From Arcobacteraceae bacterium (GTDB lineage Bacteria > Campylobacterota > Campylobacteria > Campylobacterales > Arcobacteraceae): 64,000 nucleotides of DNA. The notes beneath the pieces were generated by a model. The model saw nothing but the letters and a program-made list of their open reading frames with translations, was not told the DNA's origin and did not search any database. Of the stretch, positions 1 to 64,000 are shown in pieces. The translations under genes were made by a program, and so were the position numbers. The stretch is taken from NCBI GenBank assembly GCA_048268245.1, contig JBLWVX010000013.1, positions 1-64,000 of the forward strand. Direction: 5' to 3'. Numbering within the stretch: the stretch's first letter is position 1; each line of letters begins with the position of its first letter.

Positions 1-151
1 ATAAAAGGTTTATAAATGGCATATATATTTAATTTTATATTGCTTACATTTATTATTATAATCTTTTCTGAAGACATTGATAAATATTTTACTTCTTTAG
101 CTAAACTTATTGTAGATAATTTAGTATAATATGAAAAACTAAGGTCTAATA

Positions 152-571
152 ATGATAAAAACTCCCCATTTAAGTGTTGATGGAATAATCAAATTATACG
201 ATAATAATAAAAATTTTAAAGGTATTGTACTTATTGAAAGACTTAATACTCCTCATGGTGTTGCAATTCCTGGTGGTTTTGTTGATATTGGTGAGAGTGT
301 TGAAAATGCTTTAGTTAGGGAAATGAAAGAAGAGACTAATTTAGATGTAAAAATTGAATCATTATTAGGTGTTTATTCTGATCCAAATAGAGACCCAAGA
401 TTTCACACAGCATCTATTGCGTACATTTGTAGTGCAGTAGGAACTCCTAAAGCTTGTGATGATGCAAAAGAGGTTTATATCTTTTCTTTAGATGAATTAC
501 CATTTGATAAAATGGTTTTTGACCACAATAAAATATTAGAAGATTTTCTTGAAAAAAATAAAAATCTTTAA
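152..571 (+). CDS. NUDIX hydrolase (ADP-ribose pyrophosphatase-like)
   Basis: Nudix box GGFVDIGESVENALVREMKEETNL followed by YSDPNRDPRFH. Confidence 0.9.
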   Translation: MIKTPHLSVDGIIKLYDNNKNFKGIVLIERLNTPHGVAIPGGFVDIGESVENALVREMKEETNLDVKIESLLGVYSDPNRDPRFHTASIAYICSAVGTPKACDDAKEVYIFSLDELPFDKMVFDHNKILEDFLEKNKNL

Positions 572-603
572 TTAAATTGATATTCAATTATACAAAAGAT
601 TTA

Positions 604-630
604 TAAGTAATAGCAAAAAGCTATTACTTA
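604..630. terminator. Inverted-repeat terminator between convergent NUDIX gene and BCCT remnant
   Basis: taagtaatagc-aaaaa-gctattactta perfect stem. Confidence 0.6.
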
Positions 631-1770
631 GTTAATTTAAGTTCCGCAGTTAAGCCTTTATATAAGCTATAACACATTATTAGAATTATTATTGTCGGTT
701 GTAATAGAAGCAGCTTAAAGTACTTTTATGGCTTCTTTTCCACCAATATAAAGTAGACAATAGCAGCTAATCCTTCAATTAGTGCCTAAAATACTCTTTG
801 TACAATAGGAGCATCTACTGTTCCACCAGCTGTGATACTATTAATAACTAATGAACCCGAAGTTAGAAGATGTTATAAAGAAGACAGCAACTAAAGAAAT
901 AGCCACAAAAGATGTGATTGATACAAAAGGTATATTTTTAAGCATTTGAAAGATAGCTAATGATTTGTCAGAAATACCATTTGCCAGTGCTCCTATTTCA
1001 GTGATTACTTGATCTAAGGCTGTAAGTCCAAAAGTACTCATCCAAATTGCAGTTACAATCATAGGTACAAAAAGTACAGCTATTATAAACTCTCTTACAG
1101 TTCTTCTTTTTGATACTCTTGCAATAAACATTCCAACAAATGGAGACCATGTAATCCACCAAGCCCAATAAAAAAAATAGTTCAACTATGGGTATTTATC
1201 ATCTTCTTTATCAACAAAATTACTTAAATCAATAATATTAGAAGCATAATTTCCTAATGTAGTTCCAACTCCAAGTAAAATATCTAATGTTGGTCCCACA
1301 ATAATTATAAATAAACCAACTACTGCATAAATGGCCCAAGGGTGTAATCACCAGTGGTACATCATAGCATCCACTGCTAATTCTTATTCTTGAAGAGTGT
1401 TTGCTTCAACATTTAAAATATGTATAGTAAGCAACAGATTCTGTTATAGACCAATACATAAGGCCAATTCCTATACTAGCAGCGAAAAGCAGAAAATGTT
1501 GAAAATGTTGAAAATGTTGAAAATTCAGGTTTTGCATCTTTCTCACCAATTCTTAGTTTTCCTACAGGTAAAAAGATTAATAGTAAACAGAATATTACAA
1601 AGATATTAGCTGCTAACATGAATTAGCAATCAAAGTTATTTATTGACTAGCATTTCGCTCCATCTAGTATTTCTTTAACCCTCTTTAGGTGATATAAGTG
1701 TTCCAATAACAAATACAAGTAAAGCATTTATAATAATATATCTAAACCGAATTTTTGTAAGTTGTCTTGA
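630..1770 (-). pseudogene. Decayed BCCT-family (betaine/choline/carnitine) transporter
   Basis: ORF 841-1185 has [27 protein letters not shown]; other fragments (PEFSTFS, YHW, HPWAIYA) are in broken frames upstream; boundaries approximate. Confidence 0.85.
1492..1524. repeat. 9-bp tandem repeat (GAAAATGTT)x3 plus a partial copy, inside the BCCT pseudogene
   Basis: Read directly at 1492-1524. Confidence 0.9.
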
Positions 1771-1979
1771 CCAATTAATATTGAAAAGTTACTTAAAGGG
1801 AAAAGTTATATGTCTTTAAAATCATATTATATTAAAATTATATAGAAAAGTATTAATACTATTATTCTTCTTGTGTGATAATAAATATACATATTATGTA
1901 TTTATTTCAGACTTTATTAAGTTAAAATAATACATAATGAATGTAGATATATTACATTTAATATGAATGGAGTTTAGGT

Positions 1980-3185
1980 ATTAACACAAATAAAAAGAAA
2001 AAATTAACAGTAAAAAATGTTTTTAAAGTTTTTGGAGATAATCCAAAAAAAGCTTTAAAACTATTAGAAAATGGTGTTTCAAAAGAAGAGATCTTTGATA
2101 AAACTGGTATGACTATCGGTGTTCAAGATGCTAGTTTTGAAATAAACGAAGGTGAAATTTTTGTAATCATGGGACTATCTGGTTCTGGTAAATCTACTTT
2201 AGTAAGACTTCTTAATAGGTTAATAGAACCTACTTCTGGGCAAATTTTAATTGACGATACTGATGTTACGAATTTAAGTGATAAAGAACTTATAGATATT
2301 AGAAGAGAGAAAATCTCTATGGTATTTCAGTCATTTGCATTAATGCCTCATATGAATATTATTGATAATGTTTCATTTGGTTTAGAATTAAGTGGTGTTA
2401 CTAAAAATCAAAGATATGAAAAAGCAAGAAAAGCATTAGCTCAAGTTGGTCTATCACAGCATGAGTTTTCTTACCCTGATGAATTAAGTGGTGGTATGCA
2501 ACAAAGAGTTGGACTTGCAAGAGCTTTAGCTAATGACCCAGAAATTATGTTGATGGATGAAGCTTTTTCAGCTCTTGATCCATTAATTAGAACAGAAATG
2601 CAAGATGAACTTTTAGTTTTACAAGAAGAAGAAAAAAGAACTATTGTATTTATTTCTCATGACTTAGATGAAGCAATTAGAATTGGAGATAGAATCGCTA
2701 TTATGCAAAATGGTGAGGTTGTTCAAATAGGAACTCCAGAAGATATTATAAATAACCCTGCAAATGATTATGTAAAATCATTCTTTAAAGGTGTTGATGT
2801 AACATCTGTATTAAATGCTTCTCATATAGCTAAAAAAATTAGACCAACTATTATTAATAAAGAAAGTAGTGGTATTAAATCAGCACTTCAATATATATCA
2901 GACTTTGATGAAGATTATGCATATTTTGTAGAAAAAAGTGGGAAATACATAGGTATATTAACTTTAGATTCTTTAAAAGAACAAAAAGCAGCTGGTGGAA
3001 CTATTCATGATGCTGTTATTGATGAAAAAGCTATTGATGAAGATATGCCAATATCTGATTTTATTGCAAAAGTAGCAGAGCATAACTACCCAACAGCAGT
3101 AATTGATAAAAATGGAAAGTATAAAGGAACAATCTCGAAAAGTAGATTGTTAAAAGTATTTGATGAAGGAGTAGAAAATGAGTAG
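1980..3185 (+). CDS. proV: Glycine betaine/proline ABC transporter ATP-binding subunit
   Basis: Walker [31 protein letters not shown]-terminal CBS-like region; frame is open upstream of ATG 2109 with a ProV-like N-terminus ([11 protein letters not shown]); ATT start at 1980 is inferred. Confidence 0.9.
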
Positions 3186-4197
3186 TGATCCATGGGGAAA
3201 TGCTTCAACTGCACAAGAGAACAAAGAATCAAGTGTAAACTGGACGCAAGAAGTTGCAAATGCTCCTATAGAAGAAACACCAAAGTTCGATATTTTAAAC
3301 CCTTTTGAAAATGCAATAATTCCTTTTGATGATTGGACAAATAAAGGTATTGATTGGTTAGTAGAAAACTTTAGAGAGGTTTTTTTAGCAGCAAAAGCTC
3401 CTATTGATATTGTTTTAAAATCAATTGAAGCTTTTTTATTATTTTTAAATCCTTATGTAGTGATTATATTTTTTGTTTTATTAGCACTGCAGTTTTCTAC
3501 TAAAAAACTTGCTCTTGGTACTTTAGTTTCATTTTTAGTTATTGGATTTATTGGAGCATGGGAAGAATCAATGATTACCTTAGCTCTTGTATTAACAGCT
3601 GTACTGTTCTCCATAATTATAGGTCTTCCTTTGGGTATTTGGAGTGCTAGAAGTGATAATGTTGATAAGTTTTTAAGACCAGTCTTAGATGCTATGCAAA
3701 CAACTCCTGCATTTGTTTATTTAATTCCAATTGTAATGCTATTTGGTATTGGTAATGTTCCTGGTGTTATTGTTACAATTATTTTTGCATTACCACCATT
3801 AATTAGACTTACAAATTTAGGTATTAGACAAGTACCAGAGGATTTAATCGAAGCATCTAGATCTTTTGGTGCTAGTAGTAAACAAATGTTATGGAAAGTT
3901 CAAATTCCAGTTGCAATGCCTACAATTATGGCAGGGATAAATCAAACATTAATGCTTGCATTATCAATGGTTGTAATTGCCTCTATGATTGCAGTTGGTG
4001 GTTTAGGTCAAATGGTATTAAGAGGTATTGGTAGACTTGATATTGGTCTTGCTGCAGTTGGTGGTTTAGGTATTGTTCTACTTGCGGTAGTTTTAGATAG
4101 ATTAACTCAATCTATGGGACAAAAAGATAAAAGTGATAAAACTAGATGGTTTGAAAAAGGACCAATTGGTTTTGTGTATAAACTAACTAAAAAATAA
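3178..4197 (+). CDS. proW: Glycine betaine/proline ABC transporter permease
   Basis: [16 protein letters not shown]-like loop EASRSFGAS; overlaps proV stop. Confidence 0.92.
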
Positions 4198-4206
4198 GGA
4201 GAGATT

Positions 4207-5178
4207 ATGAGTTTAAAGAAATTATTATTAGCAGGTGTTACTTCAGCAGTTGTAGCATCATCACTATTTGCAGCAAAGGTAACTGCTGTTAAAACAAATA
4301 TTGCAGAGGAAGCATTTCAAATGGAAATTGTTTCTGCTGTATTAGAAAAAATGGGTCATGAAGTTACAACAACAAATGATATAAACTATGATATTGCATA
4401 TCAAGAAATAGCAAATAATTCAAAAGGTGATAGTGTTTATTTCTTAGCTTCTGCTTGGTTTCCTTTACATGATAGTAAACTAAAAGCTGTTGAAGATAAA
4501 GTTAAAAAGTTTGATACAAATTTTGTTGCTAATTGTGCACAAGGTTATTTAGTTGATAAAAAGACTGCTGATAAATATGGTATCAAATACTATAATGACT
4601 TAAAAAAGCCAGAAATCGCAAAACTATTTGATTTAAATGGAAATGGAAAAGCTGATTTAACTGGATGTAATGCAGGTTGGGGATGTGAAAAGGTTATTGA
4701 ACATCAGTTAGATGAATATGGATTAAGAGATACTGTTGAACACAATCAAGGTGAATACTCAGCACTTATTGCTGATACTATTGCAAACTATAAAACTGGT
4801 AAACCAGTTCTTTATTATACATGGACTCCATACTGGGTTTCTGGTAAGTTAGTTCCAGGGAAAGATGTAACTTTCTTACAAGTAACACATAGTGCAAATC
4901 CTAATACAGATTCTACAAAATTATCAAATGGTGCAGATTATGGATTTAATGTAAATAATCAAAAAATTGTTGCTAGTGCAAATGTTAAAGAGCACAAAGA
5001 TATCTCAAAACTATTTGAAATTATTAATATAAGTGTAAATGATATTTCAGGTCAAAATATGCTAATGGCAAATGGTCAAAATAAAGAAAAAGATGTTAAA
5101 AGACACGTTAAACTATGGTTACAACAAAATGCAAAACAAGTTGATTCTTGGGTTGCTCAGGCAAAAGCCTCAAAATAA
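4207..5178 (+). CDS. proX: Glycine betaine/proline ABC transporter substrate-binding protein
   Basis: Signal peptide; GKADLTGCNAGWGCE and YYTWTPYWVS typical of ProX. Confidence 0.9.
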   Translation: MSLKKLLLAGVTSAVVASSLFAAKVTAVKTNIAEEAFQMEIVSAVLEKMGHEVTTTNDINYDIAYQEIANNSKGDSVYFLASAWFPLHDSKLKAVEDKVKKFDTNFVANCAQGYLVDKKTADKYGIKYYNDLKKPEIAKLFDLNGNGKADLTGCNAGWGCEKVIEHQLDEYGLRDTVEHNQGEYSALIADTIANYKTGKPVLYYTWTPYWVSGKLVPGKDVTFLQVTHSANPNTDSTKLSNGADYGFNVNNQKIVASANVKEHKDISKLFEIINISVNDISGQNMLMANGQNKEKDVKRHVKLWLQQNAKQVDSWVAQAKASK

Positions 5179-5187
5179 AACATCTAC

Positions 5188-5210
5188 AAACAAGGGTTAT
5201 CCCCTTGTTT
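5188..5210 (+). terminator. Terminator hairpin after proX
   Basis: aaacaaggg-ttatc-cccttgttt. Confidence 0.65.
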
Positions 5211-5284
5211 AAATAAACTTATCCTTTTAAATTTCTATATAAAATCAAAATCCAAAGAGTAGTATGAATAATATTTCAAAATCA

Positions 5285-5435
5285 ATGAATGCTGTAATCT
5301 CAAAAGCAAAAGGAAAATATGCAATTTCAGGTGCTATTGGCGGTGCGATAGTAAATTTAGATTTAAGAACACTTTATTTAAAAGATTTACGAACTTAAAG
5401 ATATTGTAGAAGCTCAAAAAGAGTTTTAGAAGTAA
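5285..5435 (+). pseudogene. Remnant of an MDR / zinc-binding alcohol dehydrogenase family C-terminus
   Basis: Translates GKYAISGAIGGAIVNLDLRTLYLKDL, then KDIVEAQKEF in another frame; resembles MDR C-terminal motifs. Confidence 0.55.
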
Positions 5436-5450
5436 AATAAGAGCTAAAAT

Positions 5451-5474
5451 AAAAGGTGTAATTATACACCTTTT
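5451..5474. terminator. Bidirectional terminator hairpin
   Basis: aaaaggtgta-atta-tacacctttt. Confidence 0.65.
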
Positions 5475-5483
5475 AAGATACCT

Positions 5484-6359
5484 CTACTTTTTTTCTAGTA
5501 TTTTTTTTACATCTTCATGATTTGCAAGTTCAGCAAATTCTTCTTCTGTTTCTATTTTATAAATATACTCTTCATTTAATTCAATAGCTTTTTCCAAGTC
5601 TGCAATAGCATTGTCTTCTTGTCCTAGTACAGCATATACTTTAGCTCTTTGATAGAAAGCATTTGGATAATCACTATCTATTTCTAAAGCTTGGTTAGTA
5701 AGACTTAATGACCAATTTGCTTCTCCTAAGTCAAGTGTTGCATCAGCTTTATAAGTTAGGGCTTCAGCTTCATCTGGTCTTATTTTTAGAATCTCATCAT
5801 AAATCTCAATCTTACCACTTGGAGTTGTTTCTTGTGAAGCTCTAAGCCATAATGAGTGGATTGCATTCATTATTTCTATTTCTTGTTCATTTTGTTTTAC
5901 TTGTTTAGCTCTTTTAGCTAAATCTTTTTCAAACATCGACATTCTTTCATCATATTCAAGGATTGTTTTTGAGGTTTTTTCATCAATCATATGTTTAACT
6001 TTCTCATTAATGTCTCTAATTGAAGACCAACCAATTATCACTAAAATAGAACTGGCTGCTGCAATGATATAAAACATATTATTTATAGTTGATGTTGCAT
6101 AATTTATCACGTTTGTTGATATATCAACTTCTTTTTTTGCTAAAGTCTTATGTAAGTCAATTTTTAAGTCTCTATTTTCCTCTCTTAACTGCTTTATTTC
6201 ATTTAATATGTAGTTTTCTACAAATGGATTATAAAGAGGCTTTTTTAAAGAGCTAATTTTTTCATCAATTTTTTCTTTTTTAACAGGTTCAGTTTTCGAT
6301 TGAGCTATTAGTATAGTGCTAATAAGTAGTAATAAAACTGCAATTTTTCTCATGTGCAT
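5484..6359 (-). CDS. Membrane-anchored coiled-coil/TPR-repeat protein
   Basis: Signal peptide, internal TM helix, C-terminal TPR pattern (AFYQRAKVYAVLG...AIADLEKAIELN). Confidence 0.8.
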   Translation of the reverse strand: MHMRKIAVLLLLISTILIAQSKTEPVKKEKIDEKISSLKKPLYNPFVENYILNEIKQLREENRDLKIDLHKTLAKKEVDISTNVINYATSTINNMFYIIAAASSILVIIGWSSIRDINEKVKHMIDEKTSKTILEYDERMSMFEKDLAKRAKQVKQNEQEIEIMNAIHSLWLRASQETTPSGKIEIYDEILKIRPDEAEALTYKADATLDLGEANWSLSLTNQALEIDSDYPNAFYQRAKVYAVLGQEDNAIADLEKAIELNEEYIYKIETEEEFAELANHEDVKKILEKK

Positions 6360-6481
6360 CCTTCTAGTTTTTATAATAATTATGTATTATAGCTTATTTA
6401 ACAAAAATCGAAATAAATAGAAGATTTAGAATATAATTATGGAAATAATTGTATAATTTGACAAAAAATTAAAGGACAGTT

Positions 6482-6820
6482 TTGGCACTATTAAACAATG
6501 ATAAAGATATTTTACCTCTAAGTAGTATTGCAGAACTTTTAACGGCAAAAGTAAGAACTCTTAAAATGTATGAAGATAAAGGACTACTTCCTAAAAAGAT
6601 AGATGGTAAAAAACTTTACTCAATTAATGATGTTAAAATGATAGCATTTGTTCACTATTTAGCAAGTGCAAAAAAAATCAATGCAAATGGTATAAAATAT
6701 ATTACTGAAATGTTAGAAAATAACATGGATGAAAAAAATAAAGCTGATTTCTTAGATATAGTTGAAACTAAGATGGAAAAACTATCAGGTATTGATGTAA
6801 AAGATGTAGATGTAATTTAG
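6482..6820 (+). CDS. MerR-family (HspR-like) transcriptional regulator
   Basis: SSIAELL...RTLKMYEDKGLL...KLYS HTH pattern; TTG start with AAGGA RBS. Confidence 0.75.
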   Translation: MALLNNDKDILPLSSIAELLTAKVRTLKMYEDKGLLPKKIDGKKLYSINDVKMIAFVHYLASAKKINANGIKYITEMLENNMDEKNKADFLDIVETKMEKLSGIDVKDVDVI

Positions 6821-6828
6821 TTCCAATT

Positions 6829-7326
6829 TTAAAAAATTGGAACTAATTTATAGTCTTGTGTTTGCCAACCAATAAGTGAAATAAATCCATCTGCTATTAT
6901 ATCCATCTCTTTAGGGATTGTTTTATTAGGTATTTTAAATACTTTTGTTGCAACTGCACAAACTTCCATTCTTACACCTAATTTAGCTAATCTTTTTATA
7001 GAATTTTGAATTGATTCTAAATGCTCTTCATTTTCCATTTCAAAAGCTTCATCTTGTTTTGTACTTAGAAACTTAACCGTCTCTCCAATAAAAACTAAAA
7101 CCATTTTAGGTTTAACTCCTTGATTTAGTAAACCTTTATGAGTTCCTTCAATGATATTTAAATAAAAAGCAGTTTTTCTTACATTTGTAAAGTCAATTAG
7201 AAAAACACTTTTTGCTTCTTTTATTCCGTTTAATGCTACTTTATCATTTATTTCTTTTGCGCTTAAATTGTTTAGACAAAAAAGCGTAATAAATATAGAT
7301 AAAATCAGTTTATTAAGTAGTTTCAT
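6829..7326 (-). CDS. Exported DsrE-family protein
   Basis: Signal peptide; GVRMEVC..A and GFISLIGWQ..Y motifs. Confidence 0.75.
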   Translation of the reverse strand: MKLLNKLILSIFITLFCLNNLSAKEINDKVALNGIKEAKSVFLIDFTNVRKTAFYLNIIEGTHKGLLNQGVKPKMVLVFIGETVKFLSTKQDEAFEMENEEHLESIQNSIKRLAKLGVRMEVCAVATKVFKIPNKTIPKEMDIIADGFISLIGWQTQDYKLVPIF

Positions 7327-7511
7327 AATTCTTCCTTGTTTCTTAATATTATAATTATATATTATAAAGTTTATTTTAAAAATGAGAATTATAATTTAAA
7401 ATTATTAATTTGATTAAAAGTATAATAAAGTAACATTATTGTTACAAATACTTATAGGAAAATACAATGTTCTATTAGATATAATTGGGCAACTTAAATA
7501 TAGGAATAATA

Positions 7512-8045
7512 ATGAGTGATAGATTACATGAGATAATCGCGCAAATAGGTGTTTTACACAATGAGCTTATAAATAATGAAAAAATAAAAGATGCAAATTT
7601 AGTATTTGAATATATAGAAGACTACGATAGTGATGTTCAAGAACACTATTTAAATTTACTTTTACAGTATTATTTCCAGAAAAATGAGTTAGATAATTTA
7701 AAAGAATTATTATTAGTTGGTGCAAAGTTTGATATGAGATTTTCAGATGTAAAAGATGCTTTTTTAAATATTGAAAATAATAATGAAAATGTAATAGAGT
7801 TTATGGAAGAGAGCATTGTTTTTATAAAAGATGAGATAGAAGATGAGATTAAAGAAATGTATGACTTTTATCAATCAAATGAAGAAAATCAAGTAAACTT
7901 AGAACAAAGTATTGAAGTAATAAAAAGAAATAGGTATGTATGTGCTTATTGTCATAAAAATATTGAAAAAGAAGAGTGTAAGTTTTTTTTGAATGAAGAC
8001 TTATTAGAAAGTCTTAAAAGAGATTTACCATATCTCTTAAAGTAG
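7512..8045 (+). CDS. Acidic hypothetical protein
   Basis: Long ORF; ATG 7512 follows AGGA, preferred over TTG 7485. Confidence 0.6.
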   Translation: MSDRLHEIIAQIGVLHNELINNEKIKDANLVFEYIEDYDSDVQEHYLNLLLQYYFQKNELDNLKELLLVGAKFDMRFSDVKDAFLNIENNNENVIEFMEESIVFIKDEIEDEIKEMYDFYQSNEENQVNLEQSIEVIKRNRYVCAYCHKNIEKEECKFFLNEDLLESLKRDLPYLLK

Positions 8046-8052
8046 GGATTTA

Positions 8053-8790
8053 ATGCCTGCGTCTTTTGAGTTGGTAATACCAGAGAATTTTTTGTTTATA
8101 TCTGCAAACTTATCTTATATATCATTCTGTATATTTGTAAGTTTTTTATTATTTAAAATATTTAGATCGAAACTATTTTTTTTAGTATGTGTAGTTTTGT
8201 CATTAAGTATTTTTTATAATGATATATTTTTAAAATATGCTATAAAAAAGTTTTATACTTTAACTTCTTATAATAGTACTTTTTTAAAAAAAGCATCTAA
8301 AAATGAGTATGGAAGAATTGAGAGTTTATCCACAATAAAAGTTTATGGTTATGATATAAAACAACTAGCAAATTTAACATCAAGTTCAAAGCAAGCTATT
8401 TCAATAGCTCATGAAAATTATGTGGAAAAGTTTATTGATATACCTTTGCTTGAATATAAATTTAAAAGATATAAGTATAAAAAAATCAGACTTTTTTTAA
8501 ATGGCAATGAATACAGTGACGAATCAAAAGATAAATCAGTAAAAGCTAGGTTTGAAATAAAAGTAGAAAAGGTAAGAAGTCTGTTACCAAGTATGTATGA
8601 TGAATATAAATATAGATTTATAGATAATAATACAAAAGAAATTTTAGCAACAGCATATTATGTGAAGTTTTTACATAAAAAGAGTTTGAGGCATAAGCTT
8701 CTATATTGGAATGAAGAAAGAGATAGCGCTTTTCATCCTGATGATATACAAAATTTTGATAAGGTATATAGAAAAGTATTTATTGAGTAG
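8053..8790 (+). CDS. Hypothetical membrane protein (two N-terminal TM helices)
   Basis: 245-aa ORF with hydrophobic N-terminus. Confidence 0.6.
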   Translation: MPASFELVIPENFLFISANLSYISFCIFVSFLLFKIFRSKLFFLVCVVLSLSIFYNDIFLKYAIKKFYTLTSYNSTFLKKASKNEYGRIESLSTIKVYGYDIKQLANLTSSSKQAISIAHENYVEKFIDIPLLEYKFKRYKYKKIRLFLNGNEYSDESKDKSVKARFEIKVEKVRSLLPSMYDEYKYRFIDNNTKEILATAYYVKFLHKKSLRHKLLYWNEERDSAFHPDDIQNFDKVYRKVFIE

Positions 8791-8792
8791 TA

Positions 8793-9116
8793 TTAAAAAA
8801 TACTACCCATTTCATCGTTTAAGTATTCGTCAATTTTTTCTTTAAAATCTTTAAAGTCTTTTGAACCAAGTTTATTAAATATAACTATCTCTTCTCCAAA
8901 GTCATCATGAATAAAATGATCTTGTTTAATAACTTCTTTATATAGTTTTTGAATATCTTCATCACTCTCATTTTTGTTAAATAAAAACCAGTTTGCAGTT
9001 GAGTTTTCTATTCTGATTAGTCCATAAGTTTTTTTATCATCTACATAGTCTTGAATAGTTCCACCATCAAACTGTGCTCCTACAACTATATCATCTTCAT
9101 TTAAAATCATTTCCAT
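8793..9116 (-). CDS. Small acidic hypothetical protein
   Basis: 107-aa ORF with AAGG RBS. Confidence 0.6.
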   Translation of the reverse strand: MEMILNEDDIVVGAQFDGGTIQDYVDDKKTYGLIRIENSTANWFLFNKNESDEDIQKLYKEVIKQDHFIHDDFGEEIVIFNKLGSKDFKDFKEKIDEYLNDEMGSIF

Positions 9117-9193
9117 TATTAAACCTTTGTTTTGAACTTAAAATGAATTATAATTAAACTACTATTACTTAAGGCTTTAAGAGCCTTTATTTT

Positions 9194-10114
9194 ATGAACT
9201 ATTTGATACAATTGCTAAAATTTAAAAAAGGCTATAAAATAAAAAAGTTTAAAAAAGTTCATATAGAAATTACAAATATTTGTAATCTAAAGTGTACATT
9301 TTGCCCTCCAAAAATAAAGCCAAATGAGACTATGAGTTTAGAGCATTTTGAAGATATAAACTCACAACTTAAAGATTATACAAAACAGTTAGCTTATCAT
9401 GTAGTAGGAGATCCTTTAGTTCTATCAAATTTAGGTAAATATTTAGATATTAGTTTAAAAAATGATTTAGAAGTAAATATTACTACAACTGCAAATAATT
9501 TAAATGAAAAACATTTTGATACTTTAATGCATAAAGCAATAAGACAGATTAATTTTTCAATTAATTCTTACAATGCAAATTCACATAAAAAGAGTTTAGA
9601 TGAGTACTTAGACCCAATTATTAGTTTTATAAAATATGCACAAGATAAAAAACATGAGTATTTTATAAATCTTAGAATTTGGAATTTAGATGAACAAAAA
9701 AGTGCAAAGCAGTTTAATCAAAAAGTATTTGAAAAAATAAATAAAAGTTTTAATACAGATATATTACTTGATGAGGTATATAAAAATAAACCTAAAAATA
9801 TAAGAATAGACAGAAAGCTATTTTTTAATTTTGATGAGTATTTTAACTGGCCTAGTTTAGAAAATAAGTTTGTATCAAATGAAGGTTTTTGTTATGGTTT
9901 AGATTCTCATTTTGGAATACTTTCATCAGGTGATGTAATACCATGTTGTTTAGATCAAAATGCCTGTGTAAATCTTGGAAATACAAATGATACACAAATA
10001 AAAGATATATTAAACTCAAAAAGAGTAAAAGCTATTCAAAAAGGTTTTAAAGAAGGTAAGGTAATAGAAGAGCTTTGCCAAAAGTGTGAATATAGACTTA
10101 GGTTTGATAAGTAA
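9194..10114 (+). CDS. Radical SAM/SPASM-domain protein
   Basis: CNLKCTFC (CxxxCxxC), C-terminal GDVIPCC...CQKC; true start may be ATA at 9239. Confidence 0.88.
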   Translation: MNYLIQLLKFKKGYKIKKFKKVHIEITNICNLKCTFCPPKIKPNETMSLEHFEDINSQLKDYTKQLAYHVVGDPLVLSNLGKYLDISLKNDLEVNITTTANNLNEKHFDTLMHKAIRQINFSINSYNANSHKKSLDEYLDPIISFIKYAQDKKHEYFINLRIWNLDEQKSAKQFNQKVFEKINKSFNTDILLDEVYKNKPKNIRIDRKLFFNFDEYFNWPSLENKFVSNEGFCYGLDSHFGILSSGDVIPCCLDQNACVNLGNTNDTQIKDILNSKRVKAIQKGFKEGKVIEELCQKCEYRLRFDK

Positions 10115-10153
10115 AACTAAGCTATAATCCTAAAAATTATTAAAAGGTTTGAT

Positions 10154-10996
10154 TTGACAGAAATAGATATATTATCTCGAAGTTTGAAAGATTTTTTAAC
10201 ATCAAAGATGTTAAGAATTGCATTAGTACCATTAATCGTTACTATGATACTAATATATTCACTGTTTTTTGCAGCAGCTGACTTTGGTATAGCAGCGCTA
10301 CAACAAGCAGCTGAAGCTTCTCAAAATGGACAAGAAGTTGTAGTTGATGAAAATGCACCATTTTATTTTGTATGGGCTACTTATTTAGTTGTGTTTTTAT
10401 TTAAGTATTCATTTACTTCATGGATAGCAGGTTTTTTACTTTATACAATTGGTTCAATTATTGTATTACAAGCATCAGTTATTTTAACTTTAGTAGTTAT
10501 AGGATTTTTAACTCCAATGATCTTAGGAATAGTGCATAAAAGACACTACAGTCATATAACTTTACATGGACATGGTTCTCTTTTATCTCCCTTGTGGGTT
10601 TTAATAAAAAGTTCATTTATGATGATCCTTTTATTTATACTTTTAATTCCTGTGTATTTTATACCTGTATTAAATGTTATAGCTTTTGCATTGCCTTTAT
10701 ACTATTTCTTTCACAAGCTTTTAAATCATGATGTAGCTTCAACTCTTTTAAGTGAAGAAGAGTATGAAAAGATTTACAAAAAAGAAGCAAATGCTTTTAG
10801 AGGAAGAACACTATTTTTATACTTAGTATCTATGATACCTTTTATCACTCTTTTCACAGCAGTATTTTATATAATTTATTTAGGTCATGCTTATTTGATA
10901 AAACTTGAAAAACTTTATGAGTTTGAAGTTCCAAAAACTTCTAATATAAATAGTGAAGAGAAGAAAGAAGAAGTAAAATTTTTAGAAGATAAGTAA
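10154..10996 (+). CDS. EI24/CysZ-like membrane protein
   Basis: Multiple TM helices, GFLTP..L..VHKRHY motif. Confidence 0.7.
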   Translation: MTEIDILSRSLKDFLTSKMLRIALVPLIVTMILIYSLFFAAADFGIAALQQAAEASQNGQEVVVDENAPFYFVWATYLVVFLFKYSFTSWIAGFLLYTIGSIIVLQASVILTLVVIGFLTPMILGIVHKRHYSHITLHGHGSLLSPLWVLIKSSFMMILLFILLIPVYFIPVLNVIAFALPLYYFFHKLLNHDVASTLLSEEEYEKIYKKEANAFRGRTLFLYLVSMIPFITLFTAVFYIIYLGHAYLIKLEKLYEFEVPKTSNINSEEKKEEVKFLEDK

Positions 10997-11014
10997 GAGT
11001 TTCTTACTTATCTT
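10986..11014. terminator. Bidirectional terminator between convergent genes
   Basis: aagataagtaaga-gtt-tcttacttatctt. Confidence 0.7.
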
Positions 11015-11017
11015 TTT

Positions 11018-12175
11018 TTATGGTAATGTAGCCTGTGCAGCTTCTATTGCCTTTTTAGCATTTATCTTCCCATAAGCTCTTTTAGTGTCAAAATTTCCTG
11101 TTGTATAATCAGCATTACTTCCACCAATTTTATCTGTAGTTGAAATCAAAATATTTCTTACTTGGTCAAAAGTAAGATTTGGGTTTACAGATAATATCAA
11201 TGCAACTAAACCACTTGTTGTAGGCGCTGCAAAACTTGTACCTGATGTTAAAGTATAGTTATTTAAATTTTCATTTGTATATGAAAGTTGAGAGTTACTA
11301 TTTCTACCTGCATTTCCACTTTGATCTAGTGATAAAATACCAAGTAAGCCATCATTTAAACTTCCACCACCAGGTGCTATAACATCAATTGTTGAACCAT
11401 AATTTGAGTATGAAGTAACATCATTTAGAACACTTGAAGCTCCAACTCCAATAACTGAGTTAATTTCAGATAAGTCTTCATTTCCTACTTGGTCAAGGTC
11501 TACAGCATCATTGCCAGATGCGAATACAACTATGATTCCATCATCTTTAAGTTGTTCGATCCTATCTGAAATGGCTTGTGGAATATTTCCTAGCCCCCAA
11601 CTACAATTTATAACTTTTGCTCCATTGTCTTTTGCATAATTAAAGGCTTTTAAAATATCAACTTCATTAAGATTATTGTCTTCAAAGTCTAAGTTTATTA
11701 AAATAAGTTCTGTATTTGGTGCAACACCAACTTCATCTCCTGCAATAATACCTGCAACTGCAAGACCATGATAAAATGTATCACCATCTGAGTCTGCAAT
11801 GTTTGAAGTGTCATCCATTGCATTATAAGCTTTATATATTTTATTTTTTATATTAGGGTGATTTACTTCAAAATCTTCATCAATTACTGCTACTTTTATA
11901 GCTTCACCATTTGTTTGCTTACCTTTTGTAACTGCCCAAGCTTCTTCTAAACTTATATGTGCAGAAGGGTCAATACTATTACTTGTTTTGTATGTTGAAT
12001 TAATATTTTTATTTATATGCCAAGCAAATTGAAACATATTGTCATCAATAACAGAATTTACAACATTTTGAATAGAAGTTGAGGAAGTACTTCCTCCACC
12101 TCCTCCACCACAAGCTGTAAAACTAAGGGCTATAGTAAGTGCAATGCTATATTTTTTAATATTATTTAATTTCAT
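11018..12175 (-). CDS. S8 (subtilisin-like) serine peptidase, lipoprotein
   Basis: Lipobox FTAC plus Gly/Ser linker; catalytic triad VAVID / HGLAVAG / GTSFAAP. Confidence 0.9.
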   Translation of the reverse strand: MKLNNIKKYSIALTIALSFTACGGGGGGSTSSTSIQNVVNSVIDDNMFQFAWHINKNINSTYKTSNSIDPSAHISLEEAWAVTKGKQTNGEAIKVAVIDEDFEVNHPNIKNKIYKAYNAMDDTSNIADSDGDTFYHGLAVAGIIAGDEVGVAPNTELILINLDFEDNNLNEVDILKAFNYAKDNGAKVINCSWGLGNIPQAISDRIEQLKDDGIIVVFASGNDAVDLDQVGNEDLSEINSVIGVGASSVLNDVTSYSNYGSTIDVIAPGGGSLNDGLLGILSLDQSGNAGRNSNSQLSYTNENLNNYTLTSGTSFAAPTTSGLVALILSVNPNLTFDQVRNILISTTDKIGGSNADYTTGNFDTKRAYGKINAKKAIEAAQATLP

Positions 12176-12588
12176 CTTTTCTGTATCTTTAATAGTTTAT
12201 TTGGTGTAGCACTTTTAATATCTTCTTTATTATGTAATTCTTGTGCTAATGTAAAAATATTTTGTGACTCTTCTACTTTTATAAGAAAGAATCTTTTACT
12301 TATTTCTTTATAGTTAGTGATATTTAAATCACTAAAATCATCTTGGCAATATGCTTCTTTATGACATTGAACTATTAGTTCATTTTTAAACTTTACTGTT
12401 TTACCATTTACTGTTTGATATGTATGTATTTTTTCTGTATTGTTTTCATCTTGCGAGTTAAGATTATAAGTCTTTGACTCCAATGGTTTTATAAGTTCTA
12501 CTTTTTTATCAAACTCATAATAAAAATCATTTGCAAGTAAAAAACTGCTAAAAGAAAAAAGAGTAGTTATAAATAAAGCTTTTTTCAT
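12172..12588 (-). CDS. Exported hypothetical protein, putative stand-alone subtilase prodomain
   Basis: Signal peptide; ATGA overlap with the S8 gene; ELIV...IKSATPN resembles subtilase propeptides (function inferred). Confidence 0.65.
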   Translation of the reverse strand: MKKALFITTLFSFSSFLLANDFYYEFDKKVELIKPLESKTYNLNSQDENNTEKIHTYQTVNGKTVKFKNELIVQCHKEAYCQDDFSDLNITNYKEISKRFFLIKVEESQNIFTLAQELHNKEDIKSATPNKLLKIQKR

Positions 12589-13284
12589 TTATTCTTCTCC
12601 TAGAATAAGTCTATAACCAGTACCTTGGACATTTTTTAGGCATTTTTCTGGTAGTTTTTTTCTAAAGTTTTTGATAAATAATCTCATGGCATTTTGTGTC
12701 ATAACTGAGTCTTCATCCCAGATTTGGTTTTCCATTTCTTCGTATGTAATAATTCTATTTTTTGTGATTAGAAGTTTTAAGAATATATTCTCTTTTTTTG
12801 TTAGATTATGAGTTTCTTCTTTGTTTGAAATGATAGATTTACTATAGTCAAAATACCATTCTTTGTTTAAAGTATAAATTTTATTATCATCATGTGTTTT
12901 TACAAAAGCTTCTAGTGCATCCATTAGCTTTTCTTGTGTTATTGGTTTGATTATATATTTTACTAGGTGCAACTCTGCTGCTTTTAGCATATACTCTAGG
13001 TCTGTATGTGCTGATGTGATGATGATTCTAGTTTTTGAATCTGATTCTCTGATTCTTTTTATTAAATCGATTCCAGTTTCACCAGGAGGCATTCTAATGT
13101 CTGTGATGATTAAATCAGGTTTATTTTGAACATATTTTATATATCCATCACTTACATTTTTTGCAGTTATTGTTTCTTTAAATAAGTGTTCTAATATCTC
13201 TTTGATATTATTTCTAATGCCATCTTCATCTTCTATATAAAGTACGGAAAAAGCATTTAACTTACTAACTATATTATCTTGCAT
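12589..13284 (-). CDS. OmpR-family response regulator
   Basis: Receiver (IEDE, TDIRMP, KP) plus winged helix (NVQGTGYRL). Confidence 0.92.
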   Translation of the reverse strand: MQDNIVSKLNAFSVLYIEDEDGIRNNIKEILEHLFKETITAKNVSDGYIKYVQNKPDLIITDIRMPPGETGIDLIKRIRESDSKTRIIITSAHTDLEYMLKAAELHLVKYIIKPITQEKLMDALEAFVKTHDDNKIYTLNKEWYFDYSKSIISNKEETHNLTKKENIFLKLLITKNRIITYEEMENQIWDEDSVMTQNAMRLFIKNFRKKLPEKCLKNVQGTGYRLILGEE

Positions 13285-13351
13285 TACGATAAAATCCTTA
13301 TTAGAAATATTATGTTATCATATCATATTAAAGGTTACAGGACAAGAAAAA

Positions 13352-14908
13352 TTGAATTTAATAACTGAGAATAATCTATCAAAAATAACCATATACATAT
13401 TTATAATAATAATGTCATCCATGATATTTATGATTTCATATTTTTATGTAAAAAATACATATGATGATTTTGAAAAACAAATGGAAAATTTTGTTCAAGA
13501 CTATTATGAAGATCAAAAAAGAATACTTAAAAAAGAGATTGATACTGTTATTGATGTTTTAAACTATAATCTTACTAAAGTTGATACTGATGAAGAAGAA
13601 ATAAAAAAAGATGCAATAAGACTTCTAAATAATATTTCTTTTCAGGAAAATAAAAGTAACTATTATTTTGTATATGATATTTTGAATATGAATGGTGGTG
13701 ATAGTTTTGCTAGACTTGTTGTAAATCCAAATAGACCTGATTTATTAGGAAAAGTAATTTCAACAAATTTCAAAGATGCAAATGGAAAAAAATTTAGAGA
13801 AGAGTTTCTACGCAATATAAAAATAAACGGTGAAGCTTATACTCAATATGCTTATAAAAAACCAAATACAAATCATGAAATCAGACAAAAACTTTCATAT
13901 TTCAAATATTATGAAAATTGGAATTGGGTAATTGCAGTTGGTGTTTATATAGATGATATAGAAAAAGAAATAACAAAGAAAAGAGAAGATTTAGAAGAAA
14001 CTGTACGAAATCAAGTAGGGCAAAATATAGTTTTATTTGTAATGTTTTTATCTATTGCTATTTTAATCTCTATTGCTGTATCTCAAAAGATTGATGAAGT
14101 TTTAAAAAATTATCAAAATAAAGTAAAAACAAAAGCCCAAGAACTAGAAGAGTTAAATCAAAACTTAGAAAATAAAGTATTTTATGAAGTAGAAAAAAAT
14201 AGAGAAAAAGAACAACTTTTAATTCAAAAATCAAAGTTTATTGCACTTGGTGAAATGATCTCAAATATTGCTCATCAATGGAGACAACCTTTATCCGAAC
14301 TCTCTTCAATTTTGATGTATATTAAATTTAAACATAGTATTGGTGCTTTAGATGATGAAACAATGAATAAAAAATCCAAAGAAGCTGATACTGTTTTGGA
14401 GTTTATGTCTCATACTATTGATGATTTTAGAAATTTCTTTATGCCTAAAAAAGAAAAAGAAGAGTTTTATTTAATAAAAATGGTTGAATCAGTTATGACT
14501 ATTGTTTCTAGTGCTTTAAAAAACAATAATATAACTGTAACTATCGATGTGGATGAAAACATAAAATTATATACTTATCAAAATGAGTATGAACAAGTAG
14601 TTTTAAATATCTTGAAAAATGCAAAAGATGTATTGATTGAAAAAAATGTAGAAAACCCAAAGATTTTTATTTGGGCAAAAGAACATGAGTATGATGTGAC
14701 TTTATATATTGAAGATAATGGTGGAGGAATAACTGTTGAGCCAAAATCAAAGATATTTGAACCATATTTTACAACAAGAGATGATAATGATGGTACAGGA
14801 ATAGGGCTTTATATGTCAAAAACAATTGTAGATAAAAATATGAAAGGTAAACTTTCTGTAAAAAATATAAATGATGGAGCAAGATTTACTATAGAAGTAC
14901 CAAAGTAA
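13352..14908 (+). CDS. Cache-domain sensor histidine kinase
   Basis: Two TM helices, Cache-like WNWVIAVGVYIDD, H-box IAHQWRQPL, N/G boxes DNGGG and GTGIGL. Confidence 0.92.
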   Translation: MNLITENNLSKITIYIFIIIMSSMIFMISYFYVKNTYDDFEKQMENFVQDYYEDQKRILKKEIDTVIDVLNYNLTKVDTDEEEIKKDAIRLLNNISFQENKSNYYFVYDILNMNGGDSFARLVVNPNRPDLLGKVISTNFKDANGKKFREEFLRNIKINGEAYTQYAYKKPNTNHEIRQKLSYFKYYENWNWVIAVGVYIDDIEKEITKKREDLEETVRNQVGQNIVLFVMFLSIAILISIAVSQKIDEVLKNYQNKVKTKAQELEELNQNLENKVFYEVEKNREKEQLLIQKSKFIALGEMISNIAHQWRQPLSELSSILMYIKFKHSIGALDDETMNKKSKEADTVLEFMSHTIDDFRNFFMPKKEKEEFYLIKMVESVMTIVSSALKNNNITVTIDVDENIKLYTYQNEYEQVVLNILKNAKDVLIEKNVENPKIFIWAKEHEYDVTLYIEDNGGGITVEPKSKIFEPYFTTRDDNDGTGIGLYMSKTIVDKNMKGKLSVKNINDGARFTIEVPK

Positions 14909-14923
14909 AAACTATTTTATACA

Positions 14924-15166
14924 CTAGAAGTATAAAATAGCTGCAATTATCATAAATCCTACACCTATTACGATAAGTTGCATAGACTTTTCTTTTTTCA
15001 AAATAGCTTCGTCTACTTCAAATATAGCCACTGATTTTAAAGCACCTTTTTCTTCAAACTTCAAAAATTTATAACCTTTTTTTAAAAGTTTGTCTTTTGT
15101 TTTTTCAAGCTCTTTTTCTCTTTGTTCTTTAGTGAAACCACCAATTACAATATTTTTTATTGCCAT
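14924..15166 (-). CDS. Small hypothetical protein with C-terminal TM helix
   Basis: 80-aa ORF with GAGG RBS. Confidence 0.6.
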   Translation of the reverse strand: MAIKNIVIGGFTKEQREKELEKTKDKLLKKGYKFLKFEEKGALKSVAIFEVDEAILKKEKSMQLIVIGVGFMIIAAILYF

Positions 15167-15278
15167 AGATACCTCTTATAAAAAATTGAAAGAATTATAT
15201 CAATATAGAATTAATACAAAGTTTCACAATAGCAATTTGCTACAAGAAATAGATTTCTTATTTTGATATGATATCATT

Positions 15279-15585
15279 ATGAAAAAGCAAGAAGAAATAA
15301 TTTATGATGCAAAATTTTGGAAACCAAAAATAAATGAAGATATAGTTTTACATAAGGCTCATTTTAATAACTATGGTTTTGATAAACATGTAGATGAAGA
15401 CTATACTATTGGTCTTATTTATGAGGGACAAATGGATGCTTTTGTAGATGGGCAGAAAAAAAAGCTAAAGCACCTATTATTTTAAGTGAACAGGATAAGA
15501 TGACATATAGAGCTAAAGAGTTTATGAATTATAACTTACATCTTGATTTATCACTTGATGATATTTCAAATGAACTTGATATACT
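15279..15585 (+). pseudogene. Internally deleted AraC-family regulator
   Basis: Cupin-like FDKHVDEDYTIGLI then early stop; HTH-start fragment AKEFMNYNLHLDLSLDDISNEL in another frame. Confidence 0.7.
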
Positions 15586-15880
15586 AGATATGATTACAGC
15601 TGCTTTACTTATAAATCTTAGATATTTTTTAGTTGGGCTTCCTTGAATCTACCTTTTTAACAAAGTAGTAAAAAAGAGAAGTTCAAATATATGTATTTTG
15701 AAACTGATGAGTCTTGGAATATAACAATGCTAAGATTAAAAAGTGAAGATATAACTCCATGGATAATCACAGTAGTTGCAAGTTTATATATAGATGGAAA
15801 TCTTTATATAGGAACTTTTTTATTTAAAGAAAGGATTATTTTTTATCCTCATCTTTATATTTGTCTTCCATTTTTTTAGT
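15586..15880 (+). pseudogene. Decayed AzlC(/AzlD)-family amino-acid exporter fragments
   Basis: ITAALLINLRYFLVG and TDESWNIT fragments match AzlC motifs. Confidence 0.6.
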
Positions 15881-15951
15881 TAAAAATGCAAGCATTAACA
15901 CAACAAGTGTAACAATACTAAATCCAATTATTTCAGAAATAAAATCACTCA

Positions 15952-16143
15952 TTAGAAAGGTATAACCGTATCTACTACATCACCAGTTGCTGAAATAGTA
16001 TCCCCTACAATATCTGGTGTTACTACATTTACAGCAGCACCTACTACTTTAAAAGGAACTGCTGCAACAGTTCCTACTATACATCCTTGAAAACTTAATA
16101 TTATAAATAGAAGAAATGTAGTTTTAAAAAAAAGAGTTGTCAT
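15952..16143 (-). CDS. Small lipoprotein
   Basis: Lipobox FQGC followed by VAAVPFKVVGAAV. Confidence 0.65.
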   Translation of the reverse strand: MTTLFFKTTFLLFIILSFQGCIVGTVAAVPFKVVGAAVNVVTPDIVGDTISATGDVVDTVIPF

Positions 16144-16183
16144 ATATACTTCTAATCCTTAGTGAGATTTTTTGAAAGTATAT

Positions 16184-16834
16184 CTAATTTTTTTTAATTT
16201 TTTTAATATATCTATAAACAGATGGTTCTGACATTTGCAGTTTATCTGCTACTTCTTGAACGGCACCTCTTATATTAAAGATACCACAATCATTTAAAGC
16301 TTGAATAATTTCTGTTTTTTCTTTTGTGTTCATTCTTTTTGGAAGTACATCAAATTGATTTATTATTGCATCTATTTTACTTAATGTTGTTTCGTGAGGG
16401 TTTGTATTTAGATTTTCTTTTATATTATTAAGTGATAAAATCTTATCATCCACATAGTTTGGAAGTAATGATGTGATAAATGATAAAGATTTTTTAACTT
16501 CATGATAATCAGAGTTTAAACATAAAGCACCAACTATTTCATTTTTATCATTTCTAATAAAATAAGTAGAAGAGTATAAAAGTCTTCCTTCAATTGTCTT
16601 AGAATTGTAGTTACATATAAACTGTTTATTTCCTTTTGATTCAGTAGCAATAAAGTCTAAAACTAAATCAGTGATAGGATCACCTATTTTTCTATTGCTA
16701 ATATGTCCGTTGATAATATGAACAATAGAGTTATCATAATTTGTTAAGTCGTGAATTATGATTTCTGTGTTTTCACCTAGAACTTCACCTAAGAAATCTG
16801 CAATAGGAATGTATTTTTTTATATAGGGGTTCAA
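16184..16834 (-). CDS. YheO/DauR/HeuR-like PAS + HTH transcriptional regulator
   Basis: EIIIHDL...NGHISNRKIGDP, GALCLN, C-terminal SEPSVYRYI; TTG at 16834 chosen as start. Confidence 0.88.
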   Translation of the reverse strand: MNPYIKKYIPIADFLGEVLGENTEIIIHDLTNYDNSIVHIINGHISNRKIGDPITDLVLDFIATESKGNKQFICNYNSKTIEGRLLYSSTYFIRNDKNEIVGALCLNSDYHEVKKSLSFITSLLPNYVDDKILSLNNIKENLNTNPHETTLSKIDAIINQFDVLPKRMNTKEKTEIIQALNDCGIFNIRGAVQEVADKLQMSEPSVYRYIKKIKKN

Positions 16835-17033
16835 GTCCTTACCTTTTATGTAAATTGATTTTAGATTATAAGAAATATATAAAAAAATGTCAATATGATA
16901 ATAAATTGTTATCAACTTAATAAAAAAGTATAGAATAGTTGGGTTTAAAATTATTAATAGCTTTAAAATAATAGTGCTTGGGTAAAAAATATCACTTTTT
17001 TGAAATAAAACTGTAATAACTGTATAAAAAATG

Positions 17034-17119
17034 CAATAAAAATTTATCAATTTATGATAAAAACTATTTACAATGATAAAAATTTATTATATACTGATTC
17101 CAATGAAAATAAATTATCA
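17034..17119. promoter_or_regulatory. Cluster of TGATAA-N4-TTATCA-like palindromes upstream of ridA
   Basis: caataa-aaat-ttatca, tgataa-aaat-ttatta, tgaaaa-taaa-ttatca. Confidence 0.45.
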
Positions 17120-17133
17120 TAAAAGGAATGTAA

Positions 17134-17508
17134 ATGAAAGCAATAAATTCAACAAAAGCACCAAGTGCAATAGGACCTTACTCACAAGCAGTAGATAAAG
17201 ATGGTTTTATCTTTGTATCTGGTCAATTACCTATTGATGAAAATACAGGAGAGTTTGCAGGTCAAACTATAAAAGAGCAAGCAAAACAATCTTTAGAAAA
17301 CATCAAGTTTATTTTAGAGGAAGCTGGTTTAGAAATGAAAGACATTACAAAAACAACTATTTTATTAAAAGATTTAGAAGATTTTGTAGTAGTAAATGAA
17401 ATCTATGGAAGTTATTTCTCTGAGCCTTTCCCTGCAAGAGCTACATATGAAGTATCAAGACTTCCAAAAGATGCACTAATAGAAATAGAAGCAATAGCAA
17501 AAAGATAG
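17134..17508 (+). CDS. ridA: RidA-family enamine/imine deaminase
   Basis: [27 protein letters not shown]. Confidence 0.92.
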
Positions 17509-17534
17509 TATCAAATTTTACATGGAGAGCTAAA

Positions 17535-18773
17535 ATGAAGAAAGATATTGTAATAGTAGGTGGTGGTTGTATAGGACTTATGAGTGCTTACTGCTTACAA
17601 AAAAGTGGAAGAGACGTAACAGTAATTGAGAAAAATGATATTACAGATGGTACATCTTTTGGAAATGCAGGTTTATTATCTGCATTTAAAAAAGCACCTT
17701 TAAGTGCTCCTGGTGTTGTACTTGATACATTAAAGCTTATGGCAAAAGGACAATCACCTGCAAGTGTTCATCCAACTTTTGATTTACACTTATATAAATG
17801 GCTTTTAAAATTCGCAGCTAGTGCAACTGAGTCAAGACTAAAAAGAACACTTGCCTTATTTGAAAGATATGGACAAATAAGTTTAGATATGTATGAATCA
17901 ATGGTAAAAGACGATGGTATGGATTTTCATTTCTGTAAAGATGGTTTACTTATGATCTATACTGAACAAAATACATTTGATGCAAAAGCAGCTCACTGTA
18001 ATAATCCTGATGCTTATGAGATTCTTTCAAAAGAGAGAACAAAAGAGTATATGCCTATTTTAAATGAAAAAGTGATTGGTTCTATTTTATTAAAAGAAAA
18101 TGGTCATGTTGATCCAGGTGAGTTTATGCTTGAGCTTAAAAAATATCTTGAAAATCAAGGTGTAGAGTTCTTACTAAATGAAGAAGTTCAAAGATTAGAG
18201 TTTGAAGGTTCAAAAGTTAGTAAAATAAGAACATCAAAAGGCTCTTATGAAGCTGAAACTTTTATATTATCGACGGGGGCTGATGATACACTAGCTAAAC
18301 AAGCAAAAAATAAGTTTATGATGACACCTGCAAAGGGATATAGTGTAACTTTTAAAATGAAAGATGAACTAAAACCAAAAACTTCATCACTTTTTGCTGA
18401 TTTATTTATAGCTATGACACCAAGAAGACATACAGTTAGAATGACTTCAAAGTTAGAGCTTGGGACTACAAATCCAAAAGTTGTAAGAAAGCAAATAGAT
18501 AGTATTCATAAAAACTTGGGATTATATACAAACAAATTTGAAATGAATGAGCAAGTTGAATGGACAGGGTTTAGACCTCTTACGCCAAATGATATACCAA
18601 TTTTAGGTTATGATGAAAAATACAACAATCTAGTTCATGCTACGGGACTTGGATGGTTAGGTATTACATTTGCACCTGCAATTGGAAAGATAATAGGAGA
18701 TGTGATTACTAAAGATGGTAAAAATGAGACTAATGTTGATGTGTTGTTATTCTCAGCATTTTATCAAGGGTAA
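17535..18773 (+). CDS. dadA: D-amino acid dehydrogenase (FAD-dependent)
   Basis: GGGCIG FAD motif, TSFGNAG, PAKGYS, WTGFRPLTPNDIP. Confidence 0.82.
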   Translation: MKKDIVIVGGGCIGLMSAYCLQKSGRDVTVIEKNDITDGTSFGNAGLLSAFKKAPLSAPGVVLDTLKLMAKGQSPASVHPTFDLHLYKWLLKFAASATESRLKRTLALFERYGQISLDMYESMVKDDGMDFHFCKDGLLMIYTEQNTFDAKAAHCNNPDAYEILSKERTKEYMPILNEKVIGSILLKENGHVDPGEFMLELKKYLENQGVEFLLNEEVQRLEFEGSKVSKIRTSKGSYEAETFILSTGADDTLAKQAKNKFMMTPAKGYSVTFKMKDELKPKTSSLFADLFIAMTPRRHTVRMTSKLELGTTNPKVVRKQIDSIHKNLGLYTNKFEMNEQVEWTGFRPLTPNDIPILGYDEKYNNLVHATGLGWLGITFAPAIGKIIGDVITKDGKNETNVDVLLFSAFYQG

Positions 18774-18803
18774 TAGATTTAAGTTATAAAAATTTAAGGA
18801 GAG

Positions 18804-20318
18804 ATGAAAATGGTGTTAAAAAAAGTATTGTTATATATGGCAGTGTTATGTCTTCCAAGCATAGTTTTTGCAGAAGAGGTTATAGGTATAGATAAACAAA
18901 TAGATCAGTTTTTTAGTGATTATTTAGGATGGTTTGCTAATGCTATCTTTTTTGGAGCTTCAATTGAAGATGGTGTTTCATTTCCGCTGATTGTTGGATG
19001 GTTATTTGTTGCAGCAATTGTTTTAACTATATATTTTGGATTTATTCAATTTAGAAGATTTGGTTTAGCTGTTGATATTGTTTCTGGAAAATATACTGAC
19101 CCAAAAGAAAAAAAATCTGGTGAAGTTTCACACTTTCAGGCTCTTACATCTGCACTTTCTGGTACTGTAGGACTTGGTAATATTGCTGGTGTTGGTGTTG
19201 CTATTGCCATTGGTGGACCTGGGGCTACATTTTGGATGATTTTATGTGGTTTATTTGGTATGGCTTCAAAGTTTACTGAGTGTACATTAGCTGTAAAATA
19301 TAGAAATGTAAATCCTGATGGTACAGTATCAGGTGGTCCTATGTACTACCTTTCAAAGGGTTTCAAAGATGCTGGTTATGCAACTCTTGGTAAGTTCTTT
19401 GCTATAGGTTTTGCTGTTATGACAATATTCTCAGCTCTTGGTGCTGGAAACTTATTTCAAGGAAATCAAGCAAATGCCATGATTGTTCAAACATTTGGTA
19501 TTGCTCCTGGCTATGGTTGGGTTACAGGTATTATCTTAGCAGTTTTAATAGCTAGTGTGATTATTGGGGGAATGCCTTCTATTGGATCAGTTACTTCAAA
19601 ACTTGTACCATCTATGGCTTTTCTTTATATAGGAATGGCTCTAATCGTTTTAATAGCTAATTATGACAAAATTGGTTGGGCTTTTGAGCAAATACTTGTA
19701 GGGGCATTTACTGGTGCTGGTGTTGCAGGTGGATTCCTTGGGGCATTGATACAAGGTCTAAAAAGGGCAACCTTCTCAAATGAAGCAGGTGTTGGTTCTG
19801 CTGCTATTGCTCACTCAGCAGTAAAAACAAAAGAGCCTGTAACAGAAGGTTTAGTTTCATTACTTGAGCCGTTTATTGATACGGTTGTGATTTGTACGAT
19901 GACTGCATTGGTTATTATTATTGCAGGAGTTAATACAGGTGAGTTAACAGGTGTTACTTTAACATCAGCTGCATTTACACAAACATCACCAATTTTTGAA
20001 TACTTATTAACACTTTGTATTGTTTTATTTGCATTCTCTACGATGATTTCATGGTCTTACTATGGATTAAAAGCATGGACTTATCTATTTGGAGAGGGTA
20101 AAAAAACTGAAATTGTTTATAAAACTATGTTTTGTTTATTTGTAGTTGTTGGTACAAGTATTAGCTTTGGTGCAGCAATTGACTTCTCTGATGCTGCTAT
20201 GTTTGCAATGTCGATTTTTAATATCATTGGGTTATACTACTTAATGCCAGTTGTAAAAAAAGAACTACAATCATATCTTTCAAGAGTTGATTCTGGTGAA
20301 ATAAAAAAATATAAGTAG
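18804..20318 (+). CDS. Alanine/glycine:cation symporter (AGCS family)
   Basis: SGTVGLGNIAGV, GGPGATFWM, FSNEAGVGS. Confidence 0.92.
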   Translation: MKMVLKKVLLYMAVLCLPSIVFAEEVIGIDKQIDQFFSDYLGWFANAIFFGASIEDGVSFPLIVGWLFVAAIVLTIYFGFIQFRRFGLAVDIVSGKYTDPKEKKSGEVSHFQALTSALSGTVGLGNIAGVGVAIAIGGPGATFWMILCGLFGMASKFTECTLAVKYRNVNPDGTVSGGPMYYLSKGFKDAGYATLGKFFAIGFAVMTIFSALGAGNLFQGNQANAMIVQTFGIAPGYGWVTGIILAVLIASVIIGGMPSIGSVTSKLVPSMAFLYIGMALIVLIANYDKIGWAFEQILVGAFTGAGVAGGFLGALIQGLKRATFSNEAGVGSAAIAHSAVKTKEPVTEGLVSLLEPFIDTVVICTMTALVIIIAGVNTGELTGVTLTSAAFTQTSPIFEYLLTLCIVLFAFSTMISWSYYGLKAWTYLFGEGKKTEIVYKTMFCLFVVVGTSISFGAAIDFSDAAMFAMSIFNIIGLYYLMPVVKKELQSYLSRVDSGEIKKYK

Positions 20319-20327
20319 ATATAATTT

Positions 20328-20356
20328 GTACAAGAAAGTGTTTTACTTTCTTGTGC
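20328..20356 (+). terminator. Hairpin between the symporter gene and alr
   Basis: gtacaagaaagt-gtttt-actttcttgtgc. Confidence 0.55.
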
Positions 20357-20448
20357 TTGTATTATTTTTATGAAGACAATATAAAGTTTTGTGCTTCTTT
20401 GTATTGTCCTCATAAGAATAACTTTTTATAAAAATGAGAGGAAAGAGC

Positions 20449-21624
20449 GTGGAACTAACAAGAGCTGTTTGGGCTGAAATAAACTTAGATAATTTAGCAA
20501 ATAATATAAGTGAAGTAAGAAGAGTTACAAACCCTAACACAAAAATATCTGCTGTGATAAAAGCAGATGGTTATGGGCATGGAGCAGTTGCTATTGCTCA
20601 GACATTGCTTGAAAATGGAGCAGATAGATTTGCTGTTGCTACTTTAAGTGAAGCAATACAACTAAGAAAAGAGTTTAAAGAAACTCAAATCATGGTTTTG
20701 GGATATACACCTGAATACTTAGCCAAAGAAGTAATACAAAACAATATAATCCAAACGATATATTCACTAGAACAAGCCCAAGAGTTTTCAAAAGTAGCTA
20801 AACAACTAAATAAAGATATTGTTGTTCATATAAAAATAGATAGTGGTATGAACCGTCTTGGTATGCTTTGCAATGAAGATACAGTAAGCACAGTTTTACA
20901 GATAAGTAAGCTAGAAAACTTAGTGATTGAAGGGATTTATACACACTTCGCTGCAGCAGATGAACTAGATAAAACATATACAAAAACACAAGTAGAGAAG
21001 TTCAGTAAAATAGTAGAGCAAATAGAACAAAAAGGTTTATCTATACCTATAAAACATGTTTCAAATAGTGCTGCTATTATAGATATGCCTGAGTTTAACT
21101 TCGATATGGTTAGAGCAGGTATCATGCTATATGGACTATATCCATCACAAAGTGTAAATCATGAAAGAGTAAAGCTAAAAGAAGTGATGTGTCTAAAAGT
21201 AAAAATAGCCCAAGTAAAAGAAATCGAAGCAGGCTCAGGAATAAGCTACGGACTTACTCATAAATGTAAAGACAAAACAAAAATCGCAACTCTTCCAATA
21301 GGCTATGCAGATGGCTATACAAGAATGCTTTCAAATAAAGCAAAAGTTCTAGTAAAAAACAAAAAAATTCCAGTACTAGGAAATATCTGTATGGATCAGT
21401 GTATCATAGACGTAACAGGACTTGATGTAAAAATGGGCGATGAGGTGGTACTATATGGAGGAGATAACAAAGATGGAATCTCAATCGATAGTGTAGCAAA
21501 CCTTCTAAATACAATCAACTACGAAATCGTATGTATGGTAGATAAAAGAGTTCCAAGAGTGTACCTAAAAGACAATACACAAACAAACTACAAAGACTAT
21601 GTTCTATGTCTTTGTAAAGACTAA
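20449..21624 (+). CDS. alr: Alanine racemase
   Basis: AVIKADGYGHG (PLP lysine), IGYADGY, CMDQ, TINYE; GTG 20449 preferred (ATG 20434 possible). Confidence 0.93.
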   Translation: MELTRAVWAEINLDNLANNISEVRRVTNPNTKISAVIKADGYGHGAVAIAQTLLENGADRFAVATLSEAIQLRKEFKETQIMVLGYTPEYLAKEVIQNNIIQTIYSLEQAQEFSKVAKQLNKDIVVHIKIDSGMNRLGMLCNEDTVSTVLQISKLENLVIEGIYTHFAAADELDKTYTKTQVEKFSKIVEQIEQKGLSIPIKHVSNSAAIIDMPEFNFDMVRAGIMLYGLYPSQSVNHERVKLKEVMCLKVKIAQVKEIEAGSGISYGLTHKCKDKTKIATLPIGYADGYTRMLSNKAKVLVKNKKIPVLGNICMDQCIIDVTGLDVKMGDEVVLYGGDNKDGISIDSVANLLNTINYEIVCMVDKRVPRVYLKDNTQTNYKDYVLCLCKD

Positions 21625-21649
21625 CTAAAACAAATCTCAATAAACCTTA

Positions 21650-21678
21650 ATAAAACAAAGAATAACTCTTTGTTTTAT
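21650..21678 (+). terminator. Terminator after alr
   Basis: ataaaacaaaga-ataac-tctttgttttat. Confidence 0.65.
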
Positions 21679-22000
21679 CTCTTCAACTACTACATATAAA
21701 ATAATAATCAAGTATATATTTATAAATAAGTGTTATAAAAACTTACTTTTTAATCCAAAATCAACTAAATAAATAATACTATAATAGTAAAATTATTTTA
21801 GGTTTGAAGACGTTTGATATATAAACTTTTTTTCATATCTTTTACAAATCAATAAAAAATATAAATCCATTTTTCTTTTTAAAATTATCGCTAAATACAT
21901 TAATTTAACTATAAGCTTAGAAAAGATAGTGGATGTAATTTCTCTTATGTGGAAGTATCAAAATCGCGAATTTTATTGCAGATAAATTAAAAGGATAATT

Positions 22001-23788
22001 ATGCAAATTAATATAGAAGATATTTGGTTGAATAAAAGTGTTCAAATATACAAAAAGATAAATGATATACCTAAAAATTCTATAGAAAGATTATTTATTG
22101 ATTTAGGAAAGAACAGAATTGGAAATTATGTAAAAAATGAGATAAGATTAGAATACTCACCTAATATTTACTACTCTATATTATCATTTAAATTTGAAGA
22201 AGAACCAAGTTTTCTTCAAAGAACTGATGAAAAAGAAATAAAATATTCATATCTTTTTATTTTAGAAGCTAATGAGTACTTTTTTGTAAATAAGAAACAT
22301 ATAAGTAGCATAGAAAAACATTTTACTGATTATATAGAATCATTTGATTATGAAAAGTTTTCTCATTTTAAAGCTGATAAAAATCCAAAATATGAAAAAG
22401 TTTCTATTGGTAATATGTCAATTTCTGATGCCGTAATTAGATCAAGAAGTTATGAAGCTAGTAATTTAGAAGGTACTTTGCCATTATCTTCTGCTAGTAG
22501 GTCTATAGCTAGGAGTTTAAGATTAAATGATGCTGGTAAAATGTTTAGTATTACTCCAAATACATCTCGAATAAGTGAAAGAGATACAAAAATTAGTATA
22601 AATAATTACATTTCATGGTGTTTACAAATTGCAAATGAAATTTCATTAAATACACAAAGAAGTGATTTTATTAATGGTTTTGCAAAACCAATTTCACTAG
22701 AAGATATATTATTAATCTCAAAGCCAATTGGTATTTTATTTCATTTTGAAATTATAGAAGAACTAATAGAACTAGAAAACTTAGAATTATATATTGATAA
22801 TGGCACTTCAAATCGTCTTGCTTTAAATTCTGACGAATTAAAAATGTTGTTTTTAATTTTGAGAAAAACATTTAATATCAGAAAAAAAGAGTTAAATAGT
22901 AATGAATATGAAGTTTATAACAAACGAATAACTGTAGCTGAATTTAAGACTAATAAAAAATCAATTTCTTTCAAGGAAAGTATGTTAGATAATATTTTTT
23001 TTGATGATAGCTCTGATAATAGTTTAAAAGAATTTATTAGTTCAAATAAATATTATTCAATAGTTTTTGATAATCCAAAATATTCTTTTATTGGTAAATA
23101 TGCTTTTTTAGATAATAGTCTATTAACTAAAACAAATATCAATAAAATTTTATCTATTTGTATAATTAATCATGGAATTGCAAATATAAATAGTGAAAAA
23201 GAGAAACCTCACTTATCTAGTTTTACTAGATTCCCAGAAGAATCATTATTTTATAAAGTGGAAGAATATTTTAATACAGGTGTATTAATTTGCGATGATA
23301 TGAATGATGAATGGGCAGATCATATCAATATAACTGATAATGAAATATCTTTAATTCATTCAAAGTTTACAACTAAAGATTCTTATGGTGCTAGTAAAAT
23401 GCATGATGTAGTTTCACAAGCATTAAAGAATATAGCTAGAGTACATGCAACTATAGAAGAATATCGAAATAAATATGATACTAAATGGCAAAATACTTAT
23501 GAATCAACTCAAATAAGTCGTTTGAGAAAAGATGGAAATACAGTTAATGTCAGATTTCAAGATATTGAAGAAGCTTTAATTAAAATACATTCTAAACCAA
23601 ATGCAAGGAAGAAAATATATTTAGCAACTCCTTTTTTTAGTAAAGATACGCTTGAAATAGAATTAAACAAATTTATTTCAAATTCACAGACTAATGTACA
23701 TTACTTTCAATTTATTTGGCTGTTAAGTACTTTTATTAGTTCTTGCCAAGATTATGGTGTGAATCCATATATTTTATGTAAGGATTAA
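22001..23788 (+). CDS. Uncharacterised 595-aa protein with putative PD-(D/E)xK-like nuclease C-terminus; first gene of the Hachiman operon
   Basis: AAGGA RBS; ICDDMNDEWADHI...LIHSK...VVSQALKN; 3 nt from the hamA start. Confidence 0.7.
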   Translation: MQINIEDIWLNKSVQIYKKINDIPKNSIERLFIDLGKNRIGNYVKNEIRLEYSPNIYYSILSFKFEEEPSFLQRTDEKEIKYSYLFILEANEYFFVNKKHISSIEKHFTDYIESFDYEKFSHFKADKNPKYEKVSIGNMSISDAVIRSRSYEASNLEGTLPLSSASRSIARSLRLNDAGKMFSITPNTSRISERDTKISINNYISWCLQIANEISLNTQRSDFINGFAKPISLEDILLISKPIGILFHFEIIEELIELENLELYIDNGTSNRLALNSDELKMLFLILRKTFNIRKKELNSNEYEVYNKRITVAEFKTNKKSISFKESMLDNIFFDDSSDNSLKEFISSNKYYSIVFDNPKYSFIGKYAFLDNSLLTKTNINKILSICIINHGIANINSEKEKPHLSSFTRFPEESLFYKVEEYFNTGVLICDDMNDEWADHINITDNEISLIHSKFTTKDSYGASKMHDVVSQALKNIARVHATIEEYRNKYDTKWQNTYESTQISRLRKDGNTVNVRFQDIEEALIKIHSKPNARKKIYLATPFFSKDTLEIELNKFISNSQTNVHYFQFIWLLSTFISSCQDYGVNPYILCKD

Positions 23789-23791
23789 TAG

Positions 23792-24676
23792 ATGTTAGAA
23801 ACAGATATAAAAAAAGATTTTTTAGATTTATTTTATCATGTTATTGAAGACTATGAATTAGAGAATGCAAATAAACTTAATCTTTTCTCATTGGAAATAA
23901 AAAATACTATATTTAACATTGATTCACTTTTAGATGAATTGGATGATAATATAATACCCTTTATGTTGTCTAGAAAACAATTAAGAGATATGGATGATAG
24001 GTTTGGTGGTAAAAAATCAAGACAAGCAAGAACTAAATTTAGACAATTTACTTCAAATGAGGGTGAACTAGGAGAAGTATTATTATACTGTTTTTTAGAA
24101 TCTCACTTGAATGCTCCTAAAATATTATCTAAGTATGAATTAAAAACATCAACTAATGATTATATAAAAGGTGCTGATGGTGTTCACTTACTGAAAACAG
24201 ATGATTCAACATTTCAATTAGTTTTTGGCGAATCTAAATTATATGGAAATTTAAAAAAAGGTATCTATGATGCTTTTTCATCAATTCTTACTTTTTTAAA
24301 AAATAAAAATGATACATATGAAGAAGAATTAATAAATTCTAATTTACAAAAAGAGGTTTTTGATGATGATTCATATAACGTTATAAAAAGTATTTTATTA
24401 CCAAAAAGACGAATGTCAAGTAACATTGATTTAGATAATTCCTTTGCCATTTTCTTGGGATTTGATTATAAACTTGAAGAAAATTTAAAAGGTAAAGATG
24501 CACGAGAAAAAATAAAAAAAGATATAGAAAGTATAGTTATGGATAATATTGACTCATTTAACTTTCAATTAAAAAAGAATGACTTGAAAGGTTATGAATT
24601 CTACATTTACACAATGCCTATTAATAATATTGAAAGTACGAGAAAAAGAATGATTGAAAGGCTATCAAATGGATAG
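23792..24676 (+). CDS. hamA: Hachiman HamA (DUF1837) nuclease
   Basis: GELGEVLLY...APKILSKYELKT...GADGVH...LVFGESK, upstream of an SF2 helicase. Confidence 0.88.
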   Translation: MLETDIKKDFLDLFYHVIEDYELENANKLNLFSLEIKNTIFNIDSLLDELDDNIIPFMLSRKQLRDMDDRFGGKKSRQARTKFRQFTSNEGELGEVLLYCFLESHLNAPKILSKYELKTSTNDYIKGADGVHLLKTDDSTFQLVFGESKLYGNLKKGIYDAFSSILTFLKNKNDTYEEELINSNLQKEVFDDDSYNVIKSILLPKRRMSSNIDLDNSFAIFLGFDYKLEENLKGKDAREKIKKDIESIVMDNIDSFNFQLKKNDLKGYEFYIYTMPINNIESTRKRMIERLSNG

Positions 24677-27251
24677 TAATATTTATAATAAGTTAGCTAA
24701 TGATGCTATAAAAGATGGTTATTTAAATGAACTTTTATCAAAATTAGTAGAAATAAACCATCAACAAATTTTTAAGGAGTTAGAAACTTCTAGTTTATCA
24801 AATAATGAGTTTATTCATTTATTAAGATTTGCAGATATTATGTCTTGTTCTGATAAATCAGAATTTAGGAACTATTCTTTACAGATAATTAGTTTAATGT
24901 ATGAAAAATATAAATATAATGAAAAATATAAAATAAGTGCATTAGCAATATTTTCAAAATTGGGTTCTTTTTTTTCAATTGACAAATTTTTAATAACTGA
25001 TTCAGAGGTTAAATTACCAATAGAAAGAAGTATTGAAGCAAATATGAAAATGAATATTCAAATTGTACCTTTTAATAACTCTTATATTTTTACAGATAAT
25101 CAATTTGAATTATATAAAAGAATTAGTGCTTCAAAAGCTTTTAGCTTTTCAGCTCCTACTTCAATGGGGAAGTCTTTTATACTAAAATCATTTTTATATA
25201 AAGTAATGCAAAATAATCCACCAGAGAATATTATAATAATGGTTCCTACTCGAGCATTAATAAGTCAATTTTTTATAGATATAAAAAGTGAACTTCAAGA
25301 TATGATTGAATTAAAAAATTATAAAATTCTAACAAACTCAAATATAGTTCAAAATGAAGAAATTGAACATAAATATATATTAGTTTTAACGCCAGAAAGA
25401 ATTTTAAGTTATATATCTTCTTTAGATAATCCCCCTATAGGGTTTTTATTTGTAGATGAAGCCCATAAAATAGCATCTCAAAAAGATTCAAGAAGTGTTA
25501 CTTCTTATTTAGCAATAGAAAAACTATTAAAGAAAAATCCAAATTTAAATTTATATTTTTCTTCACCAAATGTATCAAACCCAAATGTATTTTTAGATAT
25601 GTATGGAAAGGGTAATAATCAAAGTTATAGGCAAATAAAAGAAACATCAGTTAACCAAAATTTATTTTATGTTGATTTAATAGAAAAATATTCTATCTTT
25701 TTTGTAAATAATACACGTAGTGACAAACAGCGATTAAAAGTATTTGATAAAGTAAATTGTTTAAATAATTTTTTATTTGATTTACTTCTAAGTGATAATA
25801 ATCTTATTTATTGTAATGGGAAAGCAAAAACAATAGAGAAAGCCAAAAGTTTTTATGAGTTTCTATCAGTACATAAAAAGTATAAACTTGATTTATCAGA
25901 AGAACTTAGAAAAAAGCTAGATATTTCAATTTCTCAGATTAAATCTCATATTCATAAAGATTATTATTTAGTTGAGTTTTTAGAATATGGAATTGCATAT
26001 CATTTTGGTAATATTCCTCAAATTGTCAGAAATATTGTTGAAGAGTTATTTAGGAAAGGGGTAATTAAATACTTATTTTGTACTTCTACACTTTTAGAAG
26101 GTGTTAATTTACCTGCAAAAAATGTGTTAATTCTTAATAATAAGAAAAATAGATCTATCTTTGAACCTATAGATTTTTGGAACTTGGCTGGTAGGGCAGG
26201 AAGGTTTGGGATGGAACTATCTGGAAATATATTTTGTATTAGAGAAGAGGAAAATAACTGGGAAAAAAAAGATGAACTCTTAATAAAAAATGATATTGAA
26301 ATAAAACCTACTGTAAATAAAAAAATTGACTCTAATATTCAGAAAATTGAAAAAGTTTTACTTGAAAAGGATATATCTGGAACAGAAGAAGAGAAATATA
26401 TTCTTAAATATATTGCTAATATGATTTGTATAGATACTTTTGATTTAGAAAATAGTTATAGAAGTCCTATTATAGAACAATTAATTAAAAATAATAAAGA
26501 TAGAATTATAGAATATGCAAAAAGTAAGATTAATAAGGTTGATATTCCAAATATAATACTTCAATCTAACCAATCTATAGATATATCAATACAAAATAAG
26601 GTTTTTAAAATTTTAAAATTAAGAAACAGTCAAGGAAAAATAATTAAACTTCCTAATGTAATTACATATGAAACTGCAAAAATTATATTAAAAGATATGT
26701 TTAATCTCTATGATTGGGACATAAATGAAAAGTTAAAATTTAAAAGTATGGACTATTTTGCTCTTCTTGTTACTCAATGGGTTAATGGTACAAGTTTAAA
26801 TCAAATTATTAATGATTCTATTAGTTGGCATATTGATAATCAAAAAGAGATTTATATCAATAATAAAAGTGATGGTTTATTTAATAAAAATAATTTAATG
26901 CATGTTAATGAATTAATCAATCAGATTATAGATAATATTGAAAGAAAACTAAGATTTGTTTTTGAAAAATATTTTACACATTATAACTCAATTTTGATTG
27001 CATTATATGGTGAAAAAAATGCAGGTGTAAATTGGGCACAATATTTAGAATACGGAACACAGAATAATGTTGTAATTATATTACAAAATCTTGGTCTTTC
27101 AAGATACACTGCTAATTTTATATATAAAAATTATAAACAAGCTTTAGTTTTAGATAATGATGGAAACTTTCAAAAAGTTAATAAAGAATATTTATTAAAT
27201 AATATTAATAAAATTTCAATTGAATTTGAAGAGATACAGAATATTTTATAG
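24669..27251 (+). CDS. hamB: Hachiman HamB SF2 (Ski2-like) helicase
   Basis: SAPTSMGKS, DEAH, TSTLLEGVNLPA, NLAGRAGR; ATG 24669 overlaps the hamA stop. Confidence 0.88.
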   Translation: MDSNIYNKLANDAIKDGYLNELLSKLVEINHQQIFKELETSSLSNNEFIHLLRFADIMSCSDKSEFRNYSLQIISLMYEKYKYNEKYKISALAIFSKLGSFFSIDKFLITDSEVKLPIERSIEANMKMNIQIVPFNNSYIFTDNQFELYKRISASKAFSFSAPTSMGKSFILKSFLYKVMQNNPPENIIIMVPTRALISQFFIDIKSELQDMIELKNYKILTNSNIVQNEEIEHKYILVLTPERILSYISSLDNPPIGFLFVDEAHKIASQKDSRSVTSYLAIEKLLKKNPNLNLYFSSPNVSNPNVFLDMYGKGNNQSYRQIKETSVNQNLFYVDLIEKYSIFFVNNTRSDKQRLKVFDKVNCLNNFLFDLLLSDNNLIYCNGKAKTIEKAKSFYEFLSVHKKYKLDLSEELRKKLDISISQIKSHIHKDYYLVEFLEYGIAYHFGNIPQIVRNIVEELFRKGVIKYLFCTSTLLEGVNLPAKNVLILNNKKNRSIFEPIDFWNLAGRAGRFGMELSGNIFCIREEENNWEKKDELLIKNDIEIKPTVNKKIDSNIQKIEKVLLEKDISGTEEEKYILKYIANMICIDTFDLENSYRSPIIEQLIKNNKDRIIEYAKSKINKVDIPNIILQSNQSIDISIQNKVFKILKLRNSQGKIIKLPNVITYETAKIILKDMFNLYDWDINEKLKFKSMDYFALLVTQWVNGTSLNQIINDSISWHIDNQKEIYINNKSDGLFNKNNLMHVNELINQIIDNIERKLRFVFEKYFTHYNSILIALYGEKNAGVNWAQYLEYGTQNNVVIILQNLGLSRYTANFIYKNYKQALVLDNDGNFQKVNKEYLLNNINKISIEFEEIQNIL

Positions 27252-28009
27252 ATTTTAAGTTAAAAGATAGTGAAAACTATGCGATTTTACATGATCTAAG
27301 ACTTGAGATAGATGGTCTAACTGCACAAATAGACCATCTACTTATAAACAAAGCTATAGGTATAATACTAGTTGAAACTAAAAATACAAAAGCAGAAGTT
27401 ACTATAAATGACGATGGAACTATGTTATATAAATACCCAAATAACAAGACTTATAATCAAGCAAATCCACTAGAACAATCAAAAAGACATGAGCTAGTAG
27501 TAGAAAAGATATTAGACAAATACAATATGAAATCAAATATCACATCTTATGTAGTATTTTTACCAAATGTAATTATCAAAAATAAAACTCTTCCAAAAAA
27601 CTTTTTAAGATCAGATACTTTTTATGATTCTATTTATACAGAGTTTACACATAGTCCAAGGAAGGTATTAACAGCTGCTGCAAAACTATTTATAAATAAA
27701 ATGCCATCAACAAAAGAGATTAGAAATATAGGGAATATTTTAGTAGCAGAAAACAAACCTATAAATATTGACTACGATGCGAAATATAAAATTAAAAAAG
27801 AAATAGAAAAGAAAGTAGAAGAAGTTATCGTAGAAAAAGCTATTTACCATGAAAAAAATATGAAAAAATTCAGAGATATTAAAAGCTCAAAAAAATACAT
27901 GGGAAATGAAATGCTAAGTTTTATCTGTATTAGCTGTGGAAAAGAACAGAGAAAAGGCTTGAAAACTTTTAGTACAAAAGAGGTTTTTTGTAATCATTTC
28001 AAAGTGTAA
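27242..28009 (+). pseudogene. 5'-truncated NERD-domain nuclease gene
   Basis: Open frame YFIDFKLKDSENYAILHDLR...QIDHLLI...ETKN...NPLEQ with no start codon before ATG 27422. Confidence 0.8.
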
Positions 28010-28103
28010 GATTTTTTTGTAAAAATATTTTTTAGTGTTATTATATGTTAACGTTTTACCAACATCAGAAAAACGATAAAAAAATCTATTAAAAGGTTTT
28101 ATT

Positions 28104-28502
28104 TTGGAACAAGAGTATAACAGTTGAAATAATATTAAAAAAGATATAGCAAAAGAAAATATATTTGTAGGATTTAAAAATAGAGATATATTTTATATGA
28201 ATATGGGAAAGAATATTGGCTTTGAGCAAGATGGCAAAGGTGAAAACTTTGTTCGTCCAGTTGTTATTGTAAAAGGATTTAACAAAAATATGTTTTTTGG
28301 TATTCCTTTATCTACTAAGATAAAAGAGGGTAAGTTTTATTATAGATTTACATTTTGTAAAAAGGATAAAGAAGTAGAAAATATTGCGTTATTATCTCAG
28401 ATGAGACTTTTTAGTACAAAAAGACTTTTAAATAAAATTGGTATGATGAAGATAAATGATTTTGAAAATATGAAAAATAAGTTTAAAGAGTTGATAGATT
28501 AA
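28104..28502 (+). pseudogene. PemK/MazF-family toxin with an in-frame TGA at codon 8
   Basis: AAGG RBS, TTG 28104, TGA 28125-28127, same frame continues GKNIGFEQDGKG..RPVVIV..GIPLST..LLSQMR. Confidence 0.8.
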
Positions 28503-28608
28503 CCCCATCAAAAAGATGGGTCGTCCCGTAGGAATTTAGGATTAAATTATAACACAAATTATAAATAAATGCAATAACAAGCTAATTGTATTAAAACAAT
28601 CCATAATA

Positions 28609-28637
28609 TTGACTTTGTAGTATAAAGGTACTACAAT
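28609..28637 (+). promoter_or_regulatory. Sigma70-type promoter with an overlapping 8-bp inverted-repeat operator
   Basis: TTGACT-N17-TACAAT; TTGTAGTA-N6-TACTACAA at 28615-28636. Confidence 0.75.
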
Positions 28638-28662
28638 TTATAAAAATAAAGAGGATTGAATT

Positions 28663-28719
28663 ATGTCTTTAGATTCAGAAGTAAGAGCAAGAGTAGAAAA
28701 TAAACTAAAAATAAAGTAA
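28663..28719 (+). pseudogene. Truncated RelB/DinJ-like antitoxin (18 aa)
   Basis: GAGGA RBS; MSLDSEVRARVENKLK resembles the RHH N-terminus of RelB/DinJ. Confidence 0.65.
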
Positions 28720-28722
28720 TTT

Positions 28723-29190
28723 ATGACACTCATAAACAAAACAACAGCCTACATCATAACAATACCACTATTTACTATCTGGTTACTTTTTTGCTTCCTC
28801 ATTTCTCTTATTGGTTCACTTCTTTATAAAAAAAGAGTTCTTATTGATTTGGATAGGGTGAAGAAAAGAGATACTATTTGTAGTGTCTTAAATAGTAAAA
28901 AATACCTAAGTGATGAAGAATATGAGTTTGAGACTGTTGAGGTGGCTTCACTTTATGATGAGCTTACTTTTAGGGGATATTTGTTTGTTTTGGCTCCTGT
29001 GATATTTTTACTAAAGCATTTTAGTTTTGCTGATGATTTTGTTTTTTATCTTGTAAAAAAGTGGATGAAGATACACAAATATCAAAGACAACACAAGAAA
29101 AAAGCAAAAAGTTTCTTCTCTGCTCTTATGTCTTTGTGTGTTTTACTTGCCTTTTTTGTAGGGCAGGTTTTGTATAGAGTAAAACCTTAA
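28723..29190 (+). CDS. Hypothetical membrane protein
   Basis: 155-aa ORF with three hydrophobic segments. Confidence 0.55.
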   Translation: MTLINKTTAYIITIPLFTIWLLFCFLISLIGSLLYKKRVLIDLDRVKKRDTICSVLNSKKYLSDEEYEFETVEVASLYDELTFRGYLFVLAPVIFLLKHFSFADDFVFYLVKKWMKIHKYQRQHKKKAKSFFSALMSLCVLLAFFVGQVLYRVKP

Positions 29191-29199
29191 AACCCTTTT

Positions 29200-31668
29200 T
29201 TATTCACCAAATAAAACATTCTCTTTTTGATGTATGATTTTAGATGTAAAGAAGTTTACAACTAAGATAGTAAGTATTGGTATTAGTAAGAAATAAAGCA
29301 CTAGTATATCAGCTCTAAAATCCCAATACGACTCAAAAAGTAAACTACTTATAAAATATGAACCAACACTTCCAAGTATGATTCCTATACTACTAGCACT
29401 AAGTGCTATCAGTCCAAACTCCAATAAAAATGAGTTTTTAATAGTCTTATTTTTTATACCTATCATCTTTAGTCGTAGGATGTTATTTTTTTGCAAGTTC
29501 ATTTGATACTGTATGATGATAAAACTCATTAAAAGCCCAATAGTTACAGAGTATAAACTCATCTTTTCAGTGATAGCTGTCACATCATCAACCACTGTGG
29601 CAAATGACTCAAATAAACTTTTCACATCTATTACCGTAAGACTAGGGAACTTATCTGTTAATGTAAGTAGCATTTTTGAAGTATCATACTCTCCTGTAGA
29701 GATAGTTGCTAGCATAGTTTTTGGAGCGTCATTTATAGCTCCTTCTTGCAGTAGTAAGAAGAAGTTTGGTGTAAACTCTGTCCATTTTACTGATCTTATG
29801 TTTACTACTTTAGCAACTAGTTCAAGTCCTAGTACATCAAATACTACTGTATCTCCTAGGCTTATACCTCTTCTTTTTGCATATCTTTTTTCAACACTCA
29901 TTTCAATAGGTTTTGAGTAATCAGCAGAGTCATAAACTCCACTAAATTCTCTACCTTCAAGTATTTGTTCACTTGGTTTTAAATCACTTCTGTATGATAG
30001 GTTTACTGTAGAGTTTCTTGCATTTTCACCTTCTTGTGATTGTTCTTTTCCATTTATTTTAAGAACTCTTGCTCTTATCATTGGAGCAATATTTTCAAGT
30101 TTTGCTCCCATGTTTTCAACTTGTTTACTTATGTCATTTAGTTGCTCTTCTTTTGCATCTACTACAAAAAATCTAGGTCTTTCTTGTACACTTTTAGTAA
30201 GTACATTTGATAAAGAACTTCCAACTTGTGGTATCAAACTAAAGAATGCAGTACATAAAAGTATCGCACTAAATAGTGTAAGTGAGGTTCTTTTTTGTCT
30301 TGTGATATTTTTTAGAGCCAGCGATAAAGCTAGGTTATCAAGATGACCTGAAAAATCAAATCTTTTTAAGATAAAAGAGCCTATACCAAAAAGTAGGGCG
30401 ATGATTACTAAAACACTTAAAGCAAAGAAAAATCCTATATTCTTAGCAGGTGTTACAAAGTGTGAAAGCACAAGTAAGAAAACTACAAAGGGAGTGAAGC
30501 TTAAGATAACTCGTGATAGTCTTCTTTTCTGTCTTTGAACTAGTGGTAGTATCAAAGGAAGCCCAATAGATAAACTTAAAGCAAAAAGTACCACAGCAGA
30601 CTTCACAAAAAACATATAATCAAGACTAAAATCAAAACTAAAGTCAATATACTTTTGAATAAGTGGTCCTATAAATTGCGCTGATAAACTTATAAAAGCA
30701 AACACCAAAACAGTTGCTATTGATATAAGTACAAAAAGATGAAGCAAATAAGTCATAATAAGATTTTTCTTACTAACACCTATATCATTTAAAACTGTGA
30801 TGTCTTGCTGATGTTTTTTCAAAAAGCCTGAATATAGATATATAAGTCCCACAAGTCCCAAGAAAAAGGAAATCAAAGATACAAGTGATAAGAAGTTTGT
30901 CAAGAAACTTAACACTGCTATAAGTCTATCTCGTCCATCATTTGGTGATAGAACTCTAAGACTTCTATCAAGTTTGGTTTCTATTTGCTCTTCTAACTCT
31001 TCTAGTTTGTCATTACTTAGGTTTTGCTCAAAAAGATAGTTTAGTTTATATCTAGCTGTTGAACCAAACTTTAGAAGTTCACTTCTTTCAAGACCTTTGG
31101 GACTTAAATATACTTTTGGCATAAAACCACTAAAGCTTATGTTTTTAAGGCTATCTTCTTTTATAACTTTTACTATAGTGTAGTTTTTGCTTCCTATCTT
31201 AAGATTACTTCCAAGAGTAAGTCCTAATAAATCTAAAACCTCTTGATATACCCAAACTTCATTTTCTTTTGGTAGGGCTTGCCCTTTTGGATAAGTAGTG
31301 TTATCTTTGAAAACTAAACCACCATAGTATGGAAAACCTTTGTTTATTTGTACAAGTTCCATAAGTCTAGCTCTTTTAGAAGAAGCTACCATACTTACTG
31401 TTGATATTCCCTCATCAAAGCTTTTGATTTGAGGAAGTAGGTTTTTTACTTGCTCTTTTTGGGCATCACTTATTGGAAATCTAGAGTTTACTACTAAATC
31501 AGCTCCAAGTAAACTTTTTGCTTTTGTATCAAGTGAAGTATCGATACTTCCTTTAAAAAACTGTAAGTAAGATAGTGAAGCAATAGCTAAACAAAAGTTT
31601 AGTATAAAAATAAGACTAAAGGATTTTGATCTTTTAAGGGCTTTTGAAACTAGTTCAACTACTAACAT
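29200..31668 (-). CDS. FtsX/YbbP-like ABC transporter permease
   Basis: LLGADLVV, FPYYG, two FtsX-like TM clusters, RSVKW..F.PNFF. Confidence 0.85.
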   Translation of the reverse strand: MLVVELVSKALKRSKSFSLIFILNFCLAIASLSYLQFFKGSIDTSLDTKAKSLLGADLVVNSRFPISDAQKEQVKNLLPQIKSFDEGISTVSMVASSKRARLMELVQINKGFPYYGGLVFKDNTTYPKGQALPKENEVWVYQEVLDLLGLTLGSNLKIGSKNYTIVKVIKEDSLKNISFSGFMPKVYLSPKGLERSELLKFGSTARYKLNYLFEQNLSNDKLEELEEQIETKLDRSLRVLSPNDGRDRLIAVLSFLTNFLSLVSLISFFLGLVGLIYLYSGFLKKHQQDITVLNDIGVSKKNLIMTYLLHLFVLISIATVLVFAFISLSAQFIGPLIQKYIDFSFDFSLDYMFFVKSAVVLFALSLSIGLPLILPLVQRQKRRLSRVILSFTPFVVFLLVLSHFVTPAKNIGFFFALSVLVIIALLFGIGSFILKRFDFSGHLDNLALSLALKNITRQKRTSLTLFSAILLCTAFFSLIPQVGSSLSNVLTKSVQERPRFFVVDAKEEQLNDISKQVENMGAKLENIAPMIRARVLKINGKEQSQEGENARNSTVNLSYRSDLKPSEQILEGREFSGVYDSADYSKPIEMSVEKRYAKRRGISLGDTVVFDVLGLELVAKVVNIRSVKWTEFTPNFFLLLQEGAINDAPKTMLATISTGEYDTSKMLLTLTDKFPSLTVIDVKSLFESFATVVDDVTAITEKMSLYSVTIGLLMSFIIIQYQMNLQKNNILRLKMIGIKNKTIKNSFLLEFGLIALSASSIGIILGSVGSYFISSLLFESYWDFRADILVLYFLLIPILTILVVNFFTSKIIHQKENVLFGE

Positions 31669-32324
31669 TTCTCTAAGTTTCCATGATTTAGTGAATAAGT
31701 CTGCTCACATCTAGCAGCCACATCTTTTGAGTGAGTTACTAAAATCAAAGTTGTATTGTTTTTTTTGATTAGCTCAAAAAGTTTATCCATCACAGCTATT
31801 CCTGTTTCTTCATCTAAGTTTCCACTTGGTTCATCTGCTAAGATAATCTTTGGATTATGTATCAAAGCCCTTGCTATTGCAACTCTTTGTTTCTCCCCAC
31901 CACTAAGTTCTGAGGGTAAGTGATCAAATCTATGTCCTAAGCCTACACTCTCCAAAAGTTCAATCGCTTTTTCTTTTGGATTTTTTATACCACATACTTT
32001 TGCAGGAAGCATTACATTTTCTAGTGCATTTAAATATGAAACTAGATGAAAGTTTTGAAAAACAAAGCCTATATTTGAAGCTCTAAAGTCGTTTATTTGC
32101 TCTTCTTTCATATCTTTATATGAAATACCATCAAGTAAAATATCTCCTGATGTTGGTTTGATAATACCTGAAATTAAAGAAAGTAGGGTTGATTTCCCAC
32201 TTCCTGATTTTCCCATGATAGCTACTCTTGCAGCTTCTTTTACATGAAAATTTAAATCTTCATATATTTTTACTTCAGTTGAGCCTTGAGAGTATGATTT
32301 TTTAAGTGATTTTATTTGTAGCAT
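31662..32324 (-). CDS. YbbA/LolD-like ABC ATP-binding protein
   Basis: GKSGSGKS, LSGGEKQRVAIARA, ADEPSGNLD. Confidence 0.9.
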   Translation of the reverse strand: MLQIKSLKKSYSQGSTEVKIYEDLNFHVKEAARVAIMGKSGSGKSTLLSLISGIIKPTSGDILLDGISYKDMKEEQINDFRASNIGFVFQNFHLVSYLNALENVMLPAKVCGIKNPKEKAIELLESVGLGHRFDHLPSELSGGEKQRVAIARALIHNPKIILADEPSGNLDEETGIAVMDKLFELIKKNNTTLILVTHSKDVAARCEQTYSLNHGNLEKC

Positions 32325-32932
32325 TATAACTCTTCCTTTAAAAAGTTGAAAACTTCATTTGCTATGATTTTATGACCTTTTGGGTTTGGATGTATACCAT
32401 CAGCTTGATTTAGTTCTTGTACTCCTGCCACATCTTTTAGTAAAAAGGGCATAAATTTAAGATTGTATTTTTCTTTGATTTCAAGATACATTTTCTCAAA
32501 TTTCCTTGAGTAATCAGGTCCATAGTTTGGTGGGATTAGCATACCTGCTAATAGTACTTTTGCCTTTGATTTTTGAGCATGAGTTATTATCTCTTCTAGA
32601 TTTTTTTGGCTTTGAGTAAGGTTTAAACCTCTAAGCCCATCATTTGCCCCAAGAGCAATAAATACAATATCAGGTTTTCTTTTTAGATACCATTTTAGTC
32701 TAGCAAAGGCATCACTTGTTGTTGAGCCTGAAACTCCACCATTTATAATTTTTATATTTTTATTTAGTTCTTTTTTTGCTAATTTTTGTACTAAGTTTGG
32801 ATAGGCTTGATTTTTTGATACCCCTAAGCCCTCAGTTAGTGAATCTCCTAAAAATAGGATAGTTTTAGTATTTGAATTTGCTGTTAAAATCTGTAGTGTT
32901 ATTATACATAGGATAAAAATTATCTTTTTCAT
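32324..32932 (-). CDS. tesA: SGNH/GDSL arylesterase / acyl-CoA thioesterase I
   Basis: GDSLT, LGANDGLRG, PPNYG, DGIHP. Confidence 0.88.
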   Translation of the reverse strand: MKKIIFILCIITLQILTANSNTKTILFLGDSLTEGLGVSKNQAYPNLVQKLAKKELNKNIKIINGGVSGSTTSDAFARLKWYLKRKPDIVFIALGANDGLRGLNLTQSQKNLEEIITHAQKSKAKVLLAGMLIPPNYGPDYSRKFEKMYLEIKEKYNLKFMPFLLKDVAGVQELNQADGIHPNPKGHKIIANEVFNFLKEEL

Positions 32933-32979
32933 GTTGATATGTTATCAAAAGTTTATTAACCAATTATAAAGAGATAATG

Positions 32980-34929
32980 TTAGTTGAAATCAAAAAGTGA
33001 TTCTTGTTTTTGTTTAAATGGCTCTATTAATTTATAAGCCTCTTTTATATAAAAGTCAAAGTCTAAATACTCATATGAAAAATCTTCTATTTTATTACAA
33101 AGTTCTACTTTATATCCTACATTTATTCCTATTACTCTTTGCTCACTTGTATTGTTTAGAGGAGGAAGAATCTTTTTTAAAGGAAGACCATTTTTACTGA
33201 TAAAATATCTTATGGTATTTGGAAGTTTCACATAGGTTTTCTCAAATGAATAAACTTTTTCAAGTACCAAATCTATGTGTTTGGTAGCTTTTGTATTTAG
33301 TAAAAAATCATATTTATTTCTATGATTATATATAAACTCTTCTATTGATACACCTTTTAAAAGATGTGCTTCTACTGCTTTTTGAACTACTAAGCATGAG
33401 TGGTTTTGATTCCAAGCCAGTTCATATTTATATGCACCTATTTTCTTTGCTTCACCGTTTTCTTTTAGGGCTATGTAGTTATTTACATCTCTAATCCATA
33501 GTTTTTTGTATATGGCTTCTTCTAGTTCTAGACCTGTAAACTCTTGCCAGTTTTTAGAAATCTCTTCGTATTTAGCTTTATCTTTTTTATCTATTTTAAA
33601 AGTAAGACCATCTGTATTTGCTTGAATAAGTGAAACAGAGTCTATACTCATAAGCTTTTCTGCTAACATACACAGCATTAGCTGTCCATTTAGAGTGATG
33701 CTAAGAGTCATTTTATAGTCATAAAAAGGACTAAATTGATTATTTGTGTCTCCATAAGCTGAGTTTAGTGCTAGTTTTAGCATCTTGTTTTGAGAAGTTC
33801 CTTTTTTATATGAAAACCTCATATCTCTTATTTCTTTGTATATATCTACAAACTCAACTCCTAGATGTTTAGGATAAAGTCCATTTTGTATCACAATAGA
33901 TGGATAATAGCTTGCAACATCCACATCTATGATAAGATACTCATCATTTTGGTCATAAAACTTCCCCTCAACACTTCCATGAAGTCCACCAGTTCCAAAG
34001 TAAAAAGAAAAGTCTTTATAGTTTAGATGTAAAGATGAAGCTTCATTTTTAGCATTTAGAGTACAGAATGAAGATAGTTCTTCTAAGTCTTCTTTTTTTA
34101 TATTTGAAAAAACTTCATTCATAGAGTTTGTATATTGTTTTTTTAGATATTTCAAAAGAGCTTGAAACTCAATACTCTCAAAACTTATGTAATCAAAAAT
34201 AATCTCACCAAAGTTCAAAAAGTTTCTTACCGTTTGTCTTGGCTTTCCATTTATATAACATATATCTTTGCCAAGTTTTTCTTCAAGATTTCGTATAAAG
34301 TATCTTTTCCCTATTTTAGTATCACTATAGTTAAGCATATTCTCATTATATTTTGAGCTCAAATTTTCTCTAAACTCTATGGCTTCTAGAGAGTGATTGA
34401 AAAAAAGTAGGGTTGCTTCAACATCATGTTTGTTGTATTTAATTAGATTATCAAATTCATCTGTCTTTAGATTCTCTCCAATAGTAAAGTTTAAATCTTC
34501 AATAGAATCCATACACATATTTACTTCTAAGACTTTTAGACTAACCCTTGTTGCTTTATAATCAAAGTTGTGTATTTTCATAAGGTCAAGTTGCTTTAGG
34601 TTTATAGAGTTTTTATCTTCTTTATAGATAGTGTTGTTTTTGATTAAATCATCTGCAAAAAGAAATGTTTTATAAATAAGCTCTTTTATTTCATATTTTT
34701 TAGCATTTTTATAAATATATTGAAGGACTGCATAATCAAAGTTTAGGTTATTGTATCCCACTAGTATCTTATTTGTTTTGCTAAGCCATTGTAGGGTTTT
34801 GAGAAGTTTTGCTAAATCATTTTGTCTTGAACTTAATTCAAAAACTCTAATCTCTTTTGTTTGAGCATTTTGCATAACACATGTAAAGATATTTGGAAAG
34901 GTTTCTAGGTCATATATGTAGTATTTCAT
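32980..34929 (-). CDS. Phage-type family B DNA polymerase with 3'-5' exonuclease domain
   Basis: ExoI YDLETF, ExoII YNNLNFD, ExoIII YNKHDV; polymerase motifs DVASYYP, KLALNSAYG, NTDG. Confidence 0.88.
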   Translation of the reverse strand: MKYYIYDLETFPNIFTCVMQNAQTKEIRVFELSSRQNDLAKLLKTLQWLSKTNKILVGYNNLNFDYAVLQYIYKNAKKYEIKELIYKTFLFADDLIKNNTIYKEDKNSINLKQLDLMKIHNFDYKATRVSLKVLEVNMCMDSIEDLNFTIGENLKTDEFDNLIKYNKHDVEATLLFFNHSLEAIEFRENLSSKYNENMLNYSDTKIGKRYFIRNLEEKLGKDICYINGKPRQTVRNFLNFGEIIFDYISFESIEFQALLKYLKKQYTNSMNEVFSNIKKEDLEELSSFCTLNAKNEASSLHLNYKDFSFYFGTGGLHGSVEGKFYDQNDEYLIIDVDVASYYPSIVIQNGLYPKHLGVEFVDIYKEIRDMRFSYKKGTSQNKMLKLALNSAYGDTNNQFSPFYDYKMTLSITLNGQLMLCMLAEKLMSIDSVSLIQANTDGLTFKIDKKDKAKYEEISKNWQEFTGLELEEAIYKKLWIRDVNNYIALKENGEAKKIGAYKYELAWNQNHSCLVVQKAVEAHLLKGVSIEEFIYNHRNKYDFLLNTKATKHIDLVLEKVYSFEKTYVKLPNTIRYFISKNGLPLKKILPPLNNTSEQRVIGINVGYKVELCNKIEDFSYEYLDFDFYIKEAYKLIEPFKQKQESLFDFN

Positions 34930-34936
34930 TGGTGTA

Positions 34937-34942
34937 ATTATA
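34937..34942 (-). promoter_or_regulatory. -10 box 7 nt upstream of the polymerase ATG (leaderless transcript)
   Basis: Minus strand TATAAT-tacacca-ATG, no SD sequence. Confidence 0.55.
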
Positions 34943-35037
34943 GTTTATATGAACTGTGTAGTACTTTATAGAGTTTAAAGAAAATAATATTCTATTATTT
35001 AATCATTTATATAATATTATTTTGTGAGGTTAATAAA

Positions 35038-35463
35038 ATGAAAGATAAAACTATTATTGGTAGAAGAGAGATTATCTCTATTTTGGATTTGGATTTATAT
35101 GATTTGGATGCGAAGGTTGATACTGGAGCTGATTCAAATGCTTTACATTGTGATGATATCTTTATTGATGATGAAAACTTTGTTCATTTTAAATTACTAG
35201 ATGAGGTACATCCAGCTTATCATGGTAAAACTATGAAAATGCCTTTGTATAAACTAAAAAAGGTAAAAAGTTCAAATGGTGTTGTTCAAGAAAGACCATC
35301 TATAAAAGTAAAAGTTGCTTTCTTTGGAAAAGAGTATAGTACTGTTATATCCTTGACAAATAGAGCTGATATGAAGTTTCCTATGTTATTGGGTCGATTA
35401 TTTTTAAAAAATAAGTTTCTTGTGGATGTTTCACAAGAGTATTTATCAAAACAGGAGAAGTAA
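35038..35463 (+). CDS. RimK-associated retropepsin-like protease
   Basis: [31 protein letters not shown]. Confidence 0.85.
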
Positions 35464-36389
35464 TGAGAGTTTATGTATTATCAAGAAATAAAAACCTTTA
35501 TTCTACAAAAAGATTGGTTGAAGCTGGTGAACAAAGAGGTTGGGAAATAAAAGTAATTGACTACTTAAAGTGTACTATTGAAATAATGAAAGGTGAGTTA
35601 GTTATTAACTATTTAGGAAAAGTTTTACCAACTCCTGATGCAATTATTCCAAGAATAGGTGCAAGTAGAACTTTCTATGGTACAGCTATGGTTAGACACT
35701 TTGAAATGATGGATGTTTTTAGTACATCAGGAAACTTAGCAATTGCAAGAAGTAGAGATAAGTTAAGAAGTCTACAAGTTTTATCAAAAAATGGTGTAGA
35801 TATGCCAAAAACTGTATTTGCATCAAATATGTCAAGCTCGAAAGATGTTATAGAATTAAGTGGAGGAGCACCTTTAGTTTTAAAAATACTAGAAGGAACT
35901 CAAGGTGTTGGTGTTGTTTTAGTTGACAGTGAAAAAGCTGCAAAATCTGTACTTGATGCTTTTTATGGAATGGATGTAAACTTACTTGTTCAAGAGTTCA
36001 TAGAAGAAGCAGGTGGAGCTGATATCAGAGCTTTTGTTGTCGGCGGTGAAGTTGTTGGAGCAATGAAAAGACAAGGTGCTGAGGGTGATTTTAGATCAAA
36101 CTTACATCAAGGTGGAACAGCTGTTTCTCATAAACTTACAAGAAAAGAAAAATCAACAGCTCTTGCTGCTGCAAAAGCTATGGGACTTGGGGTTTGTGGT
36201 GTTGATATGATTCCTTCAAGTAGAGGTCCATTAGTTATGGAGGTTAATTCTTCTCCTGGACTTGAAGGGATTGAAAAATCAACTCAAATTGATATAGCTA
36301 GTAAAATTATGGATTATATTGAAAAGAATGTAACACCAATAGACCCAAATAAAAAAAGAAGAATAAAAAGAGATAAAATAGGTGTTTAA
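35463..36389 (+). CDS. rimK: RimK ATP-grasp alpha-L-glutamate ligase
   Basis: [36 protein letters not shown]. Confidence 0.93.
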
Positions 36390-36412
36390 ATCTATAAAGA
36401 AATAGATGAATA

Positions 36413-36811
36413 TTATTCATCTATTTCTTTTTTTGTATACTCTTTTTCAAAGAAAGATGGACTAAATCTAACTGTTAAGATTCTAAAAATAAATAAAATA
36501 GCTATTATTCCTAAAATAGAGAAAACTTTAGTTGCATCAAATTTATCATTTACAATAAGCATAATATCTCTTATGAAAAATACAATTGTAGAATCTATCA
36601 TAAGTCTCATTCTAATTCTATTTTCATCACTCAATAAAAATTCAATAAGCATTCTAACTAATTCTAAAATAATAATAAACTCAAGAAGAGCAACTGCTAA
36701 CTTACTGAATGAGTTAATAGTATCAAAATCTTTTACAAGCATAAATAGTGTTAAAGCTATTATAAACTTTATTAGTGGAGGCATATTTTTTTCTACAAAA
36801 AAATTCTTCAA
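36413..36811 (-). CDS. PsiE-family membrane protein
   Basis: LLEFIIILELVRM...IDSTIVFFIRD. Confidence 0.7.
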   Translation of the reverse strand: MKNFFVEKNMPPLIKFIIALTLFMLVKDFDTINSFSKLAVALLEFIIILELVRMLIEFLLSDENRIRMRLMIDSTIVFFIRDIMLIVNDKFDATKVFSILGIIAILFIFRILTVRFSPSFFEKEYTKKEIDE

Positions 36812-36951
36812 ATAAATCCTTTTTTTCGGAATTATAATGGAAAAAAAGGATTTTTATTCTTAAAATAATCTTATAATAAAAATTTGTCTTTAGTTGTCTT
36901 TTCTTTGCTTATATCTAGTAATAAAACCTTCAATTAAAGAAGAAAAGTCTT

Positions 36952-37236
36952 CTAAAATATCTTCATCATCTCTTTGCTCTTGTGTAGTGATAAAATATCA
37001 AATTTATGTTTTGCATCATCAACAATAATCTCTATAGCTTTAGTATAGTTTTTTGATTCTTTTATTTGTAAAGACTCTTTTAAAGACTCAACTGTTTCTA
37101 TATTTGAAAAATTAGAACCTTTAAAGTATTTACTTAATTTTTTTAAAGAGTTTTGTGTATTTTCTTTAGTCATTTTTTTATAATAAACTGTTCCAAGTAC
37201 TAAAACTAAAAACAATACAATATATAAAATCTCCAT
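36952..37236 (-). CDS. Small hypothetical protein with N-terminal TM helix
   Basis: 94-aa ORF with AAGG RBS. Confidence 0.55.
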   Translation of the reverse strand: MEILYIVLFLVLVLGTVYYKKMTKENTQNSLKKLSKYFKGSNFSNIETVESLKESLQIKESKNYTKAIEIIVDDAKHKFDILSLHKSKEMMKIF

Positions 37237-37320
37237 GTAATACCTTTAATGTTTAATTAGATATTATCACAAATAAATTTAAATTAAATGCTAAATTATA
37301 AATAATTTACAAAAGTCATT

Positions 37321-38572
37321 TTAATTTTTAGAGTGTTTGCTTATAAGCTCTTTTAAAAGTTTAGTTTTAACAGGCTTACTTAAAAAATCAACTACTCCTA
37401 ACTTGTAAAACTCTTCTTTATCAGAACTAAGTGCATTTGCTGTAAATGCTATTATAGGTGGATGGTTACCTAATTTGTTTAGTTTTTCAATTGTTTCTCT
37501 ACCATCCATTAGAGGCATTCTATCATCCATAAATATTAGGTCAAACTCTTTTGGTTTATAATATTCTAAAGCCTCAATACCATTGTTTGCAATAGTAATA
37601 TTAATATTTGAGTCTTTTAAAATTTCTAAAAATAGCATTTGGTTTAACTCATTATCTTCTGCTAGTAATATATTTATTTCTTTGCAAGTATTATTTATCT
37701 CTTCTGATTTTTCTTCATCAGTTTTTATCTCTTTTTTATTTGATACAGTTATTGGAAAATTAAAACTAAAAATGCTTCCTAACCCTTTTTTACTTTTAAC
37801 AGTTAAGTCTCCTTGCATAATATTTGCAAGTGATTTACTAATTGGTAATCCAAGATCTGTTCCACCGTAAAGTCTTATTGTACTACTATCTTCTTGAGTG
37901 AATTTCTCAAAAATTAAAGATAGTTTCTTTTTCTTTTCTTCATCAAAAGTATCTGGTTAAATCCAATTATTGAGTTAAGAGGTGTTCTAAGTTCATGGGA
38001 TATGTTAGCTAAAAAAACTGATTTTGATTGACTTGTTTTATTTGCTAATTCTTTTTGTTTTAGAAGTTCTTTTACATCTCTATCAAGTTCATTTACACTA
38101 GCTTTATACATGATGATAATTAAAATAGCAAATATTATTAGTAGTATTACAATTTGAAGTAATAGCATTTTTAGTTGAATTTTTTCAAAGTTATCAAGTT
38201 TTGAAGTTATATTGTAGTAAAGCTCGATTGAACCTGTAAATTTACCATTTTTCATAAATGGAATATATATTTCAACTACATCTTGTGGAATAATTTTTCC
38301 GTCTTCTGCTTCCATTCCTTTTGAACTACTTTATGATAAATATTTCCTTTAGTTACTATTTCATAAAAAGGTTTACTTTTAGATTTTGTTCCGATTTCTT
38401 TTTTTATAGTTGAGGATTTAATATATCCATTTTCATCAAAGTATATAAGTTTATAAAAATTGAAGTCTTCATTCATAATATTAAAAAGTAAAGTTGCAAT
38501 TAGTATTAAAAGGAAAACTGCAAAAATAAAATTATTTCTAAAGGTATTTAAAAAAGTATTATTAAGCTTCAT
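37321..38572 (-). pseudogene. Fragmented hybrid sensor kinase/receiver
   Basis: Three ORF pieces: TM/sensor, H-box [13 protein letters not shown], then partial HATPase (YGGTDLGL) plus receiver; N-box region missing. Confidence 0.82.
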
Positions 38573-38670
38573 TTTTTAGTGTATATAAAAGTTATTTGTT
38601 CTGTTCGTTAATATTAGCTAGTTTGTTGTTAAAGTTTATTTAGTAGTTAAATTAAGGTTTATAAAAAGAG

Positions 38671-38700
38671 AAAATGGAGGAAAGGTATTACCTCCATTTT
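38671..38700 (-). terminator. Terminator of the TRAP operon
   Basis: aaaatggagg-N10-cctccatttt. Confidence 0.65.
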
Positions 38701-38725
38701 ATTTAGTTAAGATTTATATTTTTTA

Positions 38726-40009
38726 TCATCCACCATACATTAGATTAGGTAACCAAAGGGCTACTGCTGGGATATATGTAGTGATTAAAAGTCCTGCTAA
38801 GATAGTCATTGTCCATGGGAATGCTGCAACAATAACATCTTTGATACTCATTCCTGTTAAACCTGACGTTACAAATAAGTTCAGACCAACAGGTGGGGAC
38901 ACCATACCAAGCTCCATATTGATTGTAATAACAATACCGAAGTGAATAGGGTCAATTCCAAGTGCAACAGCAACAGGAAGTAATAATGGAACCATAATCA
39001 TAATAATTGCACTAGGTTCCATAAATGAACCAGCTAAAATTAGTAAGATATTTACCATTAATAAGAACATGTATTTGTCAACATTTGCTTCAATTAACGC
39101 ATTTGTAATTCCTTGAGGGATATTTTCAATTGTTAAGAAGTGAGCAAATAACATAGCATTTGCAATAATAAACATAATCATTGCAGTTGTTTTTGCTGAC
39201 TCTAAAGCAGTTCCCCAAATTTGTGTAATTTTAATATCTTTATAGATAAATACAGAAACAATAAATGCCCATACACAAGCAACAGCTGCAGCTTCTGTTG
39301 GAGTAAAGATACCACCATAGATACCACCAATAACAATTACAATTGTCATTAATCCCCATGCTGCATCTTTCATCTTTTGAAGTCTTACTTTTAATGGAGC
39401 TGGTTCAGTTCTTTTAAATCCAAGTCTAACAGCACCAATGTAAGTCACAACCATCATCATAATACCAAGCATTAAACCGGGAACAACACCTGCCATAAAC
39501 AGTTTTCCAATAGAAACTTCTGCTGTTACACCATATACAATAAGTACAATTGATGGTGGAATTAAGATTCCTAATGAACCAGCAGTTGCAATAGTACCAA
39601 CAGCATATCTTTTAGGATAACCAGCTTGCATAATTGCACCAAACATAATAGATCCAATAGCAACAACTGTTGCAGGAGAACTACCTGATACAGCAGCAAA
39701 AATAATCGATGCGAAAATAGCTGAAATTGGAAGACCACCTGGTAAGTGACCTACACACGCCTTTGCAAACTCAATAATTCTTGTTGCAGCTGAACCTTTA
39801 GATAATAAGTTACCTGCAAGAATAAACATTGGAATTGCCATAAGTGAGTAGTGCTCAACTTTTTCAAACATCATTGCTGAAATTTCAATAGGTGAAATAT
39901 GCGTAAATAACATTAAAGTTGTAAATGTTGCTACACCTAAACAAATAGCAATAGGAGTTCCAAGAATTACAAGGAAGAAAAATATACCAAATAATACGCC
40001 TATACTCAT
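38726..40009 (-). CDS. dctM: TRAP transporter large permease
   Basis: SGSSPAT, LGILIPPSI, GIFTPTEAA, PPVGLNL. Confidence 0.92.
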   Translation of the reverse strand: MSIGVLFGIFFFLVILGTPIAICLGVATFTTLMLFTHISPIEISAMMFEKVEHYSLMAIPMFILAGNLLSKGSAATRIIEFAKACVGHLPGGLPISAIFASIIFAAVSGSSPATVVAIGSIMFGAIMQAGYPKRYAVGTIATAGSLGILIPPSIVLIVYGVTAEVSIGKLFMAGVVPGLMLGIMMMVVTYIGAVRLGFKRTEPAPLKVRLQKMKDAAWGLMTIVIVIGGIYGGIFTPTEAAAVACVWAFIVSVFIYKDIKITQIWGTALESAKTTAMIMFIIANAMLFAHFLTIENIPQGITNALIEANVDKYMFLLMVNILLILAGSFMEPSAIIMIMVPLLLPVAVALGIDPIHFGIVITINMELGMVSPPVGLNLFVTSGLTGMSIKDVIVAAFPWTMTILAGLLITTYIPAVALWLPNLMYGG

Positions 40010-40626
40010 TATAACATCCCCCCTGTTTTCTTTTCTACTTCTTTAACCATGTTATTTAACTCTTTTACGTGTTCATTTGAGTTATCATCATGTTTAACAC
40101 CTAATTCAGCTAAAACCATTTCCGCTTCACTTTCTGGCACAACTTTGTCATGTGGAGTTTTGATAATATGTACAATTTTCTCTGCAACTCTATATGCACC
40201 AAATGCAAATGAAACTGGTATTACTAAATACACAATCCACATAGGCATATCCCATAAATCAATAGATCTTTCATCAATATCTGCAACTAATAGTAGATAT
40301 TCATATCCATAGTAAGAAACTGCAACTAAAAAGAAAAATGTTATTATATGTGATATTAATAACATTGGTTTTGCAATTTTTGTAGGAACAATATCTAATA
40401 CTACTGTAACAGCAATATGTGCATCTTTTTTGAAGCAATACGCAGCTGCAAAAAATATACTCCATAAAAATAAAAAGATCGTAAGCTCTGTTGCCCATAC
40501 TAATGATGCGTCAAATACATATCTTGCAACAACATTAGTAAAAGCAATAGCAACACCGGCTGTTATACCGAATGCTGCTATTGTTTGATTTATAAAGCCT
40601 ATAATTTTACTTATAAAACTAAACAT
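40009..40626 (-). CDS. dctQ: TRAP transporter small permease
   Basis: NVVARYVF...WATEL...HIAV; four TM helices. Confidence 0.88.
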   Translation of the reverse strand: MFSFISKIIGFINQTIAAFGITAGVAIAFTNVVARYVFDASLVWATELTIFLFLWSIFFAAAYCFKKDAHIAVTVVLDIVPTKIAKPMLLISHIITFFFLVAVSYYGYEYLLLVADIDERSIDLWDMPMWIVYLVIPVSFAFGAYRVAEKIVHIIKTPHDKVVPESEAEMVLAELGVKHDDNSNEHVKELNNMVKEVEKKTGGML

Positions 40627-40632
40627 AATCTA

Positions 40633-41628
40633 CTACTTTGTAGCGATAGTTTTTTTGATTAAATCTTCACCTATAGTTCTATCAGAGTAGAATTCTGGAT
40701 AAATTTTACTAACTTTAGTTCTCCAAGCTTCTCTTTGCTCAGGAGTTAAAGTGTGAATTTTTAATTTTCCAGTAGTTTTAGCATACTCTTTGATTTTTTC
40801 TAATTGTGAATCATTTAATTCTTGTGCGTATTGTCTTTCTTTTTCAGTTGCTTCTTTCATAGCTTGTTTTACATTTGCTTGTAAATCTGATGGTAATGAA
40901 TTCCAGAATCTTTTTGACATTACAACTAAATAACCTAAGTAACCGTGGTTAGAAATAGTTAAATCAGTTTGTACTTCATGGAACTTCTTAGTGTAGATAT
41001 TAGAAATTGTATTTTCTTGACCATCAATAACACCTTGTTGTAATCCTGAGTAAACTTCAGAGAATGGCATCATTTGAGGGTTTGCATCTACTGCGTGAAA
41101 TTGAGCTTCTAATACTTTAGAAGACATAATTCTAAACTTTTGACCTTTTGCATCTTCTGGGTTAATTAAAGCTTTTGTAGAAGATGATAATTGTTTAAAT
41201 CCATTATCCCAGAAATCTAATGCAACAATACCTTTTGCAGTTACTTTATCTTTTAAAGCTTGTCCTACTTCACCATCTTGAACTCTATGTAAGTGATCAA
41301 TATCTTTGAAAAGGAATGGTAAATCAAATAGTGCTAAGTTTGGAACAATCTTACCAAATTTAGAAAAAGAAGGTGCTGCCATTTGAACAGAGTTTAATCT
41401 TAATGCTTTTAATACGGCATTATCTTTATATAATTGAGATGATGGATAAACTTGAACATCAATTTTTCCACCAGATAATTCTTCTAATCTCTTTTCAAAG
41501 AAATCTGCTGCTTTACCCTTTGGTGTATTTGGGCTAACTACGTGTGAGAACTTTAAAGTATACTCAGCTGCTAATCCTGAAGTTGCAACCATTGCTGCTG
41601 CAATAGTTCCTAGTACTAATTTTTTCAT
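40633..41628 (-). CDS. dctP: TRAP C4-dicarboxylate-binding protein
   Basis: FSHVV..TPKG, WDNGFKQ, KFRIM, PFSEVY. Confidence 0.92.
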   Translation of the reverse strand: MKKLVLGTIAAAMVATSGLAAEYTLKFSHVVSPNTPKGKAADFFEKRLEELSGGKIDVQVYPSSQLYKDNAVLKALRLNSVQMAAPSFSKFGKIVPNLALFDLPFLFKDIDHLHRVQDGEVGQALKDKVTAKGIVALDFWDNGFKQLSSSTKALINPEDAKGQKFRIMSSKVLEAQFHAVDANPQMMPFSEVYSGLQQGVIDGQENTISNIYTKKFHEVQTDLTISNHGYLGYLVVMSKRFWNSLPSDLQANVKQAMKEATEKERQYAQELNDSQLEKIKEYAKTTGKLKIHTLTPEQREAWRTKVSKIYPEFYSDRTIGEDLIKKTIATK

Positions 41629-41990
41629 ATCATTTCTCCTTAATTAATTTGATATAAGAAAATTATAGTAAAAAGTTATGTCACAATTATGTACAATTGT
41701 GTAAATTTGAAAACTTATTGTTACTTATTATATAACATTAAATTTTATCTTTGAGTTTTATATAAGTAATACAAAATGTAATACTAAAAGTAGTGTTTTA
41801 TAAATTTCATAAAAGTCACAAAATAGTTTCATAAAATTATTCTAGATACCATCGTATCATTATTCTTAAAAATGACATTATTTTTAAGTGGAAAATAAAG
41901 GCAAATATTTTTTAACCATTTTTTAAACAATATTAGAGTATTATATCCCACTTTTCTTAGGAATATAAAAGATTAAAATAAAGGAAAATG

Positions 41991-44900
41991 ATGGGTTGTA
42001 ATTTAGACTTACTAACTTCTTTTAAAGACAACTGTGGTTTTGGTCTTGTTGCAGATATGAAGAACAGACCAAGTCATAAGAATTTAGAAGATGCAATAAC
42101 TTCACTAGAAAGAATGATGCACAGAGGTGCAGTGGCAGCCGATGGTAAAACTGGAGATGGTTCAGGTTTACTTTTATCTATGCCAGATGAATTTATGAGA
42201 AAAATAGCTTCTCAAGATGGTATTGATTTACCTGAAAAATACGCAGTTGCTATGATCTTTACAAAAGACTTACAAGACATAGATACTTTTAAAGAGTTCT
42301 GTGAAACAAACGACTTAAAAGTTGTGTTAACTAGAGATGTTCCAGTTGATACTGAAGCACTAGGACAACAAGCTTTAGAGACATTACCGCATATTATTCA
42401 AGTATTTGTTACTCCAAATACTTTAATGTCATCAAAGAGATTTGATGCAATGTTATACATGACAAGAAAAGAGTGTGAGCACAAACTAATAGATAAGAAA
42501 GATTTTTATATTCCTACATTCTCATCTACGGTGATTGCGTATAAAGGGCTTGTAATGCCTACGCATATTAAAAGGTTCTATGTTGATTTAAGAGATGAAG
42601 ATTTTAAAATCTCATTCTCATTATTTCACCAAAGATTCTCGACAAATACATTACCTCAATGGAGATTAGCACAACCATTTAGAGCAATTGCACACAATGG
42701 TGAGATTAACTCAGTTGAAGCAAATAGATTTAATGTAAAAGTAAAATCAGAAAAAATTAAATCTGAAGTATTCTCTGATAAAGAGATTAAAAGACTTTTA
42801 CCTATATTACAAGAAGGTGCATCTGACTCAGCTTCTTTAGATAATATGTTTGAATTTATGTTAGCAAATGGTGTTGACTTTTTCAAAGCTGCAAGATCAC
42901 TAGTTCCTGCACCTTGGCAAAATGCACCTCATATGGACTCTGACTTAAGAGCATTCTATGAGTACACAGCTACAGCAATGGAAGCTTGGGATGGTCCAGC
43001 AGCAGTATCTTTAACAGATGGTAGACATATTGGTTGTTTAATTGATAGAAATGGATTAAGACCTTCTAAATATGTAATTACTAAAGATGACAAACTATAC
43101 ATCACTTCTGAATATGGTACATTAAAAATTGATGAAGACAATATCTTAGAAAGAGGTAGATTACAATCAGGACAAATGATTGGACTTGACCTTAAATATG
43201 GAAAGATTTTAAAAGAAGAAGATATTAATAACTACTTAAAATCATCTCAACATTACTCTAAGTGGTTAAATGATGATATGGATTATTTACAAGAGTATAT
43301 TGAAGATTCTTTCTTAAATACTTCTGATTATAAAGTAGAAGAATTAGAGAAGAAACAAAAATATTTCAATATTACTTATGAAGCAATTGATCAAATGATT
43401 GAACCAATGGCAAAAGATGGTAAAGAACCTGTAGGATCTATGGGTGATGATACTCCTTTAGCATGTTTCTCTAAAGTAAATAGAAACTTTACAGACTTCT
43501 TTAAACAAAAGTTTGCACAAGTAACAAATCCTCCTATTGATCCATATAGAGAAAAAGTTGTTATGTCTTTAGAAACTGGATTTGGTAAAGTTCAAAACAT
43601 CTTAGTTGAAAAACCAGAAGATGCAAAAAGAATTAAAGTAGCAAGTCCAGTTTTAATGAAAGAAAAATTTGATGTATTATTCTCATTTGGTGATGAAAAC
43701 TCTCCAAGATATGATGAATACTACAAAAATAAAACTTTCTCAACTACATTCAAAACTGATTTAAAGGAAGCATTACAAGCATTAGCTTCAAATGTTGTAA
43801 AATCAGTAAAAGAAGAGAATGTATCTATCGTATTTTTAGATGATAGAGATATTAATGATACTTGTAAATTAATTCCTATGGCAATGGCTGTTGGTTATGT
43901 AAATCAAGCATTATTAAAAGAAAAAGTTAGACATTGTGTTTCAATTGTTCCTGTAACTGGGGAAGTTTATGACCCACATATGGCTGCTGTATTATTAGGT
44001 TTCGGTGCAACTGCTATGTATCCATACATGATGTATGCAACAACTGTAGCCTTATTTGAAAGACAAGAAATTTCTAAATATGAAATGCAAAGTCTACTTA
44101 AAAATACTCAAAAAGCAATTAATGCAGGACTATTAAAAATTATGTCTAAAATGGGTATTTCTACTGTAGCTTCATATAGAAACTCATCATTATTTGATGC
44201 TATTGGATTATCTGATGAAATCGTAACTGACTGTTTCCCTGATGCTTACTCTGAGTTAGCTGGACTTGGTTATGAAGATATTGAAGAGAGAATTGAAAGA
44301 TCTCACTTAAATGCATTCCATGATGATAATCATATGTTCCCTCTTGACTTAGGTGGTTTCTACAAGTATATCAATGGTGGTGAATACCATGATTATGGTC
44401 CAGCTACTACAAGAGCAATGCATAATAAATCTGCTACAACAAAAGAAGAAATTACTGATTTTGATGGACTTAAAAAGCTAGTACAAAACAGAGATAAGAA
44501 ATTTATTAGAGATTTCTTAGAATTTAATTCTGATAGAAAACCAATTTCTATTGATGAAGTTGAGTCAAAAGAAGAAATTTTCAAAAGATTTGCATCTGCT
44601 GCAATGTCTTGTGGTTCTATTTCACCAGAAGCACATGAAGCATTAGCCCAAGCAATGAATACAATTGGTGGTTCTTCAAACTCAGGTGAGGGAGGTGAAG
44701 ATCCAGCAAGATTTAATACGCTTAAAAACTCTAAAATTAAACAAATTGCATCAGGTAGATTTGGTGTAACTCCTGGATATTTAAGAAGTGCAGAAGAGTT
44801 ACAAATTAAAGTTGCTCAAGGTGCTAAACCAGGTGAAGGTGGTCAGTTACCAGGTCATAAAGTAACTCCATTAATTGCAACACTTAGACATACAGTTCCA

Positions 44901-46427
44901 GGTGTTACATTAATTTCACCTCCACCACATCATGATATTTATTCAATTGAGGATTTAGCTCAGTTAATTTTTGACTTAAAACAAATTAACCCATTAGCTA
45001 AAATCACAGTTAAATTAGTATCTTCTGTTGGTGTTGGAACAATTGCAGCTGGTGTTGCAAAAGCGTATGCTGATAAGATTATTATCTCAGGTGGAGATGG
45101 TGGTACTGGTGCTGCTCCATTAACATCAATTAAGCATGCTGGTAACTCATGGGAAATGGGACTTTCAGAAGCTCATAACGCATTAAAAGCAAATAACTTA
45201 AGAACTTCTGTTCATGTACAAACTGATGGTGGTTTAAAAACTGGTCTTGATGTTGTTAAAGCTGCTTTATTAGGTGCTGAATCTTATGCTTTTGGTACTG
45301 CTGCATTAACACTTCTTGGATGTAAAATTTTAAGAATTTGTCATACAAATAAGTGTTCTGTTGGTGTTGCTACTCAAGATGAAGATTTAAGAGGACACTT
45401 TACAGGTACAGTTGAAAGACTTATTTCTTACTTTACATTTATTGCAGAAGAAGTTAGAGAAATTCTTGCTGAACTTGGATATAAAACAATGGAAGAGATT
45501 GTTGGTAGAGCTGATTTATTAAAAGTAATTGATGATGAATTCGCACAAAAATTTGACTTCCAAAATATTTTAAGAAGAATTGATGGTGTTGATACTTGTC
45601 AAAAAGAATCAAATGAACCATTTGATGATAATAAATATGAAAAAGAGTTATTAAAGAAAGTTCACAGAACAATTGAAAACCCAAATACTCCTGTAAAAGT
45701 TAATACTGAAATTTCTAACTTAAACAGATCATTTGGTGCTTTAATCTCTGGTGAGATTGCTAGATATTACGGAGACAAAGGTTTACCTGAAAACTCTATT
45801 AATATTAATTTAGAAGGTATTGCAGGTCAATCATTTGGTGCTTTCCTTTCAACAGGTATGAACTTAATATTAACTGGTGCAGCTAATGATTACGTTGGTA
45901 AAGGAATGAATGGTGGTAAAATTATCATCAACCCTCCACATCAAGGTCAAGAATTTGCAGGTGCTGGTAATACATGTCTTTATGGTGCAACTGGTGGTAA
46001 ACTATATGTTAGAGCCGCTGTAGGAGAGCGATTTGGTGTTAGAAACTCAGGATGTGTAGCTGTAGTTGAAGGTACTGGTGATAATGCTTGTGAATATATG
46101 ACAGGTGGTATTGTTGTAATTCTTGGGAATACTGGTATTAACTTTGGTGCTGGTATGACAGGTGGTTTATCATTTGTTTATGACCCAGAAAAAACTTTTG
46201 TAGATAAAATGAACCAAGAGTTAATTGAAGCTGTTAGAATTGATACAGATGATACAGAAAGAGAAAGATTATACTTAAAAAGATTACTTTTAGATTATGT
46301 ACATGAGACTGAAAGTGAAGCTGCAGAGAAAATCTTAGGAAACTTTAGAGCAGAAATTAGAAACTTCTGGATGGTAAAACCTAAAAATATGACAGTATTA
46401 CCATTAGATCCGGACAAGGGAGATTAA
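41991..46427 (+). CDS. gltB: Glutamate synthase large subunit
   Basis: N-terminal CGFG, HQRFSTNT, QGAKPGEGGQLPG, GXGXG repeats; second ATG fits RBS spacing. Confidence 0.96.
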   Translation: MGCNLDLLTSFKDNCGFGLVADMKNRPSHKNLEDAITSLERMMHRGAVAADGKTGDGSGLLLSMPDEFMRKIASQDGIDLPEKYAVAMIFTKDLQDIDTFKEFCETNDLKVVLTRDVPVDTEALGQQALETLPHIIQVFVTPNTLMSSKRFDAMLYMTRKECEHKLIDKKDFYIPTFSSTVIAYKGLVMPTHIKRFYVDLRDEDFKISFSLFHQRFSTNTLPQWRLAQPFRAIAHNGEINSVEANRFNVKVKSEKIKSEVFSDKEIKRLLPILQEGASDSASLDNMFEFMLANGVDFFKAARSLVPAPWQNAPHMDSDLRAFYEYTATAMEAWDGPAAVSLTDGRHIGCLIDRNGLRPSKYVITKDDKLYITSEYGTLKIDEDNILERGRLQSGQMIGLDLKYGKILKEEDINNYLKSSQHYSKWLNDDMDYLQEYIEDSFLNTSDYKVEELEKKQKYFNITYEAIDQMIEPMAKDGKEPVGSMGDDTPLACFSKVNRNFTDFFKQKFAQVTNPPIDPYREKVVMSLETGFGKVQNILVEKPEDAKRIKVASPVLMKEKFDVLFSFGDENSPRYDEYYKNKTFSTTFKTDLKEALQALASNVVKSVKEENVSIVFLDDRDINDTCKLIPMAMAVGYVNQALLKEKVRHCVSIVPVTGEVYDPHMAAVLLGFGATAMYPYMMYATTVALFERQEISKYEMQSLLKNTQKAINAGLLKIMSKMGISTVASYRNSSLFDAIGLSDEIVTDCFPDAYSELAGLGYEDIEERIERSHLNAFHDDNHMFPLDLGGFYKYINGGEYHDYGPATTRAMHNKSATTKEEITDFDGLKKLVQNRDKKFIRDFLEFNSDRKPISIDEVESKEEIFKRFASAAMSCGSISPEAHEALAQAMNTIGGSSNSGEGGEDPARFNTLKNSKIKQIASGRFGVTPGYLRSAEELQIKVAQGAKPGEGGQLPGHKVTPLIATLRHTVPGVTLISPPPHHDIYSIEDLAQLIFDLKQINPLAKITVKLVSSVGVGTIAAGVAKAYADKIIISGGDGGTGAAPLTSIKHAGNSWEMGLSEAHNALKANNLRTSVHVQTDGGLKTGLDVVKAALLGAESYAFGTAALTLLGCKILRICHTNKCSVGVATQDEDLRGHFTGTVERLISYFTFIAEEVREILAELGYKTMEEIVGRADLLKVIDDEFAQKFDFQNILRRIDGVDTCQKESNEPFDDNKYEKELLKKVHRTIENPNTPVKVNTEISNLNRSFGALISGEIARYYGDKGLPENSININLEGIAGQSFGAFLSTGMNLILTGAANDYVGKGMNGGKIIINPPHQGQEFAGAGNTCLYGATGGKLYVRAAVGERFGVRNSGCVAVVEGTGDNACEYMTGGIVVILGNTGINFGAGMTGGLSFVYDPEKTFVDKMNQELIEAVRIDTDDTERERLYLKRLLLDYVHETESEAAEKILGNFRAEIRNFWMVKPKNMTVLPLDPDKGD

Positions 46428-46431
46428 TAAA

Positions 46432-47805
46432 ATGTTAAACTTTACAAAATTTGAAAGAATTAACCCTGAAAAAAGAGATGTACTTCAAAGATTAAAAGAT
46501 TTTAATGAAATCTATGAAGTATTTGGAAAACAAAGAGCAAAAGAGCAAGCTGATAGATGTATGCAGTGTGGAGATCCATACTGTCATACAGGGTGTCCGT
46601 TAGGAAACTTTATTCCTGCATGGTTAAAACAAACAGCAACAAAAAATCCTGATTTAGCATTTGCTTTATCAAACGAAACATCTCCTTTCCCAGAGATTTT
46701 AGGAAGAATCTGTCCTCAAGATGTACTTTGTGAAGGTGCTTGTTCCTTAAATACAGGACATGGTGCTATTTCAATAGGTGCAATTGAAACACATATTTCT
46801 GAAACTGCTTTTGCAAATGGATTAAAGCCTAAATTTACTGACAAAAAAGTAGATAAAAAAGTAGCTGTAGTTGGTTCTGGACCTTCTGGTATTTCTGCTG
46901 CAACATTCCTTTTAAGAAAAGGTTATGATGTTGAAATGTTTGAAAGAGAAGATAGAGCTGGTGGGTTATTAATGTATGGAATCCCTGGATTCAAACTTGA
47001 TAAAACAACAGTTGATAGAAGAATGAATTGGCTAATTGATGCTGGAATGAAACTTCATTTAAATTGTGAAGTTGGGAAAGATATTTCTGTAAAAGATTTA
47101 GAAGAAAACTTTGATGCAATTTATCTTGGTACTGGTGCAAAAGATGGTAGATATACTGGTATGGAAGGTGAAAAAGAAGCTTCAAATGTACATTTAGCAA
47201 TGGACTTTTTAACAGGAATCCAAAAAAGAAACTTAGGAAGTAAAGTTGATTTTATTGATGTAAAAGACAAAAATGTAGTTGTAATTGGTGGTGGTGATAC
47301 TGCTATGGACTGTGTTAGAACATCAGTAAGAGAAAAAGCTAAATCTGTAAAATGTCTTTATAGAAGAGATGAAGTTAATATGCCTGGTTCTAAAAAAGAA
47401 GTTGTAAATGCTAAAGAAGAGGGTGTTGAATATGTATTTAATGTAAGCCCTAAATCTTTAAAAATTGATGGTGATAAAGTAACTGCTGTTGAGTTATTAA
47501 CTACTTCTATGTCTGATCCTGATGAATCAGGAAGACAAAGAGTTGTTATCAATGAAGGAACAGAGTATTTTGAAGAAGCTGATGTAGTTATTCTTGCATT
47601 AGGATTCTCTCCTGAAAAACCACAATTCTTAAAAGAGTTAAATGTTGAAACTAACTCATGGGGTGGAATAGAGACTACTAACTATCAAACTTCAAATGAA
47701 AAAGTATATGCAGGTGGGGATTGTCAAAGAGGTGCTCACCTTGCTGTTACAGCTGCACTTGATGGAAGAGAAGCAGCAAAAGCTATCGTAGAAAAACTTT
47801 CATAA
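46432..47805 (+). CDS. gltD: Glutamate synthase small subunit
   Basis: RCMQCGDPYC, GSGPSG, GGGDTAMDC. Confidence 0.95.
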   Translation: MLNFTKFERINPEKRDVLQRLKDFNEIYEVFGKQRAKEQADRCMQCGDPYCHTGCPLGNFIPAWLKQTATKNPDLAFALSNETSPFPEILGRICPQDVLCEGACSLNTGHGAISIGAIETHISETAFANGLKPKFTDKKVDKKVAVVGSGPSGISAATFLLRKGYDVEMFEREDRAGGLLMYGIPGFKLDKTTVDRRMNWLIDAGMKLHLNCEVGKDISVKDLEENFDAIYLGTGAKDGRYTGMEGEKEASNVHLAMDFLTGIQKRNLGSKVDFIDVKDKNVVVIGGGDTAMDCVRTSVREKAKSVKCLYRRDEVNMPGSKKEVVNAKEEGVEYVFNVSPKSLKIDGDKVTAVELLTTSMSDPDESGRQRVVINEGTEYFEEADVVILALGFSPEKPQFLKELNVETNSWGGIETTNYQTSNEKVYAGGDCQRGAHLAVTAALDGREAAKAIVEKLS

Positions 47806-48560
47806 TGAACAAAACTATTACAGAAGATTATAAAGAAAACTTTATAAACTCTGTAATAGAAGCTAATAAAGAACTATATAAATATATACATTACAACTTA
47901 CAAAAAGAAGACTTAGAATACTCAAATACAATAGGTTATGGAGGAGATAACTCCTTAAAGATTGATTTATATGCAGAAGAAATTTTTATTAAATATCTAA
48001 AAGATTTTGGAAATATATATTCCGAAGAGTGTGGTTTTTTAGACTTTAATAAAGATTTTACAATTATTATTGATCCTATAGATGGAAGTGATAACTTTTA
48101 TGCCAATTTAGAATACTATGGAAGCTCTGTAGCTTTAAAATATAAAGATGAAATATGTGCTGGCTTTGTATGTAATTTAGCAACAGGAAATTTTATATAT
48201 AGAGCTTTTGATTTTCCTTTAAAAGAGTTAAATATTGCAGGTAAAAAAATACTAAAAAGAGCAAGATTTAATAAATTTGGTATTTTTGAACGTGCATATA
48301 AATACCCTAAAATTTCACAAAAATTACAAGAAAGTAATATTAAATTTAGGTCATTGGGGGCTGCTGCTGTTTCTTTATCATTTGCAAAAAATTATGATTT
48401 TGTTTTATTTGTTGGTGAAGTTAGAGAGTTTGATATTGCAGCTTCTTTGTATATTTGTAACGAACAAAACATTTACAAAAGTAAAGATTTTTTGCTTATA
48501 TCTAAAAATAAACAAAAAGTTGAGCTGATTAAAGAAATTATAAAGAATAATAGGTTATAA
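47805..48560 (+). CDS. Inositol monophosphatase / FBPase-family protein
   Basis: SEE, IIDPIDGS, FDIAA. Confidence 0.8.
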   Translation: MNKTITEDYKENFINSVIEANKELYKYIHYNLQKEDLEYSNTIGYGGDNSLKIDLYAEEIFIKYLKDFGNIYSEECGFLDFNKDFTIIIDPIDGSDNFYANLEYYGSSVALKYKDEICAGFVCNLATGNFIYRAFDFPLKELNIAGKKILKRARFNKFGIFERAYKYPKISQKLQESNIKFRSLGAAAVSLSFAKNYDFVLFVGEVREFDIAASLYICNEQNIYKSKDFLLISKNKQKVELIKEIIKNNRL

Positions 48561-48571
48561 CTCCAAGATAA

Positions 48572-48852
<281 letters not shown>

Positions 48853-48853
<1 letters not shown>

Positions 48854-50322
48854 TGGCAAAGATTACAACTATTATAGATATTGGGTCTAACTCAATGCGT
48901 ATGGTTGTATTGGAAAAAAGCAGTAGATTTGCTTTTAACCTAATCAATGAAACTAAAAGTAGAGTTAAAATTTCTGAGGGTTGTTACGAAAATGGTGGCA
49001 ATCTTCAAGAAATTCCTATGCAAAGAGCTTACGAGTCTCTAAAATCTTTTTTAAATATATCTAATTCATTAAAATCACGGAAAGTTATATGTGTTGCTAC
49101 TTCAGCATTAAGAGATGCTCCTAATGCTAAAACTTTTTTATCAAGAATAAAAAATGATTTTGGTTTGAGTATAAAAGTTATTGATGGTGAAAAAGAGGCC
49201 TTTTACGGAGGTGTTGCAGCATCAAATTTAATACACGATGACGATTTTGTAACTGTTGATATTGGTGGAGGCTCTACTGAGTTTTCATTTGTACGAAATG
49301 GAGTGATTTTAAAATCAATTTCATTAAACATTGGAACAGTTAGGATGAAAGAATTGTACTTTAATAAAAATGATATTAAAGGTGCAAAAAAATATATCTT
49401 AGATAATTTAAAAGAGCTTTTTGAATTAAATATGCATATTCCAAGTGTAGTTGTTGGTATTGGTGGAAGTATTAGAGCATTATCAAAAATCATAATGCAA
49501 AAAAATGAATACCCTCTTGATATATTACATGGTTACAAATACAATGTAGAAAATGAACTTAATCATTTAGATTTAATTGTAAATGCAAAAACAAATAAAG
49601 ATCTTAAAAACCTAGGTGTTAAAAAAGATAGACTTGATACTATAAAAGAAGGAACTTTTATATTTAAAACTATTTTAGAACAGCTAAGTATCAAAAAAGT
49701 AATTACTTCTGGTGCTGGTGTTAGAGAAGGTGTTTATCTTTGCGATTTATTAAGATCTAATAACAATAAATTTCCAGCAAACTATAATGTAAGTGTGAGA
49801 AGTTTACTAGATAGATTTCAAATAGATCAAAGACAAAGTGCTTATTTTGGTTCAAATGCAGGTAAAATATATGATGCTTTAAAACCATTACATGAACTTG
49901 ATGATAAATTTAGACAACTTCTAATAATTGCTTCTAAGCTTCATACAATTGGTAGTTCTTTAAACTTCTATAAATCAAATGATAATGCATTTGATTTTAT
50001 ACTAAATGGTTTGAATTATGATTTTCAACATAGTTCAAGAGTTATAATTGCTCATACTATTAAGTACTCTAAAAAGTCACTACCAAGTAAAAGTGATTTA
50101 GAAACCTTTAAAGAGTTACTACCTAAAACTTCCGATATGAAATGGATGTCATTTATGATTGCTTTAAATCTTGCTGTTAATGAAGATTTATCAAGGCCAA
50201 ATGTAGAGTATATATTAGATGGTGAAACTTTAAAAATTAAATTAGAAAACAAATCATTTATGATTGCTTCAAATATTGATAAATTAGAGTTACCAAAGAG
50301 TTTAAAATTAGAGTTATTGTAA
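48853..50322 (+). CDS. ppx: Ppx/GppA phosphatase
   Basis: IDIGSNS, ATSALRDA, DIGGGSTE, GVREG. Confidence 0.9.
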
Positions 50323-51231
50323 ATGAAGAAGTTTGTTTATCAGATATTTCTTTTCTTAGTATTTTTACTAAGAAAAAGTCCAAAAGTATTAAGAAGAGGT
50401 TTTTTTAAACTAATTGCTAAAGGTGCATATTTATTTGCTTCTAATACTAACAAAATTATAAAATCAAATGTTGACTTAGTATTTGATGGTAAAGTTAAAG
50501 AAGAAGAGTTAAAAGAAATTCAAAAATACTCTTACTTTAATATGGTTTTATGGGTTCAATCATTAATTGAAAACCTTGATGTAAGTGATGAAGAACTTAA
50601 AAAAACTGTAAAAATTGAAAATGAAGAAATACTTACAAAATTAAAAGAAGAAAAAAAACCTATTATTTTAATATCAGCTCACTATGGAAATATGGAAATG
50701 CTTAGCTGTTATTTAAATAAGTTCGTAACACCTATTCATCAAGTAGCTAGACAATCAAACTTTAAAGAAATGGATGAGTTTATAGTAAATGCTAGAGAAA
50801 AATCTGGTGCAAGGATTATATTTAGATCAGGTGCTGTTAAAAAACTAGTGAAAGCTTTGATGAAAAAAGAAGTTGTATCTTTGATAATTGATCAGAATAT
50901 AAATTCAAAAGATGGTACTGAAGTTGAGTTTTTGGGTAAGATAGCTTATCAAACGAGTACATCTGCACTTCTTGCAAGGAAGTTTAACGCTTATGTTGTT
51001 CCTGTAGCTATTTTTAATGAAGAGAACTATAATTACACAATCAAAATATATAATCCTATAGAGCCAATTAAAACAGATGATGAAGAAAAAGATTTAAAGG
51101 CCTCTTGTCAGTTGCATGCTAATGCAATATCTGATATAATACTTTCAGATAAAAAACAATGGTTCTGGCCTCATAAAAGATTTAAAAGCCACTATAGAGA
51201 GATATATGAAAAGAATTTTAATAATAAGTGA
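50323..51231 (+). CDS. lpxL: Lipid A lauroyl/late acyltransferase (LpxL/HtrB family)
   Basis: HYGNME (HxxxxE), DQ, QWFWPHKRFK. Confidence 0.85.
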   Translation: MKKFVYQIFLFLVFLLRKSPKVLRRGFFKLIAKGAYLFASNTNKIIKSNVDLVFDGKVKEEELKEIQKYSYFNMVLWVQSLIENLDVSDEELKKTVKIENEEILTKLKEEKKPIILISAHYGNMEMLSCYLNKFVTPIHQVARQSNFKEMDEFIVNAREKSGARIIFRSGAVKKLVKALMKKEVVSLIIDQNINSKDGTEVEFLGKIAYQTSTSALLARKFNAYVVPVAIFNEENYNYTIKIYNPIEPIKTDDEEKDLKASCQLHANAISDIILSDKKQWFWPHKRFKSHYREIYEKNFNNK

Positions 51232-52081
51232 TGGCAAACCAGGTCATTTAAACCAATCAATTGCCTTTTGCAAAATAAAAAATATAAGTTATGATATTGT
51301 CGAAGTAAAGTTTAAAACAAAACTACATAAGGCAATATCTTATTTTTTTGATAGAATAAACTATTATACTGATGAACTATTTGAAGATTATAGAAAATAT
51401 TATTATGAGTTTTATGATGCTGTTGTAAGTACAGGTTCAAGTACTTATTATTTTAATAAATTCATTAGTAAAACTCAAAATAAAAAATCAATAGTTTTAA
51501 TGCTTCCAAAAGGTTATAAATATGTAGATTTTGATAACATAATAGCTCAAGAACATGATAAAGCACCAAAACTTAACAATATTTTAGAAGTACCTTTAAA
51601 CTTATCATTTAGTAAACCTAAAAATATTTTACAAAAAAATGAAGAAAATAAAGCAATAGGTATAATAATAGGTGGGAATAACTCTGTTTTTACTTTAGAT
51701 ATTGATGATTTAAGAGATGAATTAAATAGAATATTTGAAGAGAATACTGATTCTTTAAAATATATAACTACAAGTGCACGAACACCTTTTGAAGTAGATG
51801 GATTGATTGATGAGTATGATTTTGATTACAAACTTATATATTCAAGAGAACCAGAGATAAACCCTGTTTATGATTTTATTAATGTTTGTGATGAATTATA
51901 TATTACTCAAGATTCAACATCAATGCTAAGTGAAGCACGAGCTAATACGGATGCAGAAATAAATATAATAAATTTAAAATCTAAAAAAGAGAATACTAAA
52001 TACCATAGACTTGTGGAAAAAGTATCTTCTATGAATAAAAAAGTAGATTTTGAAAAACTTTTAGAAAGAGTGGAAATATAA
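51206..52081 (+). CDS. ELM1-family putative glycosyltransferase
   Basis: SDGKPGHLNQS, IIGG, TTSART, T.DSTSMLSEA. Confidence 0.78.
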   Translation: MKRILIISDGKPGHLNQSIAFCKIKNISYDIVEVKFKTKLHKAISYFFDRINYYTDELFEDYRKYYYEFYDAVVSTGSSTYYFNKFISKTQNKKSIVLMLPKGYKYVDFDNIIAQEHDKAPKLNNILEVPLNLSFSKPKNILQKNEENKAIGIIIGGNNSVFTLDIDDLRDELNRIFEENTDSLKYITTSARTPFEVDGLIDEYDFDYKLIYSREPEINPVYDFINVCDELYITQDSTSMLSEARANTDAEINIINLKSKKENTKYHRLVEKVSSMNKKVDFEKLLERVEI

Positions 52082-52087
52082 AATACA

Positions 52088-53356
52088 ATGAAAAAGAATA
52101 TATGTATAGTAGGGCTAGGATATGTAGGACTTCCATTAGCTCATGCGTTTGCAACAAAATATGAAAATGTTATAGGTTTTGATATAAACCAAAACAGAAT
52201 AAATGAACTTAAAAACTCTATTGATTCTACTTTAGAACTAGAATCATCACAACTCAAAGAGGTAGAAAAAAATATCACTTATACTACAAACTTAGATGAT
52301 ATAAAAGAAGCAAATATTTATATTGTAACTGTTCCTACACCTATTGATAGCTCAAATAGACCAGATTTAACACCCCTTATTAAATCATCTCAAACAGTAG
52401 GAAAAGTACTTAAAAAAGATGATATTGTTATATATGAGTCTACTGTTTACCCTGGTGTAACAGAAGAAGTATGTGTACCACAACTAGAAGAAACTTCAAA
52501 CTTGAAGTTTAATGAAGACTTTTTTTGTGGATATTCTCCTGAGAGAATCAATCCAGGAGATAAAAAACATACTGTTACTAAAATATTAAAAGTTACAAGT
52601 GGAAGTACTCCTAAAATAGCTGATATTGTAGATGAATTATATAATTCCATCATAAAAGCAGGAACTTTTAAAGCTTCAAGTATAAAAGTAGCAGAAGCAA
52701 GTAAAGTAATAGAAAATACTCAAAGAGATGTTAATATAGCTTTGATAAATGAACTAGCTCTTATCTTTGATACTATGAATATAGATACAAATGAAGTAAT
52801 AGAAGCAGCTGCAACAAAGTGGAATTTTATTAAGTTAAAACCAGGTTTAGTTGGTGGTCATTGTATTGGTGTAGATCCTTACTATCTTACTTATAAAGCA
52901 GAAGAGTTAGGATATAAACCAAACCTTATCTTAGGTGCAAGACAAATAAACAACAGTATGGGAAAATACATAGCAGAAAAAACAATTAAGCTTATGATAA
53001 AAAAAGGTAAGATTATAAAAGATTCAAATATCTTAATATTAGGACTTACTTTCAAAGAAAACTGCCCAGATATTAGAAATACAAAAGTTGTTGATATTAT
53101 AGAAGAATTAAAAGATTATGGTTCGAACATTGATATTTATGAACCATGGATAGATGAAAAAGATAAATCATACTATGATTATAACTTTATAGAAGATCCT
53201 TTAAAAAGTGATAAAAAATATGAGGCTATCATAATAGCAGTAGGGCATGATAAGTTTAAAGAGATTTCACAAGAGGATTTAGAATCTTTAATTAAAGGTG
53301 AAAATATTTTAATTGATGTAAAAGGTATCATGCCTAATCCAGATTGGAAACTTTAA
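52088..53356 (+). CDS. UDP-N-acetylhexosamine 6-dehydrogenase (TviB/WbpO-like)
   Basis: GLGYVGLP, SPERINPG, GGHCIGVDP, TFKENCPD. Confidence 0.9.
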   Translation: MKKNICIVGLGYVGLPLAHAFATKYENVIGFDINQNRINELKNSIDSTLELESSQLKEVEKNITYTTNLDDIKEANIYIVTVPTPIDSSNRPDLTPLIKSSQTVGKVLKKDDIVIYESTVYPGVTEEVCVPQLEETSNLKFNEDFFCGYSPERINPGDKKHTVTKILKVTSGSTPKIADIVDELYNSIIKAGTFKASSIKVAEASKVIENTQRDVNIALINELALIFDTMNIDTNEVIEAAATKWNFIKLKPGLVGGHCIGVDPYYLTYKAEELGYKPNLILGARQINNSMGKYIAEKTIKLMIKKGKIIKDSNILILGLTFKENCPDIRNTKVVDIIEELKDYGSNIDIYEPWIDEKDKSYYDYNFIEDPLKSDKKYEAIIIAVGHDKFKEISQEDLESLIKGENILIDVKGIMPNPDWKL

Positions 53357-53359
53357 TAT

Positions 53360-54448
53360 ATGAAAATTGTACAAATTTTACCTGAATTGAATGAAGGTGG
53401 GGTTGAACGAGGTACAGTTGAATCAAGTAGAGAATATGTAAAAAAAGGAATTGAATCTATTGTGATAAGCAATGGAGGAAAACTTGTACCTCAAATAGAA
53501 AAAGATGGTGGGAAACACTATTCTTTTGATGTTTGTAGTAAAAATATATTTGCAGTTCCTACAAGAGTAACTTCTTTAAAAAAGATATTAAAAGATATAA
53601 ACCCTGATATTATTCATGTACGAAGTAGAGTACCTGCATGGCTTGTATATTTTGCAAAGAAAAATCTTAAAGCTAAAATAGTAAGTACGGTTCATGGTTT
53701 TAATAGTGTAGGATTTTACAGCTCAATAATGACAAAAGCAGATCATGTAATTTGTGTAAGTAATTCTATAAAAGAGTATATTCAAAAAAACTATAAAACA
53801 CCCTCAGAAATAATAAGTGTAATACCAAGAGGTATAGACACAAAGCTTTTTAATAAAAATAATCTTGATAAAGAATTTTTAGATAATTTTAAAGATGAAT
53901 ATGATTTAAATGATAAATTTATTGTGTCAATAGTTGGAAGAGTTACTCAACTAAAAGATTATGAAACGTTTATAAAAGCAATTCTTGGAGTAAAAAAGAG
54001 TATTAAAAACGTAAAAGCCATAATAGTCGGTGGTGTAAGAGAAGACAAAGAAGACTATTTTAATTCATTAAAAAAATTAATAAAAAAGTTAGATTTAGAA
54101 GAAAATATTAGTTTTACAGGAAGCCAAAATAAAATAGCTGAAGTATATGCCTTAAGTAATGTAGTTGTAAGTAGTTCAAAAAAACCAGAAAGTTTTGGAA
54201 GAGCAGTAGCAGAAGCGATAGCTTTAAATACACCTGTAGTTGCTACTAATCATGGTGGAGTAAAAGATATAATAATAGAAAATGAAAATGGATTTTTCTT
54301 TGAAATAGGTGATAGTGAAGAATTAAGTAAAAAAATAATAAAATGTAATCAATTAAAGTTTGATGGTTTAAATTATATAAAGAGTAATTTTTCTTTGGAA
54401 AATATGATTGAAAAGACTATTGATGTTTATAAAGGAATAGAAAATTAA
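53360..54448 (+). CDS. GT4-family glycosyltransferase
   Basis: GGVERG, PESFGRAVAEA. Confidence 0.88.
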   Translation: MKIVQILPELNEGGVERGTVESSREYVKKGIESIVISNGGKLVPQIEKDGGKHYSFDVCSKNIFAVPTRVTSLKKILKDINPDIIHVRSRVPAWLVYFAKKNLKAKIVSTVHGFNSVGFYSSIMTKADHVICVSNSIKEYIQKNYKTPSEIISVIPRGIDTKLFNKNNLDKEFLDNFKDEYDLNDKFIVSIVGRVTQLKDYETFIKAILGVKKSIKNVKAIIVGGVREDKEDYFNSLKKLIKKLDLEENISFTGSQNKIAEVYALSNVVVSSSKKPESFGRAVAEAIALNTPVVATNHGGVKDIIIENENGFFFEIGDSEELSKKIIKCNQLKFDGLNYIKSNFSLENMIEKTIDVYKGIEN

Positions 54449-54476
54449 TAATATAGTAATTAATAGAAGTGAAAGT

Positions 54477-55595
54477 TTGTTCTTTAAGTTTTTACTAGTA
54501 CTTTGGATAATATCAATACCATTTAAAAATGCTATTTTCCAAGGTTCTATAGGTTTAATTATACTTTTTTTTATATATTCTTTATTCAAAAATAAAGATT
54601 ATTTTATTTTAATTGAGAATTTAAAAAAAGTTAAATATTTATCTATAGGGTTCTTTTTAATAGTTTCTTCAATGATTCTATCAAATTTAGTCAATCCTGA
54701 AAATTTAAGTCAGAAGTCATGGCATACTACTTTTATGTTTGTTATTAGATATGGTTTGATTTTTGTTTGTTTAGCATATTTTTATAAAAAAAATTATTTT
54801 GAAGAAAAGTTTGTTAAAATCCTTGTATATAGTTCATTAGTTTATTTAGCTTTATTAGGCTTATACGAGCTAATCTTAAATCCTTCTATTTTAAATGGCA
54901 TTGGTATTCATGGTACTTTGAGTAATAGAAACTCTTTTGGTTTACATATGGGGATGGGCGTTGTATTAAGTGCAATTCTTTTTATGTATAATAAAAAAAT
55001 AGCAGTTTTATTGTTTATAGTATTTACATTTCTTATGATGTTTTCATTTTCAAGATCTTCTTGGGTTGCTAGTTTTTCATCTATATTAGTATTGATGATA
55101 TTTAATTATAGAGAAATAAAAATGAGTCATATATTATATATGTTTGGTTTTATTGGCTTTCTTTTAGCAGTTTATTTTTCTTCTGATTCTTTACAAGTAC
55201 GTTTTTCTCAATTGTTAGAAGGTTACTCAAGTCAAAGAACGACAATTTGGTCATATACTATTGAATTTATAAAGTTAAATCTAACTATAGGATATGGGAT
55301 AGATTCTTGGGCAAGTTTACCAAATGCCTATTTAAATAAATTCCCTGATCCTCACAACATGGTTTTAGAAATATTATTATATACAGGACTAATTGGCTTC
55401 TTTTTTTGTTTTTTAACTATTTTTATAATTTTAAAAAAAATAGTTAAAAGTAAGAATTATATTTATCTTTCTATTTCAATTTATTTTTTAGTTATTACAC
55501 AATTTGATTTTGGAGCTTTTTTTACAAAAGAAATATTGAGCTTTTTAACAATTTTTGTTTTTCTAGTCTATAGCAAAAAATTTAAGGAACAATAG
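54477..55595 (+). CDS. waaL: O-antigen ligase family protein
   Basis: Many TM helices, SRSSW, R..IW, GYG, PHNMVLE; start may be ATT at 54444. Confidence 0.8.
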   Translation: MFFKFLLVLWIISIPFKNAIFQGSIGLIILFFIYSLFKNKDYFILIENLKKVKYLSIGFFLIVSSMILSNLVNPENLSQKSWHTTFMFVIRYGLIFVCLAYFYKKNYFEEKFVKILVYSSLVYLALLGLYELILNPSILNGIGIHGTLSNRNSFGLHMGMGVVLSAILFMYNKKIAVLLFIVFTFLMMFSFSRSSWVASFSSILVLMIFNYREIKMSHILYMFGFIGFLLAVYFSSDSLQVRFSQLLEGYSSQRTTIWSYTIEFIKLNLTIGYGIDSWASLPNAYLNKFPDPHNMVLEILLYTGLIGFFFCFLTIFIILKKIVKSKNYIYLSISIYFLVITQFDFGAFFTKEILSFLTIFVFLVYSKKFKEQ

Positions 55596-56410
55596 TGGAA
55601 TTTTATTTATTAACTTTACTTTTTATTTGTTTAATAGTTTTTTCTATTAGATTTAAATGGTGGAGAAAAAATATTTCTTATATTTATCCTAGAGTTTTAA
55701 TGTATCATATGATTTCAAATCATTTGCCGAAAAATAAATCTAAATTTAATAGGTTAAGAGTAAAACCAGAAGAATTCGAAAAACAGTTAATTTGGTTGAA
55801 AAAAAATAATTTTAAAAGCTTTACGCTAAGTGAATTGATTTCCTTGAAAGAAGTTCCACAAAAAGCTGTTGTTATAACTTTTGATGATGGATATGAAGAT
55901 AACTTTACAAATGCATTCCCTTTATTAAAGAAATATGGTTTTAAAGCAACTATTTATGTGGTTTTAAATAGATTTGATAAAAATTGGGCTACTGATAAAG
56001 ATTTAAAGTCAAGTTCTGATGAATTAAATAGTGAAAAAATGTTAAGTAATGACCAAGTTAATAAGATGCTTGAAAGTGGAATAATTGAGATTGGTTCTCA
56101 CACTTTAGATCATGTAAATTTACCTTCATTGAGTTTTTATGAAAAAAAATTACAACTTTTAAAATCTAAAGAACAAATAGAAGAAATATTTAATATTAAA
56201 TGTACATCATTTGCTTATCCTTTTGGCTTTCATGATGAAACAGATGTTAAACTAGTGGAAGAATTAAACTATACCAATGCTACAACAACATATAATTCTG
56301 TTTATAATAAAGAAAAGTTTTCAAATTATAGAATTCCTAGAATAATGATAAGTGGAAGACAAGGAATATTTGCATTTATATTAAAAATGAAAAAAGGGCG
56401 AGTTAGATGA
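55595..56410 (+). CDS. Polysaccharide deacetylase (CE4)
   Basis: LMYH, TFDDGY, GSHTLDH, FAYPFG. Confidence 0.88.
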   Translation: MEFYLLTLLFICLIVFSIRFKWWRKNISYIYPRVLMYHMISNHLPKNKSKFNRLRVKPEEFEKQLIWLKKNNFKSFTLSELISLKEVPQKAVVITFDDGYEDNFTNAFPLLKKYGFKATIYVVLNRFDKNWATDKDLKSSSDELNSEKMLSNDQVNKMLESGIIEIGSHTLDHVNLPSLSFYEKKLQLLKSKEQIEEIFNIKCTSFAYPFGFHDETDVKLVEELNYTNATTTYNSVYNKEKFSNYRIPRIMISGRQGIFAFILKMKKGRVR

Positions 56411-57384
56411 AAATTTGTTATTTTACATGTTCTGCAGGTTTTGGTGGAATGGAGAAAATAATTATAGATACTTTAAATGAAATTAATGATAATAATGAAT
56501 ACTCAATAATAATCCCCAAAAACTCTGAATATAAAAGTAAATTATCTAAAAAAGTTAAAATAATTGAATTTAATTCAATGAATAAAAGATTTAATATTTT
56601 TTTATATTTTGAAATTTACAACTATATCAAAAATTATAAAATAGTACATACTCATGGTGCTAAAGCTTCTAAAATTATTTATTATTTGAATAAATTACTT
56701 CCTTTCGTTCATATCGCTACAAAACATAATATAAGAAAAGGCAAAATATTTAATAAAATAAAAAATGTAATTAGTGTTTCAAAAGAGGTTGCAAAAACAA
56801 TAAATCACCCTAGTAAAACTTTATATTTTGGTATAAGAAAGGTTTCTGAAATTAAATCTAATAAAGAAGATATATTCACTATTGTTGCGGTTGGAAGATT
56901 AGATCCAATAAAAGGTTTTGATTTATTAATTAAGCAAGTATCGAAATTGAACTTTGACTTTAAATTGAATATTATTGGTGATGGTCCTCAAAAAGAAAAA
57001 TTAGAAAAATTAATTATTGACAATAATTTAGAAAAAAAAGTTTTTCTTTTAGGATTTAAAAATAATATTTCAGAATATTTAAGAAACAGTCATTTACAAG
57101 TTATTAGCTCTTTAAGTGAAGGTATGCCTTTAACTTTAATAGAAGGGATTATGTCTAGCACTGTAATCATTTCTACACCTGTTGGTGGAATAGTTGAAGT
57201 ACTTGATAAAGATTATTTAGAAGATGTTGATAATTTTTCAGATAAAATAACTAATATTTATAAGAATTATAGCTTTTACTGTGATGATTTTTATTTAAAA
57301 CACAATCACTTTAAAGAGAAGTTTGATTTTAATAATTATTCAAATAACTTAATTCAGTATTATAAGAGGTGTGTAAATGAATAA
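56407..57384 (+). CDS. GT4-family glycosyltransferase
   Basis: GGME, GRLDPIKG, SEGMPLTLIE. Confidence 0.85.
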   Translation: MKICYFTCSAGFGGMEKIIIDTLNEINDNNEYSIIIPKNSEYKSKLSKKVKIIEFNSMNKRFNIFLYFEIYNYIKNYKIVHTHGAKASKIIYYLNKLLPFVHIATKHNIRKGKIFNKIKNVISVSKEVAKTINHPSKTLYFGIRKVSEIKSNKEDIFTIVAVGRLDPIKGFDLLIKQVSKLNFDFKLNIIGDGPQKEKLEKLIIDNNLEKKVFLLGFKNNISEYLRNSHLQVISSLSEGMPLTLIEGIMSSTVIISTPVGGIVEVLDKDYLEDVDNFSDKITNIYKNYSFYCDDFYLKHNHFKEKFDFNNYSNNLIQYYKRCVNE

Positions 57385-58438
57385 AAGTTTTAAAATTGTT
57401 CATTGTGGAATATTTAATGAAAAAGAAAATGGTAATTTTTTTTATGGATTAGAAAGAAAGATTAGTCATGGTTTAATACAAAATGGTCATTTTGTATATG
57501 ATTTTAGCTATCGAGATATTGAAAGGAATTCACGTTTTTTAGGTATAAAAGATAGTGGTTTAAAAAAAATGAATGAAAAGTTAATTGATATTTGTAAAAA
57601 TATAAATGCAGATATTCTATTTTTAGCAAAAGCTGAAAAGATTGACAAAAATACACTAATTAAAATTAAAAAGATTTTGCCAAATATTAAAATTGTACAA
57701 TGGTATGTAGATCACTTAGTTGAAAAAGATGAGTTTTTTAAAAAATTAGATTATATTGATGTTTTTTATTATGCAAATGCAAAAGAATTGGCCAATCTAT
57801 CAAAAAAATATAAGAATACTTTATTTTCATTCTTTCCAAATATTTCAGACCCTGCTTTTGATAAAAAAATGGAATTAACTAAAACAAATGATATAATTTA
57901 TATAGCAAGAGATTATAAAGAAGATGTAAGAACTAAATTTGCAGTCTTGTTAAAAGATTTTTGTGATAAGGAAAAAATAAACTTAAAAGTTTACGCATCT
58001 TTAGGTAATCCTACTATTTTTGGAAATGATTTTCAAAAAGCAATATCTGAAACTAAAATTGCAATTAATTTTAATAGAGATGACAACTTAGATAATGTAA
58101 ATAAAGATAAGGTTTTAGGAGCTTCTGATAGAATGGCTCAATTTCTCGGGTGTGGTATTTGTACTTTTTCACCAAGGATAAAAGGCTTTGAAAAACTTTA
58201 TAAAGATCAAGAAGAAATTATTTATTTTGATTCTCCTAATGATTGTTTCAAGAAGTTAAAAATTTATTTAAAAGATGATAACTATAAATCAATTGGAATA
58301 AAAGGTCAAGATAAAACTTATAAAATTGCAAATGCAAAAAGAGTAACACAGTTCATGTTAGAGCTATTATTTGATAATAATAACTCTAATAATTATGAAT
58401 GGAGTGAATATAAATTTAGAGAAGGAAATCAGATATGA
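57377..58438 (+). CDS. GT-B glycosyltransferase (CgeB-like)
   Basis: KIAINFNR...SDR..Q.LGCG. Confidence 0.7.
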   Translation: MNKSFKIVHCGIFNEKENGNFFYGLERKISHGLIQNGHFVYDFSYRDIERNSRFLGIKDSGLKKMNEKLIDICKNINADILFLAKAEKIDKNTLIKIKKILPNIKIVQWYVDHLVEKDEFFKKLDYIDVFYYANAKELANLSKKYKNTLFSFFPNISDPAFDKKMELTKTNDIIYIARDYKEDVRTKFAVLLKDFCDKEKINLKVYASLGNPTIFGNDFQKAISETKIAINFNRDDNLDNVNKDKVLGASDRMAQFLGCGICTFSPRIKGFEKLYKDQEEIIYFDSPNDCFKKLKIYLKDDNYKSIGIKGQDKTYKIANAKRVTQFMLELLFDNNNSNNYEWSEYKFREGNQI

Positions 58439-59424
58439 TAATATTGCAGACATTACATTGGGTACAATTTGCAGGGACTGAAAAACTGTGTGTAGATTTG
58501 TGTAATGAATTGTCAAATGAGCATACAGTTTATCTATTAACTAATGATAAGATTAAACCTTATATATGTAATAATGTTAATTTAATTGATATTGATTTTA
58601 AAAAAAGTAGACGAAATCCATTCTTTTTATACAAATTGGCAAAAATAGTGGATGAAATCAATCCAGATGTTATTCATATTCATAATACAAAAGAACTTGA
58701 AGTGATGTACAATGCAAGGTTTTTTATGAAAAAGAAAATACCAATTATTGGTACGAAACATACATTAACTCCTAAGAAAAAATATAAATTAGCAGATTTA
58801 GCTGTTGGAATTTTAGAAGACACACACTCTATTATTGAGTCAAATAATTCTGTAATTATTAAAAATGGAATGGCATATAAAGAACCTGAATTATTGCCGA
58901 AAGAAAATAAATTTCATATTGTTTCCGCAGCAAGGCTTTCTCCTGCAAAAGGAATGGATATTATAATAAAAGCTGCTTCATTATTAACTTTTGAATTTAA
59001 ATTAAGTCTTTTTGGTAGGGGTGAACAAGAACAAGAATTAGTAAAACTTATTCAAGATTTAAATTTAGAAGAGAAAGTTAAAATTGTAGGGTTTGTTGAT
59101 AATTTAAATGATCACTTATTTTCTTCTGATGTGCAAATAATTGCATCTAGATTTGAACCATATGGATTAACTGCAATAGATGGTATTTATTATTCAAAAG
59201 TTTTACTTTCAACTAAAACAGGAATCTGTGAACAAATATTAGATGAAGAATTATTATTTGAAACTGATTATAAATCACTTGCAAAAAAATTAGAAGAAGT
59301 TTATTCTGATTATGAAAAATATGTAACTTTATTCTCAAAAGTTAAAAATACGAAAGATGAGTATAGTATTGAAAAAATGACTGAAAAATATTTAAAAGCT
59401 TATAATAGTTTATTAAAACAATAA
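58435..59424 (+). CDS. GT4-family glycosyltransferase
   Basis: AGTE, ARLSPAKG, SRFEPYG. Confidence 0.83.
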   Translation: MIILQTLHWVQFAGTEKLCVDLCNELSNEHTVYLLTNDKIKPYICNNVNLIDIDFKKSRRNPFFLYKLAKIVDEINPDVIHIHNTKELEVMYNARFFMKKKIPIIGTKHTLTPKKKYKLADLAVGILEDTHSIIESNNSVIIKNGMAYKEPELLPKENKFHIVSAARLSPAKGMDIIIKAASLLTFEFKLSLFGRGEQEQELVKLIQDLNLEEKVKIVGFVDNLNDHLFSSDVQIIASRFEPYGLTAIDGIYYSKVLLSTKTGICEQILDEELLFETDYKSLAKKLEEVYSDYEKYVTLFSKVKNTKDEYSIEKMTEKYLKAYNSLLKQ

Positions 59425-59461
59425 TTTAAAGTAATTCTATTTATTAAATCAAAGGTAAAAA

Positions 59462-60247
59462 ATGACAAAAAACAAAAATGTAGTGTGTATTAAATGGGGA
59501 ACTGTATATAAAGCAGAAGACGTAAATAGATTATTTAATATGGTAATGCGTAATACAAAAGAAAAAATAAACTTTTATTGTTTTACAGAAGACAGTGAAG
59601 GTTTTGAAGAAGGAATTATTGTAAAGCCTTTACCTGCTTTAAATACTATAGAAGAATATAAACTGAAATATGCTTATCAAAAAGAAGCTGGATTATGTGA
59701 TGATAATTTAGGTGGTTTAAATGGAGAAAGGGTAGTTTTTTTTGACTTAGATATTGTAATAGTTGGAAATATTGATGATTTTTTTGATTACCCTGAAGAC
59801 GATAAATTTTATATTATAAATGATCCTAATACAAAAGGTGATAATGTAGGACAAGCTACATGTTATTCTTGGGTAGTTGGTACTCTTGGCTATATAAAAG
59901 AGTATTATGAACAGAATCCAAAAGAAGTAGTTGATAAGTTTTATAATGCTTCTCAAGAATATTTATCAAGTAAAGTTATTGAAAAGTATGGAAAACTTAA
60001 TTTCTGGCCAAATGATTGGATTTGTTCTTTTAGATTTGACTGTATGCCAAAATTCGGTCCATTAAGACATTTTATCACACCTTCTCTTCCTAAAAATAGA
60101 GCAAATTTAAAAATTGTTAATTTTCATGGTGATCCAAAAGTAAGGGATGCCATAAATGGTTATTGGTATATAAGACCAGGACAAGGATGGAAAAAGTTAT
60201 ATAAAGCATGTAAGCCAACTAAATGGATTGAAGACTATTGGTATTAA
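59462..60247 (+). CDS. Putative GT-A glycosyltransferase
   Basis: CIKWG..Y, FFDLDIVI (DxD), FHGDPK. Confidence 0.7.
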   Translation: MTKNKNVVCIKWGTVYKAEDVNRLFNMVMRNTKEKINFYCFTEDSEGFEEGIIVKPLPALNTIEEYKLKYAYQKEAGLCDDNLGGLNGERVVFFDLDIVIVGNIDDFFDYPEDDKFYIINDPNTKGDNVGQATCYSWVVGTLGYIKEYYEQNPKEVVDKFYNASQEYLSSKVIEKYGKLNFWPNDWICSFRFDCMPKFGPLRHFITPSLPKNRANLKIVNFHGDPKVRDAINGYWYIRPGQGWKKLYKACKPTKWIEDYWY

Positions 60248-60275
60248 TATACTAATTAATTAAAGGTTATCTTAA

Positions 60276-61184
60276 ATGAATGAATATAAAAAATTATCTT
60301 CACAAGTAAATTGTACAATAGGTGTTGGAATACTTAGTTGGAAATCACATAAAACTTTAGAAAAAAGTCTTCAAAGTTATGAAGAAATTGGTTTTAAAGA
60401 TTTTTTTGATGAAGTTAAGATTATATTTCAAGAAGTTTCTAAAGAAGACAAGGAACTTGCTAAAAAATATGGTTACGATTATGTTGGATTAGATTGTAAT
60501 ATAGGTATTCAGGGTGGACATAGATGTATTTATGAAAATTTGACAACAGATTATGTATTAGTTTTAGAAAATGATAATCCTGTTGTAGAATCACGTAATG
60601 TTACATATGAAAGGCTATTAGAATCTATTTTACTTTTGAATAATAAGACAATTGATATTATGAGATTAAGACATAGATGGAACTTTGGAGAAGGTTTTAG
60701 TTTAGATAAATATTTAAATTTTTTTGAAGTTAAAGAATTTCATAAAAAATATAGCTATATTAAAATTAAGCATAGTATTATTAATAATCTTTTAAAATCA
60801 ATAAATAGAATATTTAGACCAGAGAAGGCTAAGAGATTAGCTGGTTATTCATTATATTGTGAAAAAGAACCTGAAAAATTATTTCCAAAAGATATTAAAA
60901 AGATTGGGAATGAATTATATTCTGTAAAGTCAAGTATTCTTACATGGACAAATCAAAGTGTACTGCTAAGTCGTAGTTTGTACGGATTTTTATTAGACTA
61001 TGCAGATAAAAACCCATCATCAAGGGCAGCAAATGGTTTTCAGGATTTAGAAAAACCATTAAATAGTAAGTGGTGGAGAAGTCAAAATTATAATATTGGT
61101 GTAGGAGAAGGAATATTCTCTCATAATAGATATGATGATAGTTGGAGAAAAGATCATCCAGCCTTTAATAAAAAAATTATTTAA
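60276..61184 (+). CDS. Putative GT2-like glycosyltransferase
   Basis: GILSW, YVLVLEND; LPS-locus context. Confidence 0.55.
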   Translation: MNEYKKLSSQVNCTIGVGILSWKSHKTLEKSLQSYEEIGFKDFFDEVKIIFQEVSKEDKELAKKYGYDYVGLDCNIGIQGGHRCIYENLTTDYVLVLENDNPVVESRNVTYERLLESILLLNNKTIDIMRLRHRWNFGEGFSLDKYLNFFEVKEFHKKYSYIKIKHSIINNLLKSINRIFRPEKAKRLAGYSLYCEKEPEKLFPKDIKKIGNELYSVKSSILTWTNQSVLLSRSLYGFLLDYADKNPSSRAANGFQDLEKPLNSKWWRSQNYNIGVGEGIFSHNRYDDSWRKDHPAFNKKII

Positions 61185-61916
61185 ATGAAATCAAAAATAC
61201 ACTCAACTCTAATATATCCATTACTATCCTTATTTGGATATTTACTAAAAGGAAGTAAAGAAAACTATGATGAATTTTTAACTGATAATATAAATAAGTT
61301 AAAAAATTTAGAACTTTTAGAAATAAATACTAAAAAAGAAACTAATAGTTTTTTTAAAGATATAAAATACTTTTTTGATAAGAACTCACCCTTGTATGAT
61401 AAAACTTTTGTGAACATCTATGTAGACTTAGAAAAAACTCCTGAATCAAGATGTTATGGTTTATATGATTTTTCTAAACTTGTTTCTATGTATTATTCTT
61501 CTTCTATGTTGAGTTCAAGAATTACAAATGACAATTTATACATGAAACTTATTTTCTCTAAAAACAGTTTTGGTGAACTAGAACAAAACAACTTGTTAAG
61601 ATATATACTTTTGGCATATGCTTCAAAAAAAGTTGATTTTTTGTATATGGATAAAACAAATTTGCCCAAAAAGGCGATAGAAATAATCAATAATTTTGAA
61701 GACAAATTAAATAGTTCTAAGTTTATAAACTTTTCTAAATCAAAAGATTTACATGTACTTACTTGTGAAAAAAAGAAAGAGAAATTTGATATTATCTGGT
61801 CTAGTTCAAAAAGAGAGATTGAATTAACTGAATTTAATAAAGTTTTTGATAAATTTGGTCAAGAATTAAAAGGTGAGATTAAAATCACTAATAGTCCAAT
61901 ATATGCTTATCATTAA
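61185..61916 (+). CDS. Hypothetical protein in the LPS locus
   Basis: 243-aa ORF abutting its neighbours. Confidence 0.55.
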   Translation: MKSKIHSTLIYPLLSLFGYLLKGSKENYDEFLTDNINKLKNLELLEINTKKETNSFFKDIKYFFDKNSPLYDKTFVNIYVDLEKTPESRCYGLYDFSKLVSMYYSSSMLSSRITNDNLYMKLIFSKNSFGELEQNNLLRYILLAYASKKVDFLYMDKTNLPKKAIEIINNFEDKLNSSKFINFSKSKDLHVLTCEKKKEKFDIIWSSSKREIELTEFNKVFDKFGQELKGEIKITNSPIYAYH

Positions 61917-61928
61917 AAAAGAGTTTAA

Positions 61929-62810
61929 ATGAATCAACTATCTATATCATACAAAACAAAAAGTAACTTGATTGAGGCTTTGTTACAGCAAGACAATATT
62001 TGTGAAATAAATACTAGTGGAATTTTAAAGAAATTTTCATTTTTAAAAAAAGAGTATGCTGATATTTATTTTCATACTGGAGCATTAGACGAGAAAAGTA
62101 AAGATAAAATATTAAATGCAAAAAAAGTAATAGTAAATTCAAAAACACTTAAAAAAGAAATTTTAAAGTCTGTAGAAGAATTTGACTCATCAAAGATTGA
62201 GTGTATTTATCCAAGTATTGATATAAATTATGTAAAGCCTAAACTTATGAAGAAAAAGGTTTGTGAAGCTTTAAATATAGATTCAAAAAAAAGAATCATT
62301 TTTTTTACTGCAAAAAACTTTAAAAATTCAGGTGTAAAAGAGTTTATAGAAACTTTATTTACATTGAACGAACAGAACGTATTAGGAATAATAGCAGGAG
62401 ACAAAAAGCAGATCAATACTTTGAAATTTCAAATATCAAAATTCAATTATTCGTCTAAATTATTATTAGTAGAGGATTATGAAAATATTGATGAACTTTT
62501 TCTTGCTTCAGATATATTTTTCTTACCTACATATAACAATTATTTTGCATCAAATGTTTTAAAAGCAATGTATTGTAAAAATGTAGTTTTTACAACAGCA
62601 AATAACCATGCAAGTGAGTTGATTGATGTTTTTTCAACTATGGAAAGTCCAAATGATAGATCAGCATCTTTTAAAATAGATGCAGTTCTAATGGAAAAAG
62701 ATGAAATGAAAAAAATAAAAAAAGAGAATAGAAAATTGGCAAAAAAGTTTGCTTTAGATATTAATTTAAAAAGAGTAAATGAAATCATCGATACTTTAAA
62801 TAAGATTTAA
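61929..62810 (+). CDS. Degenerate GT4-like glycosyltransferase
   Basis: ASDIFFLPT..N.F...VLKAM; canonical E-x7-E replaced. Confidence 0.65.
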   Translation: MNQLSISYKTKSNLIEALLQQDNICEINTSGILKKFSFLKKEYADIYFHTGALDEKSKDKILNAKKVIVNSKTLKKEILKSVEEFDSSKIECIYPSIDINYVKPKLMKKKVCEALNIDSKKRIIFFTAKNFKNSGVKEFIETLFTLNEQNVLGIIAGDKKQINTLKFQISKFNYSSKLLLVEDYENIDELFLASDIFFLPTYNNYFASNVLKAMYCKNVVFTTANNHASELIDVFSTMESPNDRSASFKIDAVLMEKDEMKKIKKENRKLAKKFALDINLKRVNEIIDTLNKI

Positions 62811-62860
62811 GATTAATAAGATAAAATACGCAAATATTTTTCACTATATAAGGAAGACAA

Positions 62861-63049
62861 ATGTCAAGAAGATGTGCAATATCAGGAAAAGGACCTATGG
62901 TTGGAAACAACGTAAGTCACGCTAAAAACAGAACAAAAAAGAGATTTTTACCAAACTTAAGAACTGTTAGAGTTACTTTAGAAGATGGTACAACTAAAAA
63001 AATCAGAATCTCAGCTAAAGAGTTAAGAACTCTTAAAAAACACTCATAA
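62861..63049 (+). CDS. rpmB: 50S ribosomal protein L28
   Basis: [33 protein letters not shown]. Confidence 0.97.
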
Positions 63050-63072
63050 GAGAGCACTAGAAAAGTGCTTTC

Positions 63073-64000
63073 ATGAGCATCTTTAGAAGAATCAAAAAAG
63101 CCCTTGGCTGGGAAATTCGAACAGTCAAACCAGAATACGACTTAAATCCATTAATATACTCACAATTAAAACCATTTAGATTACCATTTGTATTAGTTCA
63201 AATCATTATGATGATAGGTACACTTGGATATATTATCATTGATGACTTTTCAATTTTAGACGCAATATTTCAAACAGGTATTACATTTACAACTGTTGGG
63301 TTTGGAGAAATTGCTCCTATTTCACCTGCAGGTAGATTTTTTACTATTACACTTATTATTTTTGGTTTTGCAGTATTTACACTGTCTACTGCTGTTTTAA
63401 TTGATACAGTTGTTAAAGGAAGGTTGTTTGACCTATATAAGGAAAGAAGTATGTTATATAAGATTGCAAGACTTAGAAGACATTTCGTTATTTTTTATCA
63501 TAATGAGTACACTTCACAGTTAGCAAAACAGTTTAGAGAGAATCATATTCCTTTTGTTGTTGTTGATCCAAGTGAGGATATTGAACAAATTGCAAAAGAG
63601 AATGGTTATCCATATTTTGTAAAAGAAGAGCCTTATAAAGAAGTTGCTTTTTTGAAATCACATTTAAGTTCTGCAAAAGGTGCTATATCTTTATCAAAAA
63701 ATATTTCAGACAATATTACTTTAATTGCATCTGTTAGACTTTATGAAAAAGAGCTTGGAAGAAGTCCTTTTTTAATTATATCAAATGCAGAAACACAAAA
63801 TGAGAAAATCAGGCTAAAAAAGCTTGGAGCTGATAAAGTTGTTGCAACTCCATCTCTAATGGCAAAAAGAGTATCAGCTATGGCTATTAGACCAGACATG
63901 GAAAATGTACTTGATGAGTTCTTATATAAAAGAGATACACCTATTGATATGGAAGAAGTATATGTAAATGAAGAATCGTGGGTTGTAAATAGAGAGATTA
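63073..64000 (+). CDS. Potassium channel with RCK/TrkA domain (runs off the window end)
   Basis: ATG 63073; selectivity filter TTVGFGE; LKKLGADKVV. Confidence 0.88.
   Translation, partial: MSIFRRIKKALGWEIRTVKPEYDLNPLIYSQLKPFRLPFVLVQIIMMIGTLGYIIIDDFSILDAIFQTGITFTTVGFGEIAPISPAGRFFTITLIIFGFAVFTLSTAVLIDTVVKGRLFDLYKERSMLYKIARLRRHFVIFYHNEYTSQLAKQFRENHIPFVVVDPSEDIEQIAKENGYPYFVKEEPYKEVAFLKSHLSSAKGAISLSKNISDNITLIASVRLYEKELGRSPFLIISNAETQNEKIRLKKLGADKVVATPSLMAKRVSAMAIRPDMENVLDEFLYKRDTPIDMEEVYVNEESWVVNREI

Follow-up and report, generated by a model that had tools for sequence, protein, structure and literature searches.

Type I Hachiman consists of the HamA nuclease and the HamB helicase. In type II Hachiman, as defined in the available part of PMC8565338, HamC, a DUF3223 protein, is encoded beside hamAB. 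In Streptococcus, according to the available part of PMC13064477, another defence system stands upstream of hamAB in a single operon (pezAT-hamAB and abiJ-hamAB), and the upstream PezAT module represses Hachiman expression. Like these type II and 'extended' systems, the locus described here carries an extra gene packed in with hamAB; unlike the extended systems, its first gene (gene 1) is neither PezAT nor AbiJ and belongs to a family normally found apart from Hachiman. The window, by which we mean the whole 64,000-nucleotide stretch analysed (Arcobacteraceae bacterium, GCA_048268245.1, contig JBLWVX010000013.1, positions 1 to 64,000), holds three co-directional, tightly coupled genes on the + strand at 22001-27251, as seen in its open reading frames and their translations (Table 1).

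Table 1. Features of the gene 1-hamA-hamB locus and the surrounding island (window coordinates)
Feature	Position	Strand	Basis
Degenerate sbcC 3'-end remnant; left edge of hotspot	21878..21986 (approximate)	+	blastn
Variable island, other gene sets in same-genus genomes	21988..28590	.	comparison with G326 and G436
Gene 1, PDC-S71 family protein P0001, 595 aa	22001..23788	+	ATG start; PADLOC PDLC05077
Predicted RdgC-like N-terminal domain, gene 1 residues 9-220	22025..22660	+	AlphaFold model
Predicted restriction-endonuclease-like (PD-(D/E)xK fold) C-terminal domain, gene 1 residues 400-595	23198..23785	+	AlphaFold model
Putative active-site segment D440...H453-S-K455	23318..23365	+	conservation and model
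hamA, DUF1837 nuclease, 294 aa	23792..24676	+	Pfam HamA; PADLOC HamA1 PDLC00156
hamB, SF2 helicase, 860 aa from ATG 24669	24669..27251	+	PADLOC HamB1 PDLC00176; DEAD and Helicase_C
NERD-domain ORF abutting hamB, 5' end apparently truncated	27251..28009	+	Pfam NERD 1.1e-17
MazF/PemK-like toxin gene, within island	28197..28502	+	Pfam PemK_toxin 1.1e-7; PHROG MazF-like growth inhibitor 7.9e-18

The operon layout claimed by an initial sequence-only reading of the locus was borne out. An AAGGA lies 7 nt 5' of the gene 1 ATG (22001), the gene 1 TAA (23786-23788) is followed by three bases (TAG) and then by the hamA ATG (23792), with a second AAGGA falling within the last codons of gene 1 ahead of hamA, and the hamB ATG overlaps the end of hamA, including its stop codon (24674-24676), by 8 nt. 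An alternative TTG start for hamB at 24654 would yield 865 aa. In a consensus scan, a weak type of evidence, no terminator-like site appeared from 21400 to 29144 and the sole one lay at 29145-29168. Judged from their tight spacing, the three genes are probably transcribed together. Of two metatranscriptome runs, one gave no read on the stretch and the other a single read, while from two DNA runs just short, low-depth contigs were obtained; both are uninformative either way.

As proposed, the second and third genes are Hachiman. The 294-aa protein matches Pfam HamA (1.8e-55) and PADLOC HamA1 (3.5e-100) and contains the GELGE, GADGVH and GESK motifs. All 11 HamA sequences compared share G91, G94, E95, G127, D129, E147 and K149, of which D129, E147 and K149 are the D...ExK residues. 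Its neighbour matches PADLOC HamB1 (1.8e-290) along with Pfam DEAD (4.9e-15) and Helicase_C (4.7e-11). By these profile matches, hamA and hamB are a complete, typical type I pair. The NERD ORF that follows matches positions 12-110 of the 111 in the Pfam NERD profile, with no in-frame ATG, GTG or TTG before 27422.

The first gene had been regarded as uncharacterised and unnamed, a view that has to be given up because it matches the PADLOC family PDC-S71 (S71 hereafter) over its full length, an outcome that the sequence-only reading had itself named as counting against its proposal. The match is end to end (E 2.6e-175, 582.6 bits), aligning residues 4-594 with model positions 3-588 of 589, and a whole-genome PADLOC search returned the identical result; gene 1 is like the family in length, in its full HMM match and in an invariant C-terminal motif. 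A profile search showed a large family (1119 representatives, clustered at 50%, at E<=1e-3 and 382 at E<=1e-30), and most of 150 listed relatives are proteins of about 580-620 aa matched end to end, the rest including a few fragments of lesser length and a single longer protein. Among 143 homologues of gene 1, every name given was 'hypothetical'. PDC-S71, whose 'S' presumably denotes a single-gene system, is an already catalogued candidate phage-defence family, listed in a library described as holding 'known and candidate' defence systems. Literature searches under the name PDC-S71 returned no paper, and neither a role nor a structure of the family was found in print; when the S71 profile was searched against the sequences of solved structures, it matched nothing but two lectins (E ~1.5). 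Gene 1 had no match in Pfam (E<=0.1), in PHROGs or in the GenBank phage collection, and a search of 2.9 million viral contigs turned up only one S71 locus. One further lead came from protein-atlas features, in which DUF6119/TIGR04141 scored 0.88 for the whole protein and 0.79 for its C-terminal part, scores that the tool itself rates as leads; the corresponding HMMs (PF19614 and TIGR04141; Pfam, NCBIfam) did not match gene 1, and that family was absent from the 301 Campylobacterota and 14 control genomes searched.

Gene 1 is also distinct from the known Hachiman components. As the sequence-only reading had said, it is not HamC: the DUF3223 protein that defines type II in the available part of PMC8565338 is far smaller, and gene 1 has no DUF3223 match at E<=1. 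Nor is it like HamA in sequence: it carries no DUF1837 signature (Pfam), and alignment of the S71 and HamA profiles with hhalign gave a probability of 0.2%, so the two are not related at the level of sequence.

Structure prediction offers a view of what such a protein might do. Fold assignments cover the N- and C-terminal domains of the AlphaFold model, on either side of a middle part (residues ~225-390). For the modelled N-terminal domain the best fold match is RdgC, with structural alignments at only 6-8% identity and no match to RdgC by sequence (Pfam, NCBIfam). According to the available part of PMC11077077, dimers of RdgC are ring-shaped and bind DNA without specificity, and the RdgC fold recurs in the lambda phage-exclusion protein RexA; the likeness of S71 to RexA is drawn solely from that published comparison. 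RexA itself was missing from the fold-search lists for gene 1. Unlike S71 with its predicted second domain, neither RdgC nor RexA is known to have a nuclease domain.

In that second domain, the model contains the alpha-beta-beta-beta-alpha-beta core of the restriction-endonuclease-like fold, in line with the variant PD-(D/E)xK active site suggested earlier for this C-terminus. The motif described at the time, ICDDMNDEWADHI-x8-LIHSK followed by VVSQALKN, is present in gene 1, although the second spacer is 14 residues rather than 12. D440, H453 and K455 are invariant across 45 S71 sequences (gene 1 and 44 homologues); in a C-terminal alignment of 46 sequences that includes one helicase-fused relative, the aspartate and lysine are invariant and the histidine nearly so. 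In the model, D440 just precedes strand 2 and H453-S-K455 closes strand 3, where a PD-(D/E)xK site is expected, and compared with the canonical D...(D/E)-x-K arrangement the histidine takes the place of the middle acidic residue. The domain thus appears to be a putative nuclease with an unusual D...HxK site, and we hypothesise from the predicted models that S71 joins an RdgC-like N-terminal domain to a restriction-endonuclease-like C-terminal one, an architecture newly proposed here.

RdgC being the best fold match, S71 could be conceived as serving not immunity but recombination or repair, in a link with sbcCD and as an RdgC-like DNA binder that also carries a nuclease, and in two Aliarcobacter loci (L002 and L003) it does lie directly 3' of sbcC, its start 12 nt beyond that gene. 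We regard this as very improbable. S71 is distributed sporadically (3 of 401 genomes of the order, 6 of 184 of the family) and sits in a variable island, PADLOC lists it among defence proteins, and in other phyla it lies among defence genes rather than beside sbcCD. Its neighbours, identified with PADLOC, include AbiD, PDC-S15, bSEFIR, AriAB, type I restriction-modification specificity subunits and type IV DinG, and in the window S71 shares its island with Hachiman, the NERD remnant and the MazF-like gene. At ~590 residues S71 is self-contained, and it is found by itself in defence islands across many phyla.

The sequence-only reading had raised the idea that gene 1 is a third subunit of a new Hachiman subtype. 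Across genomes, gene 1 homologues do not travel with hamAB, which adjoins S71 at only 2 of the 80 other loci examined, both in Aliarcobacter (L002 and L003). These two were the only ones with hamA or hamB among 36 species-representative loci (tblastn, and PADLOC on 157 neighbouring ORFs); hamAB was found at 0 of 40 metagenome loci and at none of four further Campylobacterota loci, and when all six-frame ORFs of the S71 loci were screened with a HamA HMM, only L002 and L003 again gave matches. Conversely, 10 of the 13 HamA-bearing Arcobacteraceae genomes have no S71. At the other S71 loci the next ORF (of at least 80 aa) mostly lies at least 75 nt away or on the opposite strand, with a handful closer or overlapping, whereas gene 1 and the two Aliarcobacter copies are packed directly upstream of hamAB.

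A role for S71 in tuning Hachiman, setting HamAB expression or buffering its toxicity, would have a precedent in the PezAT module of Streptococcus, which represses Hachiman from an upstream position in the hamAB operon (available part of PMC13064477), and the predicted S71 fold is of a DNA-binding type. It nevertheless seems improbable that this is its main function, given that S71 stands alone at the great majority of its loci, as would not be expected of a dedicated Hachiman regulator, and that its 595 residues include an invariant nuclease-like motif but, by Pfam, no helix-turn-helix or antitoxin domain.

Comparison of related genomes pointed to a shared hotspot where S71 and hamAB come together. 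Just upstream of gene 1 lies a remnant that matches the sbcC 3' ends of L002 and L003 at 73-76% identity over 90-107 nt (E 1.9e-10), and at the equivalent position a genome of the same genus (G326) has a more recognisable pseudogene of the sbcC C-terminus. That genome matches the window at 20383-21987 and again at 28591-34314, with 6.6 kb of different genes between, and a third gene set occupies the island in another same-genus genome, G436. In the window, L002 and L003 alike, S71 ends 3-8 nt upstream of hamA. Across these linked loci the S71 proteins are 52-61% identical, HamA only 24-26% and HamB ~32%. Close relatives of two of the three HamAB pairs have other genes in the S71 position. The G460 HamA and HamB are 72% and 65% identical to those of the window, and the slot holds a dCTP deaminase (PDLC02373, 4.6e-110) with AAA_28 and radical-SAM genes; the G530 pair is 76% and 75% identical to that of L003, and the slot holds KwaA/KwaB (Kiwa). 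Neither has S71. Since these cassettes end 46 and 23 nt from hamA, tight spacing appears to be a habit of the island, and since the three linked loci represent one homologous hotspot they are not independent events. With close HamAB relatives lacking S71 and other cassettes in its slot, the reading we favour, with moderate confidence, is therefore that S71 is a separate candidate-defence cassette stacked before Hachiman in a shared hotspot, not a Hachiman subunit. Among the options first put forward, this comes closest to an independent gene of predicted defence function co-transcribed with hamAB.

Relatives of S71 in which the module is joined to a helicase keep alive a minority reading, a working partnership with HamB. 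Fusions of an SF2 helicase to S71, ~1020 aa long, occur in Frigoribacterium (locus L037) and on a Bradyrhizobium plasmid (WP_248889879.1), and an IS-truncated copy was found in Rhizobium. PADLOC PDC-S71 matches the two complete fusions at 5.9e-34 and 3.3e-41, respectively, and in the Frigoribacterium protein the hhalign match takes in all of S71 beyond about residue 70 (probability 98.4%, E 4.6e-15). As in gene 1, the C-terminal ~500 residues form an S71 module with the C..D...E..AD / HxK / H..V.QALK motif; in contrast to gene 1, which has no NTPase domain by Pfam, a ResIII/DEAD helicase replaces the first ~70 residues. Aliarcobacter-type S71, having no motor of its own, might use HamB as the fusions use their built-in helicase, in which case HamA and S71 would be two nucleases of one operon sharing a single helicase sensor. 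In a quick IQ-TREE tree the Aliarcobacter-type S71 subclade comprises 11 rows, and all three members whose context is known (P0004, P0006-P0008, P0010-P0012 and P0015 being left out) lie immediately upstream of hamA, with three distinct HamAB lineages. The predicted restriction-endonuclease-like fold of the S71 C-terminal domain is shared with HamA, which appears in the fold search among many equally scoring nucleases. We nonetheless consider a partnership unlikely. The exchange of S71 for a known system independent of Hachiman, Kiwa or a dCTP deaminase, beside close HamAB relatives, the single hotspot behind all three linked loci and the lack of any Ham gene at the remaining S71 loci argue against it, as does the lack of HamA likeness in the S71 profile; the fused helicase, moreover, resembles PbeA/ResIII and is only weakly HamB-like (21% over 168 aa, E 2e-5). 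That Aliarcobacter-type S71 proteins are in effect helicase-less fusion enzymes that recruited HamB as their motor, making a two-nuclease Hachiman, is a more specific proposal and one we hold more doubtful still. If it were true, one DNA-damage-sensing helicase would license both HamA and an RdgC-like clamp-nuclease, and the presence of one S71 lineage before three HamAB lineages would reflect selection for partnership.

On the favoured reading of S71 as a stacked cassette, it would fill the first slot of a modular hotspot following the sbcC 3' end (here a remnant), with type I Hachiman in the next slot. Its RdgC-like N-terminal domain would bind DNA, possibly as an RdgC-style ring-forming dimer, and upon recognition of a phage-specific DNA state the C-terminal domain would cut DNA, using the invariant D440...H453-x-K455 together with E421, D432/D433, E437 and Q473/K476.

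Taken together, these comparisons correct the earlier proposal that the locus is a new subtype of Hachiman, and they provide a first structural hypothesis for PDC-S71, a large, catalogued but unstudied family. The Arcobacteraceae sbcC-end hotspot amounts to a natural exchange experiment, in which S71, Kiwa or a dCTP deaminase stands before interchangeable Hachiman lineages, and this exchange makes the question of whether such neighbours are stacked or cooperating directly testable with few constructs.

The three genes run in the same direction and are tightly packed, and their junctions match those described in the sequence-only reading. An AAGGA lies 7 nt upstream of the gene 1 ATG, three bases separate the gene 1 TAA from the hamA ATG, with a further AAGGA within the last codons of gene 1, and hamA overlaps hamB by 8 nt; a consensus scan, which provides weak evidence, revealed no terminator-like site within this operon. 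The second and third genes encode HamA (Pfam 1.8e-55; PADLOC HamA1 3.5e-100) and HamB (PADLOC HamB1 1.8e-290; DEAD and Helicase_C domains). All the motifs quoted previously were found in hamA (GELGE, GADGVH, GESK) and gene 1 (LIHSK, VVSQALKN), although the spacer preceding VVSQALKN is 14 residues long, not 12.

Coordinates of features in the window and, where a locus prefix is given, in comparison loci
Feature	Coordinates	Orientation	Details
sbcC 3'-end remnant	21878-21986		~100 nt
gene 1 (S71)	22001-23788	same as hamA, hamB	595 aa
hamA (gene 2)	23792-24676	same as gene 1	294 aa
hamB (gene 3)	24654-27251	same as gene 1	865 aa from TTG; 860 aa from ATG at 24669
NERD-domain ORF	27251-28009	+	Pfam 1.1e-17, profile positions 12-110 of 111
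MazF/PemK-like toxin gene	28197-28502	+	Pfam 1.1e-7; PHROG MazF-like 7.9e-18
Left flank shared with G326	20383-21987
Right flank shared with G326	28591-34314
DUF2779	L002:15269-19456		DUF2779-containing region
DUF2779	L003:8400-9884
DUF2779	L101:3707-5197
DUF2779	L102:761-2239
CapP-like protease gene	L037:6426-6842		PADLOC capP 2.5e-20

Searches of Pfam, NCBIfam and PHROG assigned gene 1 to no family. It nevertheless cannot be called unnamed, because the PADLOC model PDLC05077 ('PDC-S71') matches it from end to end (E 2.6e-175), which places it in a family already listed as candidate defence proteins; our literature search found neither a publication using this name nor experimental tests of the family. 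A word-indexed search returned 143 homologues, every given name being 'hypothetical', with Aliarcobacter (80% identity) at one end of the range and, at about 40%, Vibrio, Aeromonas, Pseudomonas, Yersinia and Bacteroidota at the other. Judged by sequence, the family is large and uniform: an S71 profile run against 1.84 billion representatives gave 1119 matches at E<=1e-3 (382 at E<=1e-30), and among the 150 matches listed most were ~580-620 aa and aligned end to end, the others including a single longer form and some shorter fragments. Its presence is sporadic (3/401 genomes of the order, 6/184 of the family Arcobacteraceae), and phage collections contain hardly any copies. One 1018-aa protein from the representative library (P0128) carries an N-terminal Peptidase_S41 domain and a full S71 module at residues 433-1017, a join that might be genuine or might stem from a mistaken gene call.

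An alignment of 45 S71 members revealed an invariant C-terminal core (C431, D432, D433, E437, W438, D440, H453, K455, H468, Q473, K476 and N477). In a confident AlphaFold2 model built from this alignment (pLDDT 85.3, pTM 0.74), D440 precedes strand 2 and H453-S-K455 lies at the end of strand 3, the places of the canonical D and (D/E)xK, with histidine replacing the acid. S71 might be pictured as a variant nuclease of the restriction type coupled to a clamp that binds DNA, and its target would be a phage-associated DNA state.

The nuclease-like fold proposed for gene 1 is supported by this predicted model, but the accompanying suggestion of a new Hachiman subtype is not upheld: S71 occurs mostly without hamAB and behaves as an exchangeable cassette. 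We surveyed S71 loci from species-representative genomes (36), metagenomes (40) and further Campylobacterota (four), and tblastn searches, first with the window's HamA/HamB and then with three such pairs, detected hamAB in two of these loci only, both from Aliarcobacter (L002 and L003); in seven loci with <1 kb of downstream DNA its absence is uninformative. PADLOC scans of 157 flanking ORFs had the same outcome, as did a scan of every six-frame ORF of these loci with an HMM built on 11 HamAs of Arcobacteraceae. At the other loci, the next ORF (>=80 aa) mostly lies at least 75 nt away or on the opposite strand, a handful being closer or overlapping, and the neighbours are varying defence genes (AbiD, PDC-S15, bSEFIR, AriAB, type I RM, type IV DinG, SspH-like). 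A second, divergent S71 lineage in three other Campylobacterota genomes (28-30% identity to the window S71) has no Ham nearby; in one of them, G409, the adjacent ORF resembles a type II restriction enzyme. Within Arcobacteraceae, S71 and HamA co-occur more often than expected (both 3, S71 only 3, HamA only 10, neither 168; one-sided Fisher p 0.005, with related genomes not being independent).

At first glance, the linked loci look like one S71 lineage repeatedly joined to different Hachimans. In a quick maximum-likelihood tree, the S71 proteins of the window, L002 and L003 fall with eight others in one 11-row clade (SH-aLRT 100) and are 52-61% identical, whereas the HamAs share only 24-26% and the HamBs about 32%, and the best PADLOC HamA model differs for each. 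A common hotspot explains most of this linkage. S71 starts 12 nt past sbcC in both L002, where an sbcD/sbcC deletion remnant is left, and L003, where sbcC is intact, and a DUF2779 gene follows hamAB in each. Just 5' of S71, the window holds a degenerate sbcC 3'-end remnant (73-76% identity to L002/L003, E 1.9e-10). Genome G460, whose HamA/HamB are 72%/65% identical to the window's, lacks S71 throughout and carries a dCTP deaminase (PADLOC dCTPase 4.6e-110), an AAA_28 gene and a radical-SAM gene between sbcC and hamA; G530, with HamA/HamB 76%/75% identical to those of L003 and likewise without S71, has KwaA/KwaB (Kiwa) in the slot. S71 is therefore interchangeable there with Kiwa and dCTP deaminase, which are independent immune systems. 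As these cassettes also lie close to hamA (46 and 23 nt), tight spacing is usual in this island and does not indicate a partnership. G326, from the window's genus, shares both window flanks and holds between them a different 6.6 kb (radical SAM, two other genes, DUF2779 and one more), while G436 has a third gene set at the same site, so that three genomes of this genus have three different sets. With a shared site and exchangeable cassettes, the three S71-hamAB loci represent one homologous hotspot. In the window's genus the sbcC remnant sits downstream of alr (also in G326, locus L109), indicating that here the hotspot has outlasted the loss of sbcC.

Other genes were seen in and around these islands. 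The NERD-domain ORF is open in frame from the hamB stop codon, lacks ATG/GTG/TTG before 27422 and looks 5'-truncated where the hamAB cassette abuts; the MazF/PemK-like gene also lies inside the island. DUF2779 (Cas4-like; 492-497 aa) occurs downstream of hamAB in four Arcobacteraceae loci, directly in L002, L003 and G460 and ~1.3 kb on, beyond two small ORFs, in G530. An SF1 helicase (901-927 aa) follows it in L002 and L003, that of L002 carrying DUF2726 (PADLOC MkoA/MkoC-like). G326 has DUF2779 without hamAB, and the query used found none in the window's genome. This arrangement may represent a further recurrent cassette, or a pair associated with Hachiman.

A functional partnership, in which the Aliarcobacter S71 uses HamB, is kept alive by helicase fusions but appears improbable. 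In Frigoribacterium (1021 aa) and on a Bradyrhizobium plasmid (1023 aa; annotated 'DEAD/DEAH box helicase family protein'), single proteins join a ResIII/DEAD helicase at the N-terminus to an S71 module behind it. The module is recognised by PADLOC PDC-S71 (5.9e-34 and 3.3e-41) and by hhalign (probability 98.4%, E 4.6e-15), with S71 covered from residue ~70 onwards to its last residues, and Rhizobium has an IS-truncated copy. Such architectures show, at the level of predicted domains, that S71 can operate alongside an SF2 motor. However, the fused helicase is PbeA/ResIII-like and just faintly resembles HamB, and for the great majority of the S71 family no helicase lies close by. A CapP-like protease gene near the Frigoribacterium fusion places it, too, among defence-type genes.

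The S71-hamAB arrangement matches that of the Streptococcus 'extended Hachiman' operons, in which another module, pezAT or abiJ, is reported to lie 5' of hamAB; in those operons Hachiman by itself suffices for defence and Pez reduces its expression (PMC13064477). On balance, we favour, with some reserve, the view that at the sbcC-end hotspot a PDC-S71 cassette (gene 1) is stacked with a type I Hachiman and is probably transcribed together with it.
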